Assembly: GCA_965206595.1 (NCBI GenBank)
Contig: OZ242214.1
Coordinates: forward strand, 3,936,001-4,000,000
Reading direction: 5' to 3'
DNA length: 64,000 nt
DNA from: Candidatus Latescibacterota bacterium
Lineage (GTDB): Bacteria > Latescibacterota > UBA2968 > UBA8231
The translations under genes were made by a program, and so were the position numbers. Below, in pieces: positions 1-64,000 of the stretch (the first letter of the stretch is position 1; every line of letters starts with the position of its first letter). The notes under the pieces were generated by a model. It searched no databases. It was not told the origin of the DNA and saw only the letters and a program-made list of their open reading frames with translations.

Positions 1-103
1 GGAAGGTCAAGGAAGGACGGTTTAAGAGAGGGGCAGGACCGGAGTGCATCGGGAGCCGTATTCGTACCTGCATGTTGAGCGCGGGCCGCGGACCCACCCG
101 CCC

Positions 104-1513
104 CTAGTAAGCGCTCTCCTTCGTCGTCAGGGGGCACCACCTCGAGGTCTCGAGGAACGGCAGCACCGCCTCCCAGGCCTGCCCGGTGCCGATCCGCAGC
201 AGGGCCTGTGCGGCGTCGCCGCGCACGTACCGGTCCCTGTCGTAGAGCACGTCCCGCAGCGCCGGAACCGCCGGCTCCGCGTGCGACCCCAGCCGGACCA
301 GGGCGAAGGCGGCGTTGCGGCGCACGCGGTCATCCTCGTCGCCGAGGGCGGTGGCCAGCGCTTGGGCAGCGGCCGGCTCCGACTGGGCGACCGTTCCCAG
401 CGCTTCGGCGGCCTGGGCGCGGACCTCGACCGACTCGTCCTGCAGCCGCCGCGTCAGGGCCGGTACGGCCGGCCGCGCCGCCAGGCCGATGTCCCCCAGG
501 ATTTCGGCGGCCTCGGCGCGCTCGTGCGCGGCTGCATCACCCCGCTGCAGCGAGTCGATCAGGGGCTCGACGGCCGCTTCCCCGATGGCGCTCAGGGCGT
601 GGCAGGCGTTGCGCCGCAGCTCCTGCGAGTCGTCGCGCAGCAGCCGCGTCAGCCCGGGGACCGCGGCCGATCCAGCTCCTTTCAGTGCGTAGGCGGCCCG
701 CAGTCTGGCGGACTCGCAGCCGTCACCGAGCTCTGCCAGCAGCTCCGGCACCCGCTCCGCCGAATCCGCGGCGCACTGCCCGTTGCCCGCACCGTTGGCC
801 GTCCTGCCGCAGTGCCAGTCCCAGACGTGCTCGTACATCTTCCGGTCCGGGGCGCCGGGTGGGTCGAGAGGAAGCGGACTGCCGTCACCCGGCCAGCCGG
901 TTCCCTGGTTCAGCCAGCTGGGCGACAGCGGCTCCGCGGTGCGCGCGAACAGGAACTTCATCATGAAGCGCTGGCGGTCGCTGCGGTTGGGGCTGGCCCG
1001 GTGGAAGAGGTCGTAGTGGACGATCGCCACGGTCCCGGCCGCGCCGCACAGCGGCAGCTCCTCGGAGGCGGCCACCCCTTCCCCGGTGGCGTAGTAATGG
1101 CTTCCCGGCACGATCGCGGTCGGGCCCAGCTCCTCAGGGGTATCCTGGGGGTAGTAGAAAAGCAGGATCCGTCGGGTGTGGTGGGACCACCGGCTGCTGC
1201 CGTCCTGGTGCAGATTCTGCCCCTTGCTGCCGGGCGGATTGAAGTGGCAGTGGCGGTGGGGCTGCGAGTAGTAGCCCTCCCCGAGGATGCTGGTCAGCGC
1301 CCCCCGGACCTCGGGCGCGTCGAGGATCTGCTGCACCGCCGGGACCCTCGGCAGGAGGTTGTTGCCCGGGTTGCCCTCCTTTTCGAACACCGTCCCGGTC
1401 TCGCGGTAGATCCTCTCGTGCAGGCCGGCGGGCAGCCCGGGGCGCACGACCACGTATCCGTTGACGATGAAGTGCCGCAGCTGGTCGTCGGTCAGGAGTG
1501 TAAGCTCGTCCAT
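104..1513 (-). CDS. Phytanoyl-CoA dioxygenase (PhyH)-family Fe(II)/2OG domain fused to C-terminal HEAT/PBS-lyase repeats
   Basis: N-terminal LTDDQLRHFIVNGYVVV, HxD motif (LHQDG), GPTAIVPGSH, distal His (FHRASPN); C-terminal repeats such as VRAQAAEALG and VRRNAAFALVRLG. Confidence 0.85.
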   Translation of the reverse strand: MDELTLLTDDQLRHFIVNGYVVVRPGLPAGLHERIYRETGTVFEKEGNPGNNLLPRVPAVQQILDAPEVRGALTSILGEGYYSQPHRHCHFNPPGSKGQNLHQDGSSRWSHHTRRILLFYYPQDTPEELGPTAIVPGSHYYATGEGVAASEELPLCGAAGTVAIVHYDLFHRASPNRSDRQRFMMKFLFARTAEPLSPSWLNQGTGWPGDGSPLPLDPPGAPDRKMYEHVWDWHCGRTANGAGNGQCAADSAERVPELLAELGDGCESARLRAAYALKGAGSAAVPGLTRLLRDDSQELRRNACHALSAIGEAAVEPLIDSLQRGDAAAHERAEAAEILGDIGLAARPAVPALTRRLQDESVEVRAQAAEALGTVAQSEPAAAQALATALGDEDDRVRRNAAFALVRLGSHAEPAVPALRDVLYDRDRYVRGDAAQALLRIGTGQAWEAVLPFLETSRWCPLTTKESAY

Positions 1514-1919
1514 TCTCTTGCAGTCCTTTCTCTATCTGGCAGTCCGCGAAAAAGTCGCTTTGGACCGAGACCCGGTCACCTGCCGCGGGTCCGAGCCCTA
1601 CGGGTGGGCGACCAGATAGGCTCGGCGATTCCGGAGCCACCCGGATACCAGCGGCGAGCACGAACCGGTGTCGAAGGCCGCGAGAGACCACCTGGTTGTC
1701 TGGCACCCGTGTATGAAGCAGGAACGGCCGGCGATTGGGAGCCACCCCGGAGACCAGACGCGGCCGAACCGGGGCCGGAGGTGGCGAGGAAATCGACCGA
1801 CCAGAAGATGTCGGGCGATTCGGGCAAAACGCCCGGGCATGCAGCGAAAGGCCCCGACCCGATGAAACCGGAGACCGCGCGGAAATCCGTTTTTTCCGCA
1901 GGGCCGCCGGGCCACCGGT

Positions 1920-2972
1920 TCACAGCAGGTCCTCCAGCACCTGGATTCCCAGGTGCTCGATCCAGCCGCCGTCGAACCACTCCGGGTTCTCCCCATCGGG
2001 GCACTCGAGGTAGCGCAGGGTGTGGTAGCAGTAGACGCGCGGGTACTCGATGATCGCGTGGATCTCGGCCATGGCGGCGCAGTTGGGGACGCTGGGGTAA
2101 GGGACGACCGGGTTGCCTTCGAACTTGGTCCAGACGAAGCCGTCCTCGCTCCAGGCGTAGCCGATGCTCTCGCGCACGGTCAGCCGCGCCTTCTCCGCCT
2201 CCTCCGAGTAGGGGCCGCTGCCGAGGTGGGAGGGATCGCTGACCCTGGCGAGCTCACTGCCCCCGTAAAAGGCGTGGAACAGGCCGTTGTAATGGAGGAC
2301 CTCGAACTCCGAGAACCCCCCTTCGTCCCAGGCGCCCTTCTCCCCCTCGACCAGCGCCGGCTCCTCCCCGACCTCCCAGGGCCCCTCGAGGCGATCGGCC
2401 GTGGCGACGTGCATGCGGCCGAAGTCGAGCTGAACGGTGTCGGGCTCGGTGCCGAACATGAACCACCTGCCGTCGACCTCGACCAGCCCCGCAGGGTAGC
2501 ACATGCGCTGGTGTCCGATGATCGGGTTCCCCTCGTACTTGATCCACGGGCCCAGCGGACTGTCGGCATATGCGAGCGAGACCGACCACCCCCAGCCGAA
2601 AGGGCTTTCCCCGCAGGAGAGGTACACCATGCAGAAGCGCCCGCCGTCCCTGACGACCTTGGGACAGGCGACGAGACCGCTCTCGTGCGGACGGCCCGAC
2701 CGGGTCAGGACCGGAAGCTCTCCGTGCTTCCGCCACGGGCCGAGCGGGTCAGGCGCGGTGGCGACGAAGATCTGGTAGCCGGTGTCCGCCCAGGTCGAGT
2801 ACGAGTGGTAGTACCAGTAGTAGATGCCGTCCACCCTGATGCAGTCGCCGCTTTCGAGGACGCGGTCGTCCCAGGAGCCCGGCTCCCCGGTGACGATAGC
2901 GGGACAGGGCCCCACCGTGTGGGTGAATCCCCTGGTGAAAAGCGGACTGTTCGGTTCCGGGTTCGGGATCAT
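1920..2972 (-). CDS. Five-bladed beta-propeller glycoside hydrolase-like protein (GH43/32/130-like)
   Basis: Repeated GEPGSWDD/GEKGAWDE, PLGPWRK/PLGPWIKYEGNPII and IGYAWSEDGFVWTKFEGNPVV motifs; start set at ATG 2972 because the longer ORF overlaps the SDR gene. Confidence 0.75.
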   Translation of the reverse strand: MIPNPEPNSPLFTRGFTHTVGPCPAIVTGEPGSWDDRVLESGDCIRVDGIYYWYYHSYSTWADTGYQIFVATAPDPLGPWRKHGELPVLTRSGRPHESGLVACPKVVRDGGRFCMVYLSCGESPFGWGWSVSLAYADSPLGPWIKYEGNPIIGHQRMCYPAGLVEVDGRWFMFGTEPDTVQLDFGRMHVATADRLEGPWEVGEEPALVEGEKGAWDEGGFSEFEVLHYNGLFHAFYGGSELARVSDPSHLGSGPYSEEAEKARLTVRESIGYAWSEDGFVWTKFEGNPVVPYPSVPNCAAMAEIHAIIEYPRVYCYHTLRYLECPDGENPEWFDGGWIEHLGIQVLEDLL

Positions 2973-3106
2973 CTGTCTCTCCGGTGGATTGGCGTTGCAG
3001 CTGAGCTCCCCGGGGCTTGGCAACCGGGCGCAACGGCGGGTCCGGGAATACACCTCGAAGAAAAACGGACAGGCAGCAAAATGAGGCGCTGTCCAGGGAG
3101 AGGACG

Positions 3107-3919
3107 CTAGCGCTGCCTGCCGACCGCCCTCTCTATCAGGGCATCGGCGATCCGGGGGCTGAGCAGGCTGAGCCAGAGCAGGGCTTTCAGCTTCGGCGGC
3201 ATGAAGAGCTCCCGCTGCCGCTTCTCCATCGCCCTGACGATGGCGCGGCAGGCCTCGTCGACCGGAATCGCGTCCCCGCTGTGCTTGCGCGCCGCCTGTC
3301 CCAGGACGCCGCCGTCCCTGCCGACCGCCCTCTTGCGCAGGTCGGTCCCGGAGATCCAGTGGGGCAGCACCGTAAGTATGTCGACCCCCGCATCCTTCAG
3401 CTCCAGGCGCAGCGCCTCGCAGAACCCCTGCAGGGCATGCTTGGAGGCGACGTACCCGGTGTGCTTGGGCACCCCGATCTTCGCCTGGATCGAGGTGATG
3501 GCAACGATCATGCCGCGGCTGTTCTTGAGGTGGGGCAGGGCGTGGTAGATGCAGTTGACGGCGCCGAGGTAGTTGACCTCGGTGAGGCGGCGGAAGATCT
3601 CGAGGTCCTCGACCTCCTCGAAGGAGGTCCACATGCTGATGCCGGCGTTGGCCACCAGGTAGTCGACCGTGCCGAAGCGGCCGGCGCACACATCGGCCAG
3701 CCGCTTGCAGTCATCGGCCTTGGTGACGTCGCCTATCACGGCGACCGCCTCCGCGCCAAGCTGGCGGCAGCGGGAGGCCACCTCTTCCTGCTGCTCCGCC
3801 TCGGGTGAGAACAACGCCAGGTTCGCTCCCCGGCGGGCCAGCTCCAGGGCGAGGGCGGCCCCCAACCCGGAGGAAGCCCCGGTGGTGATGATGCTCTTTT
3901 TGTGGAAAGAATCTGACAT
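3107..3919 (-). CDS. Short-chain dehydrogenase/reductase
   Basis: TGASSGLG, NAG and YVASK (YxxxK) motifs. Confidence 0.92.
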   Translation of the reverse strand: MSDSFHKKSIITTGASSGLGAALALELARRGANLALFSPEAEQQEEVASRCRQLGAEAVAVIGDVTKADDCKRLADVCAGRFGTVDYLVANAGISMWTSFEEVEDLEIFRRLTEVNYLGAVNCIYHALPHLKNSRGMIVAITSIQAKIGVPKHTGYVASKHALQGFCEALRLELKDAGVDILTVLPHWISGTDLRKRAVGRDGGVLGQAARKHSGDAIPVDEACRAIVRAMEKRQRELFMPPKLKALLWLSLLSPRIADALIERAVGRQR

Positions 3920-4207
3920 CTCGCTTCAGGCGTTGTTTGTCAGGCTCGCTACGAACCTCGGGAAATTTGCGTTACAGGCGGCCAGCTGTTCGGGGGAAGC
4001 ACCTCTGCCAGACCCGGCAATGAACCATGACATGGCTGCTCTCGCCGCGGGCTGCAAATCTACGAAGATGCCAGTGTGGATACAGCGCCGGGCGCGTCCT
4101 CGACGCTGGTCCTGAGGCGGGCTTCAGGATGCGGTACCAGTCGACTCGTTCTCCGGCGACAGCTGGAGTTCATCCTCTACTCGGACAGTTCCGAGCGTGG
4201 AGGCGTC

Positions 4208-4729
4208 TCATGAACCCCTGTCCGACTGTAAGGCAACCGACCCAAGAGGCAGGAAGAGCCGGTTTCGCTGTCCCACCAATGGCATGAAACCGAATGCCCG
4301 GTAGAACCCTGAGGCCCGCTCGTCCTTGGCATCGACGACCAGGGCATGGATGGCGATCTCTTCACTCACCGCCAACGCCCGTTTCACTGCGTCGGCCAGG
4401 AGCAACCGGCCGATGCTTTGCCCCTGGATGTCGCTGGACACCGCCAGACGGCCGATCAGGGCGGCGGGAACCGGATGGCGGGGCAACCTGAGCGCCTTGT
4501 CCGCAGGCAGGGCACTCAATTCGATCGACAGGGAACTCAGGGTGTAGTAGCCGAGAACCGCCTCGGAGCCTTCCTCACAGCACACGAACACGCGCGCGAC
4601 ACGCCGCCGCGGGTCCTGGCCGGCCCGGGTCCGGAGATACGCGTCGAGGGCCTCGACCCCGCAGGAGAACCCCGCTCGGTCATGGCGTTTTGCCAGCGGC
4701 GCGATGGCAAGTCTGGTGGAGGGCGTCAC
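4208..4729 (-). CDS. GNAT-family acetyltransferase toxin (AtaT/TacT-like)
   Basis: HDRAGFSCGVEALDAYL, VPAALIGRLAV, QGQSIGRLLL, VVDAKDERASGFYRAFGF; overlaps the upstream antitoxin. Confidence 0.9.
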   Translation of the reverse strand: MTPSTRLAIAPLAKRHDRAGFSCGVEALDAYLRTRAGQDPRRRVARVFVCCEEGSEAVLGYYTLSSLSIELSALPADKALRLPRHPVPAALIGRLAVSSDIQGQSIGRLLLADAVKRALAVSEEIAIHALVVDAKDERASGFYRAFGFMPLVGQRNRLFLPLGSVALQSDRGS

Positions 4730-5013
4730 TCCGGGGAGACGCGGCGATCATGCTCCTTCAGTGCCGCTGCTAGCCTGGGATTCATCCGTGGCGGCTGAAG
4801 GAGCGCATCGAAGAACACCTCTGCATCCCGGCGTTTCAGCACCATCGTCTCGTGCTTCCGGATCGTCTGCTCCGCCTGGGCAAGAGCACTGGACAGAATG
4901 AAGCTGCTCGCGGTCTTCCCCTCGAAGCTTGCCGCCTGCTCGATCCGCTTCTTGGCCTCCGGGTTGAGGCGAAGATTGAAACGCTCGCTATTGGCTGTGG
5001 AGGTCTGGGTCAT
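4726..5013 (-). CDS. DUF1778 ribbon-helix-helix antitoxin (AtaR/TacA-like)
   Basis: SERFNLRL..KKRIEQAA..SSFILSSA..FFDALLQPPRMNPRL; 4-nt overlap with the GNAT toxin. Confidence 0.9.
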   Translation of the reverse strand: MTQTSTANSERFNLRLNPEAKKRIEQAASFEGKTASSFILSSALAQAEQTIRKHETMVLKRRDAEVFFDALLQPPRMNPRLAAALKEHDRRVSPE

Positions 5014-5048
5014 ATCATTCTTTCGTTTTTGGTAATTGCCGAGTCATA

Positions 5049-5077
5049 AGTGTACGTCGATATGGTGCCTTGATCAA
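5049..5077 (-). promoter_or_regulatory. Putative sigma70 promoter of the DUF1778-GNAT operon
   Basis: Minus strand reads TTGATC-17 nt-TACACT, about 35 nt upstream of the antitoxin ATG. Confidence 0.6.
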
Positions 5078-5524
5078 GACTGGGGATGATCCCTCACCCC
5101 AGCAGCAGCACGGTCTCGCTGTTAAGGAGGTTGGGGACGTGATACGCGCGAGAGTGACGTAGTGCATCGTTCGACAGGCGTTTTACACAAGAAGTGCCCT
5201 TTCAAATCCCCGCTCATCGAGCCCGTTGAGGGAGACCGGCGCCGCGCGGCAGCTCCGGCTTCGCTGGAGATTAAGCCCCGTACGTCTCATCAGGCCCTTC
5301 CCTAGAGAGAGCCAGAAACGCAAACCCACAGGCACCACAATCCACCCGGCGGTACTAAGGAGTGCAGTGCCCCAAGGTATCCATGGACAGTTTGGCAAGC
5401 ATGTCCGGGCGCCCGGGGAGTGTCCACTCGAGGTAGCCCACCCCGCCGAAGTCGAACGGCATCCAGCCGGCTTGGGAGCCGGAACGACCAGCGGCTTTTT
5501 CACCACCTTCGGCGATGCGGAGAC

Positions 5525-7427
5525 TCAATACGCGATGGCGACGAGGCGCTGGGCGCAGTCCGTTTTGGTGTCGGTTTCGACCTCGAGCTGCAGCAGGTAG
5601 AGGCCCGGTGCCAGCCGGCCTTTGTCGCCGGTGCCATCCCAGAAAACGCTGGAGGGTCCGCTGGCGGCGCTGCCTCCAAGCCCGACCCCACCGACCTGCC
5701 GGCCTGTCAGATCGTAGACGGCGATTGATACGGGCACCGCGCCGCTGAGATTCATCAACTCGTCGACTGATCTGGAATGGTGGTGAGGGCTACCCGTGTT
5801 CGGTTGCTGTCGTTCAACTCGTCTGCGTCCCCCTCGGAGACCGGTTGCGGAACCTCGAACGGCACGTCGCTGTCGGAGAGCCGGGCTGTGAAGGGGGTGC
5901 TGTAGTCGTAGACCTGGGCCTGGAAGGTCAGCTCGATGAGCATTCCGTTATGGTTCGAACCGATTCGCGGAATCCGCGAGGAGAAGCCCCTTTCATCCTG
6001 CGACGTGACCGTCAGGTCGAGGTCGGTTCCGTCCAGACGTGCCACGACTTCGACGCCGACGATGCGCCCCGGGGTGTCGATGGAGATGACGTCGAAGCCG
6101 GCATCGCCGGGCTCGATCCGGGGCCGCACCTGGTAGGTGAAGGAGGTGACCTCCCCGGCGGCGGCAGCGAAAGGGGCGATCTCGGCTGTCGCACGAGTGA
6201 CCAGGGGTGGCGAAGCCGCGAACTGCAGGTAGTCGACCCGGCCGCCCGACTCGGGGGTGGAATGGAAGGCGCCTTCGAACTGCGCAAAGCGGCGTGGCCG
6301 GTCGGCGTTGGGGTTTCCCCTTCCGGCGAGGAAGTCGTAGGGGGTGTTCCAGGTCACCCAGTTTTCGTTGTCGCGGGTGACGTCGCCTTTCTCGCTCGGA
6401 TCCAGGCGCTGGTACTGGGCGCGCGTGAGAGACGCGCCGGACGTGGAAAAGGGGACCTGTTCGTCCCCCCGGAAGGTCTTGCGCCAGTACAGGTTGGGTT
6501 GGTCGTCGTCACCGCTGCGCATGGTGATGTCGACGCGGGTCTACGGGTCTTCCCTCTGCTGTCCAGCCCAGGTCAGCTCTCCCAGGCTGAGCGCTTCGCC
6601 AAGGTCGATGACGTTGGACGTATATCTCGCGAACGGGGCCAGGCCGGCGGCGTAGATCTCGAATTCGGCAACCTCCCACCACAAGTCTCCCCTGGTCGAA
6701 AATCCGGAAGAGCAGGCGCCGGGTGGAAATGGAAGGGAAACTCAGATCGACCACCTCATGACCTGGACCCTCGTGTGCGACATCGAAGTCGTAGTGCATC
6801 GCCGGGTTGACGGTATTCGCGTACGACAATTTGTATGGCCGTGTCTCTTCCTTGGCAGGGTCTCCGTCGCTTGTGGCGATCAGAAACCGGGGCACCGGAT
6901 CCTCGCCTCCGGAACGGCACGTGGCCGCTGCCCTCCAGCCAATTCCACACGTGACGAGGGTGCCGTCATCATGGCGAGTGTTGAAGTGTATGCGCTCGAG
7001 GTGTACCTGCCGTTGCAGATCGAACAAATAGGAAATGCCGGTGTCGTCCGTGTAATGAGGAATCGGTATCCCCGTCGACCATACGAACCGACAACCGGCG
7101 ATACGAGGATCCTGAACGCGCAGCGATCTCCCACTTTCCCCCCAGGTAAAGGAAGTTCTCATCCAACGTGGAGGGGGCCAGATTCACATTGGAGTCCATG
7201 ACCTCCGGAGTGATCGAACCGGGTTGGAGATTCAGGCTGATCGAATCTCCAAAGCGGTTGTCATCGACATCCTCCCAGTAAAGTTGCACGAAATCGAAAG
7301 CCTTCCCCTCGAGGTCGGGCTCCGGCACATCTGCCCCGCCCAGACGATATATGGTCAGTGCCTCTCCCGTGGTGGCCATGCAACCCACCACAAGAGCGAT
7401 TGCCGGGAGTCGAAGGTCGAAATGCAT
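5525..7427 (-). pseudogene. Frameshifted secreted protein with C-terminal FlgD-like Ig domain
   Basis: Signal peptide at 7427; consecutive overlapping fragments 6969-7427, 6509-7162, 5755-6522 and 5525-5758; C-terminus VYDLTGRQV..WDGTGDKGRLAPGLYLLQLEV is FlgD-Ig type. Confidence 0.75.
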
Positions 7428-7545
7428 TGAGTGGGTCTCGGAGATTCAGCAGGCGATGGAGGCGAGACGCCCAGGCGCGGGTGTCGGGCGCCTCACTGGT
7501 TGCATCAAACTCTGCAATTCCCGGACGGTCTGCAACGGGTGGACC

Positions 7546-8495
7546 CTATTTTTCGGAGATATACCGGCCGCCCATTCGGCTGTGCTGAATCAAACCGAAT
7601 GCAATGGTGTTTACGTACAACCGGTTGGAAGGACAGGGTAGCTCCTGATTGAAGTGAGGTGCCATTTGTATGGCTGCCAGACGGTTGTGAATCTGCAAGG
7701 CGTCCAGTGGCCCGACCGCAGGACAGACCCCCCCCCTTTCGATACTCGGTGACGTCAAAAAAGTCATGGAAAAGTGGATGGCCCAGTTCGATCTTCACGA
7801 TTTCCGCGCTTTCCCCGATTTGGGAAAGATGCTCCTGTAGTGTTGGCAGATCGGCGCCGATGACAAAACCACCCATGACCAGGTATTGAGCCAGAACCTC
7901 ATTTGACACGACTCCAATATGAGAAAGCAAGACGACCGGATACTGCTTCATCTCACTTAAATTCAATTTATACCGGTAAGGGTAGAGATGGATCGTCTCT
8001 TCGACAGGCACCTTCCAGGGTATCCGCAAACCTCGTTTCATGAAATCTAGTGTATTGTACAGGACCTTGGTACCATGATATTCCCATTTGTCTTTTTTTG
8101 GCCAGTTGTTCCAGGCGGGCAGATTGCAGATATGCCTTCTTCAGCTTTCCTGTATCCGGATCGATAAGGACGACCGTGCGTTCCCGGCTTATTGCATCCA
8201 ACTCCACCAGGTCGGGAACAGTCCGGATTTCCGACACGCTTTCCGGAAAACCAAAGCCCCTTTCGAGGGTGTCCGCGGCAACTTCCCCGCGCTTTTCTTC
8301 CTCCGGGAAGGCACGGCCCTCCGCTACCGGGATTTCGATGTCAGGAAAAACAACCGAGTCTGCGGGTGCCACCGTTTCGAGATCGGGTGGCCGCGTTTCC
8401 GAACGCAGGCGATCCAGTAACTGACGCGGAACCGGAATCGGCAGGGTCAGCTCGAATCGTTCGGGCTTCACTCGGGCGGCAAAGCGCACATTCAC
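7546..8495 (-). pseudogene. Frameshifted, 5'-truncated hypothetical protein (possibly DUF4159-like)
   Basis: Three successive frames (7968-8495, 7505-8041, 7546-7767) with probable shifts near A7 and G8 runs; motifs YLVMGGFVIG, HPLFHDFFDV, NRLYVNTIAFGLIQ. Confidence 0.55.
8344..8477 (-). repeat. Direct repeat copy A (partner 13981-14114)
   Basis: About 134 bp with about 8 mismatches by eye; both copies encode ARVKPERFELT..RQLLDRLRSE..DSVVFP. Confidence 0.9.
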
Positions 8496-8519
8496 CGCGT
8501 CTTCTCGTAACCTGAGTCC

Positions 8520-9177
8520 TCAAGCCGGCCATTCTTTTGGACACGGATCGTCCACCGGGAAGCTGAGAGTGACTCCGCCGATCCAGGACAGGATCCGCCG
8601 GTGCAGGTGCACCTCGAGGTCGAGGATGGAGGCCCGTTGCTCATTGACGCGGCTCATGCGCAGCAGGTGGCAGGCGAACAGGGGGGCGTCGGCACCGAAC
8701 CTGCTGATTGATTGTATGGTCACACCGGTCCTGCTCGAACAGAGTGTCTCCAGCAGGCTGCGGATGCGCACGTCATGCCCAACCCCGATGCCCTGGGTTT
8801 CCGGTTCCAGCTCTTCGTAGTGGTCGCGAAACTCCGAGGACACCTCCCTGAAGAACAGCAGCAAGAGCACCTGCCGGTCGAAGGAATGGGACCACCTGCG
8901 GATCGCTCACCTCCAGTCGGGCCTCGGAACCCCCCCCGAGGCGCAGCAACTCATGCTCCGAGATATCGAGCTGCTGTCGCAGCTTTTCCGTCGGGATGGC
9001 CTCCTCCGGGTCGATGCACATGCCGGAGCACCAGAGCCGGCGGCTCCGCTGGCGCACAAGGCGCCGCAGCCCGCCGCATTCCAGCTGCAGAATAGCCTCT
9101 TTCAACATCGCGTCGAGAAACTCGGGGTTGGACTTGAAACCCCGCACCCGGAGAAGGGGTTGCGCCGGGGCCGTCAT
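8520..9177 (-). pseudogene. Hypothetical protein split by a frameshift (8773-9177 and 8520-8870)
   Basis: Two overlapping protein-like ORFs with a purine-rich RBS-like sequence before 9177; family not recognised. Confidence 0.4.
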
Positions 9178-9636
9178 CGCCCCGCCCTCAATGAAACCGT
9201 GGTCTTCGAGCCTGTGCGGGTCAGGGGTTCTCTGGTAGGCATGTCGCTGCTCCGGGGAATGGGTTCGCTCTTGAAAGCAAAAAGCGAACCCGTTGTCCCG
9301 GGAGTGCGACAGATCATGTCGCGGCGTTCACCTTTTTTCCGGGAAGTGTCTTGTAGCCGAGTCCGATCCCGGAGCACCGGACTCCGGGAGGGTTGGACGA
9401 AAGGGAGGCAGCGAGTTTGGTCGAGGTCGGGTGAGCACAAGGGTCATCGGCTTTGCCCGAAACCAAAGCGGTGTCGGTCGGACTGAAGATTCAACAGCTC
9501 CTCTCCGGTGCCGCCCCGCTCCCTTGCTTAGAACCAGACCTATTGAGGTAACTGTTTGGCTATGCCACTGATCTGGGCCTCATAATTCAGCTTCATCTTG
9601 GTCCTACTCCATCTTTTATCGGATCTCCCTTGAAGT

Positions 9637-10320
9637 TTATTTCCGGGTCCATTCTTCTTCTTCCAGAAAGCGAGTAAACAGGTCGCGCCCTCTTAGGCCT
9701 CCGTAAATTTGACAAACCCTGTTCCACGAGGGAGAGCCCGGATGGGGCGTATCTTGGAACGGAATACCGTATCCGGGAACGATTTTCTTGGCGTAGCCTG
9801 CGGCGAACCTCGAGGTGACGATCACCAACTCCGGCCGGTGATCCAGGATAAACCAGCGCAGGACTTGCCCGGCTACGTCGACATCTTGGGACACCAGGTT
9901 GCCCTTCATGCTTTCGCCTTCCACCGCCGGACGCATGAAGTAGTTGTAGAAGGCAAGGTGATTTAGCGGGAAGTTGTCCGGTGTCACACCACTTTCCCTT
10001 AGTATTCGACAGGTTTCGTTCTGGATCGCCCGGTAGATGCTGTGTGCCCGGTTCCATTTTCCGGTGATGCACCCAATGGTACAAACCCATCCGGCTTCTT
10101 CCGGGCACAGATCTTTTTGGCTGCTGCGGTACCACCGATCAGGATCCTGGTGGATGTTGGATTCCTTCGGTAGATAGTGGCTTTCACCGATCACCAGCAG
10201 CCGTTTGTGGCGGTGGTCACAATATCGGCTGCCGATCCAGGGTCGCATACAGGGAAACCGCTGCAGGTGTTCCGGCAGGGCAAGGTCCGTGAAAATCCGG
10301 TCTCTTTCCAGAACTTTCAT
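9637..10320 (-). CDS. Uracil-DNA glycosylase-superfamily-like protein
   Basis: PWIGSRY..RLLVIGESHY, AFYNY, RPELVIV and TPHPGS motifs; GGAGGT RBS; lower GC than flanks. Confidence 0.6.
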   Translation of the reverse strand: MKVLERDRIFTDLALPEHLQRFPCMRPWIGSRYCDHRHKRLLVIGESHYLPKESNIHQDPDRWYRSSQKDLCPEEAGWVCTIGCITGKWNRAHSIYRAIQNETCRILRESGVTPDNFPLNHLAFYNYFMRPAVEGESMKGNLVSQDVDVAGQVLRWFILDHRPELVIVTSRFAAGYAKKIVPGYGIPFQDTPHPGSPSWNRVCQIYGGLRGRDLFTRFLEEEEWTRK

Positions 10321-11353
10321 TTCTGTGACCTCCAGTCGGGAAACCTATTTTTGATTGCCCGCGATTGAATGTCCATTATTGTATTCGAATCAATTTTAAA
10401 CAAATCGTGCACGCTTCAAACATGGAATCGTTTGTTTTTCGGCTGAACCGATCTTTCCTTTACCAAAACGGGCAAGGGGCAAACATGAACCCTCCCGAGC
10501 GCGGCTGGACGGGAACATCCAAGACTGCGACCAACAAGACGACGTCTTTCCGTTCAGCAAAAATACAGGTACAGCCCGAGGACGATCAGAAGGATGGGAA
10601 AGAACAGCGCCCGGAAAACGAGCGCCAAGAGCAGCAGCCGTGGGAGAGCTTTGGCTTCCCGGTAACTGCTCCCCTGCTCGGGTCATTCTTCCCCCGGGTT
10701 GTGGTGCCCTTTTTACCTCCTGCCCGTGAACTATAAGTTGGCTTGGCCCCCATGTCAATCAACATCTTGGCGGGTTCAATCCTGATCGGATAGGGAAGTC
10801 CAGGAAGACCCCACGCCCTTCCGGTGGCTGCTTGCACGAAACCCAGGTGGCGATGATCTGATCTCAGGAGGCGTACCGAGGATTGCCCTCGTTCCGACCT
10901 CGTGGCTGCGCACAGCCAGCACTCGCGACACCAGTTCCTGAATCTCCCAGGTATACCGGGACTGAGACTCCCAGCAGCGCAACGACACCTGCCCACTCAG
11001 GGGAATCAGGCCTGTCCTCATTTCCGCATCCCTCCATGATCAGAGCGGGGGGCTTTTCCGTCTACGGAGTAAAATGTCCCCGCCCATGTTCATCGGACCC
11101 CAAGGACCAATATCGACCCCCAATCCCATTGCTCTGTCCCTGTTCCATTCTTTTTTTCCCAGTTCTTCGGGAAACTCGCACAGCGCATGGGCACCAGGGC
11201 TCGATTCTCCGGACATTCGAAGGCTTCTTCCCTTGACGCGGAGTTACTGATACGATTACGTACGGAAAAGGTTCCGTCCTGGACAAGCCGGCGTCAGAAA
11301 AAAGTGAATGGCATGCGAAATCCCCGTCATCCTGACCTTTGGAGACATCTATC

Positions 11354-11893
11354 ATGAAATACATGGTCGCACTTGTTTTCGGTCTATCCGTTACCGCCAG
11401 TGGACCACATGCAGCAGTAGGATTACGTGTACCCAGCGGTCATGTGTTACCGCAGGGGATTGATGTTAAGCCCATGGCTCTACGGAAAGCAACGGGTAAG
11501 GAAACGAGATTTGGTTTACCTACCTACACTTTTTCCCTGGCACAGGCAAGCCAACAAACCCAACAAGGTTCCCTTTACACTATAGCGGATGGATACACTG
11601 CAGGGAGAATCACAGCTGAAGGCATGTCCACTACCGGTCATTTTCTCGGAGGATTTGCATGCGGATTCCTAACAAGACTGATTGGCACAGGAATTCTTTG
11701 GGGAGTTACTGGTGGGGACGATGTTCCTTTTCACTTAAATTCAGAAATTCAAGAGAAGGGTTCTGATTTCTCAATAGGATTTGTAAATGGATACATAGAG
11801 CGCACAAAGCAGAAGAAACGTGGCGCACGGCTTGGTGGAGGTCTACTTGGGACGGCTGGGTTTTTGGTTCTGTTTGTTTCTCTCAGCGACTAA
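11354..11893 (+). CDS. Hypothetical exported/membrane protein (low GC)
   Basis: GGAG RBS, signal-like N-terminus, Gly-rich hydrophobic segments. Confidence 0.6.
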   Translation: MKYMVALVFGLSVTASGPHAAVGLRVPSGHVLPQGIDVKPMALRKATGKETRFGLPTYTFSLAQASQQTQQGSLYTIADGYTAGRITAEGMSTTGHFLGGFACGFLTRLIGTGILWGVTGGDDVPFHLNSEIQEKGSDFSIGFVNGYIERTKQKKRGARLGGGLLGTAGFLVLFVSLSD

Positions 11894-12089
11894 TTGAATC
11901 AGCAACCTCCTTTACAGAGGTGAATTACAGTTGCGGGAATCCCCCCGTAGATGCCTGGCGTGTGTGCTTCCCAGTCAAATGTGTTACGAACGCTTAGCTC
12001 CTGTTGAACTTGACGTTCGTGTCCGGAGGTTTTACGCTTCCAGAAAATTCGATAGAAAGGATTCCCGATGACTGAGAAGGAGAAAACAA

Positions 12090-12416
12090 TTGAGCGATTT
12101 TCTACTCGATGTGCTCTCGTCCCTAGTGGGGCAAATTCTATTTTGCATAGGATTTGGTGGTGTGATAGGCTGGTTTGTGCGGAACCTGTTCACGGGAAGA
12201 AGGATTGCAGCCCTAGAGGAACAGGTAGCGGAACTCACTGCTAATCCTGAAGCAGAAGAGGAACCAAAGCGGGAGAAGACTCCTATTGCCGTAAATAGAA
12301 AATGCCCTTTAACTCCAAAAGAGCTTGTCGAATTGGCAAACAAGAGGACAACCGATTCATCAAGAGATGCTATATTCGAAGGATTTAAGGGGAATTGGCT
12401 CGAACTTCAGGGAGAA
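12090..12416 (+). pseudogene. Low-GC membrane-anchored hypothetical protein truncated by IS701
   Basis: AAGGAG RBS, N-terminal TM helix; the reading frame runs into the IS end at 12417. Confidence 0.55.
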
Positions 12417-12487
12417 CTGGACTTTTGCAAACTCCGCTTTTTTACACAAGTTTTAGGTGTGTGACGATTCTCTCCTGCGTCCACCCT

Positions 12488-12527
12488 ACTGTTATGGCCT
12501 GTTCGACACTGTTATGGCCTGTTCGAC
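12488..12527. repeat. Exact 20-bp tandem duplication inside the transposase 3' end
   Basis: ACTGTTATGGCCTGTTCGAC x2. Confidence 0.9.
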
Positions 12528-13687
12528 CGCCCAGGTGATGGTTTTGCTGAGCGTTTCTCGCGACACGGCTCGACAGGCTTCGCCAATGGTCGTCAGCACG
12601 CTATGAGCCCAGTCACGCGCACGGCCCTGCCGCATCCGTGCCATGAGCAGACTGTGCGTCAGCATCACGAGGTACCTATGCCGAGTCTGACCCTCGCCGC
12701 TTTTGTAACTGACAGTCTCCCATGCCCAGATGGTGCTTGCCGTCCCGATGAAAAGTCTCGGTGCCTGTCCAGCGTTTGCGATAAACATTCAGAATACGAC
12801 TGATCTCCCAGTGCACGCGATGGGTCAGTAGAAACTTGACCGCTTCCCTGCCGTTCTTGCGATCCCACAGGATCACCAAGCGAACCCGGTGCTCGAGCTT
12901 GGGCAGACTCAGGGTTTTGGTGAAATACCATTGTTTGCGCTTGCCGATGCTGACCTGTTTGCGATCCTCGGGTGGGATATTCGCAGCCACTTCGGCGGCC
13001 TTCATCAGGCCGCCCTTGAACTCGACCTTGCGGTTGCTCTTCAGGGCCCCTACGTAGCCGCGCTCATGACTATGGATGTGATCGAGACACTCGACACTGC
13101 TGAAGTAGCAGTCGAAGGCGAAATCGCCCGGGATCTGTCGGAACACGACCCCGTCCACCAGCTCTTTGAACAGCTCGGTATGGCTCTTGAAGGACGCGTC
13201 CGTCTCCCCTTCCTGGCGCTTGCGAAAGCGACGGAATTCCAACGGATAGTATGTCCCCGACGTGCACACGTAGTTGGCGATGACGTAGTCGTGGGCAATC
13301 CTATAGCGCTGGTCGGAGTGATCCCAAAACCAACCCACGTCCTCGATCTTTTCTCCGCTGTGGCCGACCAAGGTGTTGTCGATGGCCGATCACCCCGCGC
13401 GCCGAATAGCGCGTCGAGGGACGCTCCTGCAACCATTCCAGGCGATGTTCGTTGAGCCATTTCCCGTCCCACCGCACCTGCGTAATCCAGCGGTTCAGGC
13501 AGGATTGATCGGTGGTCTCGACGAACTCGGCGTTGATCGCCGATACATTTTTGCGTTCGGCCACCATCAACCCGGTCAGATACTCGGCGAAGTGACGGCG
13601 CTCCGGGGCGTTGGCGAAGATGCCGCCGAACTCTGCCACCGCTTCTTCAACCACCGTGGGAAAATCAACAATACCTGGCATGAACAA
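12492..13687 (-). pseudogene. IS701-family transposase, frameshifted
   Basis: Fragments 13301-13687, 12676-13371 and a tail in 12492-12788: YLTGLMVAERKN, FAFDCYFS, YRKRWTGTETFHRDGKHHLGMGDCQ. Confidence 0.8.
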
Positions 13688-13980
13688 CCTCTCTCATGGC
13701 CAGGGGAAACGAAGGCGGGGGATGCCTTCGTCCTACCAAACATACCAAGTTCCATCGAATTCGCGCTACCCTCTATCCTTGACCGATTATCCAGGAATTC
13801 TGCCTTTTGCAAAAGTCCAGGTGTCAATCTGACATGCCTCCCTGTTCCCAAGCTAAAACAGTGGGACAGGGGATGTCCAATTCTCTGCATTTCCTTCTAT
13901 TATGTTATACCATATTATCTTTAATTTCGCGGATGATATTACTTAAATTACCCTTGCTGAATTATGTATATAAATCCCCC

Positions 13981-14247
13981 GGAAAAACAACCGAGTCTGC
14001 GGAAGCCACCGTTTCGAGATCGGGTGGGCGCATTTCCGAACGCAGGCGATCCAGTAGCTGACGCGGGACCGGAACCGGCGGGGTCAGCTCGAATCGTTCG
14101 GGCTTCACTCGGGCCGGGAACCGGACCCGGACCAACCGCTCTTCCTTTGGCTGAGGCATGGGGACCAGCCACAAGGCAAGCCCGTGCAGGACGGCCGAGA
14201 CCAGGAGAGCTACAACGGCTCTGCGTTTTTCCCGGGTCTTCTTCATT
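13981..14247 (-). pseudogene. 5' fragment (TM helix plus repeat copy B) matching the gene whose 3' part lies at 7546-8495
   Basis: MKKTREKRRAVVALLVSAVLHGLALWLVP..RVKPERFELT..DSVVFP followed by an abrupt switch to AT-rich DNA. Confidence 0.7.
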
Positions 14248-14337
14248 TCATGGTGGCGGCTTCCTTGCCGCCCGCCGGATCGATCCGTACCATCGGCTCG
14301 CTCGCTGATCGCCCTGAGACAGAAGCCCCTGTTCCAA

Positions 14338-15453
14338 ATGAAGATAACCCGCATAAAGAGCTTCCTGACCGGCCGCTGCCTGCTGGTGCGCGTGTACACC
14401 GACAAGGACCTGGTCGGCAACGGCGAGGCCGGGCTATGGGCCCACCACCCGGTCGTCGCCGCGGCGATCGAGGAGCTGGGGGAGTATTTCGTCGGCAGGG
14501 ACCCGCGCCGGATCGAGCACCACTTCCAGACGGTCTCGCGCAGCGCCCACTTCACCGGTCCGGTGCTGAGCGCCGCGCTCAGCGCCATCGACATCGCCCT
14601 CTGGGACATCCTCGGCAAGGAGGCGGGGCTGCCGGTCTACCAGCTGCTCGGAGGCAAGTGCCGAGACAAGGTCGCGGTGTTCGGCGGCATCGGCGGCTCC
14701 TCCCTTGAAGAGGTAGGCGAGTCGGCGCGGCAGGCGGTCGCCGCCGGCTACACCACCCTGCGGCTCGGTCCCTTCTTTCCCGGCTTCGAGCAGCGGACCT
14801 CCGCCGAGGTCGTCGACGATGCCGTCGCCATGGTCGCGGCGGCGCGGGAGGCTGCCGGGGACCGTGTCGACCTCGGGGTCGAAATCCACCGCAACCTCAG
14901 GCCGGACGAGGCCATCACCCTCGCTGCCGAGCTGAGGCCGTTCCGGCTGAAGTTCTACGAGGACCCCCTGGTGCCGGAAAGCGAGGAAGCCCTCGAGTAC
15001 ATCGCCGCCCACGTCGACATTCCGCTGGCGGTCGGCGAACGCAGCTACGGCATCTTTCAGTTCAAGGAGCTCATCGACAGGAAGGTCGCCAGCTTCATCC
15101 GCGCCGACCTGTCGCTGGCCGGCGGCTTCACGCAGGTGAAGAAGATCGCCGCGATAGCCGAGTCCGCCCTCGTGCAGCTGTTCCCCCACCTGATGGGCAG
15201 CCCCGTCAACGGAGCCGCCTTCGCCCATCTCGCCGCGGCCATTCCCAACTACGCCTTCATGGAGTCGCAGCGGCACCTCGGGATCGCCGCGGAGCTGGTC
15301 GACGAGCCGTTCGCCGAGGAAGGCGGATTCCGCGAGATCCGCAAACGCCCCGGCATCGGCGTCGAAATCGACGAGAGGGCGTGCGCGGAAATCCCGTTCG
15401 AGCCGGTGAAGATCAGCGGCCCATTACACGCCGACGGCTCGGTCGCCCACTGA
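14338..15453 (+). CDS. Mandelate racemase/muconate lactonizing (enolase superfamily) enzyme, galactonate dehydratase-like
   Basis: GNGEA, ALSAIDIALWDILGK..LPVYQLLGGKCRD, FYEDP, AVGER, PGIGVEIDE. Confidence 0.88.
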   Translation: MKITRIKSFLTGRCLLVRVYTDKDLVGNGEAGLWAHHPVVAAAIEELGEYFVGRDPRRIEHHFQTVSRSAHFTGPVLSAALSAIDIALWDILGKEAGLPVYQLLGGKCRDKVAVFGGIGGSSLEEVGESARQAVAAGYTTLRLGPFFPGFEQRTSAEVVDDAVAMVAAAREAAGDRVDLGVEIHRNLRPDEAITLAAELRPFRLKFYEDPLVPESEEALEYIAAHVDIPLAVGERSYGIFQFKELIDRKVASFIRADLSLAGGFTQVKKIAAIAESALVQLFPHLMGSPVNGAAFAHLAAAIPNYAFMESQRHLGIAAELVDEPFAEEGGFREIRKRPGIGVEIDERACAEIPFEPVKISGPLHADGSVAH

Positions 15454-15476
15454 GCGCGGGCAGGCGCCCCTCCGGT

Positions 15477-17021
15477 CTACTGATCCTCGAGCGTCGGGTA
15501 GAACGGCAGCGGCTTGTCGTTCGGCGCCACGCCTATGATCTCGTCCCCTCTCCAGGCGAACTCGTAGGTATCCCCGGCCGGCATGGTCTCCGAGGTGCGC
15601 CTCTCCGGCAGCCCGTAGCGCAGCACCACCCGGCTTCCCCGCTTCAGTCTCTGCCTCGGGATGCAGGCCCAGGCCCCCTTCATCCCCGCCTCCACCGCTT
15701 CGCCGTCGACGGACAGGCTCACCCGGTCCGCCCACCCGGGAACGCGCACGAAGAGGTGGTCCTCCACCCGGGGGGTGATCGTCACCGCGGCCTCGCGGTC
15801 GCGCGCCACCGCGACCTCGGCGTCCGGCCCCTCGCAGTCGAAATGCATGTTGACGAACAGCCCGGCATCCTGACGGGAGATGACGTTCCGGTAGATGGCG
15901 CTGAAGGTGTGCACGACTTCGGCGGTGCCGCTCGGGTTGAACCCCTTGCCGGCGTGCGGGTAGTCGTTGGCCCCCCAGCCGCCGATCGCCTTGTCCGCTA
16001 TCTCGACGCCGGGATTGCGGCGCCGGTCCGCCTCCGTGGTCTGCCCGGGAAACAGCCGCGCCCGCACCAGGCGCTCGACGTCGTCGTAGCACTCCGCCCT
16101 GCCGGTGTGCATCGCCATCCACAGGGCGAGGCGGGCAGCGGCTCCGGTCGATTCGGTGTTGGCGAGCGGATTCCCGGTCCTGTCGGGGAAGCGCAGAACC
16201 CCGAGATCGTGGGCGACCCATCCGCACTCGTTGACGATCTCCGGCACTCCGACCTCGTAAGTTCGGACCACGGCGTCGACGTAGCACGACTGGCGCGTCG
16301 TCAGGCCGAACAGCAACAGCCCGCAGAGGGTGTACAGGTGGGACTGGCGGTCCCCCGGGGCGCTGTCCGCCGCGGTCAGGTAACCCGGGATGCGGCCCTC
16401 TTCGGCGACCGCGTATTCCAGGTGGAAGCGCGCCAGACGCTCGCCGAGGTCGAGGGCGAGGTCGTCTCCCGTCCAGCGGTAGTACCAGACCAGCGCCTCG
16501 ATGCAGCGGCCGTGGCTCACCGTCTTCTGGAACCGGTTCTCGTTGAACGGGGTGTGCCCGGCGTCCCGGTGCTCGACCTCGTCGAAATGGCGGGCGTAGT
16601 CGAACCTGCCGACGTCCCAGGAGAAGTCCGGCGCCAGACCGTTGCGGATGCTTTCGAGATAGCGGCGGCCGACCCGCCGGGCCCAGGCGCTGCCGCGGAA
16701 CTTCGCCAGGGCGGCAAAGGTCAGGATGCCCTCGCGCAGGCTGTGGAACTCGAACTTGACCGGGTGCCAGTAGAGGCCGGGCGGGACCCAGAGCAGCCCG
16801 TCCGGGTTGTCGGTGAGCCAGTGCAGGTTGGCCAGGTTCCCCCCCTCGATGTGTCCGGGGATCTCGAACCCGGTCGCGTCCTCGAGGCGCAGCATGGCGT
16901 CCCACCAGCGCCCGAGGTCGTGGGTGATCGCCCAGCTTCCCGTGGGCAGCCAGTTCCGGTCCGGGTCGAGCCACCCGAGCAGGTGGCGGCCCCCGAGTTC
17001 CAGCGATTCCTTCAGCTTCAT
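15477..17021 (-). CDS. Hypothetical protein, GH127/six-hairpin glycosidase-like
   Basis: Helical catalytic-type region (YDDVERLVRARL) followed by LFVRVPGWA..VDGEAV beta domains typical of the GH127 C-terminus. Confidence 0.6.
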   Translation of the reverse strand: MKLKESLELGGRHLLGWLDPDRNWLPTGSWAITHDLGRWWDAMLRLEDATGFEIPGHIEGGNLANLHWLTDNPDGLLWVPPGLYWHPVKFEFHSLREGILTFAALAKFRGSAWARRVGRRYLESIRNGLAPDFSWDVGRFDYARHFDEVEHRDAGHTPFNENRFQKTVSHGRCIEALVWYYRWTGDDLALDLGERLARFHLEYAVAEEGRIPGYLTAADSAPGDRQSHLYTLCGLLLFGLTTRQSCYVDAVVRTYEVGVPEIVNECGWVAHDLGVLRFPDRTGNPLANTESTGAAARLALWMAMHTGRAECYDDVERLVRARLFPGQTTEADRRRNPGVEIADKAIGGWGANDYPHAGKGFNPSGTAEVVHTFSAIYRNVISRQDAGLFVNMHFDCEGPDAEVAVARDREAAVTITPRVEDHLFVRVPGWADRVSLSVDGEAVEAGMKGAWACIPRQRLKRGSRVVLRYGLPERRTSETMPAGDTYEFAWRGDEIIGVAPNDKPLPFYPTLEDQ

Positions 17022-17277
17022 CTCGTCCTGTCCTCAAACCGGCCGCGCGCCAGGCGCCGTCCATTCCGTCGGTCCGTTCCTGAAACCAGATACCGCCTCG
17101 CGCCGCCGGTTGCTTGACCGAGCATGTCGTAATGCGGTTGGTACGCTTCTGTTGCTGCAGAACACAGTGCCGGTGAAGGTCGCTTTGCCTGCGAGGCCGG
17201 GCAACGCGGAAACCTGCCGCTTCCGGCTGGACGCGCCGCTGCCCCGCAGCGCGATGCAAAACGACGGGGAATCGACC

Positions 17278-18306
17278 ATGACAGCTCCGAACCGGGTTCG
17301 CGTCGGCATGTACGGCGCTGGCGGACACGCGGTCACCCAACATCTTCCCAACCTGAAATCCATCGCCGCCGCGGATGTCGTCGCCGTCTGCGACATCGAC
17401 GGCGAAAAGGCCCGTTCCGCGGCCTCCGGGTTCGACATCCCCGCCTTCTACACCGACGGCCTCGAGATGGTGGAGAAGGAATCCCTCGACGCCCTGTGGT
17501 CGCTGGTGCCGGCGGCCGCCCGGCCCGCGGTCGAGATCGCCGCGGCCGAAAAAGGGGCCCACCTCTTCTGCGAGAAGCCGCAGGCCCTCGACATCAAGAC
17601 CGCCCTCGACATCGACGATGCCCTGAAGCGCTCAGGCCTGCTCGGCACCGTCTGCTTCCGCGAGCGCTACCGGCCGATCTTCCAGGAGGCGAAACGGCTG
17701 CTCGCGGACAAGGAGATCGTCCACGTCCGCTTCCAGAGCATTGACAGACTGCCGCCGCTCGACCCGGACGCCGATACCCCGGGCTGGGAGAGAATCATCG
17801 AGTGCCACGCCAACTCTCTCGGGTGGGGGCCGCACGCCATCGACTACATCCGCTTCGTCAGCGGCCTCGACGTCGAGACGGCGCAGGCCTTCTTCTGCGA
17901 GCGCGGCCCCTACCGCGTGCCGCTGTCGGCTCCCTGCAGCTTCCGCCTCTCCAACGGCGCCACCATGAGCATGACCTTCCTCCAGACCTCGCCGGCGTAC
18001 CCGGCGAACGAGCCCTGGTTCCTGTTCTACTACGAGGGCGGGTACCTGGCCATCCACCACGGGTACTCGCACATCGAGATGAACGGCGAAACCGTGTACG
18101 TGTCGGAGGAGTTCCAGCCCTGGCGGGTGCTGGACCGCACTTTCGTCGAGGCGATCCGCAGCGGCAGCGGGAGCACGCTGCGCAGCGATTTCAGCGACGG
18201 GCTCAGGACCCTGGCGCCGCTGCTGGCGGCATGGGAATCGGCCCGCAAAGGGGGCGTGCCGGTCGACGTCGACGCCTTCGTCGCCGCCAGCCGCGCCGCC
18301 TCCTGA
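17278..18306 (+). CDS. Gfo/Idh/MocA-family oxidoreductase
   Basis: GMYGAG, VAVCD, HLFCEKP, HAIDY. Confidence 0.88.
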   Translation: MTAPNRVRVGMYGAGGHAVTQHLPNLKSIAAADVVAVCDIDGEKARSAASGFDIPAFYTDGLEMVEKESLDALWSLVPAAARPAVEIAAAEKGAHLFCEKPQALDIKTALDIDDALKRSGLLGTVCFRERYRPIFQEAKRLLADKEIVHVRFQSIDRLPPLDPDADTPGWERIIECHANSLGWGPHAIDYIRFVSGLDVETAQAFFCERGPYRVPLSAPCSFRLSNGATMSMTFLQTSPAYPANEPWFLFYYEGGYLAIHHGYSHIEMNGETVYVSEEFQPWRVLDRTFVEAIRSGSGSTLRSDFSDGLRTLAPLLAAWESARKGGVPVDVDAFVAASRAAS

Positions 18307-18517
18307 TCTCCTGACTCAAAAAAATCTTGCCGTTCTTCCGCCCCTCAATACCGCTTCGGGGCCTTGCCCTCGCTCAGGCCCCTTTCCTCCCGGGGGGGAC
18401 GGGACTGTAGCGCGCCGCTTGCAGGCCGAGTCGAATACAACAAGGCGCGGTCCCCCCGCGGAGACCGGTGGGATGCGGGCCGAATCGAGTTTCACACCAT
18501 GGCAACGGAGGATTCGC

Positions 18518-19402
18518 ATGGCGCTTGGAGAAGGTGATTTCAGGTACGAGCTGGTCGACGGCTGGGCGAAATACCCGGAAGGCTGGGTGCCCGCGCAGGT
18601 CTCGGACGCCGCCGTCGATTCGAAGGGGCGCATCTTCATCTTCACGCGCGGGGTTCACCCGATCATCGTCTTCGACAGGGAGGGCAACTTCGTCACCTCC
18701 TGGGGATACGGCGACTTCGGGGTCTCGCCGCACCTGGTCAGCCAGTCGCACGGCATCTTCATCGGCTCGGACGACGAGGTCTACCTCACCGATTCCCTGC
18801 AGCACATCGTGCGCCGCTACAGCCTGCTCGGGGAGATGCAGCGGGAGTGGGGCACCCGGGGGGTCGCCGGCGTCACCTACTACCGGCGGCAGTTCAACAT
18901 GCCGACCGGCGTGGCCATCGGCCCGGACGGCTCGATCTACGTCTCCGACGGCTACGCCAACCGTTGCGTGCACAAGTACTCGAAGGAGGGAGAACACCTG
19001 CTCACCTGGGGCGAGCCCGGCTCCGGCCCCGGGCAGTTCGCCGTCGTCCACAACCTCGACTGCGACCGCGACGGTCGCGTGCTCGTCTGCGACCGCGAGA
19101 ACGACCGCATCCAGGTTTTCGATCCGGACGGGGCCTTCATCGACCAGTGGAGGGACCTGTCGATGCCCGGGGACGTCTGGGTCGGCGGGGACGGCATGAT
19201 CTACGTCGTCGAGCAGGGCGGCTTCGGGCGCGCCGGCGTCCGGACCCCCGAAGGGGAGTGCGTCAGCCGCTTCTCCGGCTCCGCCGGGGGAGTGCTGGAG
19301 TCGCCGCACGGACTCTGCGTCGACGGCGAGGGCAGTATCTACGTCGCCGAGATCGGCGACGGCGACCTGGGGCAGCGCGTCCAGAAATTCGCCCGCGTGT
19401 AG
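18518..19402 (+). CDS. NHL-repeat protein (peptidyl-alpha-hydroxyglycine amidating lyase-like)
   Basis: FNMPTGVAIGPDGSIYVSDGYAN, GPGQFAVVHN, DRENDRIQVF. Confidence 0.88.
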   Translation: MALGEGDFRYELVDGWAKYPEGWVPAQVSDAAVDSKGRIFIFTRGVHPIIVFDREGNFVTSWGYGDFGVSPHLVSQSHGIFIGSDDEVYLTDSLQHIVRRYSLLGEMQREWGTRGVAGVTYYRRQFNMPTGVAIGPDGSIYVSDGYANRCVHKYSKEGEHLLTWGEPGSGPGQFAVVHNLDCDRDGRVLVCDRENDRIQVFDPDGAFIDQWRDLSMPGDVWVGGDGMIYVVEQGGFGRAGVRTPEGECVSRFSGSAGGVLESPHGLCVDGEGSIYVAEIGDGDLGQRVQKFARV

Positions 19403-19553
19403 CGCGGCGCAGCGAGCGGGTCGGAAGAAGTCCGGCGAGCCACCGGGAAGACCGGTGGCGGACACTGCGGCTGCGCGGAACGGGCAAGAAACCAGAACCT
19501 GCCCTGCCTCGTGTCAGGCAGGGATTGAAAGGGAGGGAGGGAGGGAGGAACCC

Positions 19554-20762
19554 ATGGCAGTTTCCCGCGAAACGCTCGCCGGACGCATCGGCAAGGTGCA
19601 GCAGTTCCTGGAGGAAGAGGACCTCGGGGCGCTGTTCGTCTACTCGCCGGCGATGGAGCACATGTGGGGGCAGACCGGCCACGTCGCCTACCTGTCGGGG
19701 TGGGCGGACCACGACCGCATCGTCGATTCCGCCGTCGTCGTCCCGCGGGTGGGAGAGGCGGCGCTGATGTTCGCCGGCATGCCCTACATGCGCGACCTCG
19801 CCATGGAGGTGTCCCCCCTCGACGACGTGCGCCTCGTCACCGCGGTCGATCCCAACGCCGTGGCGGTCGACGCGCGCAAGCCGGGAGCCCCGCGGAGCTT
19901 CGCCTCCGAAACCCTGGCGATCCTCGACGAAAGCGGCTTCGGCCACCGGCAGGTCGGCGTCGTCGGCATCGACAACATGCCGCAGCCGTTCCACCAGTCC
20001 CTGGTCCGCGAGCTCGGCGCCAGGTTCGCCGCGCCCCGCGACATCGTCGCCGGGCTGCGCTACGCCAAGTCGCCCGACGAGGTCGAGATGATGCGCCAGG
20101 CCGCGGCGCTCAGCGATCTCGGCTTCGAGACCCTCGTGAAGACCGCCCGCCCCGGCATGCGCGGCATCGAGGTCGTCGCCGAGATGGAGCGCGTCATCCG
20201 CAGGCAGGGGGCCGATGTCGCCAAATACTGGATCGCCTCCGGGCCGGCGCCGGACTGGTCCGACGTCAGGCTCGAGGTCAAGCCCCACATGCGGGTGCTG
20301 GAAGCCGGCGACCTGATGGCGGCCTGTTCCTACGTCGTCTTCAACGGCTACTGGTGCCACGGCCAGCGCAGCGGCTCCCTCGGCGAGCCGTGCGCCGAGC
20401 TCGAGCGCATCTGCGCGCTGACGCGGGAAGCCCAGGACGCCGGCCTCGAGGTGATGAAGCCGGGCGCTCCCGTGGGCGGCGTCGCCAGGGCGGTGCGGGA
20501 GAAGGCCGCCGAGAGCGGCTGGGAGATCCAGGGCGGCCGCATCGGCCACGGCATGGGGCTCGACTACAGCGAGAGCCCGGTGCTGAACGAGAGCAACGAG
20601 ATTCCGCTGCAGGCCGGCACCACCGCAGTCGTGCACTCGACCTACTCGCTGCCCGGCTCGGGGAAGATGTTCGTCCCCCTCGGCGACGTCTGCCACGTGA
20701 CCGCAAGCGGCCCGGAGTTCCTGATGTCCTTTCAGCGCGAGCCGTTCGTCGCCGGCGGGTAA
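19554..20762 (+). CDS. M24-family (Xaa-Pro aminopeptidase/creatinase-like) protein
   Basis: KSPDEVEMMRQAA, GHGMGLDYSESP, pita-bread-fold C-terminus. Confidence 0.8.
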   Translation: MAVSRETLAGRIGKVQQFLEEEDLGALFVYSPAMEHMWGQTGHVAYLSGWADHDRIVDSAVVVPRVGEAALMFAGMPYMRDLAMEVSPLDDVRLVTAVDPNAVAVDARKPGAPRSFASETLAILDESGFGHRQVGVVGIDNMPQPFHQSLVRELGARFAAPRDIVAGLRYAKSPDEVEMMRQAAALSDLGFETLVKTARPGMRGIEVVAEMERVIRRQGADVAKYWIASGPAPDWSDVRLEVKPHMRVLEAGDLMAACSYVVFNGYWCHGQRSGSLGEPCAELERICALTREAQDAGLEVMKPGAPVGGVARAVREKAAESGWEIQGGRIGHGMGLDYSESPVLNESNEIPLQAGTTAVVHSTYSLPGSGKMFVPLGDVCHVTASGPEFLMSFQREPFVAGG

Positions 20763-20949
20763 GGGGGCAGCGGCAATTGCAGGCCCTCTCCATTGACCAG
20801 GTTCGATGCTCTCTCTATGATGGTATACGTTTGTTCATTATCATTTTCGGTGTCATCGATATGGCATTCACATGGCGGGGTGATCCAACATGCGGTATCC
20901 TCAGGTACCAAGCCTTTCGCAGCCAATTCTCCGTGAAGCAAACTCCTCA

Positions 20950-21819
20950 ATGGTTTCCTCGAAGCTGACCGAGCCCGATACGTACTTGCAGCCTTACCTG
21001 GTTACTTCCAAAGGGACTCTCTTCAACTCGGACTGTCTCGATATTCTGCCTTTGCTACGCTCGGAGTCGATTCACACGGTCTTCGCCGATCCCCCCTTCA
21101 ACCTCAACAAGGAATACGGCAACGGTTTTTCCGACTCCTGGACGGATGATGATTATCTCGCCTGGTGTTTGCGCTGGATCGAAGAGTGTTGCCGCGTACT
21201 CGTCGATGGCGGGGCGCTGTTCATCTATTCCTTGCCCAGGTGGGCTTTCCATCTCGCGCACCACCTGGATAGCCATCCCATGCAATTCCGGCACTGGATC
21301 GCCCTGAGCATGAAGGGCACCTACCCCCGAGGGAAAAAGCTGTACCCGGCTCACTACGCCCTGCTCTATTTCACCAAGGGCGAGCCTCGCATCTACAACC
21401 GCCTGCGCGTTCCGGTACCCCAGTGCCGGCATTGCGGCAAGGATATCAAGGATTACGGGGGACACCGAAAAGCCCTGAACCCGGACGGGCTCAACTTGAC
21501 CGACTTCTGGGACGACACCTCACCGGTCCGGCACCGCAAGTTCAAGGTCCGCCCCGGGATCAACGAACTGAAACCCGTCATTCCCGGACGCGCCATCCTG
21601 ATGTCGAGCGAACCCGGCGATGTCGTACTTGATCCGTTCGGAGGTGGAGGCAGTACCTATCAACAGGCCGAGCTCAACGACCGCAAGTGGCTCGGAATGG
21701 AGATCGGGGACTGCTCCATAATCCGTGAACGACTTACCGACCTGACCGTAAAGCTCGACGCCAAACGGTTACCCGGGGAATTTCCCGGCCTCTTCACCGT
21801 ACCTGTGAAATGCCTGTAA
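20950..21819 (+). CDS. Site-specific DNA methyltransferase (N4-C/N6-A, beta class)
   Basis: Motif IV FADPPFN precedes motif I VLDPFGGGGST; CRHC insert; lower GC than neighbours. Confidence 0.9.
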   Translation: MVSSKLTEPDTYLQPYLVTSKGTLFNSDCLDILPLLRSESIHTVFADPPFNLNKEYGNGFSDSWTDDDYLAWCLRWIEECCRVLVDGGALFIYSLPRWAFHLAHHLDSHPMQFRHWIALSMKGTYPRGKKLYPAHYALLYFTKGEPRIYNRLRVPVPQCRHCGKDIKDYGGHRKALNPDGLNLTDFWDDTSPVRHRKFKVRPGINELKPVIPGRAILMSSEPGDVVLDPFGGGGSTYQQAELNDRKWLGMEIGDCSIIRERLTDLTVKLDAKRLPGEFPGLFTVPVKCL

Positions 21820-22023
21820 TAACCGAGGAGAGATACTACAATTGCCATTGTCGCAGTGGAACGCGCTCGAGCCGAAGATATGCCGTTGGCCATTCTTGCC
21901 ATTCACCACGATGGCCCTGGGGATGCCCTGCCGAAAAAGCGTACTCGGCAGGGGCGTATCGAGTAGCCGGTTCGCAGGATCCGTTTTCCTCCCATCGCCT
22001 GAACGCCCTGAACCAGCTGACCC

Positions 22024-23016
22024 GTGAACCGGATATTCCCAGAATTGCCCTCACCAACCCGATTGCTGCCGATGCTGCTCGCGCTCTCCACGTCGACACC
22101 CGCTGCGGACTCTCCCCCGAAAGCGGCCATCTCCAACGACCTGGTCACCGCCCGGATCTACCTGCCCGACGGCGACAACGGGTACTACCGCGGCACCCGC
22201 TTCGACTGGTCCGGCGTCATCTACAGCCTGACCCATGACGGACACGAGTACTTCGGGGAGTGGCAGGAGTCGGACGACCCCTACCTGCACGACCGCATAA
22301 CCGGTCCGGTCGACTCTTTCGGAGCGCTCGGGTACCGGCCGGGAGAGCCCGGGGCATCCTTCGTTCGCATCGGCGTCGGGGTCTGCCGGCAGCCGGATGA
22401 AGAGGATTTCCGCTGGAACCACACCTACCGCATCGTCGACCACGGCGGCTGGACGGTCGCCCGGGGCGGCAACTGGATCGAGTTCGGCCAGGCCGTCATG
22501 GACGACAGCTCCGGGTACGGGTATTCGTACTCGAAGCGGCTGACCCTGATCCCCGGCAGCGCCGAGCTGGTGATCGATCACGTCGTCGAGAACAGCGGCC
22601 GCCTGGCCATCGAAACGGACGTGTACAATCACAACTTCTTCGTCATCGACGGGCAGGCGACCGGTCCGGATTTCGTCGTGCGCTTTCCGTTCCCGCCGCT
22701 ACCCGACCAGGATCTGAAGGGATTCGCCGAGGTGAGCGGAAAGGAGCTGACCTATCTCGAGGAGATCCCGGAGGGAGCCTTTATCCTGACGCTGTTGAGC
22801 GGTTTTTCAGACCGGGCCGAGGATCACAGTTTCGCCATCGAAAACCGCAGGACCGGGGCAGGCGTGCGCATGGACGGAGACCGGCCGATGTCGAAGCTGC
22901 AGTACTGGTCCCCTTCCACCACCCTGTGCCCCGAGCCGTTCATCGACCTGAAGATCCCCCCGGGGCAGGCGGATCGCTGGTCGCTCCGCTACGGGTTCTA
23001 CAGCCTCGGCGACTGA
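22024..23016 (+). CDS. Secreted galactose-mutarotase-fold-like hypothetical protein
   Basis: Signal peptide, YYRGTRFDWSG, YNHNFF, TLCPEPF; start codon uncertain. Confidence 0.65.
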   Translation: MNRIFPELPSPTRLLPMLLALSTSTPAADSPPKAAISNDLVTARIYLPDGDNGYYRGTRFDWSGVIYSLTHDGHEYFGEWQESDDPYLHDRITGPVDSFGALGYRPGEPGASFVRIGVGVCRQPDEEDFRWNHTYRIVDHGGWTVARGGNWIEFGQAVMDDSSGYGYSYSKRLTLIPGSAELVIDHVVENSGRLAIETDVYNHNFFVIDGQATGPDFVVRFPFPPLPDQDLKGFAEVSGKELTYLEEIPEGAFILTLLSGFSDRAEDHSFAIENRRTGAGVRMDGDRPMSKLQYWSPSTTLCPEPFIDLKIPPGQADRWSLRYGFYSLGD

Positions 23017-23134
23017 TCCCGTGCGCGACGACGCCGGCCATACCTCCGGGGCGGCCGCCGGCAGCAAAGCGTTCGTCGCTTTCTACCCAGCCGGTCCGGC
23101 CAATTTTCGCAACCGGCCGCTTCCATGAACTGCC

Positions 23135-23410
23135 ATGCCTGACAGCGCCATCCGCCCCGGTGAGCCGTTCACCGCCGAAGAGACCGAACGCCTGATATCC
23201 CGGTTCCGGCGCGAGGGCTACTGCGACCTCGGGGCGGTGCTGGAGTTGCAAGAGGTCGAAGCCCTGCGCGAGGACATGCAGCGCAAGTGGGACGATGCGG
23301 CCATGCACGAGCCGGAGCGGGATCAGATCCGCGGCAGAAGCCTCATGCGCATGTTCGAGTACTCGGCGGCGTTCCGCGATCTCATCGTCCGCGAGCCGTT
23401 CGCCAGCCTC
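23135..23410 (+). pseudogene. Truncated 5' copy of the PhyH gene at 23994
   Basis: About 280 bp direct repeat of 23990-24269 with about 18 mismatches; similarity ends at 23410. Confidence 0.88.
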
Positions 23411-23533
23411 CGGAACGCCCCGTACACAGGTTGTACATCCTTCTCGTATTTGCAGGGAATCCCCTTGGATGCAGGCTGTGCGCCTGCACCATACCAGAGT
23501 GAATAAAAATACCAAATGGATCTCTAAGAAATC

Positions 23534-23875
23534 GTGGAATACGTCATCCCTGCAATCGTCATTCTAATCGGGAACCTATTCTCTGGGTGTCAAGGTTCTC
23601 GTAGGTGGGAATCTATCACTGCCCTGTTCGGCTGGACGGCAGGGATCACACTACCGCTTTGTTTCATCATTAAAATTACAAGCATGTTTTTTTCGATTCC
23701 ATCGTGGGTGAATGGGTTCCTTTGTCCTATGGGGTTCTTTTGCTTGCTGCAAGCCGTTACCCGTGATTACGAGCGTATTTTAAAACCGAAATTTGACACC
23801 TTGGATCTCAATGAGATCAAAAGAAGAGGATTGCGGGTAATCTTAAATTGGAAGAATCGGAGAAGAATGCGATGA
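23534..23875 (+). CDS. Low-GC small membrane protein
   Basis: 113 aa with about three hydrophobic segments, in an AT-rich insert between the PhyH repeats. Confidence 0.5.
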   Translation: MEYVIPAIVILIGNLFSGCQGSRRWESITALFGWTAGITLPLCFIIKITSMFFSIPSWVNGFLCPMGFFCLLQAVTRDYERILKPKFDTLDLNEIKRRGLRVILNWKNRRRMR

Positions 23876-23993
23876 TTGATCAAGTCAACAAATCTCTGAG
23901 TCCGATTTTAACATCAAAATACATAGAGAATTTGGATTTTCACCAACATGACAATCCGGACCATTGAGTTCCTCCGGTTTTCGAGAAAATGCC

Positions 23994-24821
23994 ATGCCTG
24001 ACAGCGCCATCCTCCCCGGTGAACCGTTCACCGCGGAAGAGACCGAACGCCTGATCTCCCGGTTCCAGCGGGAGGGGTACTGCGACCTCGGCCCGGTGCT
24101 CGAGCTGGAAGAGGTCGAGGCGTTGCGCGAGGACATGCAGCGCAAGTGGGACGATGCGGCCATGCACGAGCCAGAGCGGGATCAGATCCGCGGCAGAAGC
24201 CTCATGCGCATGTTCGAGTACTCGGCGGCCTTCCGCGACCTCATCGTCCGCGAGCCGTTCGCCAGCCTCGCCGAGGCGATCCTCGGGGAGGACTGCCACT
24301 GCATGTCCCAGAACGCGCTGTACACCCCGCCCGATCCCGGCGCCGCGACCGACGGCCCCGGGGGCTGGCACCTCGACGACCTCATCCACTTCCCGCTGCC
24401 GCCGCACATCCCCCGCCACTCTCCCGACGTGCCCCTGCCCTGCTTTGTGGTGCAGGTCTTCACCCCCCTGACCGACGTCGAGGAGCTGCGGCACGGTCCC
24501 ACGCAGGTCGTCCCGGAAAGCCATTTCGCCGGGCGGCGGCCCGGGGTGCAGGACCGGCCCTGCTTCGACGGCTACGGCCCGCACTCCTTCCTCGCCCTCC
24601 GGACCCACGCCTACATGTTCAACAACCAGGTCTGGCACCGGGGCGCCCCCAACACCTCGGACCGCACCCGCCTGATGGCCGGGGTGACCTACAGCAAGCG
24701 GTTCGTCTCCCAGAAGTTCTACCCCTTCATCGACTACCGCATGCCCGGCCACGTCTGGGACGGGGCCTCGCCGCGGCTGCAGCGCATGCTCGGACGGCAC
24801 GCCAAGGGCGCGTATGGCTGA
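23994..24821 (+). CDS. Phytanoyl-CoA dioxygenase (PhyH)-family protein
   Basis: GWHLDD (HxD), GPTQVVPESH, VWHRGAPNTSDRTR. Confidence 0.9.
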   Translation: MPDSAILPGEPFTAEETERLISRFQREGYCDLGPVLELEEVEALREDMQRKWDDAAMHEPERDQIRGRSLMRMFEYSAAFRDLIVREPFASLAEAILGEDCHCMSQNALYTPPDPGAATDGPGGWHLDDLIHFPLPPHIPRHSPDVPLPCFVVQVFTPLTDVEELRHGPTQVVPESHFAGRRPGVQDRPCFDGYGPHSFLALRTHAYMFNNQVWHRGAPNTSDRTRLMAGVTYSKRFVSQKFYPFIDYRMPGHVWDGASPRLQRMLGRHAKGAYG

Positions 24822-25575
24822 GGAAAGAAACGCCCCCCTGTTCGCCGACCGCACCGCCCTGGTAACCGGGGGCTCGCGCGGCATCGGCAGGGCCATCTGC
24901 GTCATGCTCGCCGAGCACGGGGCCGCGGTTGCCGTCAACTACGCGCAGAACGAGAAGGCGGCACGCGAAACCCTGAAGCAGGTCGGGGCCGCCGGCGCCC
25001 GGGGCCTGACCGTTCACGCGGACGTGTCCAGCGAAGAGGAGGTGGCGCGCATGGTGGCCGCCACTGTGTCCGGACTCGGCCCTGTCGACCTGCTGGTCAA
25101 CAACGCCGGCATGGCCGACAACGCGCCGCACCAGGAGGTCGGCTTTTCGGACTGGAAGAGGATGTTCGAAGTGAACGTCGACGGACCGTTCCTGACCACC
25201 TGGGCGGTCAAGGACGCGATGATCGACCGCGGCTACGGCCGCATCGTCAACATCTCGTCGCTGGCGGCGATGCTGCTGAAGAAGAACATGATCCCGTACG
25301 CGACGACCAAGGCGGCCGTGGTCGCCTTCACCCGCCACTGCTCGGAGGCGCTGGCCCCCCACAACATCCGCGTCAACTGCCTCGCCCCCGGGCTGACCGA
25401 CACCGAGATGGGGCGGTCGGCAAACCCCGACATGGTCGAGCAGCTGATCGCGGCGACCCCGCTCGGGCGCATGGCGGCACCCGAAGAGATGGCCGCCGCG
25501 GTCAGGTTCCTGCTCTCCGAGGAATCGAGCTTCATCACCGGACAGACGATCGTCGCCTGCGGCGGGCGCGTCTGA
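24814..25575 (+). CDS. Short-chain dehydrogenase/reductase (FabG-like)
   Basis: TGGSRGIG, NNAG, YATTK, FITGQTI. Confidence 0.92.
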   Translation: MAEERNAPLFADRTALVTGGSRGIGRAICVMLAEHGAAVAVNYAQNEKAARETLKQVGAAGARGLTVHADVSSEEEVARMVAATVSGLGPVDLLVNNAGMADNAPHQEVGFSDWKRMFEVNVDGPFLTTWAVKDAMIDRGYGRIVNISSLAAMLLKKNMIPYATTKAAVVAFTRHCSEALAPHNIRVNCLAPGLTDTEMGRSANPDMVEQLIAATPLGRMAAPEEMAAAVRFLLSEESSFITGQTIVACGGRV

Positions 25576-25607
25576 GGTGGGGCCGGCTGCTGGAGCAGCC
25601 CCCTCTC

Positions 25608-26834
25608 CTATCCCGGGAGGCGCTCGTTCGGCTTGCTGTACGACCCCGGGACGTAGGGGAATTTCTTCTCGACGTCGTCGATCAGCTCGACCCCGAAGCC
25701 CGGCTTGTCAGGCAGCTTCATGACCCCGTTCTCCACGGTCAGGGGCTCCTTGAAGATCTCCTCCTTCAGCGGGTTGCGGGTCTGGTTCAGCTCGCAGTAG
25801 TCGCGGTTGGGGATTGCGGCGACGTAGTGGGCGTTGGCCATGGTGGTGCCGCCGCCGTGCCAGTTGTGGGGGATGGCGAGCTTGCCGCGCAGATGGGCCA
25901 TGCGCGCGATGTACCAGTTCTCGGTGAGGCCGGCGACGTTGCAGTCGGTCTGGATGATGTCGAGGGCGCCGCGGTCGAGCCAGACCTGCGACTCGAAGCG
26001 CTCGAGGAAGCGCTCCCCTCCCGAGACCATCACCCTCGGCATCGCCTCGTTGAGCTCGACGAAGAGGTCGATGTGCTCGCTGTTGGTGCCGCCGAACGCC
26101 TCCTCGAACCAGTAGAAGCCCAACTCCTCCAGGATCGGCGCGAACTCCGTGATCACCGCTTCGAGCGACCCGAGGAGGGTGCCGATCCCCTCGTGCATGA
26201 GGCGGAAGTCAGGCCCCACGGCCTCGCGCAGGCGGCGCAGGATGGGGACATAGGCGTCGAAGGTCATGCCGCTCCGCTCCCAGTCGGTGCCGGTGCGGAA
26301 CTTGAAGGCGTCGTACCCCTGCTCCTTGTAGCGCAGCGCCTCTTCGATCAGGGACTGCTCGCCGCCGTCGTGCCAGACGTGCTCGACGCCGCCGCTGGCG
26401 TAGATCCCGATCTCGTCGACGGCCCCTTCTTCGGTGGCCAGCAGCTGCCGCACCGGAACCCCCCTGGCCTTGCCGATGATGTCCCAGCAGGCGCAGTCGA
26501 CCCCGGCCCAGGGAGCGCGGCTGTGGCGGTCGGAATTGCCGCGGTTGCAGAGGAACTCGACGTCGAACGGGTTCTTGCCGAGCAGCAGCGGCTTGATCGT
26601 CCGCTCGGTGTACTCCCGGATGTATTCCGGCCCCTCGTAGGGGGAGCCTTCGCCGATGCCGACGATCCCCTGATCCGTGAAGATCCGGGTGATGGCGCCG
26701 TCGGTCTTCCAGACCTGGTAGGTGCCGCAGTGCCACAGGTCGCCGGCCGGATCGACGTAGGAGAGGGGGAGGACATCGATGTCGGTGATGGCAATGTTCT
26801 CGCGTTCGATTCCGTCCAACGGGTGGTTGCGCAT
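25608..26834 (-). CDS. Mandelate racemase/muconate lactonizing enzyme family protein
   Basis: GIGEG, GVDCACWDIIGK, KFR, WFEE, SGGE, PHNW, PGFGVEL. Confidence 0.88.
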   Translation of the reverse strand: MRNHPLDGIERENIAITDIDVLPLSYVDPAGDLWHCGTYQVWKTDGAITRIFTDQGIVGIGEGSPYEGPEYIREYTERTIKPLLLGKNPFDVEFLCNRGNSDRHSRAPWAGVDCACWDIIGKARGVPVRQLLATEEGAVDEIGIYASGGVEHVWHDGGEQSLIEEALRYKEQGYDAFKFRTGTDWERSGMTFDAYVPILRRLREAVGPDFRLMHEGIGTLLGSLEAVITEFAPILEELGFYWFEEAFGGTNSEHIDLFVELNEAMPRVMVSGGERFLERFESQVWLDRGALDIIQTDCNVAGLTENWYIARMAHLRGKLAIPHNWHGGGTTMANAHYVAAIPNRDYCELNQTRNPLKEEIFKEPLTVENGVMKLPDKPGFGVELIDDVEKKFPYVPGSYSKPNERLPG

Positions 26835-27144
26835 GTTGCTTCCTTCGCGTTTCGGAGGGGGCTGTTTCCGCTCATACAATCGAAGAAACCTTCATCGCAG
26901 ACAAAGGAGCCCTGGGATGTGCCTTATCCAATTGGAGCACGGACGCCCCGGCGCCTTGTCCCTCGAAACGCCTCCTTTATACTTCCTTGGGCCAAGAAAG
27001 GCGGGGGACGCTCACCTCTCCGCGGATACCAGAGGCCCCGCGACCAGCGAGGGTTTCGTGTCTGAAGTGAAGGGGGAGCCGGTGCGTACCTCCGGCTTGG
27101 CTGGGTCCCGGGCAGGCTGACAATCAGGAAATGGAGGAAAACGA

Positions 27145-27354
27145 ATGGCTGAGTACACCGCGGTAATAAAGAATGAAGGTGACTGGTGGATCGGCTGGAT
27201 TGAAGAGATCCCCGGAGTGAACTGTCAGGAACGCACCCACCAGGAACTCGTTGAGACTTTGCGGGTGACCCTTCGAGAAGCCCTCGAATTCAACCGCCAG
27301 GAGGCGAAGTCGGCCGCCGGTCCGGACTATGTGGAAGAGCAGATCGCCGTATGA
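27145..27354 (+). CDS. hicB: HicB-family antitoxin
   Basis: YTAVIKNEGDWWIGWIEEIPGVNCQERT; GGAGG RBS; ATGA overlap with hicA. Confidence 0.85.
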   Translation: MAEYTAVIKNEGDWWIGWIEEIPGVNCQERTHQELVETLRVTLREALEFNRQEAKSAAGPDYVEEQIAV

Positions 27355-27539
27355 AGCGGCAGCAGCTGCTCAAGCACTTGCGGGCAAGCGGTTGCGAGCT
27401 TCTACGGGAAGGTGGGAAACATTCCTGGTGGCACAATCCCACTCTCAACTACAGATCGGCGATACCCCGACACAGGGAGATCGTGGATGTCCTCGCTCGA
27501 AAGATCTGCCGGGAGTTTGGCGTCGAACCCCCGAACTGA
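27351..27539 (+). CDS. hicA: HicA-family mRNase toxin
   Basis: LLREGGKHSWW..AIPRHREI..ARKIC. Confidence 0.88.
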   Translation: MKRQQLLKHLRASGCELLREGGKHSWWHNPTLNYRSAIPRHREIVDVLARKICREFGVEPPN

Positions 27540-27612
27540 CCAGCTCCGTGCTGACCGAAATCGGGTCGAATAAATGACGGCTGACAATCCAGCATCGAGA
27601 AGAGCCGGAGAC

Positions 27613-28010
27613 CGCGTACAGAGTTCGGGAGTGAAGTTGTAACCCGGGACGCCTGGGTTTCGGAGAACCGTCTGAAGGCCATGCCGCTGTTGGAGGGGGA
27701 ACCGGACAACACGAGCGACAGCAAAGGCTTCGATTTCCAGTTTAGCTACCGCCACAAGAGGTGGTACATCGAGGTAAAGGCGACCGCCGGAGACGACCCA
27801 CAATTCGATCTTGGGATTAGCGAAATCAATAAGGCGACCCGCCTTGCCCGGGCACGAAGTGGGAGATGGCGAATCCTGCGAGTTCGAAACGCGTTGTCGA
27901 ATCAGCCAGAATTCGACTGGCTACCCAACCCGTTTGAGGAACGGTTCAGCAAGCTCTTCCGCTTGCAAAAAGGCGGAATGTCGGTGTCTTACACACGGAA
28001 AGAGGGATAG
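27613..28010 (+). pseudogene. C-terminal DUF3883 (NO VEIN-like) nuclease fragment of a larger protein
   Basis: WVSENR..DSKGFDF..IEVKAT..FDLGISEI; the open frame extends upstream of ATG 27681 without a convincing start. Confidence 0.65.
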
Positions 28011-28153
28011 TGCTTCATCCAGCCTTCTCAGCGGGATCGGATGCCAACTTGCGAATCGTCAGGAAGGCCACCCCACTCTGGACCAGTTCCGTTTAACCGA
28101 CTTTCCTGCCAATTCCGCAAAAACCCCACTTTCAAACGTTCCCCTGCTGACAG

Positions 28154-30049
28154 CTACCACGGCAAAGAGTACGACGGCTCGCTGGCGTACCGCTCCATCC
28201 CCAGGTCGAGGCGGATGCGGGAGCCGGGAGCGAGCCCGACGGTGAACTTCCGGTCGTTCACCTCGACCGTCCGCTCCTCCAGCTGCCCCTCGACCACCTC
28301 CCGGAACTGGGCTTCGTGCGTCTGGCTCGCCGCGGCCTCTTCAGCACCGAGGAGACGGCGCTGCTGATACGAGGCGCTGGTGAAGCGGTGCTCGCCGAAG
28401 ACCCCGGCCTGCACCAGCATCTCCCGCTCCTCGGTGGCGCTGAGGTTCACCAGCTGCACGACGACGCGGTCCTCTTCGAGGCGCTCGACCAGGGCGGCGA
28501 CGTCGCGCGGCAGTCCGGGCCGGCGGCGGTGGCAGTCGAAGTAGCGCAGCCGGGCAACCTGCAGTCCGCCGTTGTACAGGTAGAGCGGACCGCCCATGGT
28601 CAGCTGCAGCAGCCCCTCCACGGTGATGGGATTGCGCACTTGCAGGTACCAGTCGCCGTAGGTGGCCGGGTCCTGCCGGTCGTCGCGCATGAACGCCAGC
28701 CGCTGGCGCACCTGGGCGTGGTTGTGGCGCAGGATGTCGAGCGCAAACCCGGGGTACTCCCCGTTGAGCCACGAGAACCAGGCGGCCTCGTGGCCGGCCC
28801 CGTGCTTGGAGCCGTGCGAGCGGATCCCGCGCCAGTTCTCCGACTCGTGGTTGCGCTGCTGCCGCAGCCGTTCCGCGTCGGCGGCTCTCATCGTCATCTG
28901 CCAGACGTGCGTCATCGGGGCGGCCTGCATCGGCGCGTACCCGTCCCATCCCTTGTCGTGATAATGATGGGGAGCGTACATGGTGAGGCCGCGGCGTTCC
29001 CCCTTCTCCATCAGCAGGTCGATCTGCGAACGCGGGAACTCCATGTAGCCGGGGTCGCGGCAGAGCAGCGCGGCGTTCTCCGCCGCCGCGGTAACCGCGT
29101 CGGCCATCAGGTGCCAGCCGTGCGGCCAGGTCCAGCCGTAGTAGCCGCCCCACCACTTGCCGTCGATGTACTCGCCGACCTTGCCCGACAGGCCGACGTT
29201 GTCGGGGATGATGCCGCCGTTCTCCCGGCTGCGCTCCATCCAGCTTTCCGTGTATTCGACCACCCAGTCGCGGTACTTGGCCTCGCCGCCGAACAGGTAG
29301 GCGTTGGCGACCAGGGTGGTGGCGCCGAGGTTGGTGGCGACGTCGCCGCGCCCCATGCGCTCGACGAGGGTGCGCCCCATCAGCTCCTCCATGCCCGGAT
29401 TCCGAAGGTCCTCGACCGTGTCGATGCCGGGCAGGTCGTGGAACGGCAGGGGCCACGGCTTCCACTGGTCGTAGCGGTAGGCGGTGTAGTGCTTTTCGAA
29501 GTTGCGGAACGCCGGCCCCATCGAGCCGTTGTGGGCGCATTTGATCAGCTTCTTTTCCGGGTCGTAGTTGAGCGCCTCCGGGTCCTCGTTGAGGTAAAAG
29601 CCGGCGTAGCGCCTCGCCCTGTCGGCGTTGCGCTCGTTTCCCGGGTCCGCGAGGCAGAGGTGGTAGAAGAAGGCGTACCCCTCCCCCTGGTGCATCCAGT
29701 CGTACCCCTGCTCGTACTCCTTGACCACCATCGGGTGTCCGTGCCCGGTGCCGTAGCGGCTGAACTGGCGGGTGATCCCCTCCCAGGCGAGATGGGAATA
29801 CTCGAGCAGGTGGTCGCCTCCCCCCATGAGATAGAAGAGCGGCCAGTTGTGGAAGCTCTCGTAGGCGTCGTCGAGGCCGTCGATACCGGTGAAATCCTCC
29901 CGGGTCGGCCACATCACCGCGCCGTCGCCGCGCACGTAGCGCTCCATCACGGGGGCTACCGAGTCGTCCATCAGGTCGATGAGGCTGCGCTCGAGCAGGG
30001 CCCATTCGGGCGCCTCGACAAACGGGATATTCGCTTGGATTCGGGTCAT
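28154..30049 (-). CDS. Conserved hypothetical protein (631 aa, aromatic-rich, probably helical toroid)
   Basis: Host-like codon usage; DDAYESFHNWP, YDWMHQGEG, IPDNVG..WWGGYYGWTWPHG, RPGLPRDVAALV. Confidence 0.75.
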   Translation of the reverse strand: MTRIQANIPFVEAPEWALLERSLIDLMDDSVAPVMERYVRGDGAVMWPTREDFTGIDGLDDAYESFHNWPLFYLMGGGDHLLEYSHLAWEGITRQFSRYGTGHGHPMVVKEYEQGYDWMHQGEGYAFFYHLCLADPGNERNADRARRYAGFYLNEDPEALNYDPEKKLIKCAHNGSMGPAFRNFEKHYTAYRYDQWKPWPLPFHDLPGIDTVEDLRNPGMEELMGRTLVERMGRGDVATNLGATTLVANAYLFGGEAKYRDWVVEYTESWMERSRENGGIIPDNVGLSGKVGEYIDGKWWGGYYGWTWPHGWHLMADAVTAAAENAALLCRDPGYMEFPRSQIDLLMEKGERRGLTMYAPHHYHDKGWDGYAPMQAAPMTHVWQMTMRAADAERLRQQRNHESENWRGIRSHGSKHGAGHEAAWFSWLNGEYPGFALDILRHNHAQVRQRLAFMRDDRQDPATYGDWYLQVRNPITVEGLLQLTMGGPLYLYNGGLQVARLRYFDCHRRRPGLPRDVAALVERLEEDRVVVQLVNLSATEEREMLVQAGVFGEHRFTSASYQQRRLLGAEEAAASQTHEAQFREVVEGQLEERTVEVNDRKFTVGLAPGSRIRLDLGMERYASEPSYSLPW

Positions 30050-30192
30050 GGTTCCGGCCTCCGGGCCGGTCGGATCAGGGTGGGTACACTTTCACGCGGG
30101 CTCCCGAGCCCGGGAGACTTTCCCTGCGACGGCTCGACGGTCAAGGCGGAATTCCACCGGCGGCGCCTGCGCACGACCGGGGCAACGTTGCC

Positions 30193-31443
30193 TCAACCGC
30201 CGGCCGACAGGTCGAGGCAGACGATCTCCTCCTGGTTGCGCAGGAAGAGCCTGCCGCCTGCCAGAGACGGAGCCGTCCAGCACTTCCCGTTCACCACCTG
30301 GAACCCGGCCTTGCGGCGATAGGCGTCCGGCGCCGCCTCGACCAGCGCCAGCTCTCCCTCCTCACCCAGGACGATCAGGTGTCCGTCGGCGAGGATCAGC
30401 GAGCCTTTGTTGAATCCCCGGTAGCGCCAGCGCATCTCCCCGGTCGCCGCGGAGATGCATTTGAGTATGGCGTTGTCGAAACCGTAGAGATGGCCGTCGT
30501 GCAGCACCGAAGAGTTGAACCAGTTCTTCATCTCCCGGCGGAACCAGACCTCCTCGACGCCGAGCGTGCCCGGCTCTCCGGTCATCTCGACGAGGGCCGC
30601 CCCCTTGTCGTAGGCCGCGGAGATGAAAACCCGGTCCTGCGTCACCATCAGGGGGGTGGCGATGTTGATGTTCCCCTTGAACGGGTAGCGCCAGTTGAGC
30701 TCGCCGCTGGCCGGCGCCAGCGACACCAGGGCGTGCTCGGTCAGCGACAGCACCTGCCGGGCCCCGCGCGCGGTGACCGCAATCGGCGAGGAGTAGTCGC
30801 CGCCGTCCTCGAGGGAAGTCCAGGCCACCGCGCCCGTCTCCTTGTTGAAGGCGGCGATGCAATGGGAGCCCCCGGTGCCTCCCTGGATGATCAGCAGCTC
30901 CCCCTCGACCAGCGGCGAGGCGGCGAACCCCCAGCTCGGGACGCCGCTGCCGAGAACCTCGCGCAGATTTGACGCCCAAAGGGTTTCGCCGCTGCCGGCG
31001 TTCAGCGCCACCAGCTTTCCCTGCGAGCTCAGGAAGAACACCCTGTCGCCTTCCACGGTCGGCGTCGAGCGCGGTCCGTTGCCATTCCCTTCGGTGAACT
31101 TCACGTCGAGCCGGCGCTTCCAGAGCTGCTTCCCGGTCGCCGCTTCCAGGCACAGGGCGAACTCCTCCTCGCCAGCGGCGACCATGGTGAAGGCGCGGTC
31201 CCCGGCGACCGAAACGCTGGAGAACCCCTCGCCTCCCGGCACCCTCCAGACCACGGGGGGGCCTGCCGCCGGCCACTCGCGAAGGAGGCCGGTCTCCGGG
31301 GAAATCCCGTTCCGGTTCGGGCCCCGCCACTGGGGCCAGTCCTCTCCGTGGGACGGGTCCGCCAACCGGGGAAGCGCCAGCAGCGCCAGTGCTGCGGCGG
31401 TCGGGGCGGCAAGTTGCTTCAGTCTTTCCAACACTCGTGTCAT
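30193..31443 (-). CDS. PQQ-like beta-propeller (BamB-like) repeat protein
   Basis: Signal peptide, DWPQWRGPNRNG, GPRSTP, YSSPI, CWTAPSLAGGRLFLR. Confidence 0.9.
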   Translation of the reverse strand: MTRVLERLKQLAAPTAAALALLALPRLADPSHGEDWPQWRGPNRNGISPETGLLREWPAAGPPVVWRVPGGEGFSSVSVAGDRAFTMVAAGEEEFALCLEAATGKQLWKRRLDVKFTEGNGNGPRSTPTVEGDRVFFLSSQGKLVALNAGSGETLWASNLREVLGSGVPSWGFAASPLVEGELLIIQGGTGGSHCIAAFNKETGAVAWTSLEDGGDYSSPIAVTARGARQVLSLTEHALVSLAPASGELNWRYPFKGNINIATPLMVTQDRVFISAAYDKGAALVEMTGEPGTLGVEEVWFRREMKNWFNSSVLHDGHLYGFDNAILKCISAATGEMRWRYRGFNKGSLILADGHLIVLGEEGELALVEAAPDAYRRKAGFQVVNGKCWTAPSLAGGRLFLRNQEEIVCLDLSAGG

Positions 31444-31455
31444 GACGGCTCCTGG

Positions 31456-32034
31456 TCAGCTGTTTCTTTGAGGTGCGAAGCGTTCGGTGATCAGCATCGA
31501 CGGCGTTCCCGCGGTGACGAAGCGATAGGTGCGGCTGACGACCGGCCGGTCGGGGGGCAGTCCCGGAAGGTCGACCTGCTCCATTCCGCACCAGAGCAGG
31601 TCGCCGTGCAGCTCGATCCGCTCCCGGCGCAGGGCGCGGCCGATGCCGAGATCCGGTCTGGCGAGGGCGATCCGCAACCCGGGAGGCAGGCGCTCCTCGA
31701 CCATCAGGGCCTGCCCGTGGACGTACACCCTGCCGCTCTCGGCGCCGGTCAGCAGCACCGAGCGCGAGGCGACCCGGTCGCCTGACGCGGCCTGCAGCCA
31801 GGGCTGGTCGCCGTCCAGGGCGATCCTCTCCTGAGACAGCGGTCGGACGTCGACCCCTTCGAGCTGGTGCGCCTCGATGAACTGGGTCACCAGGCCGACG
31901 ATGACCAGCAGGCTGCGCTCGAACGGGGTCAGCGCCTCGAGGTCGATCTCCCCCAGGTGGGCGGGCCGCTTCTGCTGGGCGATGAAAAGCCGCGGCAGGA
32001 GTCCGCCGGAGAAACCGCCGTCCCCCTTGCTCAT
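31456..32034 (-). CDS. Chorismate pyruvate-lyase/DUF98-like protein
   Basis: ERSLLVIVGLVTQFIEA, SRSVLL, GIGRALR..IE, SRTYR..MLITERF. Confidence 0.7.
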   Translation of the reverse strand: MSKGDGGFSGGLLPRLFIAQQKRPAHLGEIDLEALTPFERSLLVIVGLVTQFIEAHQLEGVDVRPLSQERIALDGDQPWLQAASGDRVASRSVLLTGAESGRVYVHGQALMVEERLPPGLRIALARPDLGIGRALRRERIELHGDLLWCGMEQVDLPGLPPDRPVVSRTYRFVTAGTPSMLITERFAPQRNS

Positions 32035-32050
32035 GGCCGCTCGCGGCTGA

Positions 32051-32512
<462 letters not shown>

Positions 32513-32522
32513 GCGACTCCTC

Positions 32523-35500
32523 ATGCAGGACGCTGACCGGGGGCCGCTGCGTGCCCTCGCCCGCAAGGCCATGGCTGGAAACGGAGCCGCGGGCCCGCTG
32601 GCGCGGCTCGGCTTTACCGATCCGGAGTTCGCCGGCCGCATCCTCGACCGGCTCCGCGCGGCCGCGAACCCTGCAAGTTCGCCCCGGAAACCGCGGCGCC
32701 GTTCCCCCGCAATCCCCGCGGAACCATCCTCGGCACCGCCCCCGGAGGTGCTGGTCTCCGCCTCGGTCTGCGGCCGTCCCGACCAGGCGCTGCGCCACTT
32801 CGAGCGCTTCGCCCACGCCGGCGGAGCCCCCTCCGTCCTCTACCGGCGCCTCACCGCTTCCGAACCCCTCTGCGACTGTCTGCTCGCCCTTCTCGGGCAC
32901 AGCGCCCTGCTGACCGACATCCTGGTCCGCAACCCCGAATACCTCTACTGGCTTATCGAGGAGACTCCGTTTCTCATCCGGTCCCTCGACCGCAGGCGGC
33001 TCGGCGCCTCCCTGCATCGCGACTTCGACCTCGAGGACCTGGAAGGAGCCGGCCTCGAGCAGCTGCGGCGGGCGCAGCGGCGGGAGCTTTTGCGCCTGGG
33101 GGCCTCGGAAATTCTCGGCCTCAAGGACGTCGCCCGCATCGGGGCCGAGCTGGCCTGGCTGGCGGACTTCGTTCTCGAGACCGTCCTCGAGGCCGTGACC
33201 CGGCAGCTGGAGGACCGCTACGGGGTCCCGCGCGACAACCGCGGCCACCGCGCCCGCTTCTGCGTCGTCGCCCTCGGCAAGTACGGCGGCGAGGAGCTCA
33301 ACTTCAGCTCCGACGTCGACCTCCTCTTCGTCTACGACGGCGAGGGCACGGCCGCGGCCGCGGGGAGGCAGCCGATCGACAACTACGAGTTCTTCACCCG
33401 CCTCGGCGAGGCCCTGATCCGCGAGCTGACCCGGGTCACCGGGGAGGGGAGCCTCTACCGCGTCGACATGCGCCTGCGGCCCGACGGCCTGCGCGGCCCC
33501 CTGGTGCGTTCGGTGCGCAGCTACTGGGTCCACTACGAGACCCGGGGGGAGCTGTGGGAACGGCAGATGCTGATCAAGGCGCGGCGGGCGGGCGGCTCCG
33601 TCCGCCTGTGGAAGCAGTTCCAGCAGATGCTGGCTTCCTTCGTCTATCCCGGCCGCCTCGAGGAGACGCCGCAGCGGGAGATCAGGCACCTCAAGCAGCG
33701 CATCGAGGCCAAGGTCGAGAAGTCCCGCCACCCGGAAAACATCAAGCTGCGCCCCGGGGGTATCCGCGACATCGAGTTCGTCGTCCAGTGCCTGCAGCTG
33801 ATCGGCGGGGGCGCCAACCGGCGCGCGCGCTCGACGAACACCCTCGAGGCGATTGCGAGACTGCGCGCCGCCGGCACCCTGTCCGCGTCCGAGGCCCGCG
33901 ACCTGCGCGCCGCCTACCGGTTTCTCCGGCGGCTCGAGAACCTCCTGCAGATCGAGTCGGACCGGGCGGTCTACCAGGTTCCGGACTCGCCCGCGGCCCG
34001 GACCGGGCTGGCAGCGGCCCTCGATCTCGACGATGCCGCCGCCCTCGACGCTGAGATCCAGGGCCACCTTGCCCGCGTACGGGCGATCTACGACGACGTC
34101 TTTTTCGCCGAACCGGCCGCGGACGGGGAGAATCTCGACTGGCTGACCGCCGATCCCGCGGCCATCGAGAAGCGGCTCGCCGCCCTCGGTTTCGATGCCC
34201 CTGAACCTGCCCGCCAAGTGCTGGCGGAGATGAGCTCCGAGCCGATGATGACCGAGCTGGGGCGCCGCAATTTCGGCACCATGATCCCGGGAGTGCTGGC
34301 CGCTCTCGGGGCCTCCCCCGATCCGCTGCACGCCCTGGTGCGGCTGCGCAGCGTCATCAGCGCCTACGGGGCCCCGGGCATCTTCCTGCAGCTCCTCGAA
34401 AGCAACCCCGAGTTCCGCAGGATGCTGATCGCCATATGCGGCGCCAGCCAGTACCTGACCGACCTCGTGGTGCGCGATCCGGCGCTGCTCGACCGCCTCG
34501 TCACCCCGGTGCTGTCCGCAGCCGGGGAAGCCCCTGAGGGCAGGGCTCTCGACATGGGAACCGCGGCCCGCTACCGCAACCGCGAGCTGCTGCGCATCGG
34601 CGCCGAAGACCTGCTCGGCCTCTCCACCCCGGAGGACACCTTCCTGCAGCTGTCCGACCTCGGCGACAGCATGGTGCGGATCGCCTTCCGCCACGCTTGG
34701 CGCAACTGCGTCCTGCGGCGCGGAAGGCCGAGGTCCCGGCGCGGCGCCGAGGTCGGATTCGCCTGCTTCGCCGCAGGCAAATACGGAGGCCGCGAGCTCA
34801 ACTTCGGCTCCGACCTCGACCTCTTCTTCGTGTACGGCGCCGCCGGACAGACCGGCCGATCCGTCGACAACAACGAGTTCTTCAGCGAGCTCGCCCAGGT
34901 CTTCATGCAGACCCTGAAGCAGCTCTCCTACGAGGTCGACGCGCGCCTGCGGCCCGAGGGCAGAAGGGCGCCGATAGCCATCGATCTCGCCGGGTACCGG
35001 CGCTACCTGAAGGATCGCGCCATCGACTGGGAGCGCCTCGCCCTGTCCCGCTCCCGGCCGGTTGCCGGCGACCCCGACCTGTGCGGGCAGGTGCAGCGGG
35101 CGATCAGGGGCTTCCTGTTCCGCGACCCTGTCGACGGCGAGCGCTTCGAGCGCCTCGTCGACATCCACGGCCGCCTGAAGGAATCGGTGCCACCGGGAAG
35201 CCTCGACATCAAACGCGGCCGCGGCGGCATCACCGACATCGAGTTCATCGCCCAGATCCTGCTGATCACCCACGGGAAAACCACACCGGTCCTGGCGATG
35301 AGCGGCACCCGGCCGCTGCTGGTGCGACTGCTCGAGAGCGGCCTGATCGGACGCGACGACGGACAGGTACTGCTGCCGGCCTACGACCGCTTCCGCGAGG
35401 TGGAGAAGGGGTTCCGCATGATGGGCAACCGCCCGATCACCGCTTTGCCCGGCGGCGCCGAGCTGGAAAGGCTTGCCCGGACCCTGGGGGCCGCGGACGG

Positions 35501-35612
35501 CCGCGCCCTGGAGCAGGAGCTGAGGCAGCTGATGGACGATACCCGGGGGATCTTCGACAGCTTCGTCGCCGCGGCGAAAGCGGAGCCGTTCTCCGGGCGG
35601 AAGAGGCGCTGA
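32523..35612 (+). CDS. glnE: Bifunctional glutamine synthetase adenylyltransferase/adenylyl-removing enzyme
   Basis: Two nucleotidyltransferase domains: GKYGGEELNFSSDVDL..VDMRLRPDG and GKYGGRELNFGSDLDL..VDARLRPEG; GGIRDIEF and GGITDIEF. Confidence 0.93.
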   Translation: MQDADRGPLRALARKAMAGNGAAGPLARLGFTDPEFAGRILDRLRAAANPASSPRKPRRRSPAIPAEPSSAPPPEVLVSASVCGRPDQALRHFERFAHAGGAPSVLYRRLTASEPLCDCLLALLGHSALLTDILVRNPEYLYWLIEETPFLIRSLDRRRLGASLHRDFDLEDLEGAGLEQLRRAQRRELLRLGASEILGLKDVARIGAELAWLADFVLETVLEAVTRQLEDRYGVPRDNRGHRARFCVVALGKYGGEELNFSSDVDLLFVYDGEGTAAAAGRQPIDNYEFFTRLGEALIRELTRVTGEGSLYRVDMRLRPDGLRGPLVRSVRSYWVHYETRGELWERQMLIKARRAGGSVRLWKQFQQMLASFVYPGRLEETPQREIRHLKQRIEAKVEKSRHPENIKLRPGGIRDIEFVVQCLQLIGGGANRRARSTNTLEAIARLRAAGTLSASEARDLRAAYRFLRRLENLLQIESDRAVYQVPDSPAARTGLAAALDLDDAAALDAEIQGHLARVRAIYDDVFFAEPAADGENLDWLTADPAAIEKRLAALGFDAPEPARQVLAEMSSEPMMTELGRRNFGTMIPGVLAALGASPDPLHALVRLRSVISAYGAPGIFLQLLESNPEFRRMLIAICGASQYLTDLVVRDPALLDRLVTPVLSAAGEAPEGRALDMGTAARYRNRELLRIGAEDLLGLSTPEDTFLQLSDLGDSMVRIAFRHAWRNCVLRRGRPRSRRGAEVGFACFAAGKYGGRELNFGSDLDLFFVYGAAGQTGRSVDNNEFFSELAQVFMQTLKQLSYEVDARLRPEGRRAPIAIDLAGYRRYLKDRAIDWERLALSRSRPVAGDPDLCGQVQRAIRGFLFRDPVDGERFERLVDIHGRLKESVPPGSLDIKRGRGGITDIEFIAQILLITHGKTTPVLAMSGTRPLLVRLLESGLIGRDDGQVLLPAYDRFREVEKGFRMMGNRPITALPGGAELERLARTLGAADGRALEQELRQLMDDTRGIFDSFVAAAKAEPFSGRKRR

Positions 35613-35811
35613 CCTCGGGTCGCCGGCCTTGGGTCCGGCTTCATTTTCCGGCTGCTCAAGTGGCCATCACCACCGGAACGCGGTTGCTGCGCTGCTTTGC
35701 GGCTGAGCGCACTCGGCATATCAGGAGCCTGAAAGGCCCTATATGCTTCTATGCATTCACCACCACGGATCTGCGCCTGTCGTGTGGAATGGACGATACC
35801 CCGGGGATCAT

Positions 35812-36678
35812 ATGGTTGACCTGACCGTACTGAACACGATGGCATCGAGCGACTTCTCCGAGGCGCTGGAACGCCATCACGAATGGGGTATGAAATTCCT
35901 GGACCTGAAAGACTGGGTCTTCGCCAAGCGCATCGTGGACCTGACAGAAGAGGAAGCCCTGCGAGCCCGAGACTTGATACGACAACACGGGCTCTTCGTC
36001 CATTGCTTTTCGACCCAGCTCTTCGAACCCGAAGTGGAGCTGGGCGAGGAGGTGTTCCGCCGGGACCACCTCGGTAAAGTCGATCACACCTTGAAAATCG
36101 CCCGCATCCTGCAACCGGAAATGATCCGGCTCCTGGCGGCCCAGACGACCCGGAGAGCGACGGTCGGCGACAGCGTGGCCTATCTGAAAGCGAAGCATCC
36201 CTGGGCCCTTCCCCTGTACGCCGAGGCCATCGATCGGGTGCACGAAGCAGGCTTCCACACCACGATAGAAAACGAGACCGGGCAATGCATCCTGGCCAAT
36301 CCCAACGAAATCCTCGGCTTCTTCCGGGAGTTGGACCGGACCGGCAAAGTCTCTTTCACCTGGGACGTCCAGAATCTGTGGGAGCTGGGGACCTTCCCCT
36401 CGATCGAGGTTTACCAGGCGATCAGACATCTGGTCCGCTACTATCATTTGAAGGGCGGGCAGCACAACGACTCGAGCAGGGATCTTTGCTGGAGATCGTC
36501 CCTGGAGGATGCCTCCTGGCCGGTCGTGGAGATCACTCGACAGGTGGTCGCGGACGGAGCAACGCCGGTGATCTGCCTGAACGGCTCTCACGGCGACAGG
36601 AAAAACGGCTACGACTACACCGACATCGTGCAGCGGGACATGGACTTCATCCGCAGCGCCATTCCGGAAATCGCCTGA
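35812..36678 (+). CDS. Sugar phosphate isomerase/epimerase (xylose isomerase-like TIM barrel)
   Basis: TIENE, TWDVQN, YYHLK metal-ligand pattern. Confidence 0.75.
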   Translation: MVDLTVLNTMASSDFSEALERHHEWGMKFLDLKDWVFAKRIVDLTEEEALRARDLIRQHGLFVHCFSTQLFEPEVELGEEVFRRDHLGKVDHTLKIARILQPEMIRLLAAQTTRRATVGDSVAYLKAKHPWALPLYAEAIDRVHEAGFHTTIENETGQCILANPNEILGFFRELDRTGKVSFTWDVQNLWELGTFPSIEVYQAIRHLVRYYHLKGGQHNDSSRDLCWRSSLEDASWPVVEITRQVVADGATPVICLNGSHGDRKNGYDYTDIVQRDMDFIRSAIPEIA

Positions 36679-36689
36679 CGGAGTAATCG

Positions 36690-37754
36690 ATGGCATACCA
36701 GAGAGAGTTTGAAAACAAGCTGAAGGTGGGTATGGTCGGCGTCGGCTCGCACGCCTACCGCAACATCATGCCGACGATGACGTTTCTGCCGGTGACGCTA
36801 CGCGCCATCTGCGACGTCGATGCGGAGCGGAGGCGGTCGACGGCCTCCCAGTACGGGGTGACAGCCTGCTACGACAACGCCCGGCAGATGTATCGGAACG
36901 AGGACCTCGATGCCGTGTTCCTGTGCGTATCACCGCAATTGCATCCGGAGCTGGCCTGTCAGGCATTCGACGCGGGCTTGCATGTGTGGATGGAGAAACC
37001 GCCCGCCATGCGCGCCAGCGAGGTGGAGGAGATGATCAGACACCGCAAGGACAGGGTGGCCGTGGTGGGGTACAAAAAGGCCTTCATGCCGGCCGCCGAC
37101 AAAGTCATCGAAATGCTCGCCATGGAAGGCTACGGTCCCCTGAGAAACATGCTCGCCGTCTACTCGATGGCGGTTCCGGAAGACGGGGAAAAGGTGCTGC
37201 GCGAGCGGGAAATCAACGGCTGGCTCGCCAATGGATGTCATCCCCTGTCGCTGATGATGCGAGTCGGTGGCCCGGTGTCCGCCGTTACCGTACACCGCGG
37301 TCAGCGGGGCGGCGGCGTCTGCGTGCTGGATTTCGCCAGCGGCGCCATGGGCAACTTCCACATGTCCAGCGGCGGGTCCGGCCGGCAGCCGCTGGATGCT
37401 CAACCGCTGGAACGCTACAGCTTCTTCGGCGACGGTTGCAGCGTCACCGTAGACAACAACCACAAGGTGACGGTGCAGAGAGGGATTCCCTTTCAGTACG
37501 CCCAAATCACCAGCTATCTCCCAGAAGGCATCGACAGCGGCGCCATCGTCTGGGAGCCGCAGAACAACATCTCCACGCTGGAGAACAAGGCCCTGTTCAC
37601 GCAGGGGATCTACAACGAGATGCGCTACTTCTGCGACCGGGTACTGGCCGGCGAGGCGGCGGTCACGGGTAGTCTGGAATTCGCCCTGGAGGTCATGCAG
37701 GTCTACGAGGCGGGATTGCTGTCGAACGGTGACCGGATCAGCCTCGACGGATGA
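36690..37754 (+). CDS. Gfo/Idh/MocA-family oxidoreductase
   Basis: [20 protein letters not shown]. Confidence 0.9.
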
Positions 37755-37918
37755 GCGCCCCGTCGCGTCGCAGCCGTCACCCCTTCAATGCCGGGTAGTG
37801 TCTCAGTTTGAGATTATCCACCGTCCACCGGAAAACCTAATCCTTTATTGTTTTTCACAGGGTTTTCCACAAGATCAGGTTGCCTTGCGACGGCTGAATC
37901 GATGGCCCATCCTGGGCC

Positions 37919-38508
37919 TTACTTGACCTCTATCCGGGGTCGTAGGAAGGCTTCCGCCTCAGAGACGGCATCAAGCAATTCACCGTGGAACACATCGTCT
38001 GGTCTGTCACCATATACAACCTTTTCAAGTCTATCATATTCTTGGACGACCTCCGGGGGCATGACCCGGCGAAGGTGGGGCTTCGAATACTGCGCATCCA
38101 ATTGACAATAACGTCCTACGCTCATTTTCCACTTCATGCAGCACTTGGCAATCGGGTCGAGCAATCCCCGAATCTTCTCACTCCCCCAAAGGACTTCCGC
38201 ATTTATTCCATGAGTCCGCATCTCACGAAACGCCGCGTCCATAATGCGTATACGATCATCGAACATACCCGAAAAGCCTTCCCCCTCGGACGTAAACCCT
38301 AAAGGTGAACGTGCGGATTCAAAGGAATACTGCACCTGACGGATTGAGGCGAGAAGCCTTCGGGCACATTCGTACTCAGACTGTCCCCTGACTTGTCTTT
38401 CCAAACCTGTAATCCCCGGATTGCCATGCAGGCAGTCACTATCGCCGCAACGGCTACGATTACGTCCGAGGCTGGAGAGATCCACAACAGACAACTCATC
38501 ACGGTCAT
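37919..38508 (-). pseudogene. Low-GC membrane-anchored hypothetical protein with a frameshift
   Basis: TM N-terminus (VIVAVAAIVTACMAIRGLQVWK, frame 38299-38508) continues in frame 37919-38494 (RQVRGQSEYECARRLL). Confidence 0.55.
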
Positions 38509-38536
38509 AAGCTCAATTTTGGTTTACATAATGATA

Positions 38537-39380
38537 TCACGGTAAGCTGAGTTCTGGAATCAGGGCGCGGATATCCCCAGAGGTCAGGCCACCAGTGTCT
38601 ACGGTTTCCGGCTCCGCTGGTCTACCAGCAAGATGGTCTCTCAGACTTTGCCGGGCGTGGTTGTAACCGTCCCTTGCGCCTACGACAGTGGAATGCGGCT
38701 CGATGTCCCCTCCTGGCATGGGCGGCAGGTCGTTTAGTTGCCGACGGAGTTCCTCCGCGCTGGGCCCGGTGAGGTTGACGGGCGCGGGCCGGTTGTTCCA
38801 TCTGTCGAGGGCTATCCTGATCTGCTGCGCCTTTTCTCCTTGCTGCTCATGTTCCCGCCCTGGGTCTTGGGGGTGCTTGGCGCTCAACTCGCGGGCGCGG
38901 TCGAAATTTCCTTGCGCTTCATCCGCTGCCTTTGACCTTATCGCGGCTTCGACGATTTCCCGGACCCGCTCTGCTTTGCCCGCCTCCGCTTCAAGTGCTT
39001 CCAGGTCCCCTAGCTTGGCTACGTAATTCGCGTGGGCCTCGTTGGCCTCCTGGAGACGAACTCGTGCGTCCTCCAAACGGACGGTCCCGGTTCTGAGCGG
39101 TTTGGTGCTGTTGCTCCGGTTCGAGCCGACGGTGTCCCGGTGGTATTCTTCAATCGCAGTGAGCGCTGCCGCCGCGGTGGCGTCTTTGCCCGCAGTGGCT
39201 GCCGCCCGTTGCCTGTATTCTTGAAGTTCCTCCGCATCGTTCACGACCGACTGAATGTCGGCCTGCTTAACGCAGGCCGTGCTCAGGAACGACCGGCGAT
39301 CCAAGCCTAGGAAGACAGTGCCGTCTATGGCGCCGTCGTTGATGATCTCGCTGGAATAGTCGAGGCCCCGGTAGACCTCG
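38537..39380 (-). pseudogene. Internal fragment of an SMC/SbcC/YhaN-like coiled-coil ATPase
   Basis: FLGLDRRSFLSTACVKQADI followed by a long coiled coil; no Walker A motif and no C-terminus. Confidence 0.55.
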
Positions 39381-39482
39381 TGGACAGAGCCGATCCTGCG
39401 AGCCGGCAGACGCACAAAGAGGACGGGAACAGGAGGCGGTTGGACGATCGCAAAGGGCAGGCCCCGTTGAATGGTCAGCGCT

Positions 39483-39841
39483 TCATCCTGAGGCCGTCGG
39501 GTGTGAAATCCGAACCCGCCCACCGCGTATTGTTATCACCGCCCGCTCTTTCAGCGCTTGATGGTGATGGTCGATGACTGCTTCAACCAGTTCGATCCGC
39601 TGGGGCACTCGAGCGTCAGGCAGGAGTATCAATCCGGCGTGGACAACTCGGCGCAGGTAGATCAGTTCTCCGAAGTCCTTGTCGACGGTGACCAGAACCC
39701 GGTCTTCTGACCCCGCCCGTTCCAGCAATGCCCTGTCGCCGGGGTCCGGGCCGAGGGTCTCCGCTTCAACGACGTCGTGTCCCTTGGTGCGCAGCCACTC
39801 TGCCAGCCTCCGCCGGCGCATCGGTCAGTAAGGAATCTCAT
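39483..39841 (-). pseudogene. DUF5615 PIN-like toxin (VapC45-like) with an early frameshift
   Basis: ATG 39841 gives MRFLTDRCAG, then the frame shifts to RRLAEWLRTKGHDV..RVLVTVDKDFGELI. Confidence 0.75.
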
Positions 39842-40089
39842 CGTCCTCCAACCGAGACCGGCGCCAGAGTGTCGCCAGCTATCACTGTGTGTGCGTAGGC
39901 GATGCAGGCGCGGATGTCTTCCAGTTCCAGCCCAGGGTAGTCGTCCAGGAGTTCCTCCTGTGTGGCTCCCTGGCTCATCAGGCTCAGTATCAGCTCCACA
40001 GATATCCGCATGTCCCGCACGATGGGCTTGCCGCCGAATACTTCGGGACGGGCTGTTATGCGGTTCAAAAGTTCATCGCTGGTCGTCAT
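39838..40089 (-). CDS. DUF433 antitoxin (VapB45-like)
   Basis: RITARPEVFGGKPIVRDMRISVELIL..YPGLELEDIRACIAYA. Confidence 0.9.
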   Translation of the reverse strand: MTTSDELLNRITARPEVFGGKPIVRDMRISVELILSLMSQGATQEELLDDYPGLELEDIRACIAYAHTVIAGDTLAPVSVGGR

Positions 40090-40477
40090 ATCTTCCCTCC
40101 GTAGTTCATGGGTGGTCGGCTATCCGGAACCGCAAGCAGCATGGCCGCGCGCAGCCGGGACCGCTCTCAGCCATCCCTTTGGGGGTCATTTCGCCCTATT
40201 GCTTGTCAGGGCGTCTTTTTTGAATCATCTCCCCTTGCCTTCACCAACCCCCCACTTCCGAGAGTCTGAACCGGAACAGTGCCGAGACGCGATGTACTTG
40301 TCAGACTTCATTCAGTGTCGTCTGCATGTCTCGGTGTGAATCGGATGGAGGGGGAAAATAGGGTAAGGGGCGGCGCCTGACAGGGTCGGTGTCCTGTGTT
40401 CCGGGGCGTCCCGAGAGGTCTTGCGGGCAAACACTCTGGGCAGGCTCTTTTCTTCCCCTGACCACCTTCGCGCCGCC

Positions 40478-41180
40478 TCAGCCGGCGATGAAACCGAGGT
40501 AGTTCCCGGGGTGAACCACCTCAAACGAGCTACGCGGATAGGCATGCCGCCAGCCGCCAGGGGCGCGGACAGCTCGGCCAGGCTTTGCGGACCACTTCAT
40601 CTCCGCCGCGTGCAGCCGCCCGCCCCACTCCTCGACCAGGTCGATCTCCTGCCGGTCGTAGGTGCGCCAGAAACGGCTCTCGGCCAGGCGCCCCGTGTAG
40701 AGGTTGTACTTCAGCCGCTCGACCATGATGTAGTTCTCCCACAGGGCGCCGGCGTCGTCCCGCAGGGACAGGGGGTTGAAGTTGCCGATCAGTCCGTTCC
40801 TGATCCCGTTGTCGTAGAAGTAGTAGCGACGGCTTTTGGTGATCTCCTTGCGAAGATTGCGGCTGAAGCCCCCCCGGCTGTAGATGACGTAGGCTTTCTC
40901 CAGCAGGTCGAGATAGCGGTCAACCGTGTTCTTGTTCATGCCGAGCCGGGTCCCCAGTTCGGACACCGAAACCTCGCGGCCGATCTGGAAAGCCAGCAGC
41001 TGGAGCAGGCGCAGCAGCTTGTCGGTATGCCGGACCCCCTCCAGCTGCAGGATGTCCTTGAACAGATAGGAAGCGACCAGCTCCCTGATGTAGAGCTCGC
41101 GGTCTTCGTTCGCTTCCATGAGGACGACCTCCGGGTAGGACCCGTAGATCAGCCGCATTTCGAGCCGGGCCTTCGTCTAC
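40478..41180 (-). pseudogene. C-terminal part of an AAA_14/DUF4143 ATPase
   Basis: YGSYPEV, YLDLLEKAY, YFYDNGIRN, GALWENY, FWRTYDRQEIDLV; P-loop half missing. Confidence 0.8.
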
Positions 41181-41278
41181 AAGGCTCATTTTTGGCAGAT
41201 GTCGGAGTAGGAATGGGGCGGCAGGCGTGATTCTCGGCCGATCTGGATGTCACCCGGCCGAGAAGGCCCCCCAGGCTG

Positions 41279-41683
41279 TTACTCGGTCAAGTAGCAGTCC
41301 AGGTCCATGCTGTCGAGCAGATCCAGGTCGGCAAGTATGGAGATACCCAGCGAAGGAACTGATATATCGAAGAATCGCTCGTAGAGACGAAAGAGATTCT
41401 TTTGGTTCACGGTTCCTCCCGCCAGTTTGCCGGCCAGTTTCCGGGCGATCCCCTGGTGGGTCGCCGGTATGGTCCTGACGCTGGTGATGCACTGAGATTC
41501 CAGGGTGTTCCACATCGTAGGCTCTTCAGCGGACGGGTTGCCTGTGGGGCACGTGTGACTCACATCCCCCCTGCCGTCGACCGCCAGGACTTCCCGAAGC
41601 TCCCAGCGTTCGGCAGCCTGCCGGCCCTGGCGATCACGCCTGGCGAAGACCGCATCACCAACGCGAAGAGCTTCGGTGCCCAC
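41279..41683 (-). CDS. Hypothetical protein or gene fragment
   Basis: 134-aa ORF between an ATPase gene and an ATPase remnant; no recognised motif. Confidence 0.3.
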   Translation of the reverse strand: MGTEALRVGDAVFARRDRQGRQAAERWELREVLAVDGRGDVSHTCPTGNPSAEEPTMWNTLESQCITSVRTIPATHQGIARKLAGKLAGGTVNQKNLFRLYERFFDISVPSLGISILADLDLLDSMDLDCYLTE

Positions 41684-41739
41684 TACCTGAGCCCCCTACG
41701 CCGATGTTTCGCCCTGCCATCCATCGCAGGAGTGCCTCG

Positions 41740-43002
41740 TCAACCTGTATCCTGCGCCAACTCCTCATGGCGCGCGGCGTAGATCGTCAGCTTGGTCGCG
41801 TCCCCGATCTGTTCGAGCTTGGGGCGGCGCCCGGACAGACGCAGGCTGTCCCTGACCAGGTTCAGGAACCCCTCTCCTCTGGCTTCCATATAGCTGCGGC
41901 CGGTAAGCGCGCTCTTGTAATCGCGCATGAATCCCGCCAGAAGCTGATTCCGGCGGACAGGCTGACAGCCCGCGTACAGGTTCTCGATGGTCAGGGTGTT
42001 GTAGAGGGCACCGGGATTCTGGAACTCGATCCGGTCGGGAAACAGGCGGATGATGATCTGCGAACCCGCGATCTCGTAATCCCGGTGCACGACGGCATTG
42101 ACGACCGCTTCCTGTAGAGCCGTTTCCACGTAACTCGGATAGTCCATTCGGCCCTCTCCGTCCTTCCTGGAGAGCGTCGGAACCAGGGGTGAAAGCCGGA
42201 TGTACGACAGCGCCTGGGCGATCTGCTCGGGCACGGGGCCGACGATCCGCTTGCTGTCCACGGTATTGCCGTCGGGCTCATCGTGGGCATATGCGGCCAG
42301 ATCGATGCAGGCGCCGTTCAAATGCCGCTCGGGCTGTTCGGCAAAGAGCAACAGCCCGAGGTGCGTCGGCGTCACACCCGAGTCCAGCTCGACGGCGAGT
42401 TTGTGGTCGACGAGGGTGGAGCCCCAGTCCTCGGGCCTGGACCAGTCCGGGAAGCGATCGAGGAAATATTGGTTCAAGCGAACCTCGCTCAGATCATCCA
42501 GATTGCTGCCCAAAACCGGTCTTTCTTCTACAGGGCTGGTCAGGCGACGAGCACTCAGCAGGCGTGCCAGTCGTTCCGGAGGGATGGATTGCCGGTGACT
42601 TCCCAATCGTTGAAGAAAGCGGCCGTCGCTCGTCTGGTGTATATCGAATCTGGACATGGGGATTTCAACAATCAGACACAGCTTTGGCACGCTGTCTTCT
42701 CCGGGAAGGTATTCCCAGTTCAACGCCGGTACGATCATAGACTTGCAGTTGTTCAGCGCCACGTTGACTACGAATTGCTCCAGGAGATCGCGCTTCTCGT
42801 GGTCGATTCCGACTGGAATGCGATCGCTGTTGGGCACGCCCATCACAACCTCGCCCCCCTTCGTGTTGGCCATGCTGACGAATACTTCTGCGAGTTTGGA
42901 CGCAGCCCGTCCTTCCTCCCTGGCAAAGGAAATCCTGTCTCCCCGGAACACGATCTCCTTCAGTTCGAGCTCGGTATCTTCCCCCGCCTGTATGGAATTC
43001 AT
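41740..43002 (-). CDS. Schlafen/AlbA_2 domain plus HATPase_c_4 (RecG-C-like) protein
   Basis: GEDTELELKE, MANTKGG, ALQEAVVNAVVHRDY, DRIEFQNPG, RRNQLL, MEARGEG. Confidence 0.85.
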   Translation of the reverse strand: MNSIQAGEDTELELKEIVFRGDRISFAREEGRAASKLAEVFVSMANTKGGEVVMGVPNSDRIPVGIDHEKRDLLEQFVVNVALNNCKSMIVPALNWEYLPGEDSVPKLCLIVEIPMSRFDIHQTSDGRFLQRLGSHRQSIPPERLARLLSARRLTSPVEERPVLGSNLDDLSEVRLNQYFLDRFPDWSRPEDWGSTLVDHKLAVELDSGVTPTHLGLLLFAEQPERHLNGACIDLAAYAHDEPDGNTVDSKRIVGPVPEQIAQALSYIRLSPLVPTLSRKDGEGRMDYPSYVETALQEAVVNAVVHRDYEIAGSQIIIRLFPDRIEFQNPGALYNTLTIENLYAGCQPVRRNQLLAGFMRDYKSALTGRSYMEARGEGFLNLVRDSLRLSGRRPKLEQIGDATKLTIYAARHEELAQDTG

Positions 43003-43107
43003 CCGTTCTTTGCTATCAATGGTCTTCGCCGCTCGCTCCGTGATCGGCTGCCTCCGGTGCCGACAGCGCCAACCAGCCGACAACCATGGTATGATAACGA
43101 CTGGCCA

Positions 43108-43443
43108 CTACTGGTCGAAGTACTTCGCCAGGATCAGCTCCTTGATCTCCTCGATCCCCCTTCCTTCATGGTGCCACTTGAAGGCGTCACGGCCTTCTTC
43201 GTTGCACTGGCGTCAGGTAGGGGGACAGCCTCCCTCGTAGCACCAGGCCAGGGTCTGTTTGCAACAGGCGCACGGCACCTCGCTGACCACCTCGGGGATC
43301 TCCTCCAGCAGGGTCCGGTAGAGGGCGAGTCCGTCAGGCGGCAACTCCGGCGGCTGGCTTTGCTGATGCAGGACGTAACCGCCGCCGGACAGAAGAACAG
43401 CTGCCGCTATGACGGCGAGGGCGGCTTTCCCTTTAGTGATCAC
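43108..43443 (-). CDS. PCYCGC-like Cys-rich exported protein with in-frame TGA at 43213-43215 (putative selenoprotein, 111 aa)
   Basis: VPCACC..LAWCY..GCPPT-TGA-RQCNEEGRDAFKWHHEGRGIEEIKELILAKYFDQ-TAG; the post-TGA part fits the CxxC..G..EI...I..KY tail of PCYCGC proteins. Confidence 0.7.
43173..43212 (-). promoter_or_regulatory. Putative bacterial SECIS stem-loop
   Basis: mRNA after UGA: CGCCAGUGCAACGAA-GAAGGC-CGUGAC-GCCUUC-AAGUGGC; 6-bp upper stem (43180-43197), loop 21 nt from UGA, GCCA/UGGC lower pairing. Confidence 0.55.
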
Positions 43444-43903
43444 TGTGCCCCTCCATTTTGCTGGCGGCCGGGGCGGAACCAGCCTCTCCGGCAGGTCGAA
43501 TCTCCGTGATCTCGATCCCGGTCAGGCCTCCCGAGGACCACAGGATCCCCTCGACGCTCACAGCCTGGCCGAGGTGCGGCAGCACAACTTCCTTCGGGTC
43601 GGCATGCCCGGAGGGCAGCACGACGAAAAGGTTCCCCGTCCTCTCCTCGAGGAAGGCCATCGGCATCCCGAGGTTGGCGCAGTAGACGGCGCACTTGGTG
43701 TGCTCCGGCCCGCTGGAGTCGTGGCGGAAGTAGCAGGCGATGTCGACGATCTCCCCCTGCATGGAAGCGGTATCGGCGACGGCCGCCTCGGCCGCCTCCG
43801 CCTTCTGGGTGGAGGCCTTGTCCTCGTGCACCGAGCACTGACTGCCTGTCGCTGCGGCCGGCAGGGCGATGGCGAGGATGGCGGCGAATCGGAAGCGTTT
43901 CAT
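43433..43903 (-). CDS. Secreted Cys/His protein, probable OB-fold metal-binding accessory
   Basis: Signal peptide; GEIVDIACY..HTKCAVYCANLGMP..GQAVSVEG; ATGA overlap with the cusA stop. Confidence 0.75.
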   Translation of the reverse strand: MKRFRFAAILAIALPAAATGSQCSVHEDKASTQKAEAAEAAVADTASMQGEIVDIACYFRHDSSGPEHTKCAVYCANLGMPMAFLEERTGNLFVVLPSGHADPKEVVLPHLGQAVSVEGILWSSGGLTGIEITEIRPAGEAGSAPAASKMEGHSDH

Positions 43904-46900
43904 GCTTTCACTCCTTCGTTGTGGGTGTGTGTATCCGTTGTCGGTTTGGCGCGGTCCCGCATCTGCAGGCCGCGCCAGAGCGTGTAAACGGCCGGCAGCA
44001 CCAGCAGCGCTAACAGTGTAGCGGTCGCCAGCCCCCCTACCATCGGGGCGGCTATCCGCTTCATCACCTGGGACCCTGTTCCCGAGGCCCACATGATCGG
44101 CAGCAGGCCGCCGACCGTCGAGCCTACGGTCATGAAGATCGGCCGCACCCGCCTCGAGGCCCCGTCGACGACGGCCGCGGCGAGATCGCCCGGGCTTTCG
44201 AGCCCGCCCTCCCTGCGGCGGCTTTCGAGCGCCTGGTCGAGGTAGGTCAGCATGACCACCCCGAGCTCGGCGCTGACCCCGGCGAGGGCGATGAACCCCA
44301 CGCCGACGGCGATGCTCATGTTGTAACCGAGCAGGTAGATGAGCCAGATCCCCCCGACCAGGGCGAAGGGGAGCGTCAACATCACCATCAGGCTCTCGGC
44401 GACGCTGCGAAAGTGGAGATACAGGAGCAGGAAGATGATGGCAAGCGTCACCGGAACGACGAGGCTCAGCCGCTGTTTGGCCCTCTCCATGTATTCGTAC
44501 TGGCCGCTCCAGACGAGGCTGTACCCAGGCGGCAGGTCGATCTGCTCGCCGACGGCCTGCCGCGCCTTCTCGACGTAGCTGCCGACGTCGACGTCGCGGA
44601 TGTCGATGTAGACCCAGGCGTTGAGGCGCGCGTTCTCGCTCTTGATGCCGGACGGCCCCTTGCTGAAGCGCAGGTCGGCGACCTGCCCGATGGGGATCTG
44701 CGCCCCCGTTGGCGTGGCCACCAGCACCCGCCGCAGGGCCGGCAGGTTGTCGCGCAGCTCCCGTCCGTAGCGCAGGTTGACCGGGTAGCGCTCGCGCCCC
44801 TCGACGGTGTAGGTAACGTTGACGCCGCCCATGGCCGACAGGATCACGTCCTGCACGTCGCCGACCGTCAGGCCGTAGCGCGCCGCCTCCTCGCGGTCGA
44901 TCTCGAAGTCGACGTAGTTGCCTCCGACGACCCGCTCGGCGTAGACGCTGGCGGTGCCGGGAAGCTCGCGCACCACCTGCTCGATCCGCCGGCCGACCTG
45001 CTCGAGGGTTTCGAGATCGTCGCCGGCGACCTTGATGCCTACGGGGGTCTTGATGCCGGTCGAGAGCATGTCGATGCGCGTCTTGATCGGCATGGTCCAG
45101 GAGTTGGTGAGGCCGGGAAAGCGGACCGCGGCGTCGAGCTCCCTGACCAGCTTCTCCGGGGTCATGCCCGGCCGCCACTCCTCCTGCGGCCGCAGGGTGA
45201 TTGTGGTCTCGATCATCGACAGCGGCGCCGGGTCGGTGGCGGTCTCGGCGCGGCCCACCTTGCCGAACACGTTCTCCACTTCGGGGAAGCTGCGGATGAT
45301 CCGGTCGGTCTGCTGCAGCAGCTCCCGCGCCTTTCTCACGGACACCCCCGGCAGGGTCGTCGGCATGTAGAGCAGGTCCCCCTCGTACAGGGGCGGCATG
45401 AACTCCGACCCGATCATCTCGAAGGGAAAGAGCCGCTGCAGGCGCTGGAGCGCCTGGTGCGCGAAGCTTCCGGGCCGGTCGGCGAAGCGCTCGACGACGG
45501 CGCTGCGGAAGGGAAACAGCGACACGAACATCACCGCCGCGGCGGCGGCGAGCACCGCGGCCTTGTGGCGCAGCAGCCAGCCCAGGACCGACGCGTACCC
45601 CCGGGTCAGCAGGCGGTTGAGGGGGTTGCGGTCCGCGTTGACGACGCGGCCGCGCAGGCAGAAGCCGATCAGCACCGGCACCACCGTGATCGACAGGATG
45701 GCGGCGGCGGCCATGGCGTAGGTCTTGGTGTAGGCCAGCGGCTTGAACAGCCGCCCTTCCTGCGCCTCCAGGGCGAAAACCGGCAGGAAGGACAGGGTGA
45801 CGATCAGCAGCGAGTAGAACAGCGCCGGCCCCACTTCCTTCGAAGCGTTGGCGATGATCTCCCAGTGGCCCTTGCGCCCGGCGTCCCGCGCCAGGTGCCG
45901 GTGGGCGTTCTCGATCTGCACGATGCCGGCGTCGACCATGGCGCCGACGGCGATGGCGATCCCCCCGAGCGACATGATGTTGGCGTTGATGCCCTGGCCC
46001 CACATGACGATGAAGGAGACGAGAATGCCCAGGGGCAGCGTGATGACGGCGGCGAAGGCGCTGCGGAAGTGGAGGAGGAAGAGCGCGCATACCGCGACCA
46101 CCACGAGGCACTCCTCTATCAGCTTCTCCTGCAGATGGCCGACGGCGCGGCGGATGAGCCCGGAGCGGTCGTAGGCGGTCTCCACGACCACCCCTTCCGG
46201 AAGGCCGGCCTCGAGCTCTTCGAGCCTCTCCTTGACGGCGTCGATCACCTTCAGGGCGTTCTCGCCGTAGCGCATCACCACGATGCCGCCGGCGACCTCT
46301 CCTTCGCCGTTCCACTCCGCCAGGCCGCGGCGCAGCTCCGGCCCCACCTGCACGGTGGCGACGTCGCGCACCCGCACCGGCGTCCCGGAGCTGCCGGCGC
46401 TCACCGGCACGTTGCGGATGTCCTCGAGCGACCGGATGTACCCGAGCCCGCGCACCATGAACTCGGTCTCGGCCAGCTCGATGAGGCGGCCGCCGACGTC
46501 GCTGTTGCTGCGCCGGATCGCGGCCCCGACCTGCTGCAGGGGAACCCCGTAGGCCAGCAGCTTGTTGGGGTCGACGGTCACCTGGTACTGCTTGACGAAG
46601 CCGCCGATGCTCGCGACCTCGGCGACCCCGGGCACGCTGGTCAGCTCGTAGCGCAGGTACCAGTCCTGGATCGAGCGCAGCTCGGCGAGGTCGCGGCGGC
46701 CGCTGGTGTCGACCAGGGCGTACTCGTACACCCAGCCGACCCCGGTGGCGTCCGGACCGAGCCTGGGCAGCACCCCTGCCGGCAGGCGGTCCCCGGCGAA
46801 GTTCAGGTACTCGAGCACGCGGCTGCGCGCCCAGTAGATGTCGGTGCCGTCCTCGAAAATGACGTAGACGAAGGAGAGCCCGAAGAAGGAGTACCCCCTC

Positions 46901-47145
46901 ACCGCCTTGGCGAACGGCACCGCCAGCATCGCCGTGCTCAGCGGAAAGGTCACCTGGTCCTCGACCACCTGCGGGGCCTGTCCCGGGTACTCGCTGTACA
47001 CGATCACCTGCACGTCCGACAGGTCGGGGATGGCGTCGAGCGGGGTGTCGGACATGGCGAGGAAACCGGCCGCCGCGGCCAGCAGGGCCAGAAGCAGGGT
47101 CAGCAGCTTGTTGCCGACGCAGGCCTCGATGACTCGGCCTATCAT
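43900..47145 (-). CDS. cusA: Heavy-metal efflux RND permease, Cu(I)/Ag(I) type
   Basis: LDAIPDLSDVQVI, GPDATGVGW, GAMVDA; Met triad YMPTT / APLSMIET / WTMPIK; start may be GTG 47148. Confidence 0.92.
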   Translation of the reverse strand: MIGRVIEACVGNKLLTLLLALLAAAAGFLAMSDTPLDAIPDLSDVQVIVYSEYPGQAPQVVEDQVTFPLSTAMLAVPFAKAVRGYSFFGLSFVYVIFEDGTDIYWARSRVLEYLNFAGDRLPAGVLPRLGPDATGVGWVYEYALVDTSGRRDLAELRSIQDWYLRYELTSVPGVAEVASIGGFVKQYQVTVDPNKLLAYGVPLQQVGAAIRRSNSDVGGRLIELAETEFMVRGLGYIRSLEDIRNVPVSAGSSGTPVRVRDVATVQVGPELRRGLAEWNGEGEVAGGIVVMRYGENALKVIDAVKERLEELEAGLPEGVVVETAYDRSGLIRRAVGHLQEKLIEECLVVVAVCALFLLHFRSAFAAVITLPLGILVSFIVMWGQGINANIMSLGGIAIAVGAMVDAGIVQIENAHRHLARDAGRKGHWEIIANASKEVGPALFYSLLIVTLSFLPVFALEAQEGRLFKPLAYTKTYAMAAAAILSITVVPVLIGFCLRGRVVNADRNPLNRLLTRGYASVLGWLLRHKAAVLAAAAAVMFVSLFPFRSAVVERFADRPGSFAHQALQRLQRLFPFEMIGSEFMPPLYEGDLLYMPTTLPGVSVRKARELLQQTDRIIRSFPEVENVFGKVGRAETATDPAPLSMIETTITLRPQEEWRPGMTPEKLVRELDAAVRFPGLTNSWTMPIKTRIDMLSTGIKTPVGIKVAGDDLETLEQVGRRIEQVVRELPGTASVYAERVVGGNYVDFEIDREEAARYGLTVGDVQDVILSAMGGVNVTYTVEGRERYPVNLRYGRELRDNLPALRRVLVATPTGAQIPIGQVADLRFSKGPSGIKSENARLNAWVYIDIRDVDVGSYVEKARQAVGEQIDLPPGYSLVWSGQYEYMERAKQRLSLVVPVTLAIIFLLLYLHFRSVAESLMVMLTLPFALVGGIWLIYLLGYNMSIAVGVGFIALAGVSAELGVVMLTYLDQALESRRREGGLESPGDLAAAVVDGASRRVRPIFMTVGSTVGGLLPIMWASGTGSQVMKRIAAPMVGGLATATLLALLVLPAVYTLWRGLQMRDRAKPTTDTHTHNEGVKA

Positions 47146-48539
47146 CACGCACCCTCCCGCATGGACCGGACCGCGGCCTTGAGGTTGCTCTCCGAGTCGA
47201 TCAGGAACTGCGCCGAGGTGACGATCCGCTCCCCTTCGCGGAGGCCGTCGAGCACCTCGTAGAAGCCCTCCGCCTCCGCTCCGACGCGGATCTCGCGCGG
47301 CTGGAAGCGGCCCTCGCCGAGGCTGACGACGGCGAGGCGGCGCGCCCCGGAGTGGATCACCGCCTGCACCGGAACCGCGACGACGCGCTCCTCCGGAAGG
47401 GGCGAGCGGATGGTGACGTTGGCGTACATCTCCGGCTTCAGCTCGAGTCCGGGGTTGGGCAAGGTCACGCGCACCTTCACGGTCCGCGTCTTCGCTTCGA
47501 GGAAGGGGTAGACGTAGGTGACCTTGCCGGTGAAGGTCTTCCCGGGCAGGTAGGGCAGCTCGACCACGGCCTCCTGCCCCTCCCGCACCCACGGCAGCTC
47601 GTACTCGTAGATGTCGGCGTAAACCCAGACATGCGACAGCTCGGCGATGCGGTAGAGGTGCTGCCCCCGGGCGATGTGCTGACCGTCGAACACCGCCTTG
47701 TGAACCACGGTCCCCTGCTGCGGGGAGTGCACGGTCATGGTGCGCCGCACCGACCCGGTCTCCCGCAGCTCGTCTATCTGCCGGTCGCTGATGTCCCAGT
47801 AGCGCAGCCGCTGCAGCGACGCCGACAGCAGGTCGCGCGCCCCTGCGAGGGCGTCGCCCTCCGCGCCCTCCGCGCCCTCCGCGCCGGCGCGGAGGCGCGC
47901 GCTGTAGTCGACCGCGGTCAGAAACTCCTCCTGGGCAGCCACCAGCTCCGGGCTGTAGATCTGCAGCAACGGCTCTCCTTTCCCGACCATCTGCCCGGTG
48001 TAGTCGACGAACAGCTTCTCCACCCAGCCGGCGATCTTGGTGTTGACGTCCGTCATGCGCGTCTCGTCGTAGTCGACGCGGCCGACGGTGCGCAGGGTGC
48101 GGTGCAGAATCCGGCGCTCCACCGCCGCGGTCTTCACCCCGATGTTCTGCACCGTCGCAGCATCGATGGTCACCGTGCCCTCGGCTTCCAGCTCGTCCTC
48201 GTACACCGGCACCAGGTCCATCCCCATCGGAGACTTTCCCGGCTCCGGGGAGGTGTACGACGGGTCCATCGGCGCCCGCCAGTAGGCGATGACGCGTTCG
48301 CCTCCGGAGGCGCTGCCTCCGGCCGGCTCGTCGGCCACCAGGTCCATGCCGCAGATCGGGCAACTGCCCGGACCGTCGGAGACCACGGTCGGGTGCATGG
48401 GACAGCGGTACACGGAGGCTTCCTCATGTTGGGCGTACGACTGCATTTCGAATGCGCCCCCCAGCCACAGGCCGAGACCGAGCCCGGCGGCCAGCGACAG
48501 GACGACGGCGATTCCGTATTTCCACATGGCGGTCTTCAT
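47145..48539 (-). CDS. cusB: Efflux RND periplasmic adaptor with heavy-metal-binding domains
   Basis: YRCPMHP..CPICGMDL, APMDPSY..GKSPMGMDL, YSPELVAAQEE, LKPEMY, SAQFLIDSES. Confidence 0.9.
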   Translation of the reverse strand: MKTAMWKYGIAVVLSLAAGLGLGLWLGGAFEMQSYAQHEEASVYRCPMHPTVVSDGPGSCPICGMDLVADEPAGGSASGGERVIAYWRAPMDPSYTSPEPGKSPMGMDLVPVYEDELEAEGTVTIDAATVQNIGVKTAAVERRILHRTLRTVGRVDYDETRMTDVNTKIAGWVEKLFVDYTGQMVGKGEPLLQIYSPELVAAQEEFLTAVDYSARLRAGAEGAEGAEGDALAGARDLLSASLQRLRYWDISDRQIDELRETGSVRRTMTVHSPQQGTVVHKAVFDGQHIARGQHLYRIAELSHVWVYADIYEYELPWVREGQEAVVELPYLPGKTFTGKVTYVYPFLEAKTRTVKVRVTLPNPGLELKPEMYANVTIRSPLPEERVVAVPVQAVIHSGARRLAVVSLGEGRFQPREIRVGAEAEGFYEVLDGLREGERIVTSAQFLIDSESNLKAAVRSMREGA

Positions 48540-48711
48540 GTTCTTTCCTCCCGCAGTGCTCGAGCCAGCAGGTAGTCGCGCTTGCCCCGGAAGTCGAGGC
48601 TCCTTCTCTCACGGCGCGGGACCGGCGCGGGTTGGAGCACCCGCCGGAGCGAGCGCGGCAGCGGGCACGGATGTATCGGCGCCTTTGCGGGAATGGTTTT
48701 GTCGGCGAGCA

Positions 48712-49968
48712 TCAGAAGAGCCTCCTGCCCACGACGGACTCCAGCTGCGCCAGGGTCTTCTCGTATTGCGACAGGTGGCGGTAGTAGTCGATCTCGAAAT
48801 TCAGCAGGGTCACCTGGCTGTCGAGCAGGGTGAGGAAGTCGACCTCGTCGACCTGGTAGCCGGCGATGGCCGCGGCCAGCGACTGGTCGGCCTGGGGAAT
48901 GATCGCGTCGCGGAACAGCGCCATCTCCCGCAGGTGGGTCTCGGCGTCGATCCGCAGCTGCTCGATCTGCAGGGCCAGCTCGCGGCTTTCCGCCTCGAGC
49001 TCCGCCTCGGCCGCCCTGACCTCCGCCCGCGCCGCGGCGATCTCCCGCTGCCTGCGGCCCTGGTAGACCGGCAGGTTCAGCATCACGCCGGCGGAGAAGA
49101 AGTCGCTTCCCGCCACCGCATCCTCCCTGAAGCCGCGCTGGCGCCAGGCGGCGCTGACCTGGAAATCCGGGCGGCGTTCCCGATCCGCCAGCTCCTCGAC
49201 CGCCCGCCAGCGCTCCCGCCTGGCGCGCAGGCGGTTCAGGAGTGGGCGCTCGCCCTGGGCGAGCGCCCACAGCCGGCCCGCGTCGATGTCGAGAGGGGTC
49301 CGCTCGATCGGGGGCGCCCTGCCCACAGGTTCTCCCGGGGGCCGGTTCAGCACCGCGTTCAGCCGGGCGCCGGTCCGCCGCCGTTGCCGCTCCAGCATCA
49401 ACAGGCGGTCGCGCAGGCTCGACAGCGACACCTGCGCCTTGAGCACGTCCTGCTGGGGGCCGCGGGCCACCGAGTACTTGCTCTGCGCGATGCGAACGAA
49501 ATCCTTCAGCAGCGACCGGTTCCTCTCGGCGATGGCGATCGCCCTGTCGAGGAAGCCCAGCTCGTAATAGGCCTGCTTCACCATGTTGGCGACGGTCAGC
49601 TCGCGTTCCCGGTGGGCGCCTGCAACGGCCTCGGCGGCGTGGGAGGCGGCGCGTTCCCGGGCCTTGCGCTTGCCCGGGTAGGGGAGCTTCTGGGACAGGG
49701 TTACCTGGCGGCCGCTCATCGGCGAGCCGTCGAGGTCGAAGGGACTGAAAGGGACGTTGCTCAGCTCCAGCCGGAGCGACGGGTCCTGCAGCGCCCCGGC
49801 GGCGGGGACCCTGGCCTCGGCCGCGGCGGTCCGGTGCTCGAGCGCCTTCAGCCCGGGATTCGCGGCCAGGGCCTCCTCGATCAGGCGCTCGAGGTCGAGC
49901 TCGGGTGGATCAGCGGACGCGGACGCGGCCAGCGCCAGCGCCGCGGCGGCAATGATTCTTCGGTGCAT
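48712..49968 (-). CDS. TolC/CusC-family outer-membrane factor
   Basis: Signal peptide, ALAANP, SQKLPYPGKR, QQDVLKAQV, DFLTLLDSQ. Confidence 0.88.
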   Translation of the reverse strand: MHRRIIAAAALALAASASADPPELDLERLIEEALAANPGLKALEHRTAAAEARVPAAGALQDPSLRLELSNVPFSPFDLDGSPMSGRQVTLSQKLPYPGKRKARERAASHAAEAVAGAHRERELTVANMVKQAYYELGFLDRAIAIAERNRSLLKDFVRIAQSKYSVARGPQQDVLKAQVSLSSLRDRLLMLERQRRRTGARLNAVLNRPPGEPVGRAPPIERTPLDIDAGRLWALAQGERPLLNRLRARRERWRAVEELADRERRPDFQVSAAWRQRGFREDAVAGSDFFSAGVMLNLPVYQGRRQREIAAARAEVRAAEAELEAESRELALQIEQLRIDAETHLREMALFRDAIIPQADQSLAAAIAGYQVDEVDFLTLLDSQVTLLNFEIDYYRHLSQYEKTLAQLESVVGRRLF

Positions 49969-50128
49969 CTTCCTCCTCCTGCAAAAGGCGAACCGCCCGC
50001 GCACCGGGTAGACCGGTACAGGCGGCAATGCGCAGGACTCGCTGCCCGGCCTTCGGTGCAGAACCGGCCTGCGCTTCGCTTGATGCGCTCTGCATCGGCC
50101 GCGGCGGCGCGACGAGAGCGGAGGAGGA

Positions 50129-50509
50129 TCAGATCAGGTAGACGTCGTGGAGGACGTAGAGGGGAACTGCGGCGGGATGCAGCGGGGGCCGGATGCCGGA
50201 AGGACGCGGCGGTGCCGCCCGGGGAGCGCGCTCCGGAGCCTTGGGGGCGAGCGCCGGGGCCGGGGCCTTGGCCGCGGGCAGGTAGCCGTGGCCCGGCTCG
50301 GCGGAAGGCTGCGAATCCTCGGCGCAGGCCAGGGCGGAGCAGCAGAAGCAATCGGCCCGAAGCTGCGGCCGGTCGTCGGCCTGCTGCGGGTGGCAGCCGG
50401 GAGCCGCCTCCACCTGCGCGCAGTGGAGGCAGTACCCCTCCAGGGCGAAACTGGAAGCCGGCAGGGCGGCGACGAGCGCTGCCAGCGCTATGGCTCGGAC
50501 GATTCTCAT
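50129..50509 (-). CDS. Small exported Cys/His-rich protein heading the efflux operon (CzcI/DUF2946-like)
   Basis: Signal peptide, YCLHC, GCH, DCFCC, Pro-rich linker, C-terminal PLYVLHDVYLI. Confidence 0.65.
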   Translation of the reverse strand: MRIVRAIALAALVAALPASSFALEGYCLHCAQVEAAPGCHPQQADDRPQLRADCFCCSALACAEDSQPSAEPGHGYLPAAKAPAPALAPKAPERAPRAAPPRPSGIRPPLHPAAVPLYVLHDVYLI

Positions 50510-50830
50510 CTCAGTTCCGATTTTCGCAACATACCCGTAGCGCCGACGCTCCGCAACCCGGAAGGTTCCTGCCGTTTGGCACTTCAGCGGCTCCTGTCAC
50601 GGCCCTGGAGCGCGCTACCTCCTTCACGGTGCCCCTGTCCGCCAAGTCCACGCGCGGCATCATCCCCGGCGACTGGCGACGATCCGGCTACTTGAAGTAG
50701 AGCAACCGCCGCGTTTGCACTACTTCAGGGTGCCGCAAGACAGTGAGATAGACGCCGACGGCCACCTCTTCGCCCGGCTGGTCGCGGGCGTCCCAGCGGA
50801 GTTGGTAGCATCCGGCGAACTGAAATTGGT

Positions 50831-51979
50831 TCACCAGCGTACGACCTGGTTCGCAAGGGAGTATTGCAGTTGCATCGAGTAGGTGTTGTCGGCGTAGCTC
50901 CGGGTGGGGTCGTTCGAGTCGTTGGTCACAAACGCGTATTCCAGTCGTGCTGCAAGGTTGTCGCGGAGGTCATGCTTAATTCCGAAGCGCAACAGAGTGA
51001 GGTTGTCACGCCGATTGGTGCCTGTCCCGGGCACGATCCAATCCTGGTATAACTTGAAATGATGGCGCGCAGCGAGGCTCGCGTTGGAACGAGCCGCGAA
51101 TCGCCAGATGAAAAAAGACCCTATTCGGTGGTTGGCGAAGTTGAAATCGACATCGTCCGCATCCCCGTTTTGATGGCCGAATTCACCCCTTTGCTCAGGC
51201 TCTCGAGGGAAGGGTGCGTGGCGCGGAAGTTCGCGGGTGGCTAGATCGATTTCGAACTGATATTTCAAATTCAGCAACACCCGCCCCAAGGCCATGCCCT
51301 CAAACCGGAGGCTGGCGGTCTGGCGGATCCCGCCCACGTACTTATTGAGGTCGGATATGATGATTCTCGGGTCGATAACGCCTCGGTACGCGCGGGTCTG
51401 ATAACCGGCGGCAACATGTGCAATCGCGCTGAACCGCCGTCTGAGCCCGCCTTCGACCATGACACTGCTGTAGGTGCTGCCTTTGCTGTTGGGAAAGTAC
51501 TTGATCCTCAACTCGGCACCGAACCGGGACGACCACGACGGGTTCCACCGGATTTGGAGTTGCCCGCTGATATCTTGCTTGAAGTATTCGTTGATGCGGT
51601 CATTGGGTTGGTGCCGCAGGCCGAGGTTGGCGACGGTCAGGAGCGTGGCATCGCGGGAAAGCCTGGGGTGCCAAAGACCCGACAGTAGGTGATCGTAGCG
51701 ATTCTTCCGGGTTGCGTCGGCGAAGCGACGCGGGGCCATCTCATAGCGTACGGCGATGCGCGTATGAGCATCAGGTATGGCCCTGACATCGACCCCTGCC
51801 CATATATACGCGGCAAAATCCCTTTGTTCGCCCCGTTCTGTCGGCACCTGAAAGACATTGTCTTCGTACTGGTAGCGGAGGTCAAAAAAGGACTTGATCC
51901 TCAAGGATGGGTCCGCGAGAACCAGGCACGGGGTATTCAGCGCCATCGACCATATAATAGCTGCTATTCGCAATGACAT
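50831..51979 (-). CDS. Putative outer-membrane beta-barrel protein
   Basis: Signal peptide, YQYEDNVF start, amphipathic strands, C-terminal YSMQLQYS. Confidence 0.7.
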   Translation of the reverse strand: MSLRIAAIIWSMALNTPCLVLADPSLRIKSFFDLRYQYEDNVFQVPTERGEQRDFAAYIWAGVDVRAIPDAHTRIAVRYEMAPRRFADATRKNRYDHLLSGLWHPRLSRDATLLTVANLGLRHQPNDRINEYFKQDISGQLQIRWNPSWSSRFGAELRIKYFPNSKGSTYSSVMVEGGLRRRFSAIAHVAAGYQTRAYRGVIDPRIIISDLNKYVGGIRQTASLRFEGMALGRVLLNLKYQFEIDLATRELPRHAPFPREPEQRGEFGHQNGDADDVDFNFANHRIGSFFIWRFAARSNASLAARHHFKLYQDWIVPGTGTNRRDNLTLLRFGIKHDLRDNLAARLEYAFVTNDSNDPTRSYADNTYSMQLQYSLANQVVRW

Positions 51980-51991
51980 GAAGAGCTACCG

Positions 51992-52885
51992 TCACTTTCC
52001 TTTGAGCATATTCTCGAGTGCCCGGGCGAGATGTATCGCTTTCTCACCCTGGATTTTTTCTTTGGCATACCAGTTCTCGCGTTTGGCGCGCCAAGTTTCC
52101 AGCGCCGATTCCGCATCCGCAATCTCGCCTTCCAATTCGGCGATATCGAGATTGCGGTCGAGATCAAACTCGTCTTCTTCCCCGCGGCGAATGTCGCGGA
52201 GCAACTCCAGCATGTTGCGCCGCAAATCGAGTGCTTTACTGGTTTCGCGGATCTGCCGGTCAAGCTCTCCGATTTTGATCCGTATAATATCCTGTTGGTC
52301 TTGGAGCACGGCCAATTTCTGCTGGATCTCATCGGGGCCGTCGGTTTGCGCGGGGACGACATCCAACGACAACAGCAACTCGCTGGACTCTCTGGCCATT
52401 TGATCCCGGTAGGTTTCTGCTTCCTTCTGAAATTTCAGCATTTCAGAAAGAATCCGGGTCTGGGCCTTGGCGTCTTTGGCGACGCGAGCTTCCCCGAAAA
52501 GCCGCTGGATTTCGGCGTTCAGCAGGCCCACGAGCATGCGTTGCTTGGCGACCGATTCCTCGGTGAGTACATAGATCCGGTCGTCGAGTGCCTGGATCCC
52601 ATCCGACAATTCCCGGGACGCCTGCAGGTCGTCCTGCAACTGACGCTCAAGCAGTCGGTCGCTGCCTTGTTGCAGGTCTTGTTTGGCCGTGCGGATCCTA
52701 GCGGTCAAGAGCTTGTTTTCGCGAATCAGCTTGTTGCTCTCCGCCGAGATGCCTTCGACCTGTTGGGCGAGTCGTTCAATCTGTAATCTCAAGTTATGTA
52801 GGGGTGGTTCCTCTGTGAACGCCGCCGCCGCCGTCCCGATTGAGATAGCGAAAAATAGCAAGAGACACCGCCGGCTAAAAAGCAT
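51992..52885 (-). CDS. Exported coiled-coil protein
   Basis: Signal peptide, heptad-rich, DGPDEIQQK..LQDQQD motif. Confidence 0.75.
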   Translation of the reverse strand: MLFSRRCLLLFFAISIGTAAAAFTEEPPLHNLRLQIERLAQQVEGISAESNKLIRENKLLTARIRTAKQDLQQGSDRLLERQLQDDLQASRELSDGIQALDDRIYVLTEESVAKQRMLVGLLNAEIQRLFGEARVAKDAKAQTRILSEMLKFQKEAETYRDQMARESSELLLSLDVVPAQTDGPDEIQQKLAVLQDQQDIIRIKIGELDRQIRETSKALDLRRNMLELLRDIRRGEEDEFDLDRNLDIAELEGEIADAESALETWRAKRENWYAKEKIQGEKAIHLARALENMLKGK

Positions 52886-52908
52886 GGTCCTGAACGCTCG
52901 CCGAGAGA

Positions 52909-54246
52909 CTACAGTTCATATTTTTCAAATTTGTAGCGGAACGTGGTTCGTTCGATACCGAGCAATTTCGCGGCGTCAGCTTTGACCTTGTTTGCCTTTA
53001 GATAGGCATCCCACAAGAGCTGCTTTTCAAAAGCCTCGACGCGCTCCGTCAATGTGCCGCTTTCTACGTGATGTTCAGGCGATTGAACGTTTAGCGAGAG
53101 GTCATCAGGTGTAATCGCGTTCCCCTGCGCCAACACAACGGCGCGTTCGATGGCGTTCTCGAGTTCCCTGACATTGCCCGCCCAAGAGTACGTGGTCAGC
53201 AACTCCATTGCGCTGGGATGCACTGACGACACCTTCTTGCCGATCTCGGCGTTGTACTTGAGCAGGAAATGGGCCACGAGCAGCGGAATGTCTTCGCGAC
53301 GTTCGCGCAAAGGCGGGACGTCGATTGGTACTACATTGAGGCGATAGTACAGGTCTTCACGGAATGCCCCTTCCCTGATGCGGTCGGCCAGGTTTTGATT
53401 GGTCGCGGCGACAAGTCGGACATCGACGGAGATCGAGCGGGTTCCCCCGACGCGCTCGAACTCCCGTTCCTGCAGGACGCGCAGCAGTTTGACCTGCATC
53501 GCCGGCGTACTCTCGCCGATCTCATCGAGAAACAACGTACCGCCATCCGCGATCTCAAAACGTCCTGGTTTCATCTTTACGGCCTGGGTAAATGCGCCTT
53601 TCTCATGGCCGAAAAGTTCGCTTTCCAGCACGCCCTCTGCCAGGGCAGCGCAATTGACTTTGACAAAGGGTTTTTCCCGGCGCGTGCTATGCTGGTGGAT
53701 GGCACGGGCAACGAGCTCTTTCCCAGTGCCGCTTTCCCCGCCGATAAGCACGGTCGACTGGGTCGACCCGACCGTTTGTATCCTGCGAAAGACCGCTTGC
53801 ATTTTAGGGCTTTCACCCATGATCTCGTCAAAGCCGTAACGTAGCTCGTCTTCTCGGCGCAGGTACGCGTTTTCCTTACTGAGACGGCGTCCTCCAAGGG
53901 CTTGTTCAATTTTTATTTCTATCTGTTCAAGCGTGTACGGTTTGGTTATAAAATCCACCGCCCCCTTTTGCATGGCTTCAACGGCCAACTCGATCGTGCC
54001 AAAAGCCGTCATCATTACGACACTCGTTTCCGGCGAGGTCTCGGCAATGGCTGCGAGGACTTCAACCCCGGTCTTCTTTGGCATCTGAATATCAACCATG
54101 GCCAAATCGAAAAAAAACTCCTTGACCGCGGCGATCGCATCCTCTCCGTCAAATGCAACATGGGTCGAATGCCCCAGCCCCCCAAGCGCGAGGGCGAGCC
54201 CTTCTCTGGTGCTTTTATGGTCATCGGCGATCAGTATCCGGCTCAT
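52909..54246 (-). CDS. Sigma54-dependent response regulator (NtrC/ZraR family)
   Basis: Receiver (ADD, DIQMP), GESGTGKE, ESELFGHEKGAFTQA, LFLDEIG, WAGNVRELEN, Fis-type HTH. Confidence 0.95.
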   Translation of the reverse strand: MSRILIADDHKSTREGLALALGGLGHSTHVAFDGEDAIAAVKEFFFDLAMVDIQMPKKTGVEVLAAIAETSPETSVVMMTAFGTIELAVEAMQKGAVDFITKPYTLEQIEIKIEQALGGRRLSKENAYLRREDELRYGFDEIMGESPKMQAVFRRIQTVGSTQSTVLIGGESGTGKELVARAIHQHSTRREKPFVKVNCAALAEGVLESELFGHEKGAFTQAVKMKPGRFEIADGGTLFLDEIGESTPAMQVKLLRVLQEREFERVGGTRSISVDVRLVAATNQNLADRIREGAFREDLYYRLNVVPIDVPPLRERREDIPLLVAHFLLKYNAEIGKKVSSVHPSAMELLTTYSWAGNVRELENAIERAVVLAQGNAITPDDLSLNVQSPEHHVESGTLTERVEAFEKQLLWDAYLKANKVKADAAKLLGIERTTFRYKFEKYEL

Positions 54247-55703
54247 GTCCGTCTCTCTCGTTCCATAGTCGTCGGCAATTTGAGGGCAAACGTCGTACCG
54301 CCGCCATGCTTACTCGTGCATTCAATCGTTCCTCGGTGATGCTCGACCAGCCGTTTTACGATTGCCGACCCCAGCCCCGTGCCCTTGTTTTTAGTGGTAA
54401 AAAACGGGATAAAAGCGCGTTCCGCCGTCTCGGCGGACATACCCACTCCGGTATCCCGAACCTCGACGCGGATGGCATCTGCGTCCGCATCGACAAAACC
54501 TTCGACGGCGATGGTTCCGCCCCGGTCGATTGCTTGCGCGGCATTCTTGAGCAGATTGGTGAACACCCATTTGAGTTGGTCGGCGTCTGCTTCGATTGTG
54601 GGCAAGGTGTCCAGGTTTACCGTTTGAACCTCGATAGTGTCCGCACGCAACTCCGCATCGAAGAGTGCCAGTACTGAAGCGACTACGTCCGACAAGTCCA
54701 CCGCCTCGGCCTGCAACGGCGTCGGACGCGCAAAGTCCAGAAATTCGCTGACCAGTTGGTTCAATGACTGCACTTCCCCATCTACTTGTTCAATCAGTTG
54801 CTCCGCCTTTGGGTCGGCCGGGATCTGGCGTTTGAGCAAGCCTAGGAAAATTCGCATCCCGTTAAGCGGGTTTCTGACTTCATGGGCGAGCCCTGCCGAT
54901 AGCTGTCGAAGCTCCTCGGCCATGCGCGACACCTGCTGGTCCCGCTCTTGAATCGCGATACTCATCTCGTTGAATGTCGTGGCTAGCACGCCAACTTCGT
55001 CTTTACTGCGCGTTTCAACCTGCGTCCCGAATGCCCCGGCCTTAATCTGTTGGGTCGCTTGCGAGAGTCTCTCAATCGGCACGACGATCGACCGAGCTAA
55101 AAAGATGCTGAGGACGAGTGCAAAAACCACACCAACGACGCCGATGAGTACCATGTTGCGGCTCATCCTCGCAAGGCTTTCAAGGAACAGCACACTGGCA
55201 TCCACGGCGAGGATGGCGACGATATCACCGTGTTCGTCGTGGATGGGCGCATACGCAGATCGGTAAAAAGCATCGTCTTTGCCGTGAAAGGCGACTGAAG
55301 CGGCCCATATCCCTCCCTTGGCTTGATCAAGATGGATTCTGTCTTCGCCCAGTGAGTGGTATTGACTGCCAATGGGCACATCAAGGCGGGAATCAACGAG
55401 GCTTTTGTATTCAAGGTCGAGCACGTACATCGCCTGCGCGTCGGAAGCATCGCGCATGGACTGCAGCTTTTTTTGCAGCGTTCGGTACAACCGCGTGCCT
55501 TCGCCGCCCGGCTGGAGTGCGCGCAAGTAGCTTCCATTGAGTTGTGCTGCAGAGGTCTTGGCCACCGCCACGAGCCGTTCGCCCATCTCGGCGTCGAGCG
55601 CACGCTTTGCCGTGTCGTAAAATAGATAACTACTAGCCGTCAAAACCAAGACCACGAGCAGCGCAATGGTGAGGGTTGTCTTGGTTTGGAGGCGAACCTT
55701 CAT
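54243..55703 (-). CDS. Sensor histidine kinase (TM-sensor-TM-HAMP-HisKA-HATPase)
   Basis: AGLAHEVRNPL, NLLKNA, DTGVGM, FFTTK, GTGLG. Confidence 0.93.
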   Translation of the reverse strand: MKVRLQTKTTLTIALLVVLVLTASSYLFYDTAKRALDAEMGERLVAVAKTSAAQLNGSYLRALQPGGEGTRLYRTLQKKLQSMRDASDAQAMYVLDLEYKSLVDSRLDVPIGSQYHSLGEDRIHLDQAKGGIWAASVAFHGKDDAFYRSAYAPIHDEHGDIVAILAVDASVLFLESLARMSRNMVLIGVVGVVFALVLSIFLARSIVVPIERLSQATQQIKAGAFGTQVETRSKDEVGVLATTFNEMSIAIQERDQQVSRMAEELRQLSAGLAHEVRNPLNGMRIFLGLLKRQIPADPKAEQLIEQVDGEVQSLNQLVSEFLDFARPTPLQAEAVDLSDVVASVLALFDAELRADTIEVQTVNLDTLPTIEADADQLKWVFTNLLKNAAQAIDRGGTIAVEGFVDADADAIRVEVRDTGVGMSAETAERAFIPFFTTKNKGTGLGSAIVKRLVEHHRGTIECTSKHGGGTTFALKLPTTMERERRT

Positions 55704-55829
55704 GCGTTTTTTCACACGTAGTAATTTATTGAATAACAGCCGGAAAAAAATGGGTCCATGGCGGGGCCCCCGTGGCGCGCAACAAAACATTTTGAGCCTT
55801 CGCCGAATTTATCGGGAAAATGTCCTTCT

Positions 55830-55864
55830 CGGCAAATTTCTGCCTTCACGGCGAAAATTTGCCG
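55830..55864. promoter_or_regulatory. Tandem palindromic upstream activator sites
   Basis: GGCAAATTTCTGCC (55831-55844) and CGGCGAAAATTTGCCG (55849-55864). Confidence 0.6.
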
Positions 55865-55916
55865 CGTCCGTCCCAGATTCTACCCCAAACCCCCTTTGAT
55901 TCAGTGGGAAATTGGT

Positions 55917-55931
55917 TGGCACGGAGATTGC
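55917..55931 (+). promoter_or_regulatory. Sigma54 -24/-12 promoter
   Basis: TGGCACG-GAGA-TTGC matches the TGGCACG-N4-TTGC consensus; divergent from an NtrC-family two-component operon. Confidence 0.85.
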
Positions 55932-56065
55932 TTCATCCGGAGGTGTCCAATGCCATGGCGAAAAAGGGAGAGAACCAAGCTGTTCATCGGCTGTCTGACA
56001 GGGTAGCGGGCAAATCCGCCCGCTACCCTTCCCGTTAACCTATCTACCTACTAAGGGGGATAGAG

Positions 56066-56620
56066 ATGTTTGCACTTACGATTCTTGCACTGGTGCTGTG
56101 GGGATGCAGCGACAGAGAGGCTTCCCCGATGGCACCCTTTGGAGGTTCGCTCTGCGATCCAGCAGGGAAGATCTCCGACAACGACAACGGCGGTGAGGGC
56201 AGCGGCGAACATGGTCGCGGCGGTGAAGACGGCAACGAAGGTATAGAAAGCAGCGAAGGCAGAGAGGGTGGCGGGGAAGAATCCGCTACTCAATACGCAC
56301 GAGCTGACACCTTCGATGAAGTGAGGGCCGGTGCCCGTCTGATCATATCCTATTATGAAGATGCCGGGGAATTCAGAGGCACGGTCGAGAACACCACTGA
56401 CGGCACTCTACAGCAGGTTCGGGTAGAAGTCCATCTGTCCAACGGCGTTGAACTTGGACCCACAACGCCAACAGATATGGCCCCTGGGGAAACCATCGAG
56501 GTAGTCTTGGCTGTTCTGGAAAATGACCGCGATTTCTCCACCTATGGAGCCCATCCAGAGGTCGGATCGTCTGAACAGGAGGACAGTGCTACCGTCGTCC
56601 TTGACGTCGGGGAATGCTGA
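56066..56620 (+). CDS. Putative lipoprotein with Gly/Glu-rich linker and FxLYD-like Ig domain
   Basis: Lipobox-like LVLWGC; FRGTVENTT..VRVEVHLSNGVELGPT..APGE. Confidence 0.7.
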   Translation: MFALTILALVLWGCSDREASPMAPFGGSLCDPAGKISDNDNGGEGSGEHGRGGEDGNEGIESSEGREGGGEESATQYARADTFDEVRAGARLIISYYEDAGEFRGTVENTTDGTLQQVRVEVHLSNGVELGPTTPTDMAPGETIEVVLAVLENDRDFSTYGAHPEVGSSEQEDSATVVLDVGEC

Positions 56621-56622
56621 AA

Positions 56623-56660
56623 AAGAGAGGGGCGGGCAATCGTCCTGTCCCTCTTATTCT
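56623..56660 (+). terminator. Putative intrinsic terminator
   Basis: GAGGGGCGGGC-AATC-GTCCTGTCCCTC imperfect hairpin followed by a T-rich tract just after the stop codon. Confidence 0.45.
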
Positions 56661-56688
56661 CTTCACTCCTTGAAATAAAGGTAACCGT

Positions 56689-58218
56689 TCAGTTCCCTGG
56701 CAGATTGGGGCCGGGGGCGGAATGGTAGCAGGTTAAGTTGTTACGAAGGGTGGGGTGGGTTGGAGGCAGCAGCGAGGGCGCCGGCTGTTGCGACACCGCA
56801 GCCTGACAGGCCACCCTGAGATAGTCGAGGACGTTGCGCTGTTGCTGGCGCAGGGTATCGCGCACCGTGAGCAGACGCTCTACAAAACGGCTGCCTCCGG
56901 CACTGTGGGTGCCGATTGGGGGTAAAGCACTCCATTATGGATTCCGGTATCCGTGCTTTTTTACCTCCAAAAGCTGGTGTGACGCCACAGCACGCCATGA
57001 CGAAGGGCTCGTTCGGCTTCGTTGTTGGTCGGCTCGACGCCTTGTGTGCGCACGAAGGTCCACCGGGCCGGCCCGAGGTCTCGGAGGTTGGCGCAGGTGG
57101 CCGCCGTCTTGGCGTCGGCGAACTGCTGACCATACCCCAAGTAGGTATGAAACCGCCCACGCAAGCCGCTGACGTAGACCTGGAAGCTGGACCGTTGCAA
57201 GGTGCCGTCGCGGACGCGGTGCCACCAGCCAAACACCTGGTCGCTGGAATCCAACAGCCGTTGCCCGACCCAGGCGGCCTCCCACGAACTCCTCGAAGGT
57301 GCGCCGCAGATGCGCCCAGCAGACGTGCCGGCGTCGAAGCGGCAGATGCCCATAGGCCGAATAGCGATCGGAGCCGACCACCGCCCGGGTATCGGCCCCC
57401 AGCACCTCATCGACCCCGTCCCGTCCCCGGCCTTTTCGAATGGCGAACACGGTGACGCCCTCCGTCACTGCGGTCCACAACCAGGCCTTGGCGCGGCGCT
57501 GCCGCCAGCCGGTCTCGTCGACGTTGACTATGGGCTGTCGGCGAACAAAGGCGCGCGCCTCCTCGACCGCACCCGCCAGGGCCGCGGCCACCTCCTGTTG
57601 CAGTCGGCTGACCGTGCCCAGCGACACCTCAAGCCCGAAGGCGTCGGACAACAGCGACTGAATGTTGCGCTTGCTCATCCGGTAGGCCCCGGCCAACAGG
57701 CCGACCCAGGCCTGCACGCTGGGGCCGAAGGTGTGCCGCGACACGCCCTCGGGCCAACCGGCTTCGGTCAGGCGGTCGCAGTGAGCGCAGCGCAGGGTGT
57801 GCAACTGATACTCGATGACCTCGGCGCGCAGCGCAGGGAGGACGACTTCCTGGTGACGCTGCGGATGAGGATCGTCTCCCGTCAACGGGTGCCCGCATCC
57901 GTGGCACTGGCTGGGCTTGACCGGGATCCGTTCGTCCACCTGCTCGACGGTTACCCACGAGCGGCCGGGTCCTTCGTGCCCGGGCTGTGCGCCCGGCGAG
58001 CGCCCCGAGGATCGGCGTCGCGAGGCATCGGTGCGCGGCGAAGAGGAAGCGCCCGATTCCGAGGAGGCGGCTCCCCGGCGGGATCGTCCCTTGCGGCGGG
58101 CCAATTCCTGCTCCAGCTCGGCGAGGCGCGCCGTCAGTTGTTCCACGATCTGCTCGAGCTGGGCAATACGCTTGCGCAAGTCGCTTGCGGAAATCGCACT
58201 CTCAGGAGGTCTTTTCAT
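56689..58218 (-). pseudogene. IS66 transposase, disrupted
   Basis: GAQPGHEG, CxxC zinc ribbon, VDETGW, SDRYSAY, CWAHL, VEPTNNEAERALR; frameshift near 57285 and ~56-bp insert near 56915-56971. Confidence 0.88.
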
Positions 58219-58290
58219 GGGGGTCGCCGTATCCGGAAAAATCAAAAACACACACCCAATCCCGAAGATACCGACGGACCTGAAAACACG

Positions 58291-59459
58291 CTAGTGTAGT
58301 GTCCGTTAAATGGAAGGAATTAACCCTGCTCGGCTTCCAGCGCCTGCCGGGCGCGTTGGATCTTGCGCAGGATGTCCTCGCCTCGCGCCTTCCACTTGTA
58401 GGGCTTGGGGTTCCGGTTCCTCTCGGCCAGATAGCTTTCGATGTCTTTCACCAGCGCTTTGACGCTGGAGAAGCTGCCATCGCGGATCACGTCCTGCGTC
58501 AGTTCGCCGAAGAAGCGTTCGATCAGGTTTAACCAGGACGAACCGGTCGGAGTGAAATGGAGGTGAAAGCGCGGGTGCCGAGACAGCCCCTGTTTGACCC
58601 TGTCTTCTTTGTGCGTGCTGTAGTTGTCGACGATCAGGTGCAGATCCAACTCCTTCGGGGTTTCTCGGTCGATCTGTTTCAAGAAGCGCAGCCACTCCAC
58701 GTGGGTGTGCTGCTCCTCGGTGCGCGCGATGAGCTTGCCGTCCAGGTAGTTCAACGCGGCAAACAGGGTGATCGTCCCGTGGCGTTTGTAGTCGTGCGTC
58801 CTGGTGCGAAGCTCCCCCACGCCCAAAGGCAAGCCCGGCTGACTGCGCTCCAACGCCTGACACGGGCACTTCTCGTCGCAACACAGGACCAGGGCCTTTT
58901 CGGGGGGATCGAGATACAGTCCGATCACATCCCAAAACTTCTCTTCAAAGCGCTTGTCATTGGACACCTTGAAGGTCTTGGTCAAATGGGGCTTGATGTC
59001 GTTGGCCTTCCAGATGCGGTGCACGCTGTCCGGCGACATCCCCACGGCTTGAGCCATGGTGCGAACCGTCCACCGCGTACGCGGTTTCGGCGGCTGCGTC
59101 GCAGCGGTGATGACCTGCTCGACCTTATCGGAGGGAAGAGAGGGCGGTCGCCCGCGCCCCTTCGCATCCTGCAACCCGTCCAAACCGTCGCGTTCGAAGC
59201 GTTGCGACCACTTGTTCACACACGCCACGCTGACCCCAAGCTCCCGGGCCACCTGCGCCTGTTTGATCCCTTCGGCGCGACGCAAGATAATCGCCGCGCG
59301 CAGGCTATCGCGCGGCGACGCGGTCGACGCTTTGACGCGGCCTTCAAGCGCTTGTCTTTCCGGTTCGGTAAGGTCCACTTTGGAGATGGGTCGGGCCATA
59401 CCGGAAAGATAATACGGGGGAATCAGTTAATGCAACCCATTTCTCGGACGCCACGCTAG
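58291..59459 (-). mobile_element. IS630-family element
   Basis: CTAG at both ends; imperfect IRs TAGTGTAGTGTCCGTTAAATGG versus TAGCGTGGCGTCCGAGAAATGG (reverse complement of the right end). Confidence 0.88.
58320..59399 (-). CDS. IS630-family transposase (intact)
   Basis: HTH, LCCDEK, THDYKRHGT, LIVDNYSTHK, HFTPTGSSWLNLIERFF. Confidence 0.95.
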   Translation of the reverse strand: MARPISKVDLTEPERQALEGRVKASTASPRDSLRAAIILRRAEGIKQAQVARELGVSVACVNKWSQRFERDGLDGLQDAKGRGRPPSLPSDKVEQVITAATQPPKPRTRWTVRTMAQAVGMSPDSVHRIWKANDIKPHLTKTFKVSNDKRFEEKFWDVIGLYLDPPEKALVLCCDEKCPCQALERSQPGLPLGVGELRTRTHDYKRHGTITLFAALNYLDGKLIARTEEQHTHVEWLRFLKQIDRETPKELDLHLIVDNYSTHKEDRVKQGLSRHPRFHLHFTPTGSSWLNLIERFFGELTQDVIRDGSFSSVKALVKDIESYLAERNRNPKPYKWKARGEDILRKIQRARQALEAEQG

Positions 59460-59593
59460 GTATTTTTTTAGATGCTCAAACTACAACTGCAGGGGACTGA
59501 ACGGTTACAAATAAAGTTACATCCCCCCGGGCGACCTTGCGCTGGTCCATCGGTTCAGGCCGTCCAACCGTGGGACATTTGTATTTGAAACGA

Positions 59594-60448
59594 CTACGTC
59601 GGATGCTCGAAAAGCCGTATCGGCCCGGGGTGAATCCGGGCGATGGTGAAGCGAGAGCTCGGCATCGCGGAAGTGTAGGCCGCCCCGGTATCGATCATCC
59701 ACAGATTTGCGATCCTAACTGCCCGCTGTCCACGGGCGTGCCCACAGATGACGCACGCCACGCGCCCTTCTACCGCAGGAGCCTTTTCGGCGGAGCCGCC
59801 GTAGACGAAGCGCTCCATGCGGCGCCGGGACCATATCGCGCAATAGCTGTCCTCGCGGCTTCCGGTCCGGAGCGCGGAGAGAAACTCCTCCCAGGTGCGG
59901 TCCTCGGGAACATCGGCATGGACGATCCCGACCGGCCCCATCTCGCAATCCACCTCCGCGGCAAACGGCAGGGAAGAGAACGCCTGCACGTAGGCAGGCC
60001 GCCCGGATACGGGGACCGAATTCCACCACCCGCCGCCGTTGTAGTTCACCCACAGGTCGTGCTCCTCCCCCCGTTCCCCCGCGGGACCCGCGGCCGCGTC
60101 GAGAAGGAACTGATCGTGGTTGCCGCGAATGGCGTGGAACCAGCAGCGCCCGGTCAGCCACTGCAGGACGGCATTGGATTCCGGGCCGCGGTCGATCAGG
60201 TCCCCCACCGAAAACAGCCGGTCTCTGCCGGGGTCGAAGGACAGCTCGTCGAGGAAGTTTTCGAGGGCGGCGAACATCCCGTGGATATCGCCGACGACGA
60301 AGTCCCTGCCCCGCTCGTTGCGCGCGAAGGTCCTGACGGCTCCGTCCCCGCCCAAGGCCGCAGATACGAAGGTCAGGCGGTCCCTGATCACTTCGAGTTC
60401 CCAGATCGGCCTTCTCGACGGCCCTGGGCCAGTTTCCATGTCCTGCAT
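59594..60448 (-). CDS. Metallophosphoesterase (PphA/lambda phosphatase-like)
   Basis: GDIHG, GDLIDRG, RGNHD, VHAD, CGH, IDTGA; start uncertain. Confidence 0.88.
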   Translation of the reverse strand: MQDMETGPGPSRRPIWELEVIRDRLTFVSAALGGDGAVRTFARNERGRDFVVGDIHGMFAALENFLDELSFDPGRDRLFSVGDLIDRGPESNAVLQWLTGRCWFHAIRGNHDQFLLDAAAGPAGERGEEHDLWVNYNGGGWWNSVPVSGRPAYVQAFSSLPFAAEVDCEMGPVGIVHADVPEDRTWEEFLSALRTGSREDSYCAIWSRRRMERFVYGGSAEKAPAVEGRVACVICGHARGQRAVRIANLWMIDTGAAYTSAMPSSRFTIARIHPGPIRLFEHPT

Positions 60449-60641
60449 CCTCGTCTGCAAGCGTGGGCTGCGGCTTTGTCGCTTTGTTGATGGGGAGCAT
60501 CTGGCGCACCTGGCTACCGGCCCGGCCTGCAACTGGTAAGATACACGTGGCTGTGGGCATGCCGCCCCGAAGCCGGGTTGCGCTCCTGCTCTCCTCCTAT
60601 ATTGAGATCTGGAAATGGCTTCCCACACCCGGCCACCTGCC

Positions 60642-61379
60642 ATGAAAACCATCCCGGCAGCGCTGCTGCTCCTGCTCTCCCTTCCGGTCGCCGTCGGCGC
60701 TCCCGGGGAAATGACGCCCCGAGAGATTCTCGACCGCTTCGACGACCTCTACCGCGGCGACTCCTCGCGCGCGGTCATGGCGATGACGGTGGTCACCGAA
60801 CACTGGGCGCGCGAGCTGAAGCTCGAGGCCTGGAGCCGGGGAAGGGAGAAGTCGCTGTTCCGCATCCTGTCGCCGCGCAAGGAAAAGGGGACGGCCACCC
60901 TGAAGTCGGGCCGGCAGATGTGGAACTACCTGCCCAAGGTCAACCGCGTCATCAAGGTGCCGTCGTCGATGATGGGCGGCTCCTGGATGGGCAGCCACTT
61001 CACCAACGACGACCTCGTCAAGGACAGCCGCATGGCCGACGATTACGACTTCGAGTACGGCGAGGCCGGCTCAGGGGAGATCGCCGTGGTCTGCATCCCC
61101 AAACCGGATGCGGCGGTGGTCTGGGGCAAGGTGGTGGTCCGGATGCGCAGCGCCGACTGGATGCCGGTCGCGGTCGAGTACTTCGACGAGGACATGGAGC
61201 CGGCCCGGACCATGAGCTTCGGCGACTACCGCGAGGTAGGGGAGCGCCTGATTCCGCTGCGCATGCGCATCGCCCCCGCGGACGAGCCGGACGAGCACAC
61301 CGAGATCCGCTACGAGGAGATCGAGTTCGACCTTCCCCTCGCCGAGGACCTCTTCTCGCTGCGCAGCCTGCGCGAGTAG
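60642..61379 (+). CDS. Outer-membrane lipoprotein-sorting (LolA-like) protein
   Basis: Signal peptide, SPRKEKGTATLK, MWNYLPKVNR, SWMGSHFTNDDL. Confidence 0.85.
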   Translation: MKTIPAALLLLLSLPVAVGAPGEMTPREILDRFDDLYRGDSSRAVMAMTVVTEHWARELKLEAWSRGREKSLFRILSPRKEKGTATLKSGRQMWNYLPKVNRVIKVPSSMMGGSWMGSHFTNDDLVKDSRMADDYDFEYGEAGSGEIAVVCIPKPDAAVVWGKVVVRMRSADWMPVAVEYFDEDMEPARTMSFGDYREVGERLIPLRMRIAPADEPDEHTEIRYEEIEFDLPLAEDLFSLRSLRE

Positions 61380-61552
61380 CGTATAAATGCGTTCCCTGGC
61401 CATGGGAGCATCGGATGTTTTTCAACCTTTTGGAAAACCACGGATCGACACCGGATTCAACGTAAAATCCCGTGGTTTTCTCGCTCCCCAAAGCCTGACA
61501 GGTTTGGTCCGGACGCTGTGGGGATTTCTGCCGAGAGGAGAATCCGGAATAA

Positions 61553-62788
61553 TTGCCTGACGCAACCCTGGCCATTGCCTGGCGCAACATCATGCGCAAG
61601 CCGCGGCGGACCGCGGTGACGGTGGCCGCCGTCGCCCTGAACACGGCCGTGCTCATCTTCACCTACGCGATGATGGACGGCATGATCGCGCAGCTGGTGC
61701 ACAGCTCGCGGCACACCTACGTCGGCGACGTGCAGCTGCACGCCCCGGGGTACCGCGCCGACCGCTCGATATACAAGAGCCTCCCCGAGCCGCAGGCCCT
61801 GCTCGACAGGGCGGCCGCCGCCGGCTTCGGGGCCGCGGCCCGCAGCTTCGGCTTCGGCCTGGTCTCGTGCGGCGCCAAGTCCGCGGGCGCCAGCTACTGG
61901 GGCATCGATCCGGCCGCGGAGAGCAGCACCTTCGAGATGGCCGGCAAGCTCCAGCGGGGCCGCTTCCTGTCGGCGCGGGCGCAGTCCGAGGTGGTGATCG
62001 GACGCCGGCTCGCCCGCAGTCTGCAGGCGGACGTCGGCTCGGAGATCGTCGCCGTGGTGCAGGCCGCGGACGGCTCCCTCGGCAACGATCTCTTCCAGGT
62101 CGCCGGCATCCTGCAAAGCGTCGGCGAGGAGATCGACCGCGGCGGCATCCTCATGCACAGGGACGACTTCGACCGCCTTTTCGTCGCCGACGGACGCGTC
62201 CACGAGGTCGCCCTCCTCGGCAACGGCGCCGCCGCCGAGGAGGTGGCGGCCCTGTACGCCGGCCGGGAAGAGGAGGGGCAGGCCCTGGTGGCCGAGACCT
62301 GGCGCGAGCTGCTGCCCACCCTGTCCGACATGCTCAATGTCTCCGGCGCCTCGATGGGGATCTTCTCCGTCATCTTCCTGCTGGCCGCCGGCCTCGGCGT
62401 TCTCAACACGATGTTCATGGCCACCCACGACCGGGTGCGTGAGTTCGGCATGCTGAAGGCCCTCGGCACCCGGCCGCGTCGCATCGTCGGCGACGTCCTC
62501 GTCGAGGCGCTGGTGCTGTCGGGGTTCGCCTCCTTGATCGGGGCGGTTCTCGGCAGCGGGGTCAGCCTCTATTTCGAGGCCTCGGGCGGCCTCGACCTGA
62601 CGCGCTGGCAGGGGGAATCGCTGACCATGTCGGGGATGCCGATCGCCGCGGTCTACCAGTTCTCCCTGCATCCGGGGAGGGTGGCGACTGCGGTCGTCTC
62701 GATGTCGGCGGTCTGCGCCGCCGCGGCGCTGTTTCCCGCGCTCAAGGCGGCGCGCCTCGACCCGGTGGCGGCGATGACCCATCAGTGA
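61553..62788 (+). CDS. ABC transporter permease (FtsX/LolE-like)
   Basis: AWRNIMRKPRRT, LNTMFMATHDRVREFGMLKALG, PALKAARLDPV. Confidence 0.9.
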   Translation: MPDATLAIAWRNIMRKPRRTAVTVAAVALNTAVLIFTYAMMDGMIAQLVHSSRHTYVGDVQLHAPGYRADRSIYKSLPEPQALLDRAAAAGFGAAARSFGFGLVSCGAKSAGASYWGIDPAAESSTFEMAGKLQRGRFLSARAQSEVVIGRRLARSLQADVGSEIVAVVQAADGSLGNDLFQVAGILQSVGEEIDRGGILMHRDDFDRLFVADGRVHEVALLGNGAAAEEVAALYAGREEEGQALVAETWRELLPTLSDMLNVSGASMGIFSVIFLLAAGLGVLNTMFMATHDRVREFGMLKALGTRPRRIVGDVLVEALVLSGFASLIGAVLGSGVSLYFEASGGLDLTRWQGESLTMSGMPIAAVYQFSLHPGRVATAVVSMSAVCAAAALFPALKAARLDPVAAMTHQ

Positions 62789-62860
62789 GGGCAGCGGCGC
62801 AACGGAACGACGCACCTTCAGCGACGTATCGGCGGCAACGGGTAATCAGTACCATCTGAC

Positions 62861-64000
62861 ATGGACAAGCTCGCAGTGATCTTCAGGATTTCCTGGCGCA
62901 GCATCTGGCGCAACCGGCGCCGCACCTGGATCACGCTCAGCGCCATCGCCTTCGGCCTCGCCCTGGCGGTCTTCTTCATCGCCTTCGCAGACGGCGTCTA
63001 CAACCAGCTGATCGACGACGCCACGCGCATGCAGGGCGGTCACTTCACCCTCGAGCACCCGCACTACCGCGAGGCACCCGCGGTCGATCTGTTCGTCGGC
63101 GGCGTCTCCGGCCTGCGCGCCCGCCTCGAGGGGCTCGACGGCGTCCTGGGCACCAAGGCCCTGGTCCTCGGACAGGGGGTCGCCAAGTCGGGCAGCGGCG
63201 CGGTAGGTGTGTCCGTCATGGGGGTGGAGCCGGCGATCGAGGCAGGGGCGTCCCCGATCGCCGGCAGGATGGTCACCGGGTCCTACCTCGAAGAGGGGGA
63301 CGGGCGCAAGATCGTCGTCGGCTCCGGGCTGGCGAAGCGGCTCGAGGTCCGGACCGGCAGGAAGCTCGTCATCGCCACAAACGACGCTTCCGGCGAGATC
63401 GTCGAGGAGCTCTTCAGGGTCAAGGGGACGTTCGAGGTCGGCTCCGACGAAGTGGACGCCTACCTGGTGCAGATCCCGCTGGAGTTCGCGCGCCGGCTCT
63501 ACGGCCTCGGCGACGACGACGCCACCCAGGTCGGCGTCCTGCTCGCCGATCCCGGCCGGCGGCCTGCGGTCATGGCCGCGGCGCGGGAGCTCGTTCCCCG
63601 CGGGGTTGCCCTGCGCACCTGGGAAGAGGTGATGCCCGAGCTCGCCAGCTACGTCCGCGTCGACCGCGGCAGCAACCTGATCTTCCAGGGGATCGTCGTC
63701 TTCCTCAGCCTGTTCACGATCTTCAACACCATCCTGATGTCGGTGCTGGAGCGCACCCGCGAGCTGGCGATGCAGCTCGCCCTCGGGGTGTCGGCCTCCC
63801 TGCTGCGCCTGCAGGTGGTGATCGAGTCCGCCCTGCTCGGCGCTCTCGGCAGCAGCCTCGGGATCCTGCTCGGCGGGGGCCTCGGCTACTGGATGCAGGC
63901 CGAAGGCCTCGACATCTCGCGCTTCTACGGCGATGACATCGACGTCTCGGGATTCGCCCTCGACACCATGGTCCACGCCGACGTCACCGTCGAGCTCCTC
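62861..64000 (+). CDS. ABC transporter permease (FtsX/LolE-like), runs off the window end
   Basis: MDKLAVIFRISWRSIWRNRRRT..IFNTILMSVLERTRE; no stop before 64000. Confidence 0.88.
   Translation, partial: MDKLAVIFRISWRSIWRNRRRTWITLSAIAFGLALAVFFIAFADGVYNQLIDDATRMQGGHFTLEHPHYREAPAVDLFVGGVSGLRARLEGLDGVLGTKALVLGQGVAKSGSGAVGVSVMGVEPAIEAGASPIAGRMVTGSYLEEGDGRKIVVGSGLAKRLEVRTGRKLVIATNDASGEIVEELFRVKGTFEVGSDEVDAYLVQIPLEFARRLYGLGDDDATQVGVLLADPGRRPAVMAAARELVPRGVALRTWEEVMPELASYVRVDRGSNLIFQGIVVFLSLFTIFNTILMSVLERTRELAMQLALGVSASLLRLQVVIESALLGALGSSLGILLGGGLGYWMQAEGLDISRFYGDDIDVSGFALDTMVHADVTVELL

Follow-up and report, generated by a model that had tools for sequence, protein, structure and literature searches.

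CusF and SilF are small periplasmic proteins which are encoded inside the operons of their pumps, and their role is to bind Cu(I)/Ag(I) and to feed it to the pump. CusF is an OB-fold protein that uses His, Met and Trp residues as ligands. Selenocysteine (Sec) has been predicted in other proteins of metal resistance, namely in the SO_0444 Cu/Zn efflux transporter, in CopZ-family 2Fe-2S proteins, and in MerP-like and mercuric transport proteins, and it is regarded as a possible metal ligand in heavy-metal-resistance proteins (accessible text of PMC13188914). The SO_0444, CopZ-family, MerP-like and mercuric transport selenoproteins belong to other families, with folds unrelated to that of the protein described here, and the accessible text describes none of them as a CusCBA accessory. 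Moreover, our literature search found no paper on a Sec-containing component of a Cus or copper-efflux system.

The protein family that comes closest in sequence is CYCXC, also named OS_HP4 or PCYCGC (NF041379, PF13798). It comprises small exported or lipoprotein-type domains, and NCBIfam has named it “CYCXC family (seleno)protein”. The accessible text of PMC13188914 already counts OS_HP4 among the UxxC selenoprotein families, and it is absent from the available part of the GOS paper (PMC2398784). The family has been without an assigned function, and a literature search for the function of PF13798/PCYCGC returned no relevant paper.

Here we describe a gene of Candidatus Latescibacterota, located in a window of 64,000 nucleotides, by which we mean the whole stretch of DNA that was analysed. 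Like CusF and SilF, its product is predicted to be a small periplasmic protein encoded inside a pump operon, and the role that we propose for it is the one of CusF. Unlike them, it is a Cys/Sec-rich helical bundle according to its structural model and has no sequence or fold relation to CusF and SilF; the OB-fold of this operon is found in the neighbouring 156-aa protein and not in the selenoprotein.

The selenoprotein gene and its cus operon

The gene closes an operon on the minus strand (Table 1). GGAGG is found 6 nt 5' of its GTG, and the first open reading frame runs over 76 codons up to a TGA (43215-43213). Behind this TGA, the same frame continues with 34 sense codons (RQCNEEGRDAFKWHHEGRGIEEIKELILAKYFDQ) to the TAG. 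The resulting spacing of Cys and Sec residues is C58-A-C60-C61...C68...C73...U77-R-Q-C80. The GTG overlaps the TAA stop (43435-43433) of the upstream gene by 11 nt. What the initial annotation had read from this segment, i.e., the open reading frame, the continued frame, the Cys pattern, the hairpin and the overlap, proved correct. The overlap is real, but the upstream gene encodes the secreted OB-fold protein and not CusA. The start of this OB-fold gene overlaps the stop of cusA by ATGA, its own stop overlaps the selenoprotein start, and the selenoprotein is translationally coupled to the OB-fold protein.

Table 1. Features of the cus operon and of the selenoprotein gene in the window
Feature	Position	Strand	Details
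Selenoprotein gene	43108..43443	minus	111 codons; Sec codon 77; also supported by homologues
Start GTG and final stop TAG of the selenoprotein gene	start 43443-43441; stop 43110-43108	minus	
Putative N-terminal export signal/membrane anchor	43372..43443	minus	K4, K6, hydrophobic run ALAVIAAAVLL; ~residues 1-24
UGA, predicted Sec codon (U77 of U-R-Q-C)	43213..43215	minus	TGA column in homologues
SECIS-like hairpin	43180..43197	minus	6-bp stem GAAGGC/GCCUUC, loop CGUGAC
Possible lower helix extending the hairpin	43171..43207	minus	alignment columns 9-15 with 39-45; weak
Secreted OB-fold protein, 156 aa	43433..43903	minus	invariant Cys/His/Cys/Cys
CusA-type heavy-metal RND permease	43900..47145	minus	ACR_tran 751 bits
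CusB-type membrane fusion protein with heavy-metal-binding (HMBD) domains	47145..48539	minus	HlyD_D23 277 bits, HMBD 72.9 bits
Outer-membrane factor, CusC-like	48712..50028	minus	OEP 153 bits
Secreted Cys-rich protein, 126 aa, head of operon	50129..50509	minus	no family found

The permease matches TIGR00914 with 1235 bits, above the cut-off of 701 bits, and is 57.3 % identical to E. coli CusA over 1036 columns. Its three-Met site, which we take to be M573/M623/M672, is conserved. The best NCBIfam match of the membrane fusion protein is CusB with 208 bits, below the 390-bit cut-off. An HME-RND permease with the three-Met site, a membrane fusion protein and an outer-membrane factor are all present, and the operon that ends with the selenoprotein gene is a genuine CusCBA operon for Cu(I)/Ag(I), as had been proposed. 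The OB-fold protein compares to SilF with a Z of 5.8, which is a generic OB-fold level only. CusF (PF11604) was not found anywhere in the genome, nor as a Pfam match in the selenoprotein. A promoter and terminator scan gave one weak site each, no more than in shuffled sequences. The sigma-54 pattern had 54 matches against 60 expected, none of them before the cus operon; one perfect site lies elsewhere.

The protein was noted earlier as exported, and a putative export signal is indeed present at its N-terminus, read from the sequence by eye and not from a signal-peptide predictor. Several homologues have a lipobox-like L-x-[GAS]-C in its place.

Predicted reading of the UGA as selenocysteine

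Among 168 genomes of the phylum, 16 bear homologues of the gene. Twelve of these have a TGA at the Sec column, and the other four have a Cys there, within C-G-P-C. The 19 metagenome loci split into 11 with TGA and eight with Cys; TGA thus occupies the column in 12/12 Sec-type genome loci and in 11/11 Sec-type metagenome loci. In the best 30 clusters at 50 % identity from 1.84 billion proteins, 22 stop at the column, seven have a Cys and one is a fragment with Gly. The conserved TGA and the Cys for which the initial annotation had suggested to look are both seen, the latter in distant homologues. As it had also foreseen, gene callers truncate the protein: in 17 of 18 database homologues the sequence breaks off directly in front of the Sec column. 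The eighteenth has a W at this position, followed by RECNEEGRDAFKW..., and its underlying DNA (L064) reads TGA.

The 34 codons after the TGA evolve as coding sequence, and in the aligned homologues eight codons 3' of the TGA keep their amino acid while the codon itself varies. DNA contigs from two other studies agree with the window gene at 43213-43215 and are identical to it in the hairpin as well. RNA-library contigs cover both sides of the TGA, with carried-over DNA as a possible source. Elsewhere in the window TGA is an ordinary stop, which it provides in 9 of 13 family-identified genes.

The stem of the hairpin begins 15 nt after the UGA, and its loop 21 nt after it, the latter as first described. 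The hairpin is present in all Sec loci examined and absent from the Cys-type homologues. The stem is paired in 100 % of the alignment cells, with changes only from A-U to G.U and from G-C to G.U, and four of the five hairpin codons are codon-invariant, compared to 2/27 elsewhere (Fisher p = 0.002). A fold check had been proposed: the hairpin is conserved and frozen at synonymous sites, but its energy by itself falls short of significance (z -1.5, with 14 of 200 shuffles folding equally well). The possible lower helix is paired in 91.7 % of the cells, with two pairs changed on both sides; it is weakly supported because 74 of 500 shuffles reached the observed covariation score, which is not significant. 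Hairpin energy and lower-helix covariation were both excluded from the support for recoding. An Rfam search gave no match to a SECIS family and two chance matches only.

The genome contains all four components of the Sec machinery that had been named for checking: selA (464 bits), selB (59.6 bits), the tRNA-Sec gene selC, and selD (368 bits), which itself has an in-frame TGA. SelA is also present in 14 of the 15 other homologue-bearing genomes. The comparative evidence decides the case for a predicted recoding, as every Sec-type homologue examined keeps the TGA column, the hairpin and the reading frame behind the TGA. With a conserved UGA, Cys homologues, a SECIS-like hairpin and complete machinery, the selenoprotein reading of the initial annotation stands, and the window gene almost certainly encodes a real Sec protein of the CYCXC/OS_HP4/PCYCGC superfamily.

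Relationship to the CYCXC family

The kinship to PCYCGC proteins, with Sec in place of the first Cys of the CxxC, had been suspected before and is borne out by profile-profile comparison. Against 19 NF041379 members and near-members, 17 of which exceed the 90-bit cut-off of that model, hhalign gave 98.9 % and E 2.5e-17 over 74 columns, and U77 aligns with the first Cys of the CxxC of the family. This argues for common descent with the NF041379 members, with the U/CxxC at the same column; it is also the column of the Sec reported as UxxC for CYCXC/OS_HP4 (accessible text of PMC13188914). Further shared features are an “(E)IPxV” helix, a Cys triplet, a C-Y motif, and the CxxC followed by G...G[KR]...EI...I...[FY].

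The direct match of the selenoprotein to NF041379 (E 2.5e-8, 33.8 bits) is below the cut-off of 90 bits. Its relatives with the C-x-C-C motif score 20-57 bits or nothing, and none of the 168 genomes of the phylum has a member above the cut-off. A Pfam search of the selenoprotein gave no family at E <= 10, and so no match to PF13798; a language-model score of 0.81 for PF13798, obtained for a Cys homologue, is a lead only. The family motif is C-Y-C-x-C, whereas the selenoprotein has C-x-C-C, here C-A-C-C. The two invariant His residues of the family are missing as well: the first is gone with a deletion of five residues, and the second is replaced by C73. Seven Cys/Sec residues are invariant in the CxCC domain (C58, C60, C61, C68, C73, U77, and C80), and in the tree the CxCC clade is separate from the canonical family (97/98 support). 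Judged by these alignments, the selenoprotein is a divergent CxCC branch of the CYCXC/OS_HP4/PCYCGC family (NF041379, PF13798). It is no new kind of selenoprotein, and the novelty implied earlier was overstated, as PCYCGC/CYCXC equals OS_HP4, the UxxC family already listed in the accessible text of PMC13188914.

Two other candidates were set aside. A second match in the own genome (C1:2200998, E 0.008) has TGA and TAG inside and was taken as chance, and three Asgard archaeal loci (L014-L016), which encode radical-SAM proteins matching a short word, were dropped.

Copper neighbourhood, predicted structure and possible role

In 12 of the 16 genomes, the gene adjoins a CusCBA pump or a P1B copper ATPase, with several gene orders: 11 genomes have RND genes next to it, and a twelfth has a YHS/HMBD P-type ATPase there. 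The copper link occurs in at least four gene orders, in both Sec and Cys forms and in four of seven genera. The linked loci are not independent, because genus g1 and four g18 genomes share a common island that is ~90 % identical. No metal gene was seen nearby in four of the 16 genomes (G113, G096, G131, G161), nor at the metagenome loci L064, L072, L073, L075, and L082, of which L072 and L082 repeat G131 and G161. The loci L070, L074, and L081 (1.3-1.4 kb) and L080 (upstream flank cut) are too short to show neighbours, and missing metal genes at such short loci are no evidence of absence. On Burkholderia/Caballeronia plasmids, canonical PCYCGC lipoproteins of the same superfamily (e.g., WP_042973472.1, NZ_CP090645.1) are found in a similar setting, among an RND permease, a copper-binding protein, DsbD, cueR, and a multicopper oxidase. 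They differ from the selenoprotein in having Cys instead of Sec, in their canonical CYCGC type and in the DsbD alongside.

The structural model of the selenoprotein has a pLDDT of ~97 over residues 31-110 and of <50 over residues 1-26, and it places U77 at the N-terminus of helix 78-92, predicted as helix-capping. Foldseek found no match to the model at E <= 0.001, and the best match in the PDB by sequence has only E 0.27. The best natural fold neighbour is the periplasmic domain of CcmH (2hl7), with Z 5.4, an rmsd of 3.0 over 64 residues and 20 % identity; Foldseek gives TM 0.55 and E 2.1 for CcmH. CcmH (PDB 2hl7, 2kw0) is likewise a membrane-anchored periplasmic three-helix domain with one CxxC, and it is a non-thioredoxin thiol oxidoreductase. 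The match is weak, however (Z 5.4, E 2.1); the two proteins are unrelated in sequence, and CcmH lacks the additional Cys cluster.

From the gene neighbourhood and the residue patterns only, we infer a metal or redox partner of the pump. Its most likely role would be that of a periplasmic selenolate/thiolate protein that handles Cu(I)/Ag(I), and we prefer the explanation, with a probability of about 0.6, that a Sec protein binds Cu(I)/Ag(I) in the periplasm and hands it on. Selenocysteine would be inserted at the UGA by means of SelB, tRNA-Sec and the hairpin that starts 15 nt behind it, yielding a precursor of 111 residues whose N-terminal signal or anchor is assumed to put a helical domain of ~75 residues in the periplasm. 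This domain may bind Cu(I)/Ag(I) via selenolate and thiolate ligands, where U77-x-x-C80 at the N-terminus of helix 78-92 could be the exchange site, as is MxCxxC in CopZ/Atx1. The protein might buffer the periplasmic metal or pass it to the exporter, alone or together with the OB-fold protein, in a genome without CusF. C73, invariant and aligned with an invariant His of the canonical family, was counted toward a metal ligand; this exchange of Cys and His and the His-rich tails in which several family members end suggest metal ligation. It is likely that the selenoprotein serves copper/silver handling, and the odds that it would do this by binding the metal, and not as an oxidoreductase, are slightly below even.

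The odd number of Cys/Sec residues, the CxxC at a helix N-terminus, the DsbD in the proteobacterial clusters, and the weak CcmH match would fit a redox enzyme equally well. The same-family selenoprotein would then be a periplasmic selenol/thiol oxidoreductase, in which U77-x-x-C80 cycles between a selenylsulfide and the reduced form. Its task would be to supply Cu(I) for export by CusCBA through the reduction of Cu(II), or else to repair disulfides mis-formed by copper, as do the Dsb/Scs systems, and a CcdA/DsbD-type membrane reductase would recharge it. Sec at the first CxxC position at a helix N-terminus agrees with this. Most known UxxC selenoproteins are thiol oxidoreductases (available part of PMC2398784), and CcmH as best natural fold neighbour (Z 5.4), the DsbD next to the canonical PCYCGC lipoprotein in the same copper clusters on two plasmids, and a DsbD_TM gene elsewhere in the own genome point in the same direction. 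Nevertheless, we consider an oxidoreductase less likely than a metal binder: designed helical bundles match as well as CcmH does, the CcmH match stays under the level that the tool deems meaningful for helical proteins, the operon in the window has no DsbD gene, and the Cys-to-His swap at an invariant column and the His-rich tails hint at a metal ligand.

It is improbable that the Cys/Sec cluster holds a structural or an Fe-S/Zn centre for a task unrelated to copper, with the neighbourhood being due to hitch-hiking on a mobile island of metal resistance. Genes for an IS66 transposase, Schlafen/AlbA_2 and DUF4143 border the locus, two genera share it at ~90 % identity, metal genes were not seen nearby in 4/16 genomes, and in Parageobacillus a PCYCGC lipoprotein adjoins an Fe3+ binding protein (accessible text of PMC13068155). 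Against hitch-hiking, the copper link recurs across gene orders, two pump classes, Cys and Sec forms and, in Proteobacteria, the canonical family, and the start/stop overlaps bind the gene to its operon. Finally, that the TGA is a plain stop of a 76-residue product, with a separate ORF or RNA element, a pseudogene or an assembly error behind the downstream conservation, is highly improbable, although gene callers yield proteins of 75-79 residues, TGA is the usual stop in the genome and the database entry P0060 (32 aa) begins just past it, since the same TGA occurs in 23/23 Sec-type loci from many assemblies and in the contigs of two further studies, continuous homologues have a Cys at this column, the part behind the TGA aligns with the canonical family's C-terminal helices and the confident fold depends on it, and the window gene has no start codon 3' of the TGA.

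If the function were unrelated to copper, what is left would be a new but routine subfamily within a known selenoprotein family. A whole branch of this known family scores under the curated cut-offs and is cut short at the UGA in public records (22 of the 30 best clusters); selenoproteome surveys built on those models will miss it. The first functional lead for the PCYCGC/CYCXC family is that its genes lie repeatedly next to Cu(I)/Ag(I) exporters, both as Sec and as Cys forms and across two phyla. For the preferred metal-binding reading, a wider proposal can be made tentatively: the selenoprotein may be the first Sec-containing dedicated periplasmic partner of copper/silver exporters, both CusCBA and P1B ATPases, its U-x-x-C selenolate directly ligating Cu(I)/Ag(I), it may replace CusF together with the new Cys/His OB-fold protein, and the whole PCYCGC/CYCXC superfamily may be a widespread class of periplasmic copper handlers. 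A periplasmic selenolate that ligates Cu(I)/Ag(I) or reduces Cu(II) would add a new role of selenium to metal homeostasis.

Recoding of the UGA codon

On the minus strand, the gene starts with a GTG (43443-43441) that is preceded 6 nt upstream by GGAGG and shares an 11-nt overlap with the preceding gene, which stops at TAA; 76 codons lead to TGA (43215-43213), and the frame then stays open for 34 sense codons up to TAG (43110-43108). With TGA read as selenocysteine (Sec), the product has 111 residues and the Cys/Sec pattern C58-A-C60-C61, C68, C73, U77-R-Q-C80. Re-reading of the sequence showed that the initial annotation had described the ORF, the read-through frame, this pattern, the hairpin and the overlap of the start with the upstream stop correctly; the finding is real and that reading was accurate. 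All four Sec genes searched for are present in the organism's genome, a single contig of 7.05 Mb: selA (464 bits), selB, selD (368 bits) and selC, the tRNA-Sec with the anticodon tca. SelA is also found in 14 of the 15 other genomes bearing a homolog, the lone exception being 81 % complete. Judging from its sequence, SelD of this organism is itself a selenoprotein: the gene (C1:6566458-6567381, minus strand, outside the window) has an in-frame TGA (…KTCG-U-AAKAS…) with a hairpin GAGCCC-GGUC-GGGCUC 11 nt 3' of it.

Among 5.8 billion clusters, 17 of 18 homologs terminate at ...GGCPP[T/S], one residue short of the Sec column, and the eighteenth (113 aa) has W at this column, followed by RECNEEGRDAFKWYQEGK...KYF, its DNA (locus L064 of our scans) having TGA there. 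When 1.84 billion representatives were searched exhaustively with a profile, 118 clusters reached E <= 1e-3 and 30 reached E <= 1e-10; 22 of the latter stop at the Sec column, seven are full-length with Cys and one is a fragment with Gly. One entry of 32 residues (P0060) corresponds to the post-UGA part called as a separate gene. A homolog is present in 16 of the 168 genomes of the phylum, including the window's own, with TGA at the column in 12 and Cys in four (34-40 % identity, motif ...CP[VL][SN]-C-G-P-C-N), and the 19 loci of a metagenome scan have TGA in 11 and Cys in eight cases. Downstream of the UGA, eight positions are conserved in amino acid but variable in codon (N+4, E+6, G+17, I+23, I+27, K+30, Y+31, F+32). 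DNA contigs of two other studies span the gene and match it both at the TGA and throughout the hairpin. Two RNA libraries yielded short contigs, at least 99 % alike, on both flanks of the UGA, which is only a weak hint of expression because DNA can occur in such libraries. The RNA libraries with contigs at least 99 % alike over window 42995-43355 are labelled sponge metagenome, which points to a sponge-associated community as the home of the organism or of a near relative.

Each of the 12 Sec-type genome loci (those having TGA at the column) contains the SECIS-like hairpin, as do the eight metagenomic Sec loci inspected, and it is absent from the Cys-type homologs. Changes in the stem are limited to A-U to G.U and, at one locus, G-C to G.U, and the loop consensus is CGKGAY. 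Considering only codons with an invariant, degenerate amino acid, a single codon is used across the 12 sequences at 4 of 5 hairpin positions vs 2 of 27 elsewhere (Fisher p = 0.002), a test in which kinship cancels since columns of the same sequences are compared. The folding energy alone is not significant (z -1.5 vs shuffles), nor is the covariation of a lower helix that may extend the hairpin (equalled by 74 of 500 shuffles), and neither is counted as support. The conserved TGA, the Cys homologs, downstream coding, hairpin, Sec machinery and independent contigs effectively exclude a sequencing error, a nonsense mutation or an ordinary stop. Since 9 of the 13 family-identified genes of the window end in TGA as their normal stop, a reassigned genetic code is ruled out as well.

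Relationship to the CYCXC family

No Pfam family matches the selenoprotein even at E <= 10, and the only NCBIfam family that does, NF041379 "OS_HP4_CYCXC, CYCXC family (seleno)protein", scores 33.8 bits, below its curated cut-off of 90 bits. OS_HP4 was listed with UxxC in a 2022 review (PMC9312934). The weaker matches of the 1.84-billion search are this canonical family, also known as PCYCGC; when 103 of the 118 clusters were scanned (the other 15 being long, multi-domain or fragmentary), 23 exceed 90 bits on NF041379, among them none of the 30 closest clusters (best 57 bits). None of the 168 phylum genomes has a member over the cut-off. Profile-profile comparison of a 16-sequence alignment with 19 NF041379 members or near-members (17 over 90 bits, two just under) gave a probability of 98.9 % and an E-value of 2.5e-17 over 74 columns. 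U77-x-x-C80 thereby aligns with the invariant CxxC of the canonical family, C58/C60/C61 with its C-Y-C-x-C with one residue fewer, and the invariant C73 with its second invariant His; the first invariant His is removed by a 5-residue deletion in the CxCC branch, i.e., the selenoprotein and its divergent relatives. This alignment supports the relation to the PCYCGC family with Sec at the first Cys of CxxC, as put forward in the initial annotation. In the tree, the canonical group (support 100/98) is apart from the CxCC clade (97/98), the 16 Sec rows are compatible with a single origin at weak support (52/71), and Cys rows appear in at least two places. The homology and the position of U77 on the family CxxC place the selenoprotein in a divergent branch of a family for which selenoproteins with Sec at this very position had been recognized before. 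The protein is therefore not a new class, but a new, mis-annotated variant within a known predicted selenoprotein family, and members of the CxCC branch may already be included in supplementary tables of selenoproteome surveys.

The cus operon and recurrence of the copper link

The assignment as a Cu(I)/Ag(I)-type CusCBA operon is borne out by its pump components (see table). The identity of CusA to its E. coli counterpart is 57.3 % over 1036 columns, and the three methionines of the Cu(I)/Ag(I) site (M573, M623 and M672) are conserved together with the flanking motifs. The neighborhood had also been described correctly overall, except that the gene directly 5' of the selenoprotein is not cusA but encodes the OB-fold protein, whose ATG overlaps the TGA of cusA (ATGA). 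The family of this protein has no name and has been seen in related metagenomes only; C, H, C, C are invariant in it, and H and M nearly so. The model of the protein matches OB-folds generally (RPA/SSB E 5e-3; Z 5-6.7), among them SilF with Ag(I) (Z 5.8). CusF (PF11604) was not found in the organism's genome, and the OB-fold protein may stand in for it. The Cys-rich protein at the operon head (CxxC, C, CxCC, C) has no Pfam or NCBIfam family and takes the same place in relatives at 54-92 % identity. Upstream of the operon lie genes for a histidine kinase and a sigma-54 response regulator (52909-55790). A perfect sigma-54 -24/-12 consensus, TGGCAC-N5-TTGC (window 55917-55931, plus strand), is located 135 nt 5' of an FxLYD-domain ORF (56066-56620) divergent from this pair; no such site was seen ahead of the cus operon. 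With its flanking genes and a lower G+C on both sides, the cus cluster (window 38000-58300) looks like a mobile island.

Coordinates of the cus cluster, the hairpin and recurrent P-II genes (window positions unless a locus is named)
Feature	Position	Strand	Remark
126-aa secreted Cys-rich protein	50129-50509	-	operon head
Outer-membrane factor	48712-50028	-	
CusB-type adaptor with HMBD domains	47145-48539	-	
CusA	43900-47145	-	TIGR00914, 1235 bits
OB-fold protein, 156 aa, secreted	43433-43903	-	
Selenoprotein gene	43108-43443	-	last of operon
Hairpin GAAGGC/CGUGAC/GCCUUC	43197-43180	-	stem from 15 nt, loop from 21 nt after UGA
IS66 transposase	56935-58251		flanks cus cluster
Schlafen/AlbA_2	41740-43083		flanks cus cluster
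DUF4143	40478-41158		flanks cus cluster
DUF5615/Mut7-C toxin-like gene	39483-39821		flanks cus cluster
Small P-II family protein	L067 8824-9162		
Small P-II family protein	L084 7343-7660		
Small P-II family protein	L085 7921-8238		

RND pump genes adjoin the homolog in 11 of the 16 genomes (G000, G103, G104, G166, G164, G165, G159, G095, G147 and the Cys-type G162 and G158), and a YHS/HMBD P-type ATPase does so in G163 (Cys-type) and G158, while no metal-related gene was seen near the homolog in G113, G096, G131 and G161. The gene orders are pump, OB-fold protein, selenoprotein; pump, selenoprotein; OB-fold protein, selenoprotein, pump (G147, L068/69); selenoprotein, outer-membrane factor (L071); pump, HMA/DUF3347 proteins, selenoprotein (L067); and ATPase, Cys form (L078, G163). 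The linked loci are not independent, as the genomes of genus g1 and four of genus g18 carry a common island with CusA about 90 % identical; CusA of the g18 Cys-type loci is only about 71 % identical, and counted by genus the copper link holds in 4 of 7. The Sec-type locus L011 (G159:C1, a 4780-nt contig) is labelled Gemmatimonadaceae in the public record, and G159 has the same family and genus as Latescibacterota genomes in the genome collection; the two placements disagree either through binning or labelling or because the island has been transferred.

Independent support for the copper link comes from a tblastn search with a canonical member, which hit five plasmids; the two inspected both have the PCYCGC (lipo)protein in copper clusters. 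NZ_CP090645.1 carries an RND permease, a copper-binding protein, DsbD, several small proteins, PCYCGC and P-II, with cueR and an HMA protein near, and NZ_CP084269.1 carries cueR, the PCYCGC homolog, a multicopper oxidase, HiPIP, P-II, DsbD, a copper-binding protein and an RND permease. Copper clusters from unrelated bacteria repeatedly have a small P-II family protein 3' of the CxCC/PCYCGC gene. Our literature search found no paper stating a link of PCYCGC/CYCXC or the selenoprotein to copper efflux or CusA; one article reports a PCYCGC lipoprotein, described there as having no known function, beside an Fe3+ binding protein (PMC13068155).

Putative function of the selenoprotein

AlphaFold2 (16-sequence alignment) predicts residues 31-110 at pLDDT ~97, with helices 39-48, 50-53, 65-72, 78-92 and 97-109, U77 lying directly at the N-terminus of helix 78-92. 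Foldseek returned nothing at E <= 0.001, and the best natural neighbors are the CcmH periplasmic domain (2hl7, 2kw0); with an exhaustive aligner, 2hl7 reached Z 5.4 (rmsd 3.0, 64 residues, 20 % identity), which is below the meaningful level for helical proteins and tied with designed bundles (Z 5.5-5.8). Residues 1-26 are disordered in the model. The N-terminus, with K4, K6, a 12-residue hydrophobic run and small residues, resembles a Sec-type export signal or anchor, so the protein is probably exported; many homologs have a lipobox-like L-x-[GAS]-C instead. With the recoding signature, the CYCXC homology, the operon membership with start/stop overlaps and the Cu(I)/Ag(I)-type pump established, we infer a periplasmic mature domain that handles copper or silver.

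Within this frame we favor metal binding, with a probability of roughly 0.45: the mature domain would bind Cu(I)/Ag(I) in the periplasm via U-x-x-C at the helix N-terminus, and the selenolate of U77 would allow fast capture and release. Several observations argue for this role. An invariant Cys here is an invariant His in the canonical family, as would be expected if the residue binds a metal but not if it forms a disulfide, several family members have His-rich C-terminal tails, the gene accompanies both Cu(I) exporter classes, and a Cys/His OB-fold protein is its frequent neighbor in a genome without CusF. Moreover, the MxCxxC site of CopZ/Atx1 lies at a helix N-terminus, the same geometry as predicted for U-x-x-C in our model. 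By the established chemistry of Sec, a selenolate stays deprotonated at the pH of the periplasm and resists over-oxidation, properties that would suit such rapid exchange of Cu(I)/Ag(I).

The main rival, which we regard as less likely, is that the protein acts as a selenol/thiol oxidoreductase in Cu(II) reduction or in the repair of copper-induced disulfides. Several points favor it: the same helix-capping CxxC could serve this purpose, the model has a weak likeness to CcmH, DsbD is found within proteobacterial copper clusters, and oxidoreductases predominate among UxxC selenoproteins according to an earlier survey (PMC2398784). Metal binding and oxidoreductase activity are not mutually exclusive; a metal-binding CxxC in the periplasm also must stay reduced. 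The value of the finding is that the copper/silver-efflux context renders the function of the whole family testable.
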